Positions 1 to 64,000 of a DNA stretch of 64,000 nt are shown in pieces (the first letter of the stretch is position 1; each line of letters begins with the position of its first letter). Origin of the DNA: Lingula anatina. Taxonomy: Eukaryota > Animalia > Brachiopoda. The stretch is from the NCBI GenBank assembly GCA_051362555.1, contig CM120640.1, forward strand, positions 20,832,001 to 20,896,000, read 5' to 3'. The notes beneath the pieces were generated by a model. The model did no database searches and had not been told where the DNA came from. It saw only the letters and a list, made by a program, of their open reading frames with translations. The position numbers and the translations under genes were made by a program.

Positions 1-3
1 TAC

Positions 4-712
4 CATTGAAGCATCATCCACATCTGTTATAGCACTAAACAAAACGTCAACTTTCACCACTGTCGGTTTCCCTGGTTAAAACCACACAGTTTATAAACAG
101 TTGCTCTATAGTTTATTTGCTTTATTCCCCCCTTTGTAGCTATCCCAATACGAGCAATGTCAACAAAATGTTTAACAGAACATTTAAACGCAGATCGTTT
201 TTTATTATTTATAGTCATATAATGTAAAACTAATATTCTAATAATTATCACATATTTTGCATTTACCTTGTCTGAAGTGAGGTCTGATGCGCTTGTCATA
301 CTGCAACTGTAGGAGATGGTCAAGGAAGGCGATCCTCTCCTCGTATTCAGTGCCATTACCAACCGCATTTGTTTGTCTACAGTTACGGACAGATTTTAAA
401 TGAGAGATTTAATAAATAACCTATGTGTTTAGTGTTTCATAGGCAAATAAATTGAAATTAAAACAAAATACTTAAATGTGTATTTCTTAATCTGAGTCAT
501 TAGATATTTGAAAGACCATACGAACCCTCGACACTCGCCCCAAACCCCATCACCCCCACATACTTGACGTTTCGATTATATTTTTCCAATCCTGTAAATG
601 TTAAACTAATCATCATGTGTATTGTGCGTCTTACTTACATTGCGCCACAATAAAAAATACAAATCGCCATGACAAATAGCAAACTGCAGAATCTATCATG
701 TGCAGACTCCAT
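4..712 (-). CDS. Cys-loop (pentameric) ligand-gated ion channel subunit, GlyR/GluCl/GABA-A-like; first three coding exons, gene continues beyond the left edge
   Basis: Not in the ORF track. Exons 712-639, 376-267 and 71-4 have GT-AG boundaries with matching phases. They give MESAHDRFCSLLFVMAICIFYCGAI-QTNAVGNGTEYEERIAFLDHLLQLQYDKRIRPHFRQ-GKPTVVKVDVLFSAITDVDDASM: a signal peptide followed by the 'LDxLL..YDKRIRP...G.P..V.V' N-terminus typical of anion-selective Cys-loop receptors. Confidence 0.85.
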
Positions 713-1387
713 TTTTTTACATACATGAACAATTTTCTTGTTCAGCCCTCACTCGGTACCTACTAAACTGTAATGACCGACGAAATATTTAATGTGCACT
801 GATATCCGATCTTTTCCGCGCTGGACATTTATCGATCTATTTACACTGTGGGCTGCATGTTGTAAACGAAGACCACAGTATTTATACGCAGTTTTGGAGT
901 TTGTCTTGAAGCTAAAATCTGGCCTAAACTCTCACCCTACGGATGTGACAGCGGAAACAAGACGTAGAGACAGATTACACGGTATTGGAAATCATCGTTA
1001 ATGTATAACTCCATATTATTTCATTGCTGTGGCATTGCCCCTTACACTTCGTTGGTCACGAAGTTTGTTGAGTCCGTTATATAACAGTGAAGTACGCTAG
1101 AGTAAATACTCTACAGAAATTAAAAAGACGGAAATGGATGTAAGTCATTTTAAATAGCATGGCAAACATACCTATGGCAGAATACCTTTGATTGGAGACG
1201 ACGTGCTGGTGAGTCCCGACGCATTTTGAGAAATATACCACTTTTCAGTCCTTTTATCCGGTGCTGTTAACACGAACACTTTGACGTATTTTTTTCAATG
1301 AAAAGAAAAACCGTTTACTTTGATTGCAAAGGCAGAGCTTGAATTTTTGTCCTAGAAACGATGTTTTCCATTTTTCTACTACAGCTA

Positions 1388-1421
<34 letters not shown>
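1388..1421. repeat. poly(A) tract
   Basis: Uninterrupted run of more than 30 A. Confidence 0.9.
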
Positions 1422-1422
<1 letters not shown>

Positions 1423-2317
1423 ATCTGCATAAGATATCATATAATGCTCTCTTTTACTACACGAAGTTTACAGGCATGGCTTTAGCTTTGATGCGCATTA
1501 AAAAACTGTCAATGCTGGGTCGTGTTCAAATCGGTATAAATCAAGGATTTTTTTCAAAATGGACCATCACAGTTTATCATAAAAAAAAACAATTCCTTTG
1601 CTCCGCAAATAAAAAAATCATCATCATCAACAATAAAACAAGCTACATATACACCATGTACTTTAAAATTACGACCAACAAATATAGTACTATACCATGC
1701 TTATTGTGTTTTGGATTTAGTGCCGACCTCGGCGAATAAACCCTTATTTAGGAGCATGAAGTCAACTTGTTACCGTATCGTAGAAAAACTCAAACTACTT
1801 GGTCAGGTATGATAGGAATGGTGGTCTAAGAAATTGATGCCCGGGGTCTCATATGATTAGTAAATGTTAGTCGAAGTATGAGGGCTAGCAGACGGGACGA
1901 ATGTCACCTGTAAAAAATAATGGGGAATGGGCTACGGTTTCTAGCGGACTACCCTTCCTGCCACACCTGTCAAAGTTATACTGGAAATTATCTATTTTCG
2001 CTGCTGGTCGTTGCAGATGTGTGATCACAGGCTTGTGTGCCTCAGGTTTGGTTAAACCAAGACCTCTGCCTTTTTACGACAGTAATAGTAACAAATATGA
2101 TAAGTGAAAGTTATACCTTGGGTTTGTTTTAAAGTATCCGTACATAATGGGAAAGTGGCGTATTCACTCATAAATAATTGTGACGTCCCATACTCAAAGA
2201 TAATTAAGCAGATCCAAGGTAGTAGGCGAGTCTACGTTAAACATTCATCCTTGAACAGTTGTCGGTGTGGACACGTGATTGCTCGTGCAGCATCAATACC
2301 ATGAATACAGTTTGTGT

Positions 2318-2326
2318 CGCGGGAAA
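2318..2326 (-). promoter_or_regulatory. candidate E2F-type site (TTTCCCGCG) just upstream of the CDC20-like start codon
   Basis: cgcgggaaa on the + strand about 25 bp before ATG 2350; matches TTTSSCGC. Short motif match only. Confidence 0.35.
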
Positions 2327-2349
2327 GATAACACACAGGCACACCATCA

Positions 2350-4458
2350 ATGGCGGGGTACGAACACAGCCCTCAAGACTACAGCATCTTCGGTGCCCCT
2401 CGCTCTCGTGCTGGGTCCGTGGGGGCAAAAATAGGGGACCATGGCGTGGATCGCATGCTTCCACGTCGTGGGAGCTTAGACGTGGATCTTAGCCATTTCA
2501 AACTGATGACCCCTCCGACGGCTGACGACGATGACAGTGATGACAAGCCCTCGGTATTCGTACATAAGACACCGCCTACAGACTCCAAGCAAACTGGCAA
2601 TGGGTGCCAAATAATGAATAATTACCACCAAAAATTTCGGAGATTCAGTCTCGGTGGCGGCCGGAGTGATGGCAGTATCTTACCATTTTCGCCGATGGAA
2701 AATGAGCGGAAAGCAACCCTTAGCACTCCCGGTAAGTGACAGAATTAGGCTTACCACCTGACCACTTCATAAAATAATCATTTCAATTATGACCCTGAGA
2801 GAGATGTGAAATTTATTTGCTTGCAAATTGATAAATAACAAAATTAATTAATAGAATTGTGCACATCAGTTTTATCTTAGACCAGTTTTGATCCCTAAAC
2901 AAACAAAAAATTAAATAGTATTAGTAAATACAAGTAGATTAAATACACGCAAAAGCCCATCTACATGTTATGTAGATCACACGCGGCATACCTGTAGCTT
3001 CATTTCAAGAAGGTCTTTGAGGGGTTGTCTTTGATAAATGACAAAAAAATGTGTGTGATCTTCTATACTGAAATAGCTTTAGCTGAAACTGTGTGATCTT
3101 CAATACTGAAATAGCTTTAGCTGAAACTGACTAGAACTCCGTTTTTGAGTGACGCTTCTTGTATTTTCCCTACCACTGTGAAGGCATTATGAGTAATAAT
3201 ATAAGTAATAATTATGCGCTGATAGATCAAACTATTTTTTTGTCCTGTACAGTGAACTATCTAGACAGCGTGAGGAAACGTTTAGAGGGAATCTCCTTAG
3301 GGAGCAGTCCTTCATCTTCCAGCAAGGTCAGAGAACGAAAACCAGACCAAATCTTGGACATGCCGAATATACGTAACGACCTAAGTAAGTAAAAACCTCA
3401 ATGTCAATTACGCATAACGTTAGCTATTTACTTTTTGTTTGAAAATGGGGCATTTGTTGATGATTTTTAAATGGTCCAATTAATTGAAATCATTTATACT
3501 TCGCACCAACTGCCATTCGGCGAAAAATTTGCATAAAATAAAACTTATTTCAAGAATTTTCTTCATTCACTGTTAATTTCAACATCGTCATCAGATGTAA
3601 ACGTGATGGACTGGAGCAGCCAGAACATGATCGGCATTGCGTTAGAGGATCAAGTGTACTGCTGGCGGCGGGACATTGGAGAATGCATACAGGTGCCCGT
3701 GGAACTGACGGAAGAGGACGACTACGTCATGGCTTTGGGGTTCAACCCCGATGGTTCTTTACTTGCTTTAGGTTCCACACCCGATGACATAGAGGTAGGA
3801 ATTTTGACTATTATAGTCATAACTTCTAAAGTGTATTCTTTTAAGATGTAATCGTGCAAAACTTCTTACCTCAGGCCTTTTAAAAAAGCAACAATACTCT
3901 TCAAATAAAACTTTACATAAAGATATTACTCGTATTATTTGTCCAAGAATAAAAGTACCTGTGGTCGTCGTTTACATGTATTATACAGGAAGACATGAGT
4001 GCCTAGGGCTCATTGCCAATGAAACTATGGGTCTACGAGGCGTGTAAATCTGTTTGACTGAGTGCATCCAGGAAGCAAGATTGTCAGTTTTGGGAGATTG
4101 ATGCTGGTATAAATAATGCCTAAAATTGGCACTTTCATTTGATTTTACGATCCCCATGTCAACAATATGGCTATTTAATTCTAAAAAATGGATTTTTTTA
4201 GATCTGGAATTTAGAAAAGATGAAAGTGGTACATAACATCAGATCACACAGTTGTGCAGCTGTGAGCTTGGCATGGAAAGGGACAATATTGGCAAGGTAA
4301 TTTTTTCAATAAATTAAAAATGACGACTTTATCAACTTTAAAATAAATCGATATTCATTAAGTGAAAAGAAGAGTCTGCCGTGTCCCTTTATTTGGCAGT
4401 ATCAAATGCTGATATATATGTTATGGCCTCTGTCACGACCACTCCCTCCGATACACAG

Positions 4459-4503
<45 letters not shown>

Positions 4504-6478
4504 AATCTGCCCCTAATAATGTCCATAAACCTGAAAGACATTATTTTACAGTGGTGATGCTGATGGTAACATCCATCTCCATGACACCCGGGCCCCGACC
4601 CCCATTGCTACCAACAAAGACCACACGTGGGTGTGCAATCTTCGGTTCAGCCCAGACGGCCGCTACCTTGCCAGCGGCGGCAAGGACAGCACAATCTGCA
4701 TCCGGGAGATGAACGAACGTAGACTGTATCAGAAAATACCAGCGCACAACTCGGCAGTGAGAGTAAGTCAACAAACTGCTATCCGACTTGTATGAGAATA
4801 TTTTTAAAACGATATGATTTTGTTTTTAAAGAAAGATGTGGTTTACACTTGCGTTCTCTCTCCATATCTCCATACACACCCTCATCAAATATGGTTTTAA
4901 ACAATTTTCAAAAGCATGTTTTCACATTCAAATTTTAATCCCGTTAGCGTTAAAGTCACGACATTTGGACTCCTAAATTCGTCTGACTTTATGTTTGTTT
5001 GTTTATTTAAGTGACCTGTGCTATAATGCAAGTAATACAGATACATTTTTTTTCTTTTTGCACCCCAGCCCAGTCACTATTTAATTTTATATTATTCTAA
5101 TATATTAATGAACAAGAAAGACTTTAATTGCCAGTGTCCACCGACTGTATACAATATTTGCTTAAATTGATATTGTAGATTTTTAAAAATATTTTCTCTT
5201 CAGGCCCTGACATGGTGCACAGGTCTACACAGTATTCTTGCGAGCGGAGGAGAACTTGGGGATGGAAGCATCCGTTTGTGGAATGTTAACAGTGGCTTGA
5301 AACTAACTGAAGTAGATACCGACTCTGGGGTAGGGTTCAATTGGAGCTATTGGCTTTTGACGCTTCTCAAAATCCATTCACTGCCTTTTACTCCCTTAAT
5401 TAAATAAAGTACGTTTTACATTTTTATTCAAATGTGTCACATGACGACTAACTTAAAACAGTCTTTTAGATACCCTGTTTGAAAGTCATATTTGGATTGA
5501 TGCCCAGAAAAAAAAAACCAAACTGAAAATACATTTTAGTGCCTATCATCCCCCTTTAAGTGCAAGTCTTTATGTACTGTAAAGAACAGGAACAAATGAA
5601 ATGTAACGTTTTGTGTTGTTACGGAGGATCCTCGTAGTGAACGTGTCATACTTCGATTTTTCTCTCAGATCACTTGTATGCTGTGGAATACCAACGATCA
5701 GGAATTGATCACCGGTCACAGAGGAACCAAGCATAACCTGGTGGTCTGGAAGAACCCCAGTCAGCTACATCCAGCTTTATATCTGGATGGGGAAGAAGAG
5801 GGCATACTTCACGTAGCACTTAGCCCAAACGAAGAAACATTAGGTGGGTATACCTCTGGTCTCTGTTATATAGACTGAGGAGAACTTTCCCATATGGCAG
5901 TTCACTACAAATTACCTACATTTAGTATCTACCAATAGGCCTACATATTTTCTCTGATTAGAATATTGTGAAAATGATTAAGAAGAGTAACAGTCACTAA
6001 TTGGCCTCTCGCTGTAGCTGTCGTTGAAGTTAGTTATATAATTGATCTTGGCAAAATTAGCTGCAGTTTCAAGTTGGCTTCACAAAATACGCCATGTATA
6101 TAAATTTGAATTTAAAATGTATGACAGAATGTGATTTTACACGTGGAAAGTTCCATGTCGAATTTTTATGGTTTGAAAGATACAAAAATATGTCTTTATC
6201 ACGTATGTAATATTTTTTGTTGTCTACCGCTGAATATTCAATTTTATTATGACTTCATGATAAAGAGACTTTGGCGCCACTTTGGCGCCACACATTTTAC
6301 GTTCAGAGAATAATGAAGAATTTAAAACGGTACGTCATTGATCTTTATTTCAGCGTCAGCATCGCCAGATGAAAAAATGCGCTTATGGAACTGCTTCGGC
6401 GACGCGAACATAAAAAAGAAACAACGGTGTTGCCTTGGTTCTCCAACGACATCAGCATTACTGCGAACCATACGCTGA
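2350..6478 (+). CDS. divergent CDC20/fizzy-family WD40 APC/C coactivator
   Basis: Eight GT-AG exons in consistent phase: 2350-2731, 3253-3384, 3595-3794, 4202-4296, 4552-4762, 5204-5329, 5669-5843, 6354-6478. C-box-like DRMLPRR; 'PDQILDMPNIRNDLNVNVMDWS' (compare PERILDAP..DDYYLNLLDWS); WD repeats 'LASGGKD', 'AHNSAVRALTWC...LASGG...DGSIRLWN' and 'ASASPDEKMRLWNCF'; C-terminal IR tail (LRTIR*). Confidence 0.9.
3052..3127. repeat. tandem duplication, 2 x 38 bp, intronic
   Basis: tgtgtgatcttc(t/a)atactgaaatagctttagctgaaac occurs twice with one mismatch. Confidence 0.9.
4460..4502. repeat. (TTA)n microsatellite
   Basis: About 14 TTA units in a CDC20-like intron. Confidence 0.9.
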
Positions 6479-7028
6479 AAAAAGAGGTGCTGAATCAGTC
6501 ATAAACTACAACAGAATAACCTACAGCATTAAAAACACTATGCCTTTACCTAATGGCCAAAAAGATAGTAAATGATTATACGTTTAGTTTGTAGAGAGCG
6601 GACCTGAAAAAACGTAGCACAATCGAAAAGTGAGCATATATCGTAGCAATCAAGACGGAGGGCTCGTCACTGTAGTTGGATTAGTGCTTTCGTAATGAAC
6701 CGTGTTCATGATCGTTAATTATACGTTATTTGCTACCAACTGTGTAAGTGATGTTTCATTATTCATGTAATTTGGCTACCAATCTGCTTGTTATAAACGT
6801 ATTTGAATTGAGCAGATTCTATTTATGACGTTTTATACTTGTTGAAACGACTTTGTGTAGTTCTTGTTCGTTCGCACTTTCTAGTTTATAATAATTACAA
6901 ACCTTTGTAAAAACTGAATCGTCTTTTTGGTTGCTTTATAGGTATTTCGACTTCACCTATGTTGACCCCCAGTATAAGAATTTTAGCTTATCTTTTCAAC
7001 ATCTCTGCCATCTCCATGCCCTCTTCAG

Positions 7029-7236
7029 CCCCCTTTACACTGGACGGCGTCCTTTCTGCGTCCAGCAGTACGGCCCCATTTGACAGTTAAAAAATTATAA
7101 TACTTTACGTGCCGACAGCTGGCCGATCATTGAACATTCATTCTGATACAAAATCAATACTCGTTCCTCCTTATTAAGACCACAGCGATGCCAAATTTCA
7201 TGGTCGCAGAAAGGACGCCGTCCAGTGTAAAGGGGG
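7029..7236. mobile_element. MITE-like element with perfect 32-bp terminal inverted repeats
   Basis: ccccctttacactggacggcgtcctttctgcg (7029-7060) and its reverse complement (7205-7236) flank a non-coding interior. No clear TSD, so the superfamily is unassigned. Confidence 0.75.
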
Positions 7237-7584
7237 TATTACAAGTTAACGGTCGCAAAGCTTTCCAAATAGCCACTACTTGCACTAAGATTCTAAGCCA
7301 TCGTCCCCTCCACAGTGGCGTAATGATAGTTTCATTCTACTAATAAATGAGGCAAATTAACAAGTTCAATCACCGCTCTGAAAATAGTTATTTAATTTTT
7401 GGCCAAGACCGAAGACAGTTTTCTTCGAATCACAAATCGCAACAAATACAACAGCTACTGTATTTGGAAGGAAACCAAAGTCCACTTGTTGTAGTCTTAA
7501 TAATTTTATTGCGGGGTTGGCATTTGATGAAACTGATAACAGTGTCTACACAAGGGATGGGGAAAATGCTAAAAATTGAAAATT

Positions 7585-8535
7585 CAGGGATGCTAGTGGG
7601 GTCCGGAAAGAAAACCTGAACTTTTTTTTGGCAAAGACGGGGGGGGGGGGGGGGGGGGGGTACAAATTGATTATGAAACAATTACTATATTTCAAATTTT
7701 ATTTAATAAATATATTGCAATATATGTCATCACAACTTAATGGTAATTTTCAACAGTTGTTTCCAAGGATAATCTTGACATTGACAAGATGGAAGTGCCA
7801 TCAGTACATAAACACCTACCACCCATAGTAGACAGTAATGATCCCTCACGTAAGCTTGATAATCACCAGCATGATAATGATAGTCACTAAATGTTAATCC
7901 CTTTCATTTATCATTTTCAAAGATTGGTAATGGCTTTCGTGGTAATGCCCAAGCAACAAAAATGTGTAAAGACAACTACGTGCTTTGGCATGCTTAGTTG
8001 TTTTAGCATGGTTTTTCAGAGCTTTTTTACCACTGCTTCCGTACCGGATCACGTCGTTGCACCATACACACCAAGCTTCTCCGGGGGACTTTCGCTTCCG
8101 AACATAGGTAGAAAAAAAATCGTCATTATTGTCCTTTTCCTCCAGCCAACTCCAACTAAATCTATTTTTGACAGTTATGTCGATGTTTCTAATATCGTCT
8201 GTTCCCCTCTCCGCGAAATCCATTTAGTTTGGTTTAGTTCAAAATTCCGCGCACGCGGTGTCAAAACTTTCCACATGGGTGCCGACATTAAAGCCTACAT
8301 TTCCAACCAATCAAGCGCCATAAATAAATCACGTGCTACGGTTGTGACTAGATATTGTGTTGAAACGCAGCTCTGTCGCAATGGTTGAAATGCGACGTTC
8401 CTCTGACGCATCGTTCGTCCAGTCCGCGACCACGTTAAAAACGAGAATTCCGGAACAAAATATAGTACCAGAAAATTTTATAACTGGACGCAAAAAACCG
8501 GAATTCCGGTAAAAACCGGAAGACTAGCATCCCTG
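7585..8535 (-). mobile_element. non-autonomous internal-deletion derivative of the hAT element at 54090-58120
   Basis: TIR CAGGGATGCTAGT at both ends and 6-bp TSD AAAATT (7579-7584 and 8536-8541). Near-identical to 54090-54653 joined to 57756-58120, in reverse orientation, with a 12-nt filler at the junction. Confidence 0.95.
7894..8223 (-). CDS. 109-aa chimeric ORF of the deleted element: transposase N-terminal BED-like zinc finger fused in frame to the last 19 or so residues of the OTU exon
   Basis: Identical to the start of ORF 54402 (..AWCVWC...LKNHAKTTKH..ARSC), then filler-encoded residues (LYTF), then LLLGHYHESHYQSLKMINERD as in ORF 57603-57821. Expression unknown. Confidence 0.5.
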   Translation of the reverse strand: MDFAERGTDDIRNIDITVKNRFSWSWLEEKDNNDDFFSTYVRKRKSPGEAWCVWCNDVIRYGSSGKKALKNHAKTTKHAKARSCLYTFLLLGHYHESHYQSLKMINERD

Positions 8536-8672
8536 AAAATTCTTTTGGAAACAAAATCGGAATCTATTTGCGACATTACATTCCCATAACATTTGCACCC
8601 CGAATTCTAAAAATCTGCTAAGAATTTAATGAAATGGGGTATAATAAAAATCAAAATTACAAAAAGGTTCAG

Positions 8673-10685
8673 TTAAACTCTGGAGCAGTTCCCCATAATG
8701 CTGTAGCATTGTTTTATAGCTTCTTGACAGTTATTATAATCCTGCCAGGGTCTAACCACCAGCTTCTCCAGCAGTCTAATGTGACTAAGCAATATCGGCA
8801 GTGCCGTTTTTGCATCTGCATTCCGCAGTAGTTTTTCCATTGCACTACTAAAAAGCTGTTCAGATCTTTTCAAAACTTGGACCTTAGCTGTAAGATTTTG
8901 CTCCTTGTTACATTTAATGCACTTAGAGACGACTCCCGACATTGCGTTTAGAAGCAATGGGGCCGCACAACTACCGCATTTGAAAATGGGAACTGTGTTG
9001 GGGAGTTGGTCATACTGCAACCAGTTCTCAGCGCAGGGTTGGCACTGACAAATGAAATAATATTGTTCCTTAAGCTTTGCACGTCTTTCTGGGGTAGCTG
9101 ATATGGCACATAAAGCACCATAATTATCGGACACTTCACTGCCCTTTGGCACATTCCGTATGGCACGAACTATACACACGTCTCCTAAGAAATTCCTGGT
9201 CACTGCAGGATCACACGAGTGGTTGAACAAGCTCATCATTGCATAGATGGCAGCACCTATTTCCTTAGTTGTTGAAGTAGCTACATTATCAGGGTCAAGC
9301 TCCAGTTCTGAGATTTCGTGAGCATTGCAAGGTAAATTTTGCAAATGACGTAAAATCAATCCACCGAAATAACAAAGAATAGATTTGTCCACATCTTTTT
9401 CCTGGAAAAATGGCGACTTTTGCAGACATTTTAGAAGGAAAACTGACATGATGGTGCGACGAAATAGATCATTCACTGCTCTGTCTTCTGAGTGAGTGAC
9501 AAGGTTGTAGATCGTTGTATAGTTATCCGACCTATACTGCCCTTTCTCATCGAGACCCCAATCTAATTCACAACAATCGCCCACCCCCTTGTGTTGGACT
9601 AGTTCTCTGAATCCTAACAGAAATTCATAACCTGCCACAAGCACCACTCTTAAAGCTAGGTGACCCATGCCGCCAATGCCACTCTGCTGAATAGTGTCCA
9701 AGTAAGGGCATTCAAACTGATGAAACCTCAACCATCCAGATTGTTTACATTCCTGACTGCAGTATCTAACAGTGCTGCACTCACTGCAGGGTATTGGAGC
9801 CACAAGTTGTTTGAAACAGCTGTGACAATGGCTAACATTGTATGGTTTTAGTAACACCGAGGCAAATGGTTTCTCTATCACAAGGGTGTCTCCAACTTGT
9901 ATGTCACAAGTGGCCACTGGAAACCTGCCTAGTGTAGGGGCAGTGGTCACATCTAAGGCACTGGATGCTGACAGGTACTTCTGGCTCTGTCCATGAGATA
10001 AAACAGGCATGGGCATTGAATCATCAACTGAGTCAGCTGCAGGACACTCACTGTCCGGTGAGGAAATATCTAATTGTTTTAACTGCTTCTCAATTTCTTG
10101 TATAAGTGATTGTTTTTTCTTACTATCAGCAGTACTAAGCTCAACCAGCTGCTTTGCTGTATGAAAACTCTCACATGCCTTGCCCTTTTCCTTCAGCTTG
10201 CTATAGCATTTCCCCTTTCTTTCTTCTAGTTTATACTTAAGCTCATCAGGGTAGTTATTTTCCAAAGACTGTTCAATATCCTTGAGGCAAAGGAAATATT
10301 CTTGCATATGGAATAAAACAGCAGATCTGTTGGCCAGTGCCAGAGACAGATCACTTTCACCGGGTTTATCACAAACAGGAGGTGCGATAATAACACTTTC
10401 ATTGTAAGCCTCCAGTGCCTTTGCATAGAATTTCTTCTGAAACAACTGATTCCCTTTCTTTCTTAGTTTAGTTGATGTCTCTGATGATTTTAAGCTAAGA
10501 GAGGGTTCTACTTGAATTGTTTCATGAAGGCAAGGAAGATCCCACACAAAAGAAAATCTTTCTTCGTCACTTTTTTGTTGGCCAAAGGCAGCTGAAATTT
10601 CCTGCAACTGGCTGCCATCTTTCAGGGTTTGACAGATTCTGTCATACCAGGTATGAAATATACCCTTTTTCTCCTCCACCTCCAT
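8673..10685 (-). CDS. SMYD4: SET and MYND domain lysine methyltransferase, SMYD4-like (670 aa, single coding exon)
   Basis: N-terminal TPRs (GNQLFQKKFYAKALEAYNES; ALANRSAVLF), split SET domain (GRFPVATCDIQVGD...SLFNHSCDP...EVSDNYG), MYND finger (CHSC...CSEC..YCSQEC...H..EC) and post-SET CQCQPC. An acceptor at 10696-10697 suggests an intron in the 5'UTR. Confidence 0.93.
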   Translation of the reverse strand: MEVEEKKGIFHTWYDRICQTLKDGSQLQEISAAFGQQKSDEERFSFVWDLPCLHETIQVEPSLSLKSSETSTKLRKKGNQLFQKKFYAKALEAYNESVIIAPPVCDKPGESDLSLALANRSAVLFHMQEYFLCLKDIEQSLENNYPDELKYKLEERKGKCYSKLKEKGKACESFHTAKQLVELSTADSKKKQSLIQEIEKQLKQLDISSPDSECPAADSVDDSMPMPVLSHGQSQKYLSASSALDVTTAPTLGRFPVATCDIQVGDTLVIEKPFASVLLKPYNVSHCHSCFKQLVAPIPCSECSTVRYCSQECKQSGWLRFHQFECPYLDTIQQSGIGGMGHLALRVVLVAGYEFLLGFRELVQHKGVGDCCELDWGLDEKGQYRSDNYTTIYNLVTHSEDRAVNDLFRRTIMSVFLLKCLQKSPFFQEKDVDKSILCYFGGLILRHLQNLPCNAHEISELELDPDNVATSTTKEIGAAIYAMMSLFNHSCDPAVTRNFLGDVCIVRAIRNVPKGSEVSDNYGALCAISATPERRAKLKEQYYFICQCQPCAENWLQYDQLPNTVPIFKCGSCAAPLLLNAMSGVVSKCIKCNKEQNLTAKVQVLKRSEQLFSSAMEKLLRNADAKTALPILLSHIRLLEKLVVRPWQDYNNCQEAIKQCYSIMGNCSRV

Positions 10686-11379
10686 TGTATTGTTACTGAA
10701 ATGAGAAAAAAAGCATTCAGTGCCCCCTGCTACAACAATATTGTGTTATATTATATTTTGCATTTTATTGCACCTTATCAAAACACAGTCATTGTCCGTA
10801 TAATTTAACCTACCTGTGTTTGCTAAAAACCTTATACATTGTACCGGTAGTGAAGGAGCATGTGAAACACGAGTAATCTGAGATGATAAAATCCAGTGCA
10901 GGTACCCATGTAAGGGCATTGTGAAAGAAAACTGGTACTCCGTTGTGTTGTTGTTCTAGTAGTAGATAGCTTTAACAAGTACCATATTACACACTATACC
11001 TTCTGGATATTCTGCCGTTTCATGAACCCAGTATCGCCTGGATGCACAGAATCAATTCTCAATGCATTCAGCACACTGCTAACGCAGACAACTGGCAGAC
11101 GTCATCATGCATGGAGCATTCTCTCCCACCTATGGGAATGAAAAGTTACTACATGCGAATGAATGGCCCTCTATCGGTGAAATACCCACGCGTAACTCGC
11201 CGGTGGGAAGCGTTTGTGGTCACATTGTTGTGATTTACATGTGAATCATATATAAAACTATTAAATGTAGTGTGTTTGACAGCGCAGATTGCCTAAAATG
11301 TATTATAAAACACCGATAATGTGTTCAGAGATTGAATAAAGAAAAAGGTTTCTGTTCATGTGCTTTGTGTCCACTTCGA

Positions 11380-11560
11380 CATGTGGAATCATAGGCGCAG
11401 CCATGTTGTAAAGCACAAGCACCTGTTCGGTTGCTTCCGTAGAGAAATAATAACCAATCACAAGAGCTCGTTTTCCCGCCGAGCCGGCCCGAAGATGCAC
11501 TTTATGCCTTTGCGGGAGTAGGAAGTTCATCCGATTTTTTTTGCAGTTGGTTGCATAGGT
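11380..11560. promoter_or_regulatory. putative bidirectional promoter shared by SMYD4 (-) and NSD (+)
   Basis: CpG-enriched patch between divergent genes. It contains a YY1-like gccatgttg (about 11400), a CCAAT box (taaccaatca, 11451-11460), an E2F-like TTTCCCGC (11472-11479) and a likely NSD 5'UTR donor (atag|gtaaaa, about 11558). Confidence 0.55.
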
Positions 11561-12509
11561 AAAATATGTATTTATTAAGTTTTTTTATAGAATTTTTAAA
11601 GTTATCTACATATGGCTTATCAAGAGCAGTGCGGAAAACTACGACCGAGTTTGTTTGAGTAATGAGACCAACATGGCTCCCAAATGTGGCCGTGTGATTT
11701 GATTAGCTTCTGCACTTCGTCACATTAAAATTCAGATAAAAATACGTCTATACAGAGGTAACGACAAAATGTTATGATATCTGAAATTTGAAGTGTAACC
11801 TTGCTTTAATAGTGTTTGTTTTGATTGACGCATATTATATGCTTGGAAATGATTTAAAGACGGAGATTTCACTTTTGACCTAAACAATGCTTTGTCAGTT
11901 TCAGGTCATGGCTGTTGTCTGTAGCCCAGGGCCTGCTGTTGCAATTAAAGTTCAAACTACTTTTGCAAATCTGTTTTCATTACTTGCAATCAGAACTGTG
12001 CCATGTTTTAGCTTATTTGTCATTTGCAGCGCAGTTTTGCTGTTGCCAACATGAAAAATTTTATGAAGGATGGGTGAAAATTTATGTTAAACAGGTCTAG
12101 GAGTTTTGAGTGTTGAATGGGTTGATGCTCTGTGATTTTAAAAAACGAAACTTTAGTTCCTTTACTGGAAATGCAGGACCCACAGGTGTCAAAGTTGAAT
12201 ACAAAAACAAATGGCCCCATGTAAATTTGCATGCTAATTGACAACTAGATCAAGTACAGATGTGTGAATTATTTAATTGCAGGTTGTGATGTTGCAGAAA
12301 ATCTGAAAATATCAAAGGCATTTCACTGAGACTACCATTAACACAACATACTGCAGAATATCGCAAAATGTACCCCATTGTTTTCCTATTTTTACATTTG
12401 AGGTTAACATTGCATTGCAGACTTATATCTATAGAAAGATAACTTGCAGATTTATTTTGCAAAGTCTTTGTTGTTCATTTTAGTTCCATGATTGTCCATT
12501 GATGACAGC

Positions 12510-15500
12510 ATGGAAGAGCAGCAACAATCTGCCAGCCGTTCATCCAAGCCGGCTGTTCCGGTTGTCCATCGTCACCTCCCTCAGATAGCGCCAATGTCTC
12601 ACAACCCAAAGATAGCACAGAGCAAGGCAAGTGCAAAACAGACCTATGCAGATGCTGAGCCTGCCATTCTACCTGGACCCATTCCCTCAGACACTGCAGC
12701 TTTCCCAAACATTGTGGCAAACATTGAAGCCAAGGTGAATGAAGAAGAAAAAGTATCAAATGCAACTCCTTCGTTGCCAAATGGAAATGTTTCTATTAGC
12801 GATCACGCTATAGGTGACACAAGTGATGGTAATGAGAATGGAGGTGAAAAGAAGGTGAAAAGTAGAGTAGCTTCACCTGCTAAGATGAGAATTAAGAAAG
12901 GCACCAAGGTAAATTCAGGAGACTCTATACCAGATAATCTGCCTGCGGAATCTGTGGCTAAAGCTGCCCCAACTGAGGCAAGTGCCAATGGTATTGCTGA
13001 TAATTCTGGGAAACGGCGACGAAAGAAAAAGGACCTTGATAAGGAGGATGAGACATTGTCAGGGTCCGTGAAGTCAACACCCCCTTCCACTCCACCCAAA
13101 CTCAGTAAACCTATACAGCAGTTGGAGGCAGAAAGACCACCCAAGTGGCTGGTTGGGGAGATGGTGTGGTCTAAAGTCTCAGGTCATCCATGGTGGCCAT
13201 GCATGGTCACTTATGACCCCCTAGAAGGGGTATATACAAAATTTCAAGGTAACTTTTGTTTGATGTATCATGTATGTTCATATGCATTAAAAAGAATTTA
13301 TTTTTAAGTAGTCTAATATCCTTGCTTTATTCTTCTTTGATGTAGCTACAGGAAGTCAAGTGCAATCTCTAAATGGGGGAATTTAAGAAATTTGTTTAAA
13401 CAAATTGCTGTTTAATTTGGCATAAAGGATATAGTAACTAGAAAATAAAAAAAAAACATTGGAAAGTGATTGTGCCTGATGACTTTCAATATTCAGAGAT
13501 GACATAAGATTTAAGGATGGTCAAGTTGTGAGTTTGCATTAATAGCTGATTTAAATGTCCTACTTCCACTTTTCTTTGGCTTTTTACCTCCAAGTTCAAT
13601 CACAGTTTTAATATGATTTCAGGTGTAACCAGGAAATACCATATGCAGTTTTTTGGTGAGGTGGCAGAGCGCGGCTGGGTGACAGAAACCAGTACTCTCC
13701 CCTATGAGGGCAAGGCAGCTTTTGATAAATACATTCAGGACAAGATGGCAGCAGCACCCAACAAAACTGCCAAAGCACAAATAGCTCACAAATTTGAGGT
13801 GTCTTCACGAAGGAAGTTTGCCAGGGACTTTGCTGTTGAGTGCGCAGAGGAGGCATTTCAGATGCCTCGTAACGAACGCAAGCACAAGTACACCTTTGTT
13901 TACGAAGATCTCAAACCAAACGACCAATCTCAGGGAGCTGATGGAGCCACAGAGAAACTAGGATCTGATTTACCAAATGGAGTCATCAAACCAAAGAGGC
14001 CTTACAACAAAAGAAAGCTTAGTAATAAAGAATCTGTTAGTTCATCGCCAGTTGCAAAGAAAAGCAGGACAGGTCCGGAAATGCACACCAACTCAGAAGA
14101 GGCATCGCCAAAGAAAACCAGCAGGGCATTAAAAGAGAAATCTCCAGGTCAGTTCTTAGTTTTTTGTGAGAAGCATCGGGATCAGGTTAAGTCAGAACAC
14201 AATGAATTTGATGAGTCCATGGTTGAGGCGTACCTGAAGCAGCAGTGGAACGCTATGAACGACAAACAGAGGGGAAGGTATACGTCCAAGTTCCAGAGTA
14301 ACAGTGAGGGCCCAGACGAGGAAGAAGGGGCAGGGACCACTGAAGAAAGTAAGTGAAAGATAAGTTTGTAAATTAAAATAAGAAGGATTGTAATAAAAAT
14401 TACCACCATCTTGACCACCTTTCTTTCAAGTTTTTAAGGAGGCCACTGAATGTACATTAAAGTTTGTCTTATTAGGTATTTTTAGTCTTAATGTTTTGTC
14501 TCATTGAAAAAGTTTCGTTCAGGGTTAAATTAAAAAGGCATAAATGTTTGTTGGGTTTTCATTGCTTACTAGAAATAAGCTAGTGAAATGGTAACTTTTT
14601 TCTCAACCTCCAGGAGGAGTAAAGACTTCTTCAAGGCTTCCCAAACCATCCAAAAAGGTCCTGGAGGCCCACACAGCTAAACATGCAAGGCGCAAAAAGT
14701 TAAAAAAGAGAGGCAGAAAGGTAGAAAACAGTCCTGATTTATCCAAAATAGAGCTTAATGTACATTTTTTTTCTGGATAGGTCATTGTTTAAGATTATTT
14801 GTTTTAAAATCAGTCAAGATAAAGTACACAGTTGATTTTTGTGCATCGTAGTATAATATTTGACCTTCCTTGCTTATTGGTATCTTTTTGATGATATCTC
14901 TTTAATAATTATTATACACAATTTGAAACTGCTTGGTAATAATACTGTGATAGGTAATCATCAACCTTTGTCAAGTCTTAATTACTATGTTTTGTAGATT
15001 GTACACTTATACTACAAAATATGTTAAAGGTCAAATGTGAATCGATTACTGGTGAGGTTTTTGTACATTTATGCCATAACCTATAATTTAATAGATTCCC
15101 ATTTAACCACTTTATTCATAATCATTGAACAGAGCATGATATTTTTCTTTCTTTAATTTAAACAAGTAATCAAGTCTGTTGTGCTTAATTTTGTTCACAT
15201 GTTTATGTCTACAGCCGAAGACGGATGGTCAGCCAGGTTCAGGCAGCAGTCTTGATGATGTCATCAACAGTGTTGTAGCTGGCTGTGGAAAGGTTAGAAT
15301 ATGTACAGTGTTGTTAAAAAAGTAAATTCTTTCTGATGAGATTAAATGGGTTTTTATTACTTACCTATTAGTTGTGATATAAGAATGTTGTGTTGATTGG
15401 GACATAATGCTTGTGGGAATGTTACTTTTTAATGACTTCATGAAAACTTTGTAGAGGTTGAAGGATCAGATTATTTGTGTATGCCAGTGATTTCTCAACT

Positions 15501-18500
15501 TTTCCAACTTGACTGTTTGCAAGGAAATTTTTTTTTAAATTGGAAAAACCAAAATTATTTACTAGTTGAGATGCAGTGTTCATCTCTTTAGAGTTAAACC
15601 TTAATCAAATAGAAACTTAACTTTGGAAATGTTGTAAATATTTTTAAATGTTGTTTAACTTTTTCAAATACAAAGGACTTTTGATTTATTTGATTGAATA
15701 TTACTGACTTTAAGGCATGGTCAAACAATACATTTACAGCCTAAATCTTACAAGCATGCAGCAGTCAGTAGAAAAACATCAGTAGCCACTGAAGAGGATG
15801 AACAAGAACCTGGGACACGCAAAATGGTAAACTGCATTTTAAGATAATTTTATGCCAAGTAATTCAAGTATCCATCTTGTCTGTCATTATCATAAGAAGA
15901 CTACACAGGATTATCGCATTACACTCACATACTATGACTTTCAAGTTACCTATGTATCTAATTATTCCATGGAATTGAACTTGTTTTGGCTGTAGAAAAT
16001 GAAAGGAGCTTGGGTATTTTTTGGCAAATTGAGGTTTATATGCTCTAAACGTGTCATGACAGATAAGCCTTAAACAAAATTATACTTTTCAGACATTAGA
16101 AGAGAGGCGTATCCAAGAAGGACAGGAATATGAGTTGGAGATTTTCAAGCTTGTGGCTAATGGAACACAAAAGAAAGAAAACATTTGTGTGATCTGTGAA
16201 GAATCACATGCACTTGGTGAACTCATACAGTGTGAAGGACCCTGTTCTGGATCATTTCATCTGTCCTGTCTTGGACTGACTGCAGCTCCATCTGGTGTCT
16301 TCAAATGTGATGAATGCACATCTGGTGAGTAACTTCTTTAGATGAAGAAATGGACTGGGATTATTTGTTTGTGCATACAAGTTTTTGGATAAATGTGTAC
16401 CTGTCTGATTATACCCAAAAAAATCTTAATATTATGGAAATTGAAAAACAAAACATCATTAAAGTATATATGATTCTATCTATATATCCATAGTGTAAAT
16501 CACCTTCATTAATTTTTTCAGGTTGCCATACTTGTTTTGCCTGCAAAAAAGCTGGAAAAGATCTGAAAAAATGCTCTGTTCCATTGTGCGGGAAGTTCTA
16601 CCATGAACACTGTGCAAGTCAGTTTCTTCTGTCCAAGTTTGAGGCTAAAGGTCTGGTCTGTCCCCTGCATGTGTGCACAAACTGTGCAGAAGGCAACCCA
16701 AAGAACCCAAAAGCAACTAAAGGTAATGAAGACTAAGACAGGTGGTCATTTTGCACTTTTCACTAGGGATATGGATATGGCCAAGGACGACTGCTGTTTC
16801 TGTTAGAATTGCTGTTGGAAATTCATCATTATACTTTGAAACTTCAAATATTCGGGGAAATTCACCCTTGAGGGAAATCAGTTTTGTTTCCACCATTTTG
16901 ACCCTTGTGATAGCTGTTTAGTAACAATGTTTGGCTTGTTCTATTAGAGATGGGTTGTTTTAGCTTGCAACCAGTGTACATTTGGTCATTTGTAATGATT
17001 CTTTATGCCCATCATCAATGTATTTAGTAACTTAAGGTGGAAATAAATAATTGAAGGAATATTTCCTTTCTCAGGTCGCCTGTATCGTTGTGTGCGCTGT
17101 CCCACTGCGTATCATGCTGGAGACCTGTGTGTGGCCGCGGGCAGCGTCAACCTGGCAGGGTACAATATTGTGTGCAGTAAACACTTTCAGCCAGTGAAGG
17201 CACACAAGCACCACTCACATGTTAATGTCTCTTGGTGTTTTATTTGCAATAAAGGTAAGGAATTATCGGTTCTTGTTTGATATTGGTTAAGAATTTGTAA
17301 ATTTCCATTTTTTTTCTTTTTAAAATCCTTTTTATGACATGTGGAGCTTGGTTTTGTTGAATATGAAATGTAAACTTGACTTAATTGGATAATGTTTAAA
17401 TAAATGACAAGGTGAAAGGTCAGCAGTTGAATTCAGCTGTTTGCCAGTTTATAGTTGAAAACATTGATGTATTTCCTTACGTTATTTGAAAGTGTGAAAG
17501 GCTGAAATGTGGACCATGTTAGATACTCTGTTTAATCATTTCATATTTGCAACATAAATCCTGTTTTCTGACATGTTGGTTTTGGTATGTCATTGACTAT
17601 GTTACAACCTTGTTCACAGGAAATGGGAAAATCACCATTTTTACATTTTCACAATTAGATGCAAAATGAAGAACATGAGAGGCTAAGATCTCTATTCAGA
17701 TGTTTACATTTTCTTCTTGATTTTCATCATTTTAACCTTAAATATAAGCCACAACCTAGATAAGCAGGTTTTATGGATATTTTTTCATTTCCAGGAGGGA
17801 CATTACTATGCTGTGAGAGTTGCCCTGCAGCATTCCATCCAGAATGCCTCAAGATTCTGTTCCCAGATGACAGTTGGTTCTGTAGGGACTGTGCTGTGGG
17901 GAAGACACCCCTATATGGAGATATTATATGGGTTAAGCTAGGCATTTACAGGTAAATAATTCAGTAGTATCTTTACAGTAGCATTATGAATCTTTTAAAC
18001 TCCTTGGAATGATAGAGTCTGACATTTTCAGTTTTATAATTGCAACATCCAACTTTGGTGTATTTCTTCTATGGTCATTTCTACTTTGATATAAGTGTTG
18101 AAAAATATGAAAACTGCTGCTCAGCTGTGTGAATTATGGTTTCAAGTAAAATTAAAGATTGTAAAAAACTTTTTCTCCTTCAGGTGGTGGCCAGGAGAAA
18201 TCTGTCATCCTAGACATGTTCCCCTCAACATTCAAGAGAAGGACCATCAGGTGGGGGAATTCCCTGTACGCTTCTTTGGCTCACATGATTATTTCTGGAC
18301 TCACAAGAGAAGGTAAGGGATAAAGTGTCATTATTGGATCATTTTTGAATTTGAAGAGGGACTTATAATAATATAAATCCTATATGAAGAGTGCAATAGT
18401 AGGTTCATTGGTCATTTTGTGATCTGTATATAGGTCTTTGCAAAAAGCAAAATTCTAGTTCCTTACTTTCCGCTGTACTTCAAGAAATTTCAAGTTGCTC

Positions 18501-21500
18501 CTTCAAATAAGTTTCTGTCCACAGAGATTGTATTAAATGAGTAAGATAAATTTTTGTAGAGTTTTCCTGTTTCAAGAGGGTGACAAGGGGAGTAGAGACT
18601 ACACCAACTGTAAAGGACTGGCCAAAGTGTTCAGATTAGGTATGTAGATTATGCCTTCAACCAACCTTGTGTAGATTTTTCTTGATGGTATTTTAAGTCA
18701 ACAGCTTTATTGTTGTAATATAATTAAAATGTGTATCTTATTGGATCCTTTTGTCTTTTTCCATGATTAAGCTGTGGCTGAGGCCACCGAAGCATTTAAA
18801 GTTTGGAAGTCTTACAAGGACACAAAGGAACAACAAGAGATTGAACGCAACGACAAGAAACCTGCACCATTTAAGTTTATCAAGGTAAATTGTCTGCAGT
18901 CAAAATGATATGATTAAAGTTCATTTCAACTTTCTTTACAGATTTAGGTTTTAATTGTTTTTCAGTGAAATACAAAACAATATTTAGCCATGGGATCATT
19001 GTTATGAAAATTTTAGTAAACAAGAGTAATATGTGGTCAATAGCATCAGTCTGGATCATCAGCCAGCAACAATTCCAGATCTGAAATATTTAAAACAAAA
19101 ATGAGAATTAGAAAAGTATAAATTTCATTTATTTCTTTCAGACCAATATTCCATATGGCAGTGTTCAACTTTACAAACCTGATCTCTCAGAGCTCCCTCG
19201 CTGTGAATGCAAGCCATCCAGCGAGCATCCTTGTGGTTCAGATTCTGAGTGCTATAACCGTATGCTGCAGTATGAGTGTCACCCTTCAGTCTGCCCTGCT
19301 GGAGAGAAATGTGAGAACCAGAGGTTTCAGAAAAGATTATATGTGGAGTCAGAATCATTCCGTACCTCTAGTAGAGGCTGGGGATTAAGGGCTCTTAGGG
19401 ATGTTAAGAAGGTTTGTTATGTTAATTTTTTTCAGTTTTTTGTCTCCTATGTAAACCATTGATTTTCATGGTAACTCGCACAGAATTGGTCACACCTTAC
19501 AGTATTTGCCTACCATGCTGAGATTAAGAATACAACACCAGATTCCACTTTGAACGTCATCTTCCAAGATGGTTGCAGAATAATGAAGTGTGATATATTT
19601 TTTCTTTTGTTAGAGAACTCTCTCGTGGTATTATGGCCATACCAACCTTTAACATCTTAAGCTTGCTGAATCCACCAGATTTTGCTGTTTAATATCATGT
19701 TTGACCAGTTGTCTGTGCTTTTGTAAAAAAGTAGTCTGCACATCCACAGTGTCATTGGTTATTCTTGTTAATTAAATTTAAATATATTACAAAGCTACTA
19801 ATATTATTATTATTGATAAAATCACGGATAAAAGTTACACAAGAAGAGAGGGACAATGTCAGATAAATTTAGGAAAGATACCTTTAACAGTATCCTTGGA
19901 TAAGTAGAATGTTTGTCTTTATTTCAGGGAGAGTTTGTGAATGAGTACTGCGGAGAGCTTGTTGATGAAGAAGAGTGCAAAAGAAGAATACAGAAAGCAC
20001 ATGATGAAAACATCAGCAACTTCTACATGCTCACCATTGACAAAAACAGGTGAAAATAGTGGATGTTACTGTTGGATTTAAATGAAACACAATTTGTGAC
20101 AACCTTATGAATATTTATTAAAAATCTAATCTGTATTATACCAACACTCCATTTAGAATTACACATGTCGGTTACTGGTTGATAAGTGAGGTTGAAACTT
20201 ATATAGTTAGTAAATTAAATAAATCATGCTTTTCAGAATAATTGATGCAGGCCCAAAGGGGAACTTGTCCAGGTTTATCAACCACAGCTGTCAGCCCAAC
20301 TTGGAGACACAGAAATGGACTGTCAATGGCAATATTAGGGTGGGGCTGTTTGCTTCTGATGACATTCCAGCTGGTAGGTGACAGCAGTGTATGACTCCCA
20401 ATATAATGTACTCCCAGATCTTTGAATGGATCAGATGTATATATATTTTTTTTTCATGTGCCATTTTCATGTATACACAGTTGCTACAAATGAGGGTCTC
20501 TGATCACATATCAGTCCTTCAATATAAATTTGATATTAAACTTTAGTTAGAAGTTTTCCAGTAAGGATTCATGATTATGTTACTATCAAAAACATCCAAA
20601 TAGAATTTGTTTTTATACGAGATCAAACAGTTTGGCGAGGGTCTAAAATGTACACTCTCTGTTAATGATTTGTTCACAAAATCTCCTTTAGGGACAGAGT
20701 TCACCTTCAACTACAACCTTGACTGCTTGGGCAATGAAAAGACGGTGTGTCAATGTGGATCACCCAATTGCAGTGGATTCTTGGGTGTCAGACCAAAGGT
20801 GCAGTATCATTTATTGTCTTTTGGTACCATTTCATAGTTCATAGTTGATTATTTCAGTTATGGTACTAAACCTTATGAAAAGACATTGCAGAGAAAATTA
20901 TAGATCAGAAATTTATATCAAGTGCATAAAAATTGATATTAAATGCTTTTTGCTTGTCAGTTGCAAGTTTGTACTATGCAAGTTTCACAAATAATAATAA
21001 TTTTTATTTTATCTCATACATAATGTTCCCAATCATTTATGGGTATGTAACCAACCACCAAATTCATGGCAATTTTCCTGCAGACGGCAGCAGCAGCAGC
21101 CAATGAAAAGAAGGCAAAGGAGGCTAAGAAACGTAAGAAACGTCGCAACAAACCTGATGTCAAAAAGGAACATGAAGATTGGTGTTTCAGATGTGGAGAA
21201 GGTGGAGAGCTAGTAATGTGTGACAGAACCAAGTGTCCGAAGGCTTATCACCTGGGCTGTCTGGGGCTGAACAAGCCACCTCATGGTAAGACTTACATGA
21301 ACACTTTCATGATAGGCATATTCTAGCATTGCCCTAAAGTGTTTAACTTCAGAATCAAAATTTTAACCCCTACAACATGGGTCAACAAGGTAATAGAAAA
21401 ATCGTTGAATAATCACTGCCTAGTTTTAAAATAAAACATTTTTGGTAATCTTTTACCTGTAATGTCCTGTTTTGGCACTGATTTCTGTTCCAATTTGTTA

Positions 21501-22174
21501 GATAAGCTGACTCTCGAAACGAAATTAATGAAGTATATCTTTAGTCTGGTAAAACTACTTGAAATGAACCGAGATTGATATTGTTAATGATAAACACCTT
21601 GTCTTGTAAAGTACATTTAAGTGAGTGGTGATTTGGAAATTTCAAACAGTACACTCCCACGTCTATACTTATATTGATTGTTGTGCAATTTACAGGGAAG
21701 TGGGACTGTCCATGGCACCACTGTGATGATTGTGGAAAGCCAGCAGTGAAGTTATGCACAGAGTGCCCTAATTCTTTCTGTCAAGCTCACATAGAAAAAA
21801 ATGTCATCCTTGACTTGGCAGATGGCACCGTTTTGTGTAGTGACCATGACGAGCTTGTGGATAGTATGAAGAACTCCAGCAGTGGCACTGACAGTGAAAG
21901 CAGCAGCCAAGTTGCATCGGACGTCACCCAGACGTCTACATCAGCAGTGCCACCTACTGAGCAAGGTACTGATCAAGACAAGACAAAAGCAATTAAAAGA
22001 AGAAAAGCAGCAGAAAGTAACAGGACAGCTGCATCAAAGAAGATACAAAAGAGAGCCAAAACCAGTAGCAAGCAGCCATCTCAGGGGAATGAAATGAAGA
22101 TAGAAACAGAAGATCCTGGTTCTGAGAGTGATGATGGAGATGGAAAGTTGGTCATGGACGTTCCTGTGTTATGA
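12510..22174 (+). CDS. NSD2: NSD-family histone H3K36 methyltransferase (NSD1/2/3 co-orthologue; has an HMG box like NSD2)
   Basis: Exons 12510-13248, 13623-14348, 14614-14720, 15215-15292, 15740-15826, 16093-16324, 16522-16722, 17075-17254, 17795-17951, 18184-18312, 18560-18639, 18772-18884, 19142-19411, 19928-20049, 20237-20373, 20692-20798, 21084-21285, 21696-22174, all GT-AG. Domains: PWWP1 ([13 protein letters not shown]), HMG-like box, several PHD fingers, PWWP2 ([11 protein letters not shown]), AWS, SET ([15 protein letters not shown]), post-SET ([10 protein letters not shown]) and PHD5-C5HCH. An in-frame TGA at 12489 precedes the ATG. Confidence 0.95.
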
Positions 22175-24939
22175 GGACACTGAATTTAGAGTTCCAATGC
22201 ATTGTTGTATGTATATATTTATATTTGAAAAAAAGTACATTAAGATGTCCTTTTTTCAAAGTATTGTACAGGTATATTTGATAGATTGCTTAAACAGATA
22301 CGATGTAAAAAAGAAAGCAATGGAAATGTTAAAGACTAATTATCACTGATCATAAAATATCAGTGAACATTCATTTGTATGTTTCTGTTCAGAAAGATCA
22401 GTGTGTCCCTGATATTAGGTTTAGAACCTGCTTCATTATAGGATGTTCCTAGTAAATTCTTTGAATGGCATAAAATGTTAAAATATCTTCACATCAAAAT
22501 ATCTTTATATATTGCCAATTAGTGAGCATCTGTAGATTTCAAATGAATTATTGTAAAATGTTTTGACTTGCAAGCTCTGATACAATTTAAAGGACAGACT
22601 ATCTATTATATGCACAGACAAGAAATCGAGTCCTTCAGATAACAAATTGGAAACATATTTGAGATTCATGTTCTTTTTAACATTTGTTATTTGAATGTGT
22701 TAGAAAATGTTCATCTGGGTGAGGACTGGGTGTGTCTTTGTGTTGATGTGTGTTTTAGCAGATAGTTATTTTATTTTTCATTCTTAAAATGAAGGTGAAT
22801 CATCTTTATAGATAGCATTCTACCTTTCAAATTGTTGAAAAGACTCAGCATATAGAAGTATATTTTATGAAATGCACTATAATTATTAATAGATAAATGG
22901 TCTTTTTTTTCATGTTGATTGAATGAGACATGTACAAAAGGTTTCCAGTGGGAGTTTTAAGCAATGGTAAAATGGATTTTTGTTTTCATTTTAAACTGAC
23001 CTGCCCCACACGTGGTTGGCTTTAAGTTGGGATTAATTTTTCTTAGTGATCAATATGGTAAATTTGCTTGCAATTTTTATTCCTTGTTATCATTTGTCAG
23101 ATAGGTAAGTTCCAGGTGTAGAGATGTTTATATATTGTCAGGTAATTGTGTCAGTGATTTTGTTTTGTAATTATTTATTTTGACTTTCCAGGGAAGTATT
23201 AGTATCTCAATATTCCGGTCTTAATGTATCTGCTGTTATTGATTAGCTAATTGCAGCAGTTTTGTCAGGTGATATTATGGCTGCCAGGCACAGGAGAGAA
23301 GTAATGTATGTGCATGAACATCTCACCATATTGTGAATAATGTTAAACCACTTGTCTATTTGTGTATCACATTTTTGAAATCTGTTCAACTTTATTTGAG
23401 CAAAAGTTTTTATTATGGCTTCCATGGTAATGGGAAGCAGTGGGGATCAAAATGACACTAGGGGCACCTGCATCTGTATATCTGGCAGCAAAACTGTATG
23501 TGAATAATAACCTCTACATGTTGTTGTTCTAAAAATGGAGCGAGTTGAGTGATGTCTTTATTATGACCGAAAAAGACAAACAGTATTGTTTTAGAGCTAT
23601 TGAAATAAATATCATAAAAACATCTGCTGAAGTACTAACCCAGGGATTAATATATTTATCCCCCTTTCTTTATGCTCTATAAAGTGACATACCTCAAGAA
23701 CTTTTTGTAGGGAACCCTTTACTTATGTGAAACTCGTCTACTTTACTGTATGCTTATAAAGAAAATGACAAGTGTGTTGTACATGTATATGGGGACTAAA
23801 TTATATAGCTCATTTTATAATCTCTGGAAACTTCACTGTTTAGAAGATGGTGGATGTAGCCTGTGCACTTAAAAAAAAAAAAAGAAAACCAAGTCTGTTG
23901 CTTGTACCATTACGTTTCCTCCAAAAGTAAGGCTAGCTAGTGAAGTTTCCTGCTAGTATGTGCCAGCTGTAGGTGAACAGCTTGAAGGTATTGAGTACAT
24001 TTTTTTTTTTTTTTTCTTCAATTATATGGTATACTTAGGACTCTGTGTTTTCAAAGTTTTTGTAGAATTTTGAAACCATTGAATGCTTTTAAGAGCCTCA
24101 GATAATGTTTTATTGAAAAAAAGTAAACGTAAAAAGACACCTAAAGATGAGAAAACACTTCATTTGTTTAGAAGAGATTTAACTTTATTTTGAAACATCC
24201 TTTGTGCAAAAAAAAATTAAGAATGAGCTCAAACTTAATTGGTGATATACATATAAACATGTTATAACTGTTGTATTCTTTAAAAAGAATGGTCACCGAA
24301 AGGGCAGTTCATATGAAAGACCAGACAGTAGCTGTAAAATATTTAATCTGGTTACATTTATTTTTTGTCTTTACTTAAAAGTGCAGTTTTGAATGCTAAG
24401 AAAGACGTTAATTATTTGTAAGCAGGACTCTAAAAGGTAAAACAGCTATATGTGGAAAGTATGGTTAAAGGTGTCAGCTTCAAGCTGTTTTAATTCAGTC
24501 TATAGGTGAAGTGGCGACTCAATTTTTTAGATTTTTTCAGACTTTGGTAGAAGATGACTAAGCTATCATCATAATGAAACACTGTGATGCTTCAACTCAT
24601 TCGTATTTGTTAGCTATATTCCAAATTTGTAAGTTGTGTAGTTCATTGTTTTGCTAGTTCTGTTCATTGGAATTGATTTTTATTTTTGTTATTTTACATT
24701 ACTTTCTCATTTCCAAGTACTGCTTTGGTAGGTTGTAGCCTGGGTAAAAATAATGGCATGCGTACATAAAAATAACTTTTTTAATTGTAAGGTCATTTAA
24801 TTTCTATAATTGAATGTATTTGCTTCATATTTTAAATGTGCACAAGGTTATAAATAGGTTTGTCTGTTTCTAATTCCATATTATGGTCATGACCATTGTC
24901 AAATTGGTGCATATTTCTATGCAAAATAGCTCTGGGCCT

Positions 24940-25070
24940 AGAATAAAGTCAACTTTTCATTTCAGGTGACTTGCCATTGTTGAACACTACAATTACCTTC
25001 GTCATCCTTTTGAAATAAATTTCAGGAATTGTAAAATAATTTGGTCTTTTGCATTATTTATTTATTTAGG
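24940..25070. terminator. closely spaced convergent polyadenylation signals of NSD (+) and BNIP1 (-)
   Basis: AATAAA on + at about 24942 and 25014; overlapping AATAAA on - within tttatttattt at about 25057-25067. Motif-based inference. Confidence 0.4.
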
Positions 25071-25540
25071 CATTAATTTACCATCTGATGCTAGTCTGTC
25101 TGGTCTTACAATGTTTGCACCAAACCTCTAAATGTTTCACGAGTCACAATATGCACATGAACCACTGTCAATGCTGGGGGACTATTTATATCTGGTAATC
25201 AAATATCAATTATTTCATTCCACCTGCAGAAACATCTATTTTTGGAGACTAGTGGTTTTCATTCTTCTGTTTACTGGTGGAGAAACGGTAACACTTCCAA
25301 CAGCAACCGTGAACATCCATTCATCACACTTAATCAAATGTAGAACTCCATCTGAATCCACTTTTTATGACTTCATGTCATCTTGGATCAGTGGCCATAA
25401 TGCTGTCTATCTGGTGTGTTTTGTTTCTCATATATGCTGTCCAGTTTTATCTGACTTCACTTCTGTAGGCAAATTTAAGAACGCTTCTATTTTGGAGCAA
25501 CTCTCTGATGGCATCTTCATATCTTTCCATGTCACTCCCT

Positions 25541-27538
25541 TCATGCTGCCTGGTTAACTGAAGGAACTTCAGTGTGTATAGGAGTATCCACTCCAGCAGA
25601 AAATATTCTCCTTTTCACAATGTAAAGCACTGTAGCAAAGAAGAAGACAAGAGCCAGGAATATGAGGAGTTTGTCAGTCATTTCCCTCCTGTTGTACTTG
25701 GTGAGCAGTTTTCGTGAGGCTGTGATGTGTCCACCCATGTTCTTAAACTCTTCATGAGTGTCTGTGATTGTCCTTGAAGAAGTTTCTGAAAAAAAATTTA
25801 TTTTAATTTTATATCACCAACACAGCTGATAAATGCAAGAGAATACCATGTGGTTACATGTACATAGTTTAAGGAATAACAAAAATATGGTCTTCAGCTT
25901 TCAAAAAAGACAACTGTTCAAACTTAAATATCACAAAAAAGATGGTAAAAAACTTATTAAACTTATAAAATTTATTATCTTGAACAGCACTGACAAAAAC
26001 TGACATAATCCTCTCTAGCATAAGACTGCATATTTCTAAATACAGCTGGAAGTACATTTAAATGCCTTTGACACTTGGAGGAACTATAAGTAAGCCTACC
26101 TAAAGTGGCCATGGTCTGTTCACTGTGCTGTACTTGGGTTGCCATGAGTCTACTGAGGCTCATCAGGCTCTCTGTCACATTGCTGCTAGCCTTGACTAAG
26201 CCCTGTCTGCCCAGGTGCTTCCTGAAATACTGTACTACTGTTAGAATCCTAAATACCAACAGTGAACATCTTAAAGATTACATAAATCAGGAATCCAGAA
26301 ATATCCATTCATTAATATTTTTGGATTCTCTTTGTGAATTCATGGAAGGAATAACAAAAATGTACAAATCAGTGATAAAACAACATTACCTCTGCCTCAT
26401 TTCAGCTCCGCCTTGCATAAGCTGCTCTTTTTCTTTCTTCTCCAAAGTTATCTGTGAAGCTAAGTATGCTTTGCGTAATGCATTCTGTGTGCTATGTTAT
26501 AAAGACAATATTGAATTTTTCTTTTAATTTCTTGCTGTCTTTAAAATCAAAGTGTGTCTCTGATACCATGTTTCTTTTATCCAATGCCATACACATTTAT
26601 TACTCAAGAAAATCTTAGATTTTCCTCACTTGATATCAAAAAGACAAAAAGGCCATTTTCAAAAGTTATATTCAAAAGGAAAGAATGAAACTTAATTTGC
26701 AGGATTCAAATTAATTACATAAATACAGTTCCTAGATTGTAACTTATGGTCCCTTTAACTACAGCAAGCAATGAGTCTTTTTGTATTGAACAAATGAAAT
26801 AACCAATTTCCATTCAGCAAATCTCACCTTGCCAACTGTGTCCTGTGTTTTTCTACATCATTCAATATATATTGCTTGTCTGATTCCTTATCCTGTTCCA
26901 GTGCTAGCTTTTCAAGTTCCTAAAATATAAACTGACCTCATGTTCATAATCTTTACCATTATAGGCCAATTAAAAGAGTCAGCTGTTTGTTTTTTTCAGT
27001 CAGTTATGATTACCAAAAGCACCCAAGTGAATAAAAAAAGCAAAATTGCTGACTAAAGAAATTAAAAAAGTGACATAAAAATATTCCATCACTGAGAGTG
27101 TACACATGTCAAATAATGTTGTTTTGCCTTAATGTAAACACGGTACTTACCTCAATTTTTTCTCGCAACCCATTTATCTTTCCCCTTGCCTTCAGGTTGA
27201 GATCACTTAGTGCTTCAAGTGGGCCATCAAATTCTCGAATATCCTGAAAATATGCATTTCTTCAATCATTTAGATGTGTGCGAACTGAACGGTTAAATTT
27301 TGGGAGTACCTCCACTTGCAGTTGTGCTAGTGCTAATTAGTACTGACTGGTACGTGTACCAGAGCAGCAGAAGAACCGTTTAGACCAGTCAAAAGAAGAA
27401 TCCAGTTCGTTTTGGTTAAAGATGTCATCAAGCATGCTGCATGTTATGGCTCCGTTATCATCTTACCTGAATAGCTGCTTTTGCTTGAAGGTCCAGCTTC
27501 ACTACATCTTGCTGGCACATCTTCACGGGTAGAGCCAT
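25541..27538 (-). CDS. BNIP1: vesicle transport SNARE SEC20/BNIP1
   Basis: Exons 27538-27467, 27243-27151, 26919-26828, 26491-26390, 26221-26100, 25785-25541. N-terminus MALPVKMCQQDVVKLDLQAKAAIQDIR; Sec20 domain SSNVTESLMSLSRLMATQV...SRKLLTKYNRREMTDK; C-terminal transmembrane anchor LLIFLALVFFFATVLYIVKRR. Confidence 0.93.
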
Positions 27539-27539
27539 G

Positions 27540-28137
27540 TCGCGCCCGTTCTTTTCCGTGGTAGGTCTGAGTTTCAAAGTACCTAAGTACAGTTGATGAA
27601 ATCGGTAAATATATGCTAGATATAAACATTTATATACTTTTGGGCATCGATCTACGAGTCCATAAAACTTACTGTTATATTTCTAATATTGACAGTTTTT
27701 TTGTTAGACGTATTTTAAAACGTTTAGGCCAAAAGATATGTTGCAAAAGAAAACAGGTTGTACCGTTTTACGGCTGCTGTCAGGAAATCACTTCCGGTGT
27801 GGTTTGCGGCCACGTCAACCTGAGTCTTGTGTGCCGCATTAGCACCCGTATTAAAGTAATGGGAACTGGCACGAATAATAGATCGAGCCACGATACTTTG
27901 TATGAAGTGGAACTGTTATTGATGAGCGACACACTTAATTCGTTGGCGTTGCGTGTTCGCGGCCTCGTTTTTGACTTCATAAATTTTTATCGAGTTTGGA
28001 ATATGATTTTATATACTTTTGTTTTCTTTTAGTTCAGCGGTAGATTTATTTTCATATTAAATGTGTGCAATATATCATCAGTGCTTATTTGCAAGAAGTG
28101 TATGCAAAGGCGGGCAGAACGAGATCCTTTAAACCAT
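27540..28137. promoter_or_regulatory. putative bidirectional promoter region for BNIP1 (-) and ENTPD4/7 (+)
   Basis: Start codons are only about 600 bp apart (27538 and 28138). CpG-rich patch with an ETS-type ACTTCCGG at 27790-27797. Confidence 0.55.
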
Positions 28138-31100
28138 ATGGCCAGGTAAAATACATGTATTGTTATTCCAACTTAACATTTGCAGACGTAGAATTTTTTT
28201 TTAGATCAAGGTAGTTGCAAATTTCTTCATGCTATAGTATAATTTTCCTTAATTTTATTTATTATTTATTATCTTTTCGTTCATTTTTTAATTGATTACT
28301 AGTAATTAAAAAAATATACTCTTTTGTTTGCCTATCATGATGCCAACATTAGAATTCAAGATAAAGATCTACTGAGGCATTATTGGTCATTATTTTTTAA
28401 AGTGTGCAATATTAATAGCAATCAATATTAGAGATGATAACTTACAACAACCTTGCATATAGGTTAATAACTGTTTCTTTTTTCTCTCCCTCTCTCTTCA
28501 AGGATCAGCATAAGATGCCCAGGTACATCATCAAAATGGAGTTGCTTTGCTCAGATGAATGGATGCACCTCCAAGATATTACTGGCATTAGTACCATGTG
28601 TGTGTGTCATCATAATCATCATAACTGTTATACAAAACTACAGCATTCAGAGGCATGAGAGAGCATTACTAAACCATGCACCTCCCAGACCAAGAACTGA
28701 CCACTATACCGCTGTGACTAACGTTCAAGATAACAGTTTACATTATGGGGTGGTTTTTGACTGTGGAAGCAGTGGGTCCAGGGTGTATGTGTATGTGTGG
28801 CCACAACATTCAGGGAATCCAAGGGAACTGCTCAAAATAAATCCTATGGTGGATGAGGACAAGAAGCCTGTGTCAAAGAAAATTACGCCAGGTAATGTGA
28901 GATCTTCAGTCTGTTTTTTCAGTTTATGTAGATAAAATATTCTTTTGAATTTTCATTCTATTTTTATTCATTCTTTTCTTTTTTATTCCTTACATTTAAA
29001 GAATTTTGTATAATAACACATATTTCCCTTTTTTAAGATTCCGAATAAATCCTTTTTACCACCTAATATTTATTGGTCTAAATAACTAAACAAAATAATG
29101 TTTATATTTGTATTTTTGCCAAAGACCAATTTATCTCTTATTAATGAAATATAATCTACTTACAAAGAGTGTAATTGTACATGCTAATAGAAAGCCAATT
29201 TGATTTATTAATAACAGTTACTGTTATTTATTGGGGAAAATAGGCCAACATGGCATGTTTAGTTGAGATACTAGGCATTCCCATAGAATACTTGAATGCA
29301 ATGTGCAATTAATGATATGCTAAAAATCATTTGAAACAATATAATCAAATGCTGAAATGCCAAAGAAACATTAGAGTTTTTTTTTTTTTTTTTTTTTGCT
29401 CCATCCTTGTTGTTTGAATTTCACTAGGTCTGTCAACATTTGGTAAGACCCCTTCTAAAGCTAGTGAATACCTACGACCTCTATTGGAGTATGCAGCAAA
29501 ACATGTGCCAAAAGACAAACACAAAGAAACACCTTTGTATATTTTAGCTACAGCTGGAATGAGAATGTTACCACAGAGGTAAGACCATTATTTAGTCAGG
29601 TTTTCATTTGATAGCTTTATGATGACATTTGTAACAATGGCTAGAAATGGTCAGTGAGTGTTTTTTTATTATTTACATTTATTTATTTATTTATTTATTT
29701 ATTTATTTGTATTTCATATAATCTCATTGACAAAAATACTGCCACATAGGTTTCAATACTGAATGTCAAGCTCTAGCACCAACCATTAAACTTAAGGACA
29801 CTACGTGGAAGCTACACTCAAAAAAATTGTTATTGAATTATAGAGCATTTTTCATATTTTATTGTTCAAATATCAGAAATCAATATAGCATAAATGTTAC
29901 AATATGGAAAGAGGAATGGTTGTTAAGTCTATTAAATCCTCAATAACTATTATTGATATTTAAGTCTATAAATTACACCCGCTGGATTGTGTGTGATGTG
30001 AATGTCTGATGAGTTTGATTTGAATTATAAATATAAGCAGACACTAATGTCTCATGTTTACGAAAACAAATATATGGGTATCTATTAAATATTTCAGCCA
30101 GCAAGATGCCATCTTAGAAGCCCTCCGTACGGATATCCCAATATTTTTCAACTTCCAGTTTGCAGCTGATCAAATTGGAGTAATATCTGGAAAAGAAGAG
30201 GGGGTGTATGCATGGATTGCAATTAATTACATCTTGGGAAGATTTGAACATGGGGAAGATGGTACGCACACAAGTTTGCTTAATGACAATGATATAGGAT
30301 TTCTTGTTGTAAATACGCATTCTTTGTTACTCAACTGTATACTCCCTGCAACATCAAGAATCCTGAAATTTCCTTAATGAAAATGAAAAACTGTATTTCC
30401 ATGCTCAGGGCCTGGATGGTAAAGAACAAACTAATGATAAATGACAGCCTAACAGAATTCTTGGTTATCACACAGCCTCACAACAAACACATTGCAGAAA
30501 TCCTCAGTACTAAGATTGGTGAAAGTGTGGTCAATACTTCTTCTCATGCAAAAATCTTGGTGTATATATGGACACCTTTCTGTTTAAGGACAAACATATA
30601 TTCCAAATTTCTAAATCATGCATGTTTCACGTCAGAAACAAAGCTGCAATTTGACCCCACTATATTTATGCAATCTCGTATAAACTTGCAACTGCCCGCC
30701 CCCTCCCGCCAACTTTTACCATTTACTCTTAACCCCATGTTGTCGCATACAGTGACAATTTTGATTTCTGCATATTTTTTAATCAGTTTTTCCTGCATTG
30801 ATAACCTCAGTTTTATTTCATGTAGAGTTGTTTAATTAATGTTCCAGATGACCCGCTGATAGCTGTGGACCCCCCTGGTGCCAAGGCCAGCTCTGGCCCT
30901 CATGTCAGGAAGAGAACAGTAGGCATGATGGACATGGGAGGGGGCTCCATGCAGATTGCCTATGAAGTTCCCAAATCTGTAAGATTTGACTCTCCAAAGG
31001 TTATTATTCCCTATGGGTTCTCTTTGCTTCTTTCTTTTTCTTTAGTTATAGTTAAATATGATGTTTTTTTTTTTAAGAATTACAATAAAAGGTAGAGTTT

Positions 31101-34100
31101 TACTGAATTGAGATTTGTTGTGTGTATCTTGAGAAGGGTATTCAAAGAAATCTGGTAGAAATCAGTGGATCTGGTTAAAGTCATTTGGAAATCACTTCAA
31201 AAGGTGAAGGAATTATGTATTAGTTCATATTTAGAAGGGTGAAAGTTTGTTACTAGGTGTGTTCTTAATGGGGAATAGTGTGTGGGCATTAAATAATACA
31301 TACTTGACTTATTTTATGATGCAAGGCACAGTATTGTCAAAATTATTATTTCATAAGTTGCATGTTGAAATGATGTAGGACGAAAAAAGGATATAAGGAA
31401 ACTTTTCTATTCCACTTAATTAGGTTTTTTTAAGATAAAAAAATGAGTTTTAAGTTTTGCATGTGATATATTTTTGCCTTTGTTGTGACCAACCTCCAGT
31501 CTAGCTAGCATCTAACAATATCACCTCATTTTGAGGTGTTCAAACAATTTAAATTGGTCCACCAGTTTACCAGTTTACAAGGATATGTCAGACAAAAGAA
31601 AGGAGCACACTTGGTTGGAAATCTCTAAAATGATCTGTAATAAATACATATTAATGTTTCAGGAGGAGATTGCAAAAACCTTGATCTCAGAGTTTAATTT
31701 AGGATGTAGAAAGACAGACCTGGATCACAACTACAGGACGTATGTCACTACATTTCTAGGCTATGGTGCTAATGCTGCCAGAGACAGATATCACAAAGTA
31801 ATTGTAGACATTGCAAAGAGGCGGAATCTCACCAGGTATGGATTTTTTTTAGTCTGAAAATTGGATAGAATCTTGATTTAATCAATATGCTGTAGAATTT
31901 GAGATTATTACGGATAAAATGGTGATAGCAGACAGTTTAGGAGAATTTTGCTTTACTTGCTGTGAAGAATGAATGGTAATTAAGAAATGAAACTGTATAC
32001 ATTTGAAGATGTGCCATTATTTGCAGCATCTAATAGCTTATTATAATACTAAAATTGTGATTGAAAAATGGAAAATTCTTTGCCTTTGAAATATTTCCCC
32101 TTTCAGAAAGTTTCTCAGGCTGGTCAAATTGTTTCTGTACATTCATGTGCGTAACCCTGTGTGAACTCTAGATTTCAAAAGATTTACTTACTTTTTTTTT
32201 CAGTTTTTATAAAAACTCACCAATAGCACCCATCTTGGATCCCTGCAGACCATTGGATTTGTCTGAAACTTACAGTGTAAATGGGACCTCGTATCATTTC
32301 CTGGGAACAGGAAACTATACAGCTTGCAAACCTGCTGTGATACCATTACTTAACCTTACGGCTCACTGTGTCAAGGAGCCTTGTTCTATTAATGGCATAT
32401 ACCAGCCACCAATTAACTTTTACAACAGTGAGTTCTATGGTTTCTCTGAGTTTTGGTACTCATCTGATGATGTGCTGAGACTTGGAGGAAAATATGACTA
32501 CTATAGATTTGAAAAAGCAGCCAAGGTAAGAGGGTGCAGTATAGCTTGTTAAAGATATACTTATCTATTATTAATTATGCTTTTGCTGTTTCTGTAATCA
32601 TATTTGGATTTTATAACATTGACGTCAAACAACACTGATATGAGGACACTCATTTAATTAAATTTCATGTCTGTCCTGAATAAGTTCAATAGTGATACAT
32701 CTTAGAACTTGGCATTTTTTTCTTTAAATTTTCTGTATTACAATTTAAATGGGAAAGGAAAAACCTTTCAGTATTCCTTTTCCACATAAGCATAACTATA
32801 TATTTCTATATTAATGTATTGATTAAATGCTGTTATCTTGAACAGTTTTGTTTATCCAAGCCTTATAAGGCTGAACACTATGAAAGATTCTTTTTAGTCA
32901 ATGTTAAAAATTATTAACATGATAAATTGATTAACTTACAATTTAGCTGGGTTGCTAAGTGTAAAATTTGACTGATTTAATTGCCATCAATATAAAACTT
33001 TAAAAAGCTATTTGAAAATATGCCACTTATATGCCACAAATTATTTGACTTTATAATTAGAAGAAACTTCAAAAGCATGGTAATGAGCAGTGCCTGTATG
33101 GATGGTTTATAAATCTGTACCTTTGCCCACATTTTAATCCAAGGTCATGTTTATTATTTTAGGTCTGGCCCATATTTTAATTCTAGGTCATGTTTAATAT
33201 TTTAGGACTACTGTGCCTTATCTTGGAAGAAGATATTAGATTTCAAAAAACAGAACTACTATCCTAAAGCAGATGATGAACGATTAAGGTATTTGTTAAC
33301 TTAAATGAAAAGAAATAACTCAGAGAAGTGAAAATGCATAGAGGAGAATTTTTTATGCCGAAACCCAATCTGAACTAAAATATTATCAGAATTAAAGTGG
33401 CACCAGCCATACATATTAAGTTGCTGTAGTCGATATTTTATATCCATCTGTTGCCCTTTTAATATTTTATTAATTAAGAACGAGTGGTTTTCAGATTAAT
33501 TGAAAGCATATACCCACATGGCATGCATACTGATTAGGATTTTTCGTGTGATATAAGCATTAACTGAATATGCAATTCCAGAGAAGAAAAAATTCTACAA
33601 GACATTGTTTCTGTGAAAAAAATTTGATACCTTCAGCAACAACTCTGTGAACCATTCCCTTCATAATGAAAAGCAGAGTCGGATATCCTGATTTGCTTCA
33701 TTTTTCTAAATGAATTTTGCAGGACCCAGTGTTTCAAGTCGGCATGGATGAGTACAACTTTACATGTGGGCTTCAAGTTTCCAAAGACGTACAAACATTT
33801 CCGCTCAGCTCAAGTAGTTTATGATAAAGATGTGCAGTGGACACTAGGTGCTCTGCTGTTTAGGATAAGGTATTTACCACTCAGGTGCGTAGAATGAATT
33901 TTACACTTTCTTCAACTATTTAGCACATTTGGTCGGAAAGGTTCACTGTGTTTTAGAGGGATTCTATTTTCTCAGATGCTTCAAGCATTAGTAACTTTTA
34001 GAAACTAAGACTAAAAAGACTTCGTTATTTGCAAAAAAAGTAAATTAAAGTAACTAAATGAAAATAATAATAATAAGAAAAAGAAAAAACATTGAATCAT

Positions 34101-34590
34101 CTCTTCTTATGATCATTTGTAAAATTATATGAATTCATAAGTGTACTTATTACAGTGCTCAGAAAATTAAAAAGTATCTTTGAGGAATAATATTGCTTAG
34201 GTTCATCAGTAATTTTAATGACTGCAGATGTTTCCAATATTTTTAAATGAATCAGCTATTTTGCCACCAACTCTTTACATACGTGTAGGGTAAGCAATTT
34301 CATTATTTAAAATTTTCAGAGAAGTGGAAAAAGTATTCTATCAGCATTTTCGCCCGCCTTGGGTTGATCAACCATTTTACATGACTTTCCTACCCTGGTT
34401 CTGCATAGCTGTTGTTATCATTGCCATACTTCTGTACTGGGTTCGCCTCAACAGGATGAGAGGACGACCCTTACCCTCCGAGTCGCATGCCGAGTACCTA
34501 CGCAGTATCCCCAGCATGGCGTATTTTATGACCGAGGAGGATGAGATGGAGATGGGAGTGAAAGTGCTGCCTGCTATGCCTGATAGCTGA
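28138..34590 (+). CDS. ENTPD4: ectonucleoside triphosphate diphosphohydrolase 4/7 (Golgi/lysosomal apyrase, GDA1/CD39 family)
   Basis: Exons 28138-28145, 28503-28891, 29428-29578, 30098-30261, 30848-30999 (alternative end 30978), 31663-31835, 32204-32525, 33206-33288, 33723-33884, 34320-34590. Starts MARIS; N- and C-terminal transmembrane segments; apyrase conserved regions DCGSSGSR, ATAGMR, GKEEGVYAW, DMGGGSMQ and WTLG. Confidence 0.93.
30311..30640 (+). mobile_element. degenerate LINE (L2/CR1-group) reverse transcriptase fragment in an ENTPD intron
   Basis: Decayed YADDTQLY-like segment (YAFFVTQLY), then 'CISMLRAWMVKNKLMINDSLTEFLVI...IGESVVNTSSHAKILV', resembling the WMxxNKLxLNxxKTEF...AKNLGV motif. 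Confidence 0.7.
33125..33210. repeat. 43-bp tandem duplication covering an ENTPD 3' splice site
   Basis: gcccacattttaatccaaggtcatgtttattattttagg versus gcccatattttaattctaggtcatgtttaatattttagg; period 43. Confidence 0.85.
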
Positions 34591-37500
34591 ATTAATACCT
34601 CTATGTCAATACATACTGAATATGTGCAATGTACACCAATGCCTATTACCGATTTCAAAGCAGGGACATTTGTCACAAACTTAGTGCAAGTCTGTTTTTA
34701 GATAACTGGTTCTTCACAAGAGTAGTGCACTGTGTTACAATTCGGTTTACAAAACATATGGGGGGGGGGGGGGGGGAGTGACGACTGGTCTTTCATAGAA
34801 CTGTTTTGATTGTTTCAGTTTAGATTAAAATTGAGCAGGGTACACTACTTCACAACAGACAGTCTTTCGGGTTCAAGTATAACACAGACCTGAATACCTC
34901 GGCCTTGATTTTAGGCCTTTATCACACAAGGGCAGTAAATGGAATTTGGCTGTAGCACTGACACAGTACACAATGCTGCATACTCACAATTTCTTAAATA
35001 AGAAAATTTGCAGAGAAGTTCCTGTAATGCATTTGGCTGTACAAAGATGGAAAGCTGCATCTGTGATTATAAAGTTGTAAGTCACATTGCATGTGATGTA
35101 TTGAATGAAATGATCAGTTCTTATCTGTGATATTACCTTTCTGAATTGTCAGCATTTGATCATTTCTGTTATAATGGCTGCAGTATGGTTAAGAGAATGT
35201 TTCTTAGAAGTTAGATGCCATTCAGGGGTTACCTACCTCTAAATTCTACAAAGACAAATTATGTTGATGGTGTAGAGATCATTCTGTGGTACACAAACTG
35301 TGTCCTTTTACAGATGCATTAATACCTGGGAAATATTTTATATTACTATACACATGTGCAGTAAAAAGATGATGCTTAACTGGAACAAGATTGCTTGTTT
35401 TTATAGTGGTAAAGTGGCCAATCTGATACATATATGCCAAGTATAGAAAACCTGGAATGTTAGCAGTTACTTCTGAATCAGTAACAGTACATTGGTGGTG
35501 GTAATGGTAATGTAAATTTTAATTTGGTGTAGTTATTTATGTATACATGTGAATTTATTTCTAAATTTGGCAAAATATCTGAATGTTTTTAAAACAACAG
35601 AAGTGACAATAATCACAGTGTCAATTTTTTGTAGATATGGAACATCATAATATCATTCAATTAAATTAATAGCTTGGATCAAACAAGGAATAACTAAGAA
35701 ATACATTTAATTGTTTTTATACTGTGTTGGTCAATTTTATTGGCTTAAGACAAATTAACCTATAATTCCATAGTGGATTTGAAGGCCATGGTCGATGTTC
35801 TAGCTAAAAGCTAATATTATGTACACAATTCTTGAAAAAGATGCACTTAAATAATTTCTATCGCAATGCTCTACTTTTTTCAGAATTTATCCATGTAATG
35901 CCTAATTTCCATAATTGAGCACAATCAAATAGAGATTTTATTTTATGAGATATGATTAAAATACCTAATATCTATTTGCATTATCTGTTACCTACAAGTA
36001 ATGTAAGGATCGAGCAAAAGCTTTGTCACCTACTACTATTATAAGAAAAAGAAAATAGTTACAACAAAGAATACATATTTCTAAATCAAGGTGGGAACAC
36101 ATTTTATAACCAGATGATCATAATGCTTAAAAGGGATAAATTTAGCCTAGAGAACTTCCAGGAATGTCTGGAGACAAAGCATACCCTTCCATGTCCCTGA
36201 CAACTTGCCAGCAAGGTCAAGGTCAAAATTCTCTGCACTTTGAGGCAACAGCAAAATGTGACATAGGATTGTGAATATGCAATGTGTATTAAATCTTGAA
36301 GTCCTTATATAGATAGCAAAGCTGGCAAGTATACAGACAATACAGCCAATCAAGTTACCAGAGGGTTGAAAGTAACTAAAATTTGAAAATGAGTAAAAAA
36401 TCACCAACTTGTTATCATTTATAGTAAGAACAGTATGCCATTCCATATCAGTGCAGCTGACAGACAAAAAAGTTAAGCAATGGAATTTGGGACAATTTTG
36501 CACTGGAAAAGTAGTGAAGTTGCCCTATTTTTAAATTCTCATTCATTTTGAATGCATCTAATTTTTTTTTTAGTTAACCTCAATGAAATTTGAGGTAAAC
36601 TTGCAGTTTCTGTCTGTATAAATGAGTATGCTGCAAGCAACAAATTAAGATATGAGTGTGTTACTGTCATAAAAAGACAATGAAGTTCAGAAAATATACA
36701 GACCAAGGCTTCTGCATATGAAAATATCCACTCAAAAGTTTTTTGTTTGTTTAAATGAGGTAAAACTTATCTAAGTATCCATGACCTTTAATATTTGATT
36801 TACTATCTATGGTATCACAAAACCTACATATATGACATAATAAAACATAATGCATAGAAGATGAAATGGAGCACATTAAAATCCCATGCTAAAATATGCA
36901 CCAGTTGTAATGCACTCGTAGAAATACAGAAAACTTTGGTATGATGACAGTTTACCAACATTCTAATTCCTTATAAATATATTCAATCTAATTACAATTG
37001 TGTTCACTTGTCCATTCCTGCTATACCTGTTCCATGTGGTTCACTGGAAGATTGTATTACATGTGAAGCCACATGGACAAGGATAGCTCTGTGTTAGGTG
37101 TGACACTGAAATTAACGTTATGGCCGTCTTTCGTTCTTTCACTGCTAGCTGGGCTGCATTTGCCAAGTTCTCTGCTAAAAAGCTTAATCTCTGTTGAATA
37201 CTGTAGACCCTCCCATCCCCACCACCACCAAAGGAAGGGGGAGGGGAGAACAAAAATGGGCCACATTACCCAAAACCATCCCCTTTCAGGGGATTTGGAC
37301 AGTTTTGGGTCCATACATACTGGTATAAATAATCTGGAGAAATTCCAGATAAGACAAGAGTCTGGTCTGCCTCAAACCAAACTATGACCATGAGAAAAGT
37401 GATTCTAAGTAGCTGAACATACAATACTAATATTACTTCCTGGTAAAATCCCATGTCATCCTGCACAAAGTGATTCCATTGGACTTGGTTCATATGTGTG

Positions 37501-37602
37501 CCAGTTTGCATCATACTAATCACTCTTATCTCTGCATCCTTTCCTACAGCTGTATTTGGTTATACAAGTATTGTTTAGACATATAGTTTAAACTGGTCAG
37601 TT

Positions 37603-48298
<10,696 letters not shown>

Positions 48299-50573
48299 GG
48301 TTTTTGTTCACTTCTTGCCTTATTTTACTGGAATACAGAAGGCTGGGCACAAACCTACAAGAAAAAAAAACTTTTGTTATTTTCATTGACATCTTACACT
48401 GTTTTTTTTTTCTACAATTTACGAATGCTTTTTCCTATTAGACATACAATAGGTCACTTTTTTTTTTTTTTTACAAAAAGCCTTTCAATCAGCCTCAGCA
48501 ATATAAATTAAAAAAGAAAAACATTCAAGAGAAAACAATTACACAGTTTTTCAAATCGTAAGTATTGGTTCCTGGTGGGGTGGTTTTGAACTTCTAGCCA
48601 AATCCTACTGAGAGGAAGATACCTCTTCATCCTCAACACTAGTATCTGATATTTTCAACCATCATGACTCATAAAACAAGAACAGCCTTTGACTCACACT
48701 ATAAATAAACATTTGGAGATACAGCCCCCCCCCCCCCCCCCCAAAAAAAAAAATGTATACAAATGAAGTAAAATGGTTGAGCTTAATAAAAGGAAACAGC
48801 AGTCTGCTCCAATTGGTGTGACAAACTTTTTAAGTAAAATCATTTAGGTGATAACATAATTATTCAATCAAAATGTGGAGTTTAACCTTCTTGGGTGTTT
48901 TTCTCTTTATGTCTTAATTTTTGCTTTTAAAAATCAACAAATGGGACTAGAACTGAATACCATGTCTTTTACAGTCATCTTTCTTAAAAACACTTGGTAA
49001 GTTGGTTTATTGTGTACTCACTTGGTTTATTATGTTCTATGTCTTAAAAGCACATCCAATTCCTTTCAAAACCATTTGTTTAAAATATATCAGTATAAAT
49101 AATCAATCAACAAACTAAAACATCACCTCTGGACTATATATATAAAATAATAATACATAATATGTCTTTAACTTTGACCCCATGGGCATGGGAAGTTCAG
49201 AGGCAGAAAGTTTACTAGTAATTGTATTAATAAATGTGCAGCACAGCAAGGGATTGCCAAAAAACACCTCTGAGCTAATCAATTTCTGCTAACACTTTTC
49301 AGCAAAGGTCAGACTTCTGGTCAACTCACCTATAAAATGTTGGTTGACCACTAGATGACCACTGAGTAAGTTAATCCTCAATAAGCAGTCTACCAAAATA
49401 TAAATTGAACTTAATAACAAAATAATGTAGTCCTCCTAACCATGGCCTGGTATCTTCACAGTGAAGGAAATACCAAGAACATTTTAACTTTGAACTCTTT
49501 TATCCCCAGTTGAAGGCATGCCATAATCGAAGCTGTTCATAGAAAATTGCGATACATAAGCCAGTTTTCATCATGTTTTGAGTGTCCTTTTAGTCACTCT
49601 CGTAATGCAGGTAGTTATTGGCAATTTTTCTTCATTACAGTAAAATATATAACTTGAAAAAAAGTTCATAGATAATTTTTTGTGAGGAGTTTCAAACATG
49701 GTATACCATATAATTACATTTAGACAGACGAGCAGTTATAAATCCCTTCCTTATTTTTCTCTCTCTAATGCTCAACTGTAACATTTCTCAAAAATCAAAA
49801 AGATGAAAATATTAATTTGGCTTGAAGTTAGGCATGTAATATACAAACTATATACAAAAATTGAGGCCTGAAAGTTTTCTTAGTGTATCTTAAGATTTAT
49901 TTTGAGAGTTTATTTTTGTTTCTCTGTAATGCACAACAAATAGCACAGGTGACCCTCATATGAATATCTGCACATGCTTAAATCCATAAAGTAACATCCT
50001 GGAAATTCCTACTAATTCATGATAAAATACCTACAGCACAGGAGAACCTCAGACATTCCTAGACCATATTTAGACAGTGTTGGCAGCAAGTGTTTGTAAA
50101 GTAAACACCCAAATATAACATTATGATTAGCAATATCAATCATGACCACACACTGTAGTCTTTTCCCCCCACCTTTTTTCAGAATTCCTCTTGCAATGCC
50201 AATGTTTCTAAATTTCTTATGATTAAAACTGCTCTTGTGCATTGCATGGCATTTTGAAAAAGCTTACATAAGATACAAATCACATACAATACAAACTTTT
50301 TCTGAGAAGAAAAAGAAGGAAGGTATATTTACAACAAAAGCCATCCTTTCTTCCTTCATACCTTTTTTAGCAACTAAAGACATTGCTCATACAGAGGAAC
50401 AAAATGTTTTCCTAAAATTACCTAACCCAAATTTATCAATCTGTACGCTTCCTGATGTAGTAGTCAAAAAATAGTTTTAGTTAAAAGCAGAGCTTGAAGC
50501 AATTTCATATACTCATACTGAAGACATAGAGCACTTATTCATATCCAGAACCATTGATTCAATGTTTAATTTA

Positions 50574-50758
50574 GAGCCCATTCAGAGCAGCGGACTAACA
50601 GATCCGCAGATTAAATATGGCGACTCACTAAAAAGCTTGATGCTTAATTCCCGATTAGACACTGATTAGATTCCTCGTGAATATTACGCTAATAGCATTC
50701 AAGTGGGTCGGCCATATTTGACCCGCGGATCTTTATGTCTGATGTTCTGAATGCACTC
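50574..50758. mobile_element. PIF/Harbinger-type MITE in the CSK 5'UTR intron
   Basis: Imperfect TIRs of about 55 bp (gagcccattcagagcagcggactaacagatccgc... versus the reverse complement gagtgcattcagaacatcagacataaagatccgc...), flanked by TTA at 50571-50573 and 50759-50761. Confidence 0.7.
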
Positions 50759-53008
50759 TTATATATTACACAGACTGCTACGAAAACAAAGCTCTCTTTT
50801 AAATTTGAGAATTTCAATGCATTTTGTCTCAGGTCTTTTCCATACTTTTTAACCTCAGAACAATATGAAGTGTTTCATTTTTTGTTGTTTCTGATTTAAT
50901 GTCACTCCTCTTTTAAACATCACAAACAACTAAAGCCCTTGCATGACTAAATCAATATAATACTACTTTATCCTTCAAATGTAAATAGTTTTCATACCAT
51001 TGCATAACCTAAATTTTATTCTTCAATATACTAGTATATACTTTAACGTACCAGCTCTTTCAGTCACAGCTACCTTTCTTATACAGACAATTTTCTTTAA
51101 AAACTGGACATGTTCTTTAAAAAAAACAAAATCTTGTGCTAAAATAGGACCCCCTCCCCCCTTGAAAAAAGTGTTTGGGCTTTGATGCAATGTCCTGTAG
51201 TGGCTATACCTAACCAAATGGCCTGAAACAATTGCCTCAACAAACTGGTACACAGCCACATCTATTCTTGTAATAGTAATCATATTTGACTATTTACTGA
51301 TATCCAAGCAGCTAACAGGTCTTACCTTAAGACAGATGTCCAAACTTGCAGATTATACTATATAGGTCCTTGGAATCATCCGATGGATAACTGGCATAAG
51401 TGTCACTTCCATTCAAATGGGCCTAACACAATACGAGATGCCCAGATAAAAAAGGAGCATATTTTAATTTTGATATCAAACTCTTCATCCCTCATAATAT
51501 TATTTATCTTCAAGAGCTTTGAAAGTCTAACATTCTGGGGTCATGGGACCTTCTAGCCATGCCACTGGGATCCAATGCCTTGATAATATTGTGGTCAGTC
51601 AAGTTCTGTCCAGTTCTGTCAGACAGACTTCCTCTGGTATATTGAGCAAAATCAGAAAGCCTGTTAACACAACTCGTATGCAGTTCAGTTTAATGACCGA
51701 CCCACATGGGCTGATGGTAGAACCATCTCCATTGGATACTGACCTTAAAATTTTGGTCTACTTTTAACCTGGTTTGAATTTCCTTTGTGTGATATATGGT
51801 AAGCTCTCCATTTTAGTCAGGATCAAAATTACTGTAATCTAGTATCCCTGATAAAGTTAAGTCCAGATATTAAATATGCAAAATCACCCCGCTATTTTAT
51901 CTAGGTCTTTATAAAATGCACTAAAGCATATGACAATTGATTTGCACAAAGTGTTAAACTGACATACTGAATAGTTTGATCTCTTGATTGTGCATCTATA
52001 TTTAGATTGACTTTATGAGATAAGACTTTACTTCCTCCTCCTGTCATGTTTGCATGTGGCTATTTTTTAAACTGTGACTTGGTTCTTATGTGATTTTTAC
52101 ACAGCTCTTAAAACTAAGTATCAAAACCAAATGAAAGATGCTTCTGAAATAAGCACATGACATACTGTACCATCCAAACCCAAGCAACATGGGATATTTT
52201 GGACAAGAACTCATAAAATTAAGATTAAGTTAGTATAGTTCCAAAACATAATCCATGACCTATACCCTGTGATTAGTGACCTATATATATCTTTACCTGA
52301 TATTGTTACAAATGCTCACCAGTGGCAAAGAGAAACTAATGAACCTTATTTTCGCAAGAGAACTGGAACAAAATATATATTTTTGCATTTTGGATTTCTC
52401 TTGCTAGACCTGGCAATTACTGGTAATGGTTTTGGTAGACTACATTATATGAACTATGACTCACACAGACCATGCAGTAATGACCACAAGGGCATCACAT
52501 AAAAATACCAGGTAAATCTGTAGAATATTAAAGTCTTCTACTGTCCTATTTGAAAACTGTACTGACAGTGACTGAGGTCCGTGACTATTAGCACTCCTAA
52601 TTTAATTTAAAAAATAAATAAATTAATTTCAATTATGTTATTAAATTAGACAAAATCTATACAGTACCCTTGAGTCTTTGCATGTAAATTACTGTACATA
52701 TGATATTTGATAAAGACAGCAATTTTCGGAGTTAGTGCCGGTCTAGTACCCGTATTTCAAAAGTTGGCTAGGTAAAGCAATACTTCAAAATACATGAGAG
52801 ACGTATGGTCGTTTATTAATTCATTTATTTGCTTTGGTTGCTCATGTATTTCAAGGCAAGTGGTTATACCCAGCTCCGGGGAACTAGGAAGTTATAATCC
52901 AAACTTGTCACCATGTTCGCGTCACACAAGGGTACTTATTTGATGGCTATTTGTAAGTCAGATAAAAACGCAAAAGACAATGACCGATTCCTGGTGGAAG
53001 CATCTTAC

Positions 53009-53325
53009 CTTTGGCCGTTTCCCCACCGAGTTCTATCTGCAAATTTAACTTTCAAACTGTAACTTTTAATGGGATTAGAGGAACCTGAAGCCTAAGTGCA
53101 TGCCGGAAGCTCTGTCGCAGCCATGTTGTAATGAGGTCAGAGGTAACAATGGTGGTTCCAACATTTGCTTTTCCACCCTCCTCTCTATTTTGCTGTTCCC
53201 CTCGCACCCCTTGCAATTTCGCGTTGTCTTCGAACGATGCGGTAGATGTACTCTGGATGTAACCCCAGTATAGACAATAAAACTCGATCTGCTAGACAAA
53301 GCTAACTCGAATCGTTGCGCCAAGA
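53009..53325 (-). other. CSK: probable non-coding first exon and promoter of CSK
   Basis: Strong donor AAAG|GTAAGA at 53008 and a CpG-enriched patch, matching the acceptor at about 48355 upstream of the ATG exon. The TSS is not determined. Confidence 0.5.
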
Positions 53326-54401
53326 AACTTTACATTTTGTATGCGGAGCCATTGTTTTTTTTTTTTTTTTCAAAATACTCCTGAAATGCTTTTTTCTCAG
53401 CGTTATGCTAGGCATACATGTACAGTGTCTTCCGAAACAGATCACCTCAACGAGTTATGCTTATCACCAAAATGGTTAATAAGGCCTTTTTACTCTTATT
53501 TCTATAATTATATTGTTATAGGTTTATCTCCATTCCAAAAGGGGAAATCAGGTCCGGGTCCAACTGTCATGTGTCTGCAATGGTTTTGGACACAATGTTC
53601 AATGATTCATACAGTTTGTTTATATACTTCTTCTCTGTAGCTGCAATTATCCCTCCAAATCTTGAGGCAGTGATCCGCCATTGTCTCTCCTTGTGTCAGA
53701 TTGCGCTCTTTCCTTGTTATAACTTGCTTACTCAGTGTCCTTCGCTGTTTGTTCCTCAACCTGAAATATTCATATCCCATTAAAGCATGGTAGATGGTTA
53801 CAGCATTAAATAGATACAATTTAGATTAGTTTAGATACAATATTATAATTCTATGATGTCACCTATCACCTAGTTTGATAATTCTTTCTCATATTTGGGT
53901 CCGATTCTTAATAGCAGACCTCTGTTTTCACTTACATCATTCCCTCTATCCATGCTTTATTCTTTTCATGGCACTTGGCAATAGTTGTTGTCCATCACAG
54001 CCGCCTGTAAGTCAGCTTTAGGGTAGGCATTACTGGTGGCTACAGCAATCTTTGCCGCTGATGTGAAGTGATAGGTAAGATTCCTGAAGCAGGGATGCTA
54101 GTCTTCCGGTTTTTACCGGAATTCCGGTTTTTTGCGTCCAGTTATAAAATTTTCTGGTACTATATTTTGTTCCGGAATTCTCGTTTTTAACGTGGTCGCG
54201 GACTGGACGAACGATGCGTCAGAGGGACGTCGCATTTCAACCATTGCGACAGAGCTGCGTTTCAACACAATATCTAGTCACAACCGTAGCACGTGATTTA
54301 TTTATGGCGCTTGATTGGTTGGAAATGTAGGCTTTAATGTCGGCACCCATGTGGAAAGTTTTGACACCGCGTGCGCGGAATTTTTAACTAAACCAAACTA
54401 A

Positions 54402-56904
54402 ATGGATTTCGCGGAGAGGGGAACAGACGATATTAGAAACATCGACATTACTGTCAAAAATAGATTTAGTTGGAGTTGGCTGGAGGAAAAGGACAATAAT
54501 GACGATTTTTTTTCTACCTATGTTCGGAAGCGAAAGTCCCCCGGAGAAGCTTGGTGTGTATGGTGCAACGACGTGATCCGGTACGGAAGCAGTGGTAAAA
54601 AAGCTCTGAAAAACCATGCTAAAACAACTAAGCATGCCAAAGCACGTAGTTGTGTAAAGGGGGCCCAAAAGTTTCCATCTCTATTTAGTTTCAATGCGGG
54701 CTTAGCCAGCGGTGCTGGTGGTGGCAGTACTAGTACTGCGGGGCCTAGTGGCAGCGAAAGCAGACCTAGCGGTGACAGTGAAATTAACAGACTTCCTTAT
54801 GGAGCAGCTCCTAACGTTAGAGGCACGCAGGCAACGGCAGTCCCCCATGTTCAACCGAACGTAAGTTTCCTTGATGGCAAGTTCCATGCAGAGGCAAGGG
54901 TTACAAGTTTCATTGCAGAACATTCATTGCCTTTATCCATTGCTCCTCACCTGATAGATTTATGCAAAGAAATGTCAACTGATGGCCAAGCTTTGAAAAG
55001 TCTGAAAATGGAAAGGGCATCAGCAACTTATAAATTGAAAGAAGGACTCAGTCTCACCATTCGAAAGCGATTAGTATCTGACATGAAGGCAATTTTTTTT
55101 TCACTTAATCTAGACGAGTGTACAGCTAATAACAATGAAAAGGTGCTCGCTATATTAGTCTCCTATTTTGATCCAGAACTAAAAAAGGCAGTTGTGAAAC
55201 ACTATGCATCAGTCAGAATTACTACTGCTACGGCCGATGTTTTATGTTCTACAGTATTAAACTTACTTCAGGATGATGGCATTCCATTGTCAAATTTCAT
55301 ATCTCTCTTAACTGATTCAGCCAGTACTATGAGGGGGAAAATTGGAGGACTACAGCAAAAGCTAAAAGAAAAAGGGTGTGAACATTTACTTGATATTGAT
55401 GGCGATTTTTGCCATCATATTAATAATATTGTGAGAGAATTTTGTTCCCATTTTGACAGACTTGTAGAAGGACTTTTGGACGATTTATTCTCAGAATTTA
55501 AATACAGTAAGGACTTGGCAGGATGGCTGAGAGACTTGTGCCTAGTACTTGGAGGGTGCGTCATAGGTGGTTGTCAGTGTATGACATCCTTGTTGATGAC
55601 TTTAATATGATTGATGCATTTACAGTTTTTTACTTTTCTCTTCTTCCCAAAGACTCTGTATATATGTATAAAGAACTTATTGAGACCATTCCCAGCAACA
55701 GAGGTGTCACAGATAAGGGGAAGAAAAGTATCCATACTATACAGGATAAATGCAAGAGGAAATACAAGGCTTCAACACCAGAGGGAAAACAGAGAAAACA
55801 AAGAATAGTGACTAAATTGTTTTATATTAGAGATCAAACATTGTTGCACATACATCTGTACATGTCAATCTTGCCCATGTTCAAGTCAATGATTTTGACA
55901 TTTGAGCAGAAGTTGTGCCTTGTGCACAAAATGCATGAAGATATGGTAACCCTTGTAAAAGACTTTCTAGTCTGCTTTTTGAAGCATGAGGAAGTTAAGG
56001 ACTTGTCATCGAAGCGATTGAAACAGTTAGTAATTACTGAAGACATGTACATGAAAATTGATGACATTTTCATAGGTTCAGAGACTTCTGAAAAACTGGA
56101 TTGTATGTCTGTCAAGATAAAGCAGGAGTTCAGACAAAAGACACAGACAGCGTACAAAAGTACAGCCAAGTACATGCTCAAGAAGTTACCCATTTTAAAC
56201 CCTCTTTTAAGAAGACTCTCAGCTGTTGATCCAAGTGCTCAAGGACATTCCCTGACATACAGGCTACTTTTCAAACTGGCTGACCACTTTCCAACAGTTG
56301 TGCCTCACTCTAATCTTGACACTTACAGAATGGAGATTTCAGCACTACAAATAGATAAGCACCTACCAACCATACCAGACAATACTAATGACATGACAAT
56401 TGATCAATGGTGGTCAAAAGTAGGAGACACTGGGAAATACCCAATATTATGGGCTTTGATAAGGGCAGTGTTAAGTATTTCTGTGTCTCCGAATGTAGAG
56501 CAAAGCTTTAGTATCATGAACAATCTGATTACTGCAAAAACAAATTTGTTGGATATTACCACATATTCAGCATACCAAGACATAAAGTATGATCTTGGTG
56601 CAAGGGGCACCTCTACAATGAAATTGTACCACAGAGCTGATGCACAAAAATCACCAGTGGACAATTAAATCACTTTGCTATCATATGCAGACTAGTTACG
56701 GGAGATACAAAAAGAAAATGGACTCTAAAACTAAGGCACGCAAAGAAAAACTAAAAGAATTAGATGCTGTTTCAAAAGATAGACTGACAGTCCATAGCAC
56801 AGCAAAACAAATAAAAAAGTCCATATATGCCAAGGCCAGTGAAAGGAACGTGACAGTACCAGTCAGTGCCTGGCCAGCAGAAGAAATACCTTCTGTCTTG
56901 AATG
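54402..56904 (+). pseudogene. hAT transposase exon with two frameshifts (about 55550 and about 56665)
   Basis: BED-like finger (WCVWC...H....H), DDE motifs FSLNLDECT, LLTDSASTMRG and SPNVEQSFS, plus DGDFCHH, HRWLS and the dimerisation-region DQWWS. Split over ORFs 54402-55610, 55523-56668 and 56640-56933; ends at donor AATG|GTAAGA (56904). Confidence 0.9.
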
Positions 56905-57121
56905 GTAAGAATGTTTGTTTTACATTTTGCTGAATACCTGTAAATAGTGTCATTTAGTTAAGTTCAGAAATTCTAAAGCAGTGAGATAGAAAAATCTAGG
57001 CAGTACACAAAGAGAGAACATGGAGATAACAGCAGGCAGATAATAATGGGAGTTTTACTGACTAGAATCTTGTACTGTTATATATGTTATTGTGTTTCAT
57101 AGATAGCATGTCATCTTTCAG

Positions 57122-57821
57122 AGAATCTCCAAGAGCGACAAAGAGGGATTGATGCAAGTGAGAGACTTCGATGCAATGTCAAGACCAGTGGGATGCTTTT
57201 CCGTGGACGGACACCTGGTGATGGGAATTGTTTTTTTCATGCAGTGGCTGATCAGTGCAGGCGTTTGCGATTGCATCATGGAATAACCCATAAAGAAATC
57301 AGAGCACAGGCTGTTGATTATCTTAGGGTAATGTATTCTAATTTATTTGTAATTGTGTAAATTTATGTAGTTTAATTTATTTCCAATAAAACAGTTTTGA
57401 TGATTTTGAAGTAATCCATTGTTTATTCTGATAATGACCTTAACTTTGTTATTGGTACATCAGAGATTTATTAATGATACAGACAAGGTTGTAGATTGAT
57501 CCAAAACTTATTGTGTTTAAATGTCCTGTTTGATTGTCCTTTTAGGTACACCAAGAGTTTGCTCCCTATGTTGTTGGTGATTATGTTACCTACCTGAGCA
57601 AGATGTCCAAAGATGGAGAGTGGGCAGATAATGTGGTGATTGAGGCAACTGCCAAAGTGTTGGGGTGTAAACTACACATAGTGACCAGTTCTGCAGAGGG
57701 GTCAGAAACAGATGTTTTAGAAACTTTGATTAATGAGACTGCAGTTGGAGCCCCATTGTTGCTTGGGCATTACCACGAAAGCCATTACCAATCTTTGAAA
57801 ATGATAAATGAAAGGGATTAA
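57122..57821 (+). CDS. OTU-family cysteine protease (deubiquitinase-like) domain; two exons inside the hAT element
   Basis: Exon 57122-57327 reads ...RTPGDGNCFFHAVADQ...THKEIRAQAVDYLR (Cys codon 57229-57231). Exon 57546-57821 reads VHQEF...YLSKMSKDGEWADNVVIEATAKVLGCKLHIVTS...LLLGHYHESHYQSL (His codon 57783-57785). Both introns are GT-AG and in phase with the transposase C-terminal frame. Confidence 0.88.
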
Positions 57822-58287
57822 CATTTAGTGACTATCATTATCATGCTGGTGATTATCAAGCTTACGTGAGGGATCATTACTGTCTACTATGGGTGGTAGG
57901 TGTTTATGTACTGATGGCACTTCCATCTTGTCAATGTCAAGATTATCCTTGGAAACAACTGTTGAAAATTACCATGAAGTTGTGATGACATATATTGCAA
58001 TATATTTATTAAATAAAATTTGAAATATAGTAATTGTTTCATAATCAATTTGTCCCCCCCCCCCCGGTCTTTGCCAAAAAAAAGTTCAGATTTTCTTTCC
58101 GGACCCCACTAGCATCCCTGCTGAAGTAATCATTTTATCCTGCTCTTGAAGTTGGCTGTCCTGGGGTCCTGAAATCGACAGTTTCAGGCTTTGCCCCCGA
58201 TATATGGGCCTTCTTTGGGTAACCTTATAAAGAAAATAAATAAGTACATTTACTAAGTATAAAAATCTTGCGTGCTACTAAAACAAA

Positions 58288-61200
58288 ATAATAATAATAA
58301 TAATAATTTATTGAGCACTGAAATGTTTTTACATTTAGAGGCTCTCTAACTACTATACATTATACATACGAAAAGATAGTAATGATAGTAAGTAAATGAA
58401 AGAGAGAAAAAAAAAATTATACTTATATAATGTTACACAATATACATTCTCTTAATATGCAGGTGAGATGCATGAAATCATTTGTGCACTTCCAGTTAAT
58501 TACGTTTTTTCATAATTTTACTTACAAAATTCCCTACTGCAATCGCACTCTGCTCAGTGGGTGGGTTTAGAATGATGTCAAGCTGTTTGACCTCGTCTGT
58601 TAGACCTTGCAAGTTTACCTCTGGTATGCATTCAAACAGCAATTTCCTTTCAATTTTGTGATGGGCGCATTTTAGGAAAAAATGTATTTCATCTTCTACC
58701 TCATTACAATGAGGGCATTTTCGTTCTGAAAGTTGTGTTTTTGGGATTGTATGCCGCCCTTTTTCAATTTCTAGGTCATGGTCACTAATTCGCATTTTTG
58801 CCAAAAGTTTTTTGTGGGTGCGTGAAATATTCATTTTTAAGTATGGTTCGGGTTCATATTGATGTTTAATTTTCCTGTATGTCCTCAGCTTATTATTTTC
58901 CTCTCTGTGTAACTCTTCCCAAAAATCTGATTTTATTTTGATGGTTATGTCACTTTCTAGATTTTGGTTATTGTGAATTTTATTGACAGTTAGTGTTGAA
59001 TTTGAGTGATTTAATCCCCAACATGTAGCCAAGTTTGACATTGCCCAAAACCAGTTTTTTTCCCTTTTTGCTTGTTCTCTATTGTATGCTTGCTTAACAA
59101 TTCTTTGCTCTGGAAGGTTATTCAGCCTTTCACTGTATCTTAATACTAATTTAACAATGTCCAAGTATAATGGGAGGCGCCCAAGTTCTGCACGGCAGGC
59201 ATTATTGCTAGCTGACCTTCTCACACCAAGTGCCCATTTACACATCTTTAAATGTATTTGTTCAAAGGGCATTTTGTTTATTTTATTTAATGATATTTTT
59301 TTCTCTGTGAAGATTTCTTGGGCCCAGATTTCACATCCATATAAGAGAATGGGTTTAATCATCTTGTCGAAAAGATTCATGATAAGTATGGGTGATGAAA
59401 TTTCTTGCGATGCTAGTATTCCCTTTAGAGTAAACATGGCTTTCAGGGCTTTTTGCTTGAGATTTTCAATTGAATGTTTTAATGATCCTGTGTTAGTAAA
59501 GACTATCCCGAGGTATGAGTATTGTTTGACTATTTCTATTGGTCTGCTATTTATAAAGAAGGTGTGTGGTTCAATTCTACCAGACTTGTTGAACACTATT
59601 ATTTTTGATTTGTTTTCATTAACTTTTAGTTTCCACTGCTTACAGTAATTTTCAAGGTTGTTAAGAAGAGTTTGAAGTCCTTCTTTCGACTGTGATAGCA
59701 AGACTAGGTCATCTGCATATAAAATGTGTTTTAACCCTTCAACTTCCTTTGCACTATTGTTTGTGTAGAGTTCACTTTTTAAATCATCAATGAAGATGTT
59801 GAATAGGACTGGGCTAAGGTTGTCTCCTTGTCTTATACCTATTTTAGATATGAATGTTTGGGTGTAGCCACAATTAACTGACACGCCTAGTCTTGTGTTG
59901 CTGTACATATACTTTATCAACTTGTAAATTTTGCCTCTGACACCTATTTTCAGTAATTTCAGCATAAGACCCTTATGCCAGACTGTATCAAAAGCTTTTC
60001 GCAGGTCGACGAAACAGGCAAATACACGTTTGTTCTGATTCATATGTTTGTTTATAATTGACTTTAAGGTGAATATATGGTCAGTCGTGCGATAACCAGG
60101 TCTAAACCCTGCTTGTTCCTCACTTAATTTCTCATTGGACTCTAAAAATAGTGTGAGTCTGTTAGTCAATATGCAGTTAAAAAGCTTTCCAAGACAGCTG
60201 GTGATGCAAAGACCTCTGTAATTTGATGGGTCAGTTCGTTCTCCAGATTTATATAGCGGCAGTATTATACCCAGATTCCACACATCAGGAGTTTCAGATG
60301 TGTTCATTGCTAAATTGAATATTTTTGTTATTAGTCCCACTAAGTATATTGAACCACTTTTCAACATTTCATTTCTGATAGAGTCCTCACCAGCCGCTTT
60401 TCCATTTTTCAATTTTTTTATAGCTGTTTTTACCTCTCTAATGCTTATGGGGTTATTAAGGACAGGGTCTCCTTCTTTTTTCTCATATTCACTTATTTCC
60501 TTATCTATTCGGTGATCATCAGTAGGGGGGGTTCCACAAAGTTGTTGGAAGTGTAGTTGCCAAGTCTCAGGACTTATTATGTTGTTATTTTCTTCTCTAT
60601 CCTTTAGTTTTTTAAGTGTCTGCCAGAATTCTTTAGGATTGCTTTTTTCAGATACTAGTAGTCTGTCTAGGATGGCATTTTTGTACTCATTCTTTCTTTG
60701 CTTTACTAGTTGTTTATATTTCTTTGTAGCTAGGTGGTAGGTTTGCGAGATGTAGTTATTGTGTGGATTTTTTTGTAGTAGTTTACCAAGGTGTTTTATA
60801 TTTCTTCTGACTTCAGAACACATGCTGTCAAACCATGGTTGTTTTTTTATTCTTTTTGTTTGTTTATTTGATCTCATGCTTATGTTATTGACTTTTTTAC
60901 GCAAAGACAAGTTTGCAGCATTTTCAATTATATTTGTTAATTCATCACAGGCACTTTTTAATCCTTCTTTAGACGAGGGGAAGTATTTGTTTTGTGCTAG
61001 ACTGATTTGTTTTAAGCTGTCCTCACTTTCAAGAGCTTTTAAAAATTTCTCAGTTGAATCTGTTTCCCAGATGTAACGGTCTTTGAAATTTTGTAATGAT
61101 TGAGTTGGAGATGATTCTTTGATACCGGTGGTGTGAATTGCAAGGTCTAACAGACAGTGATCTGATAAATAATCAATAGGTAATACTGTAAGATACATAA

Positions 61201-61625
61201 TTTTGCTCATCAGTCCATCGTTTGTGATTGCATAATCAACTGTACTGCACCCATGTATATTATAACAAGTTGGATATCCGAGAGAGTTGCCTTTAGTTCT
61301 ACCATTGAGTATCCTTAAGTTACTACTTCTACATAATTCAAGTAAGGCCTTTCCTTGCGAGTTGACTATTGTATCAACATTATTTCTCTTTTGTGAAAAT
61401 CTGTTTGTAGGATAACTATCAGTCATTTGAATTCCAAACATGGTATCATCTTTGATGAAATCAGGTAGTGTCCCCGTTCTTGCATTGAAATCTCCAATTA
61501 AGCAAATTGACCCATATGATTGGTAAGTTGCAATTTCACCTTCAAGTATTTCTAGGGTTTCTTCATCTGAGGGGCCATTGCCCGGTTTAATATAAACTGC
61601 ACATAGGAATAAATCATCCTCTAAA
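58288..61625 (-). mobile_element. 5'-truncated non-LTR retrotransposon (LINE, tentatively RTE-X-like)
   Basis: AATAAA followed by a (TTA)n tail at 58288-58311 on the - strand, a 3'UTR of about 190 bp, and an ORF2 frame open from about 61625 to 58496. No TSD seen. Confidence 0.9.
58496..61625 (-). CDS. LINE ORF2: partial AP endonuclease, reverse transcriptase and C-terminal CCHC-like motif
   Basis: The frame extends upstream of the annotated Met 61441 (LFLCAVYIKP...IGDFNAR). Endonuclease motifs STVDY and SDH; RT motifs NYRGL, QAGFR, DLRKAFD, GIRQGDNLSP, YADD and YLG; C-terminal CPHC..EDEIHFFLKC. No stops over more than 1,000 codons. Confidence 0.92.
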
Positions 61626-62794
61626 TAAATAAATCACATTCAAAATATGAGCGTAGGCCTACTCGTACCTACAGTAGTCTACATGTACATAACATGTCAG
61701 ATTTGACACACACACCTCGACTAATTTTTGATTTTTTCAAGGAAAATCGTCAGCATTCGTGTTTTTCAAGCACTAAATGAAAAGAAAACACATACCTTCC
61801 AGTCAATTCACATTTTCATCCAGATGTTATGGCACCACATTCAAGTAAATTGCGTTTGAGTTGGTTCACTGTCAGCGACGCGTGCACACGCTCCATGTTA
61901 AACTCTGGTGTAAAGCCGTGAGCGAAATTCTGCGAGATTTTAGAAGGACTGCTTTCACCCCCACGCCATCTAGCGGCAGACCCTTAAAGCGGGTATTCCC
62001 CATTGATCACATATTTTGTAAAGTGATCATATACCACAGTGCCAAGAAAGCGTCGGGCGTAAAAAGTTTTACTTCAGCAGTGAGACCAAAAGAAAGTTTT
62101 CTGGCATTACATTTGCAAAACAGTAACTTTGCATCTGTAGCTAAATCCTTGTTGCTTGTTCTAAAACCGGATTTGGAGCTCTTACTTATTCTCATTTGGC
62201 TCCACAAGGGCAAAAGTGTCACCTGGGCCAACTACATGTAGACCGGTCTTCCCTTTGTGTACTTCTCAAACGAACATGCTAGCATTTGTGACGTATGTTA
62301 CAGATAGATATAGGGAGCCAAAGGGTGATCTGGTGTGAAACGTGACTTTTGATTTCATGATATCTTTCTAAAGCATACAAACATTTTATTATCTATACCA
62401 AACACACAGCTGAACCATAATTAGAAGCAAATAATGAACATTGAACAATCCTCTGTCAGTGTTAGCGTCTTAACTGTGTTGCGTAAAATAGGCCAGTATT
62501 CATCCCATTCTTCCTATATATGAACCCAAAAAGTTTTGTTCCTATGAAGTTTTTTCATTTATTCAGGGTCCCATGGACCATAGAGCAAGTCTAGCTTGGT
62601 TGTCACTGGCAACCTTGGATAAATTTATTTATTCAAGATGACCGCCAATTTCAATTTCAACTGAACATAGAGGTTTGCATAATACCTGGCCCTTATAATT
62701 AACACCGATCTGAGCGTGGTGTGTAACGAGGTATAAATTCACAGAGATTGTCTGGCGCAAGTCCATATAAAGCAGCATGAGCATATATTAAAAG

Positions 62795-63242
62795 TTTGTT
62801 TTTTTTGTTTTTTTTTTTTTTTTACTGCGTTTATTCACTCAAAGAAAAAAAAGAAAATATACATATATAATGAAATATTTAAGCAGATAATCAAAGATTG
62901 AATGCGTGTAATACAATGCTGATGATAATTACGGTAATTAAATACTAATAGATAAATAAAAAGAGCATAAATATAGATGTTCTCTCACTCACTCATCCAT
63001 ACATACATACTACGCGTATACATGCTTGTTGTGAGCTACATATCGGCAACTATAACATATATAATTAAATATTTAGACAGATAATCAAAGATTAAATGCA
63101 TATGATACTGATAATAATTACGGCAATTAAATACTGATAGATAAATAAGAACATAAATATATAGACATACTTTCACTCACTCATCCATCCATACATACTA
63201 CACGTATACATGCTTGTTGTGAACTACATAACGGCAACTATA
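62795..63242. repeat. T-rich tract followed by a diverged tandem duplication (about 190-bp period)
   Basis: About 62884-63053 and about 63078-63242 share cagataatcaaagatt...tcactcactcatccat...tacatgcttgttgtga...cggcaactata. On the - strand an AATAAA precedes a poly(A)-like tract, as in a retroelement 3' end. Confidence 0.7.
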
Positions 63243-63249
63243 GCGTACT

Positions 63250-63670
63250 AGAGGTGAAATTTTTAACACGTTATGGTAGGAATGCGTTACTAGCCCAGGA
63301 TGTATTAACTGCCATATGAAAGAAACAATAATACATCGTTTTGTAGAATGTGTACGTGCAAGAAATTTTTGGATTGCATTTGAAAACTGGTGGAACATTC
63401 CGAATAATACCATACACTTCAGAAAAAATGAAAAAACTATAATGTACGGGTGTCTGTCAAGCGACCAGCGCGTAAAAGCTTTAAATTTCTGTATTATTGT
63501 GGCTAAACAATTCATAAACAAAAATTCAGAAAATCCATCAGTCTATGATTTTGAACTGTTTCTGCATTTTCTTAGTCAGAAGAAGAAAATAGAAAAATAC
63601 ATTGCTATAAAGACAGGAAAAGAAGATAGGTTTAATACAAAATGGAAACGTATATTAAAAGTTTTGAAAG
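63250..63670 (+). mobile_element. 3' fragment of an L1/Tx1-type LINE ORF2 (zinc-binding C-terminal region)
   Basis: 'PGCINCHMKETIIHRFVEC...FW...LNFCIIVAKQFI...IEKYIA......F..KW' resembles the CxxC..ET..H.F..C motif and C-terminal tail of L1/Tx1 ORF2. No RT region in the window. Confidence 0.7.
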
Positions 63671-64000
63671 CCAGTAAAGTTCGATGTCTTTTAAGTCCCC
63701 ATATAGGTCCGAGTAAGAAGAAAATAGCTGAGTTTCTTCATTCTTTCTGTGATGCAACCATACAACAAGGAATTACAGTAATCAAACCTTGAAGTTACTA
63801 GGGCATAACCCACCACCATAGTGTTGACAACAAGTCACATATCGACAATATTATCATATACCGATATAGACTAGCCTACATATGCGATGGCCATTTAGTA
63901 AATATCCTTTGTGAAGCATCTTCACGGCACAGTGGATTTCATCTTCGGACTGCATTGACGCTTATCAACCGTATGGGTGTGACGAAAAAGATCGACTGCG

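Follow-up and report, generated by a model that had tools for sequence, protein, structure and literature searches.

The stretch of Lingula anatina DNA analysed here (64,000 nucleotides, hereafter the window) contains, at 54090-58120, a young DNA transposon that is hAT6-like and of which the window holds a broken copy. We give an even chance to the explanation that the family encodes one protein of ~1000 amino acids, a transposase fused to an OTU domain, and that this domain is likely a deubiquitinase acting on or beside the transposase, with self-protection as its favoured role. The gene would be spliced to a single protein of about 1000 amino acids, transposase first and OTU domain second; the DDE enzyme would, judging from its families, cut and paste the element and its derivatives; and the tethered OTU would strip ubiquitin from the transposase complex, giving it a longer life against proteasomal turnover. 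An alternative target would be proteins at the excision break. Self-protection is favoured for two reasons: the complex that carries a domain in cis is the first thing that domain acts on, and related transposases have a second OTU subfamily at this C-terminal position. The features concerned, with the source of each in brackets, are as follows:

7585..8535, minus strand: 951-bp derivative of this family with an internal deletion and its own 6-bp TSD AAAATT (sequence).
54084..54089, unstranded: left TSD, 6 bp, CTGAAG (sequence and empty-site reads).
54090..54102, plus strand: left TIR, 13 bp (sequence).
54402..56904, plus strand: coding exon 1, hAT transposase with BED-like finger, DDE core, dimerisation domain and basic tail, two frameshifts (ORFs, Pfam, read-through model, alignment).
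54555..54632, plus strand: BED-like Cys2-His2 finger, amino acids 52-77 (pattern conserved in alignment).
55551..55552, plus strand: frameshift 1, 25 nt absent relative to other copies (present in X2, X3 and X10 contigs, absent in X1).
56360..56563, plus strand: hAT C-terminal dimerisation domain, PF05699 (Pfam, E=3.1e-8, 33.7 bits, cut-off 21.4).
56663..56666, plus strand: frameshift 2, 4 nt more than in other copies (absent from X2, X3 and X10 contigs).
56905..57121, plus strand: intron 1, GT-AG, phase 1 (sequence; X16 depth arithmetic).
57122..57327, plus strand: coding exon 2, encoding a linker and the N-terminal half of the OTU, catalytic Cys codon 57229-57231 (Pfam OTU, PDB OTUD3).
57328..57545, plus strand: intron 2, GT-AG, phase 0 (sequence; X15 depth arithmetic).
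57546..57821, plus strand: coding exon 3, OTU C-half, GEW box, catalytic His codon 57783-57785, Gln at His+2, stop (Pfam, ESM Atlas, structure-sequence alignments).
57878..57968, minus strand: relic of a related transposase segment, lying antisense within the 3' UTR (70% like 56288-56384).
58108..58120, minus strand: right TIR, 13 bp (sequence).
58121..58126, unstranded: right TSD, 6 bp (sequence).

Comparison of the two ends shows that the TIRs bounding the element are perfect over their 13 bp. The element is 4 kb in size and has a single gene. The TSD, which the preliminary description did not mention, is 6 bp long at both copies in the window as well as at the empty site, where reads join 54083 to 58121 with six letters shared (n=22 in run X18, n=1 in X15). 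Since the TSD has this length here and at the second window copy, the element is hAT6-like rather than a canonical hAT; the 8-bp TSD of the Ac and Buster type was considered and is rejected. The hAT6 group reportedly has its source in Kapitonov and Jurka (Repbase Reports, 2007). According to the available part of PMC12730594, hAT6 is the hAT group with a 6-bp TSD. Our element shares with it that TSD, a short TIR and the hAT transposase motifs, and differs in its OTU domain, which goes without mention in that part of PMC12730594.

With the frameshifts read through, the gene encodes 1001 amino acids with no internal stop, close to the roughly 990 of the preliminary description, which had also seen both frameshifts. 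The read-through model contains D238, D305 and E708, a DxxH motif (D335-x-x-H338) and an RW pair (R397-W398), to which we assign catalytic roles on the strength of known hAT motifs; H338 is invariant across all 19 alignment rows. This DDE triad with its (C/D)xxH and catalytic RW motifs, together with the short TIRs and PF05699, is as in the hAT superfamily. The domain order BED-DDE-dimerisation-OTU put forward at that stage is borne out for the last three parts by the DDE motifs, PF05699 and PF02338, whilst the BED part stands as a conserved Cys2-His2 pattern: zf-BED in Pfam has no match on the window ORF, and gives weak, sub-threshold matches on three of 18 relatives (P0117, P0010 and P0022).

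Both frameshifts are absent in three of the four DNA runs (X2, X3 and X10), and X1 has the frameshifted version only. Transposase and OTU exons are joined, with neither frameshift, in a 3086-bp contig from X10 spanning 54660-57611 and in a 2881-bp contig from X3 spanning 54762-57654; X2 is consistent with both but in pieces. Contig indels in exon 1 are in frame (33 nt out, 15 nt in) and there is a 1-nt insertion in intron 2. In all four DNA runs the OTU exons are part of the element.

The OTU exons would be attached through GT-AG splice sites. The last base of exon 1 is 56904, with GT at 56905 and an AG ending at 57121, and intron 2 begins with GT at 57328 and ends with AG at 57545. Intron phases match (1/1 and 0/0), the spliced tail is open to the stop in the exon 57546-57821, and the first donor, GTAAGA, is consensus-like. 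Pfam OTU (PF02338) matches the exon 2 frame over model positions 1-39 (E=1.8e-4, 22.5 bits against a cut-off of 23.3) and exon 3 over positions 43-115 (E=1.4e-6, 29.3 bits, above the cut-off alone); since these parts of the model are consecutive, both exons match one OTU model. Exon 3 also matches OTU clusters in the ESM Atlas (0.95). The Cys loop of exon 2 is in register with OTUD3 (PDB, E=0.003) and the His of exon 3 aligns weakly (E about 0.5) to the His boxes of OTUD5 and a viral OTU. In read-through numbering the catalytic residues are Cys878 and His990, 112 amino acids apart. The residue at His+2, position 992, is Gln; the usual residue in OTUs is Asn, as in OTUD5, or Asp, as in the viral OTU. 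On these points the preliminary description was right: it had placed an OTU-type domain with Cys and His intact on two GT-AG exons, noticed the Gln, and matched the phase-1 donor at 56904 to the acceptor at 57122, and the profile check it proposed against OTU and hAT turned out positive for both.

More broadly, human OTUD1, OTUD3 and OTUD5 and the nairovirus L-protein OTU share with the element's domain a compact core in which the Cys loop, Trp box and His box line up (PDB), and differ from it in that sequence matches are weak (E 0.003-0.9) and the third catalytic position in the element is Gln. OTU-family enzymes that have a dyad only exist (PMC3744425 and PMC10318531, available parts), and an OTU with only the Cys-His dyad retains poor but real deubiquitinase activity (PMC3744425, available part).

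A second type of OTU-fold tail occurs among related transposases. Eight of 35 proteins combine a related hAT transposase with a C-terminal vertnin-like domain with Cys and His: P0157 and P0159 from the snail Babylonia areolata (XP_076440671.1 and XP_076446314.1), the EukProt transcript P0096, and P0151, P0155, P0156, P0158 and P0160. The vertnin-like domain model matches the OTU structures VCPIP1 and A20 (E 2e-4 and 7e-4). Like the window protein, these carriers belong to the wider transposase family (24-32% identity) and have an OTU fold with Cys and His beyond the dimerisation domain; unlike it, they have an A20/VCPIP1-like OTU with Cys and His about 160-170 amino acids apart, and the vertnin-like profile scores 3.5 bits on the window protein. 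A quick-method tree with an unresolved backbone, built from the window protein, the eight carriers and, out of 100 other eligible proteins, the first 60 in order of id, places the carriers in two clades other than that of the window protein. Because their fold differs and they sit in two other clades, sequence comparison suggests that the hAT lineage is likely to have gained an OTU more than once.

Elsewhere the window's own OTU type was found in none of 151 related transposases and none of five related loci, both weak tests, and a longer-protein search with the C-half of the transposase returned, from 2021 candidates, P0001 alone, which lacks an OTU. No related loci were found in viral contigs (0/35 and 0/160 pattern matches) or prokaryote genomes (0/138). 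Five of 196 in metagenomes are related loci, none with an OTU, and L004 alone among them extends more than 600 bases past the transposase match.

The element might instead have captured, from a host OTU gene or from another transposon, two exons as a passenger that is spliced, neutral or nearly dead and not yet decayed. We regard this as unlikely, though with a real share of the probability. The element has evidently taken in foreign pieces, as the antisense relic implies (score 52 versus at most 31 in 200 shuffles), and the Gln at His+2 and the nearest transposases (P0001, P0002 and P0005), which have no OTU within called frames, also fit capture. So does the pattern among copies, where exon-1 changes are non-synonymous in 11 of the 12 listed for X10 and in all eight for X3; because differences are mostly of this kind, the copies give no sign of purifying selection on any part. 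Set against this is an entire domain, its Cys, GEW box and His included, over two phase-matched exons, for which a longer-protein search with exon 3 found no close relative, host-like or other, among 138 candidates. The vertnin-type tails at the same position in two other clades also speak against capture, as does, weakly, the lower divergence of the OTU exons between copies that are very alike (0 differences in 272 exon bases versus 7 in 426 intron bases, p=0.047).

RNA evidence came from same-label raw-read runs (X15, X16, X18 and X21) sampled at 6-25% of run size. No splice junction reached the reporting threshold of three reads in any of the four, and RNA is scarce, with almost no reads within the element interior in X18 and X21. 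Read-depth arithmetic suggests that both introns are spliced. In X16 there is one pair of which both mates run out of exon 1 at 56903, and depth is zero in the bin within intron 1; the letters of this pair add up to 301-302 only if the 91 that begin at 57121 are counted, and all 12 mapped reads are then explained. In X15 the bin 57428-57574 holds 60 letters, or 2 x 30 exon letters, which fits two spliced reads across intron 2. The junctions 56904-57122 and 57327-57546, named for checking at the outset, thus each fit one read pair, in two of the four runs, below the threshold for either.

Retention of intron 1, or an early end, would yield mostly a plain transposase, with the OTU fusion as a minor isoform, or one confined to certain tissues, by which activity is tuned. 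The unspliced frame stops at 56933, giving ~845 amino acids, an ordinary length to judge by P0001 (873) and P0010 (815); an AATAAA lies at 57385 in intron 2, and one X16 pair runs unspliced into that intron. That pair has its mates the other way round, however, and may come from antisense RNA or from DNA, and the sole pair that crosses the first donor, itself consensus-like, fits the spliced form. A two-product gene seems to us improbable.

OTU domains on transposons have precedents, as the preliminary description had noted. In Ginger1 an OTU is fused to the transposase C-terminus, with a function that is a proposal only (PMC2836005, available part). Ginger1 resembles our element in its intron-containing transposase gene inside TIRs, its C-terminal PF02338 OTU and its invertebrate hosts, and differs in its Gypsy-like integrase and 45-270-bp TIRs (same source), where ours combines a hAT transposase with 13-bp TIRs and a 6-bp TSD; on the element Pfam gives hAT-type transposase matches only, and none to a Gypsy-like integrase. 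Helitrons and Helentrons likewise carry deubiquitinase folds (OTU and VTD), on a rolling-circle RepHel without a DDE transposase; the Helitron-borne VTD-class deubiquitinases are active enzymes, and Erven et al. state that transposon OTU domains are untested and propose protection from proteasomal degradation (PMC9741609, available part). For hAT with OTU a search of papers, as distinct from Repbase, Repbase Reports, Dfam and supplementary tables, showed no published case: OTU is not mentioned in PMC5718144 and appears solely as a filter term in PMC5751038. The earlier suggestion that the combination is undescribed thus holds for the papers searched, whilst hAT proteins with OTU-fold tails were already present, unnamed, in public protein sets. 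Among the papers listed by a literature search on the subject, none reported ubiquitination of a hAT transposase.

The OTU could be functional in some other way, binding ubiquitin, cleaving a ubiquitin-like modifier, targeting repair or silencing factors, or cleaving itself off the transposase, although we give this little weight. All eight vertnin-type carriers end in what we take to be a PIP-box-like motif, pointing to PCNA sites; the window protein has none. Bao et al. suggested that Ginger1 proteases act on DNA repair factors (PMC2836005, available part), and some viral OTUs cut their own polyprotein (PMC3744425, available part). Domestication is unlikely, with the insertion lying within a repeat, derivatives elsewhere and X1 having the frameshifted version only.

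Deubiquitinase-like domains are carried by several transposon superfamilies, and hAT now joins the list. It is conceivable, and we hold it with some doubt, that one animal hAT lineage has filled its C-terminal slot independently at least twice with different OTU subfamilies, as counter-defence against ubiquitin-based host control. The fillers would be compact, spliced and OTUD-like in the window and vertnin-like in the two other clades. Were distinct OTU types indeed gained repeatedly at a single position, this would suggest that hosts control transposases through ubiquitin-dependent turnover. Transposition assays are well established for the hAT superfamily, and naturally intact, recently mobile copies of a 4-kb element make the counter-defence idea directly testable. 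Deletion derivatives of the element are many, with near-identical ends; the one at 7585..8535 retains 564 bp (99.5%) from the 5' end and 365 bp (96%) from the 3' end.

A hAT transposon whose transposase gene is predicted to continue into OTU exons inside the TIRs occupies 54090-58120, and the preliminary description of this feature is borne out by a perfect 13-bp TIR bounding the element, the transposase, and two small exons that match consecutive stretches (1-39 and 43-115) of the Pfam OTU model (PF02338). We narrow its subgroup to hAT6-like by the length of the target duplication, which is 6 bp because the element itself, an internal deletion derivative in the same window and empty-site reads (54083 joined to 58121, six letters in common) all give this value; the passages of PMC12730594 that define the hAT6 group specify the same length. 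The features are:

54402-56904, plus strand: coding exon 1, transposase
57878-57968, minus strand: antisense relic of a related transposase, 91 bp, in the 3' untranslated part; 70% DNA and 44% protein identity to amino acids 638-671
7585-8535: internal deletion derivative of the same family; 99.5% identity across 564 bases at the 5' end, different 6-bp duplication

The donor after 56904 is in phase 1 and agrees with the acceptor at 57122, as first proposed, and the donor after 57327 agrees in phase 0 with 57546, the frame ending at 57821. If an N is placed at the first of the two frameshifts in exon 1 and the second is repaired to match other runs, the reading frame stays open for 1001 amino acids, close to the single protein of about 990 predicted earlier, and has D238, D305, E708, Cys878 and His990. 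The OTU Cys and His are intact, and the Gln two residues after the His aligns, in weak alignments, with the Asn of OTUD5 and the Asp of a nairovirus OTU. The proposed BED-DDE-dimerisation-OTU order holds for the DDE residues, the hAT dimerisation domain (Pfam, E=3e-8) and the OTU; for the BED finger, Pfam gives no match on the window ORF, but a Cys2-His2 pattern at that position is conserved among relatives.

Ten DNA runs under one species label contain 74-92% of the sampled words, and four were compared. Run X1 has the same frameshifted version as the window, from which it may not be independent; both frameshifts are absent in X2, X3 and X10. Since single contigs from X10 (54660-57611) and X3 (54762-57654) cover both parts, the transposase is joined to the OTU exons in copies free of the frameshifts. 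Indels in exon 1 of the X2, X3 and X10 contigs keep the frame, with 33 nt deleted in X2 and X3 and 15 nt inserted in X10, whose intron 2 shows a 1-nt insertion and a 9-nt deletion. Counted on all but four rows of the difference table, X3 and X10 differ at 11/2110 transposase, 7/426 intron and 0/272 OTU exon bases, the intron versus OTU exon comparison being weak (Fisher p=0.047). Nearly all the exon-1 changes listed are non-synonymous, as expected of copies drifting after insertion, and these differences give no signal of selection among the copies compared; the OTU exons may be a neutral passenger.

Full-length copies are scarce in the read runs and deletion derivatives abundant, which fits recent mobilisation of the family. 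Element ends reach roughly 10-40 times the interior depth in X2. At least four further derivatives appear as read joints (54434-57780, 54653-57756, 54787-57625 and a diverged 54941-57419).

Four RNA runs were compared, X15, X16 and X18 at about 6% of their size and X21 at 25%; coverage lies mainly at the element ends and derives from derivatives. No splice joint, including those at 56904-57122 and 57327-57546 for which RNA support had been suggested as a check, reached the three-read threshold in these partial samples, but the depth arithmetic fits about one molecule at each. Two of the 12 X16 reads placed carry the 33-nt deletion of intact-type copies, and both exit exon 1 at 56903 (72 letters, or 2 x 36, with the G at 56904 assignable to either side). 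Depth is zero in bin 56948-57051, 91 letters resume from 57121, and the pair sums to 301-302 letters, two full reads, and all 12 are then accounted for. X15 has 60 letters in bin 57428-57574, the sum of two reads with 30 exon letters each, a figure consistent with intron 2 being spliced. From these tables we infer that both junctions are spliced. One X16 pair in the opposite orientation extends into intron 2 without splicing. Nothing further comes from X18 and X21, and the fusion may be a minor isoform.

A HMMER search with the C-terminal half of the transposase found 1232 relatives (E<=0.001). The window's OTU type was seen in none of 151 proteins (the best 150 of the 1232, plus P0001), most of them from contig collections in which gene prediction probably takes no account of introns; exons joined by splicing would be missed there, just as the window's own frame, read unspliced, would seem to lack an OTU. 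In two of the 151, P0096 and P0151, the transposase frame also encodes a different domain. A search with it found 35 proteins, several of them named vertnin-like; eight of the 35 also contain the related hAT transposase (two are Babylonia areolata gene models). On these carriers Pfam OTU stays below threshold (best E=2e-4); the Atlas groups the vertnin-like domain with OTU clusters at 0.92, and the best structure matches of an AlphaFold model of carrier P0155 (mean pLDDT 78) are VCPIP1 and A20. Human vertnin is described as an inactive OTU homologue in PMC10318531; the carriers retain Cys and His. Against the window's protein, the vertnin-type profile reaches no more than 3.5 bits. A quick tree built from 69 transposase cores places the window in a 19-row clade (SH-aLRT 99) that includes none of the eight carriers, which make up 5/5 and 3/7 rows of two other supported clades. 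That separate clades have distinct OTU subfamilies in this position argues for at least two gains.

All eight carriers (P0096, P0151, P0155-P0160) end in a PIP-box-like motif, their OTU lying between it and the dimerisation domain; it also ends 11 of the 124 best relatives reaching the catalytic Glu, two of them carriers. Proteins with the motif outside the eight include P0014, P0029, P0049, P0069, P0098 and P0117. In P0176, P0179 and P0183 the vertnin-like domain occurs with precomputed PF03184 and PF05225 (pogo-type DDE and HTH_psq), suggesting that the module moves between transposon superfamilies.

Transposon-borne OTUs are a published theme: PMC2836005 reports C-terminal OTU or Ulp1 in Ginger1 transposases, Ulp1 in Mutator elements and OTU in Helitrons, and PMC9741609 describes Helitron VTD domains as active DUBs and transposon OTUs as untested. 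The arrangement here works like Ginger1-OTU, although the element is not a Ginger element. Among the open-literature matches listed, judged by their list entries, no paper describes a hAT with an OTU or its repeated capture; one, PMC5751038, uses OTU only as a filter term.

Other samples contain an intact-type transposase gene that has spread recently with an OTU-coding extension inside the TIRs, and its exons would be spliced into one chain. We lean towards the domain being an active deubiquitinase, as Cys and His are present, but Gln occupies the third site; an OTU with only the Cys-His dyad keeps poor DUB activity (PMC3744425). The predicted domain would protect the transposase or edit ubiquitin at the break, or it may act on another substrate.

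The antisense relic pairs with 56288-56384 at -75.5 kcal/mol (best of 100 shuffles, -47.9), and because abundant derivatives retain it, it may supply double-stranded RNA that targets the transposase. The host site (53900-54089 and 58121-58300) is another high-copy, transcribed repeat with empty-site reads; 375 bases from the element lies an unbroken 1045-aa LINE-type ORF (58496-61633, minus strand; reverse transcriptase, E=1.5e-40). The 7585-8535 derivative sits just before a SMYD-like (SET-MYND-TPR) open frame (8673-10745, minus strand), some 90 bases beyond the stop of that frame.
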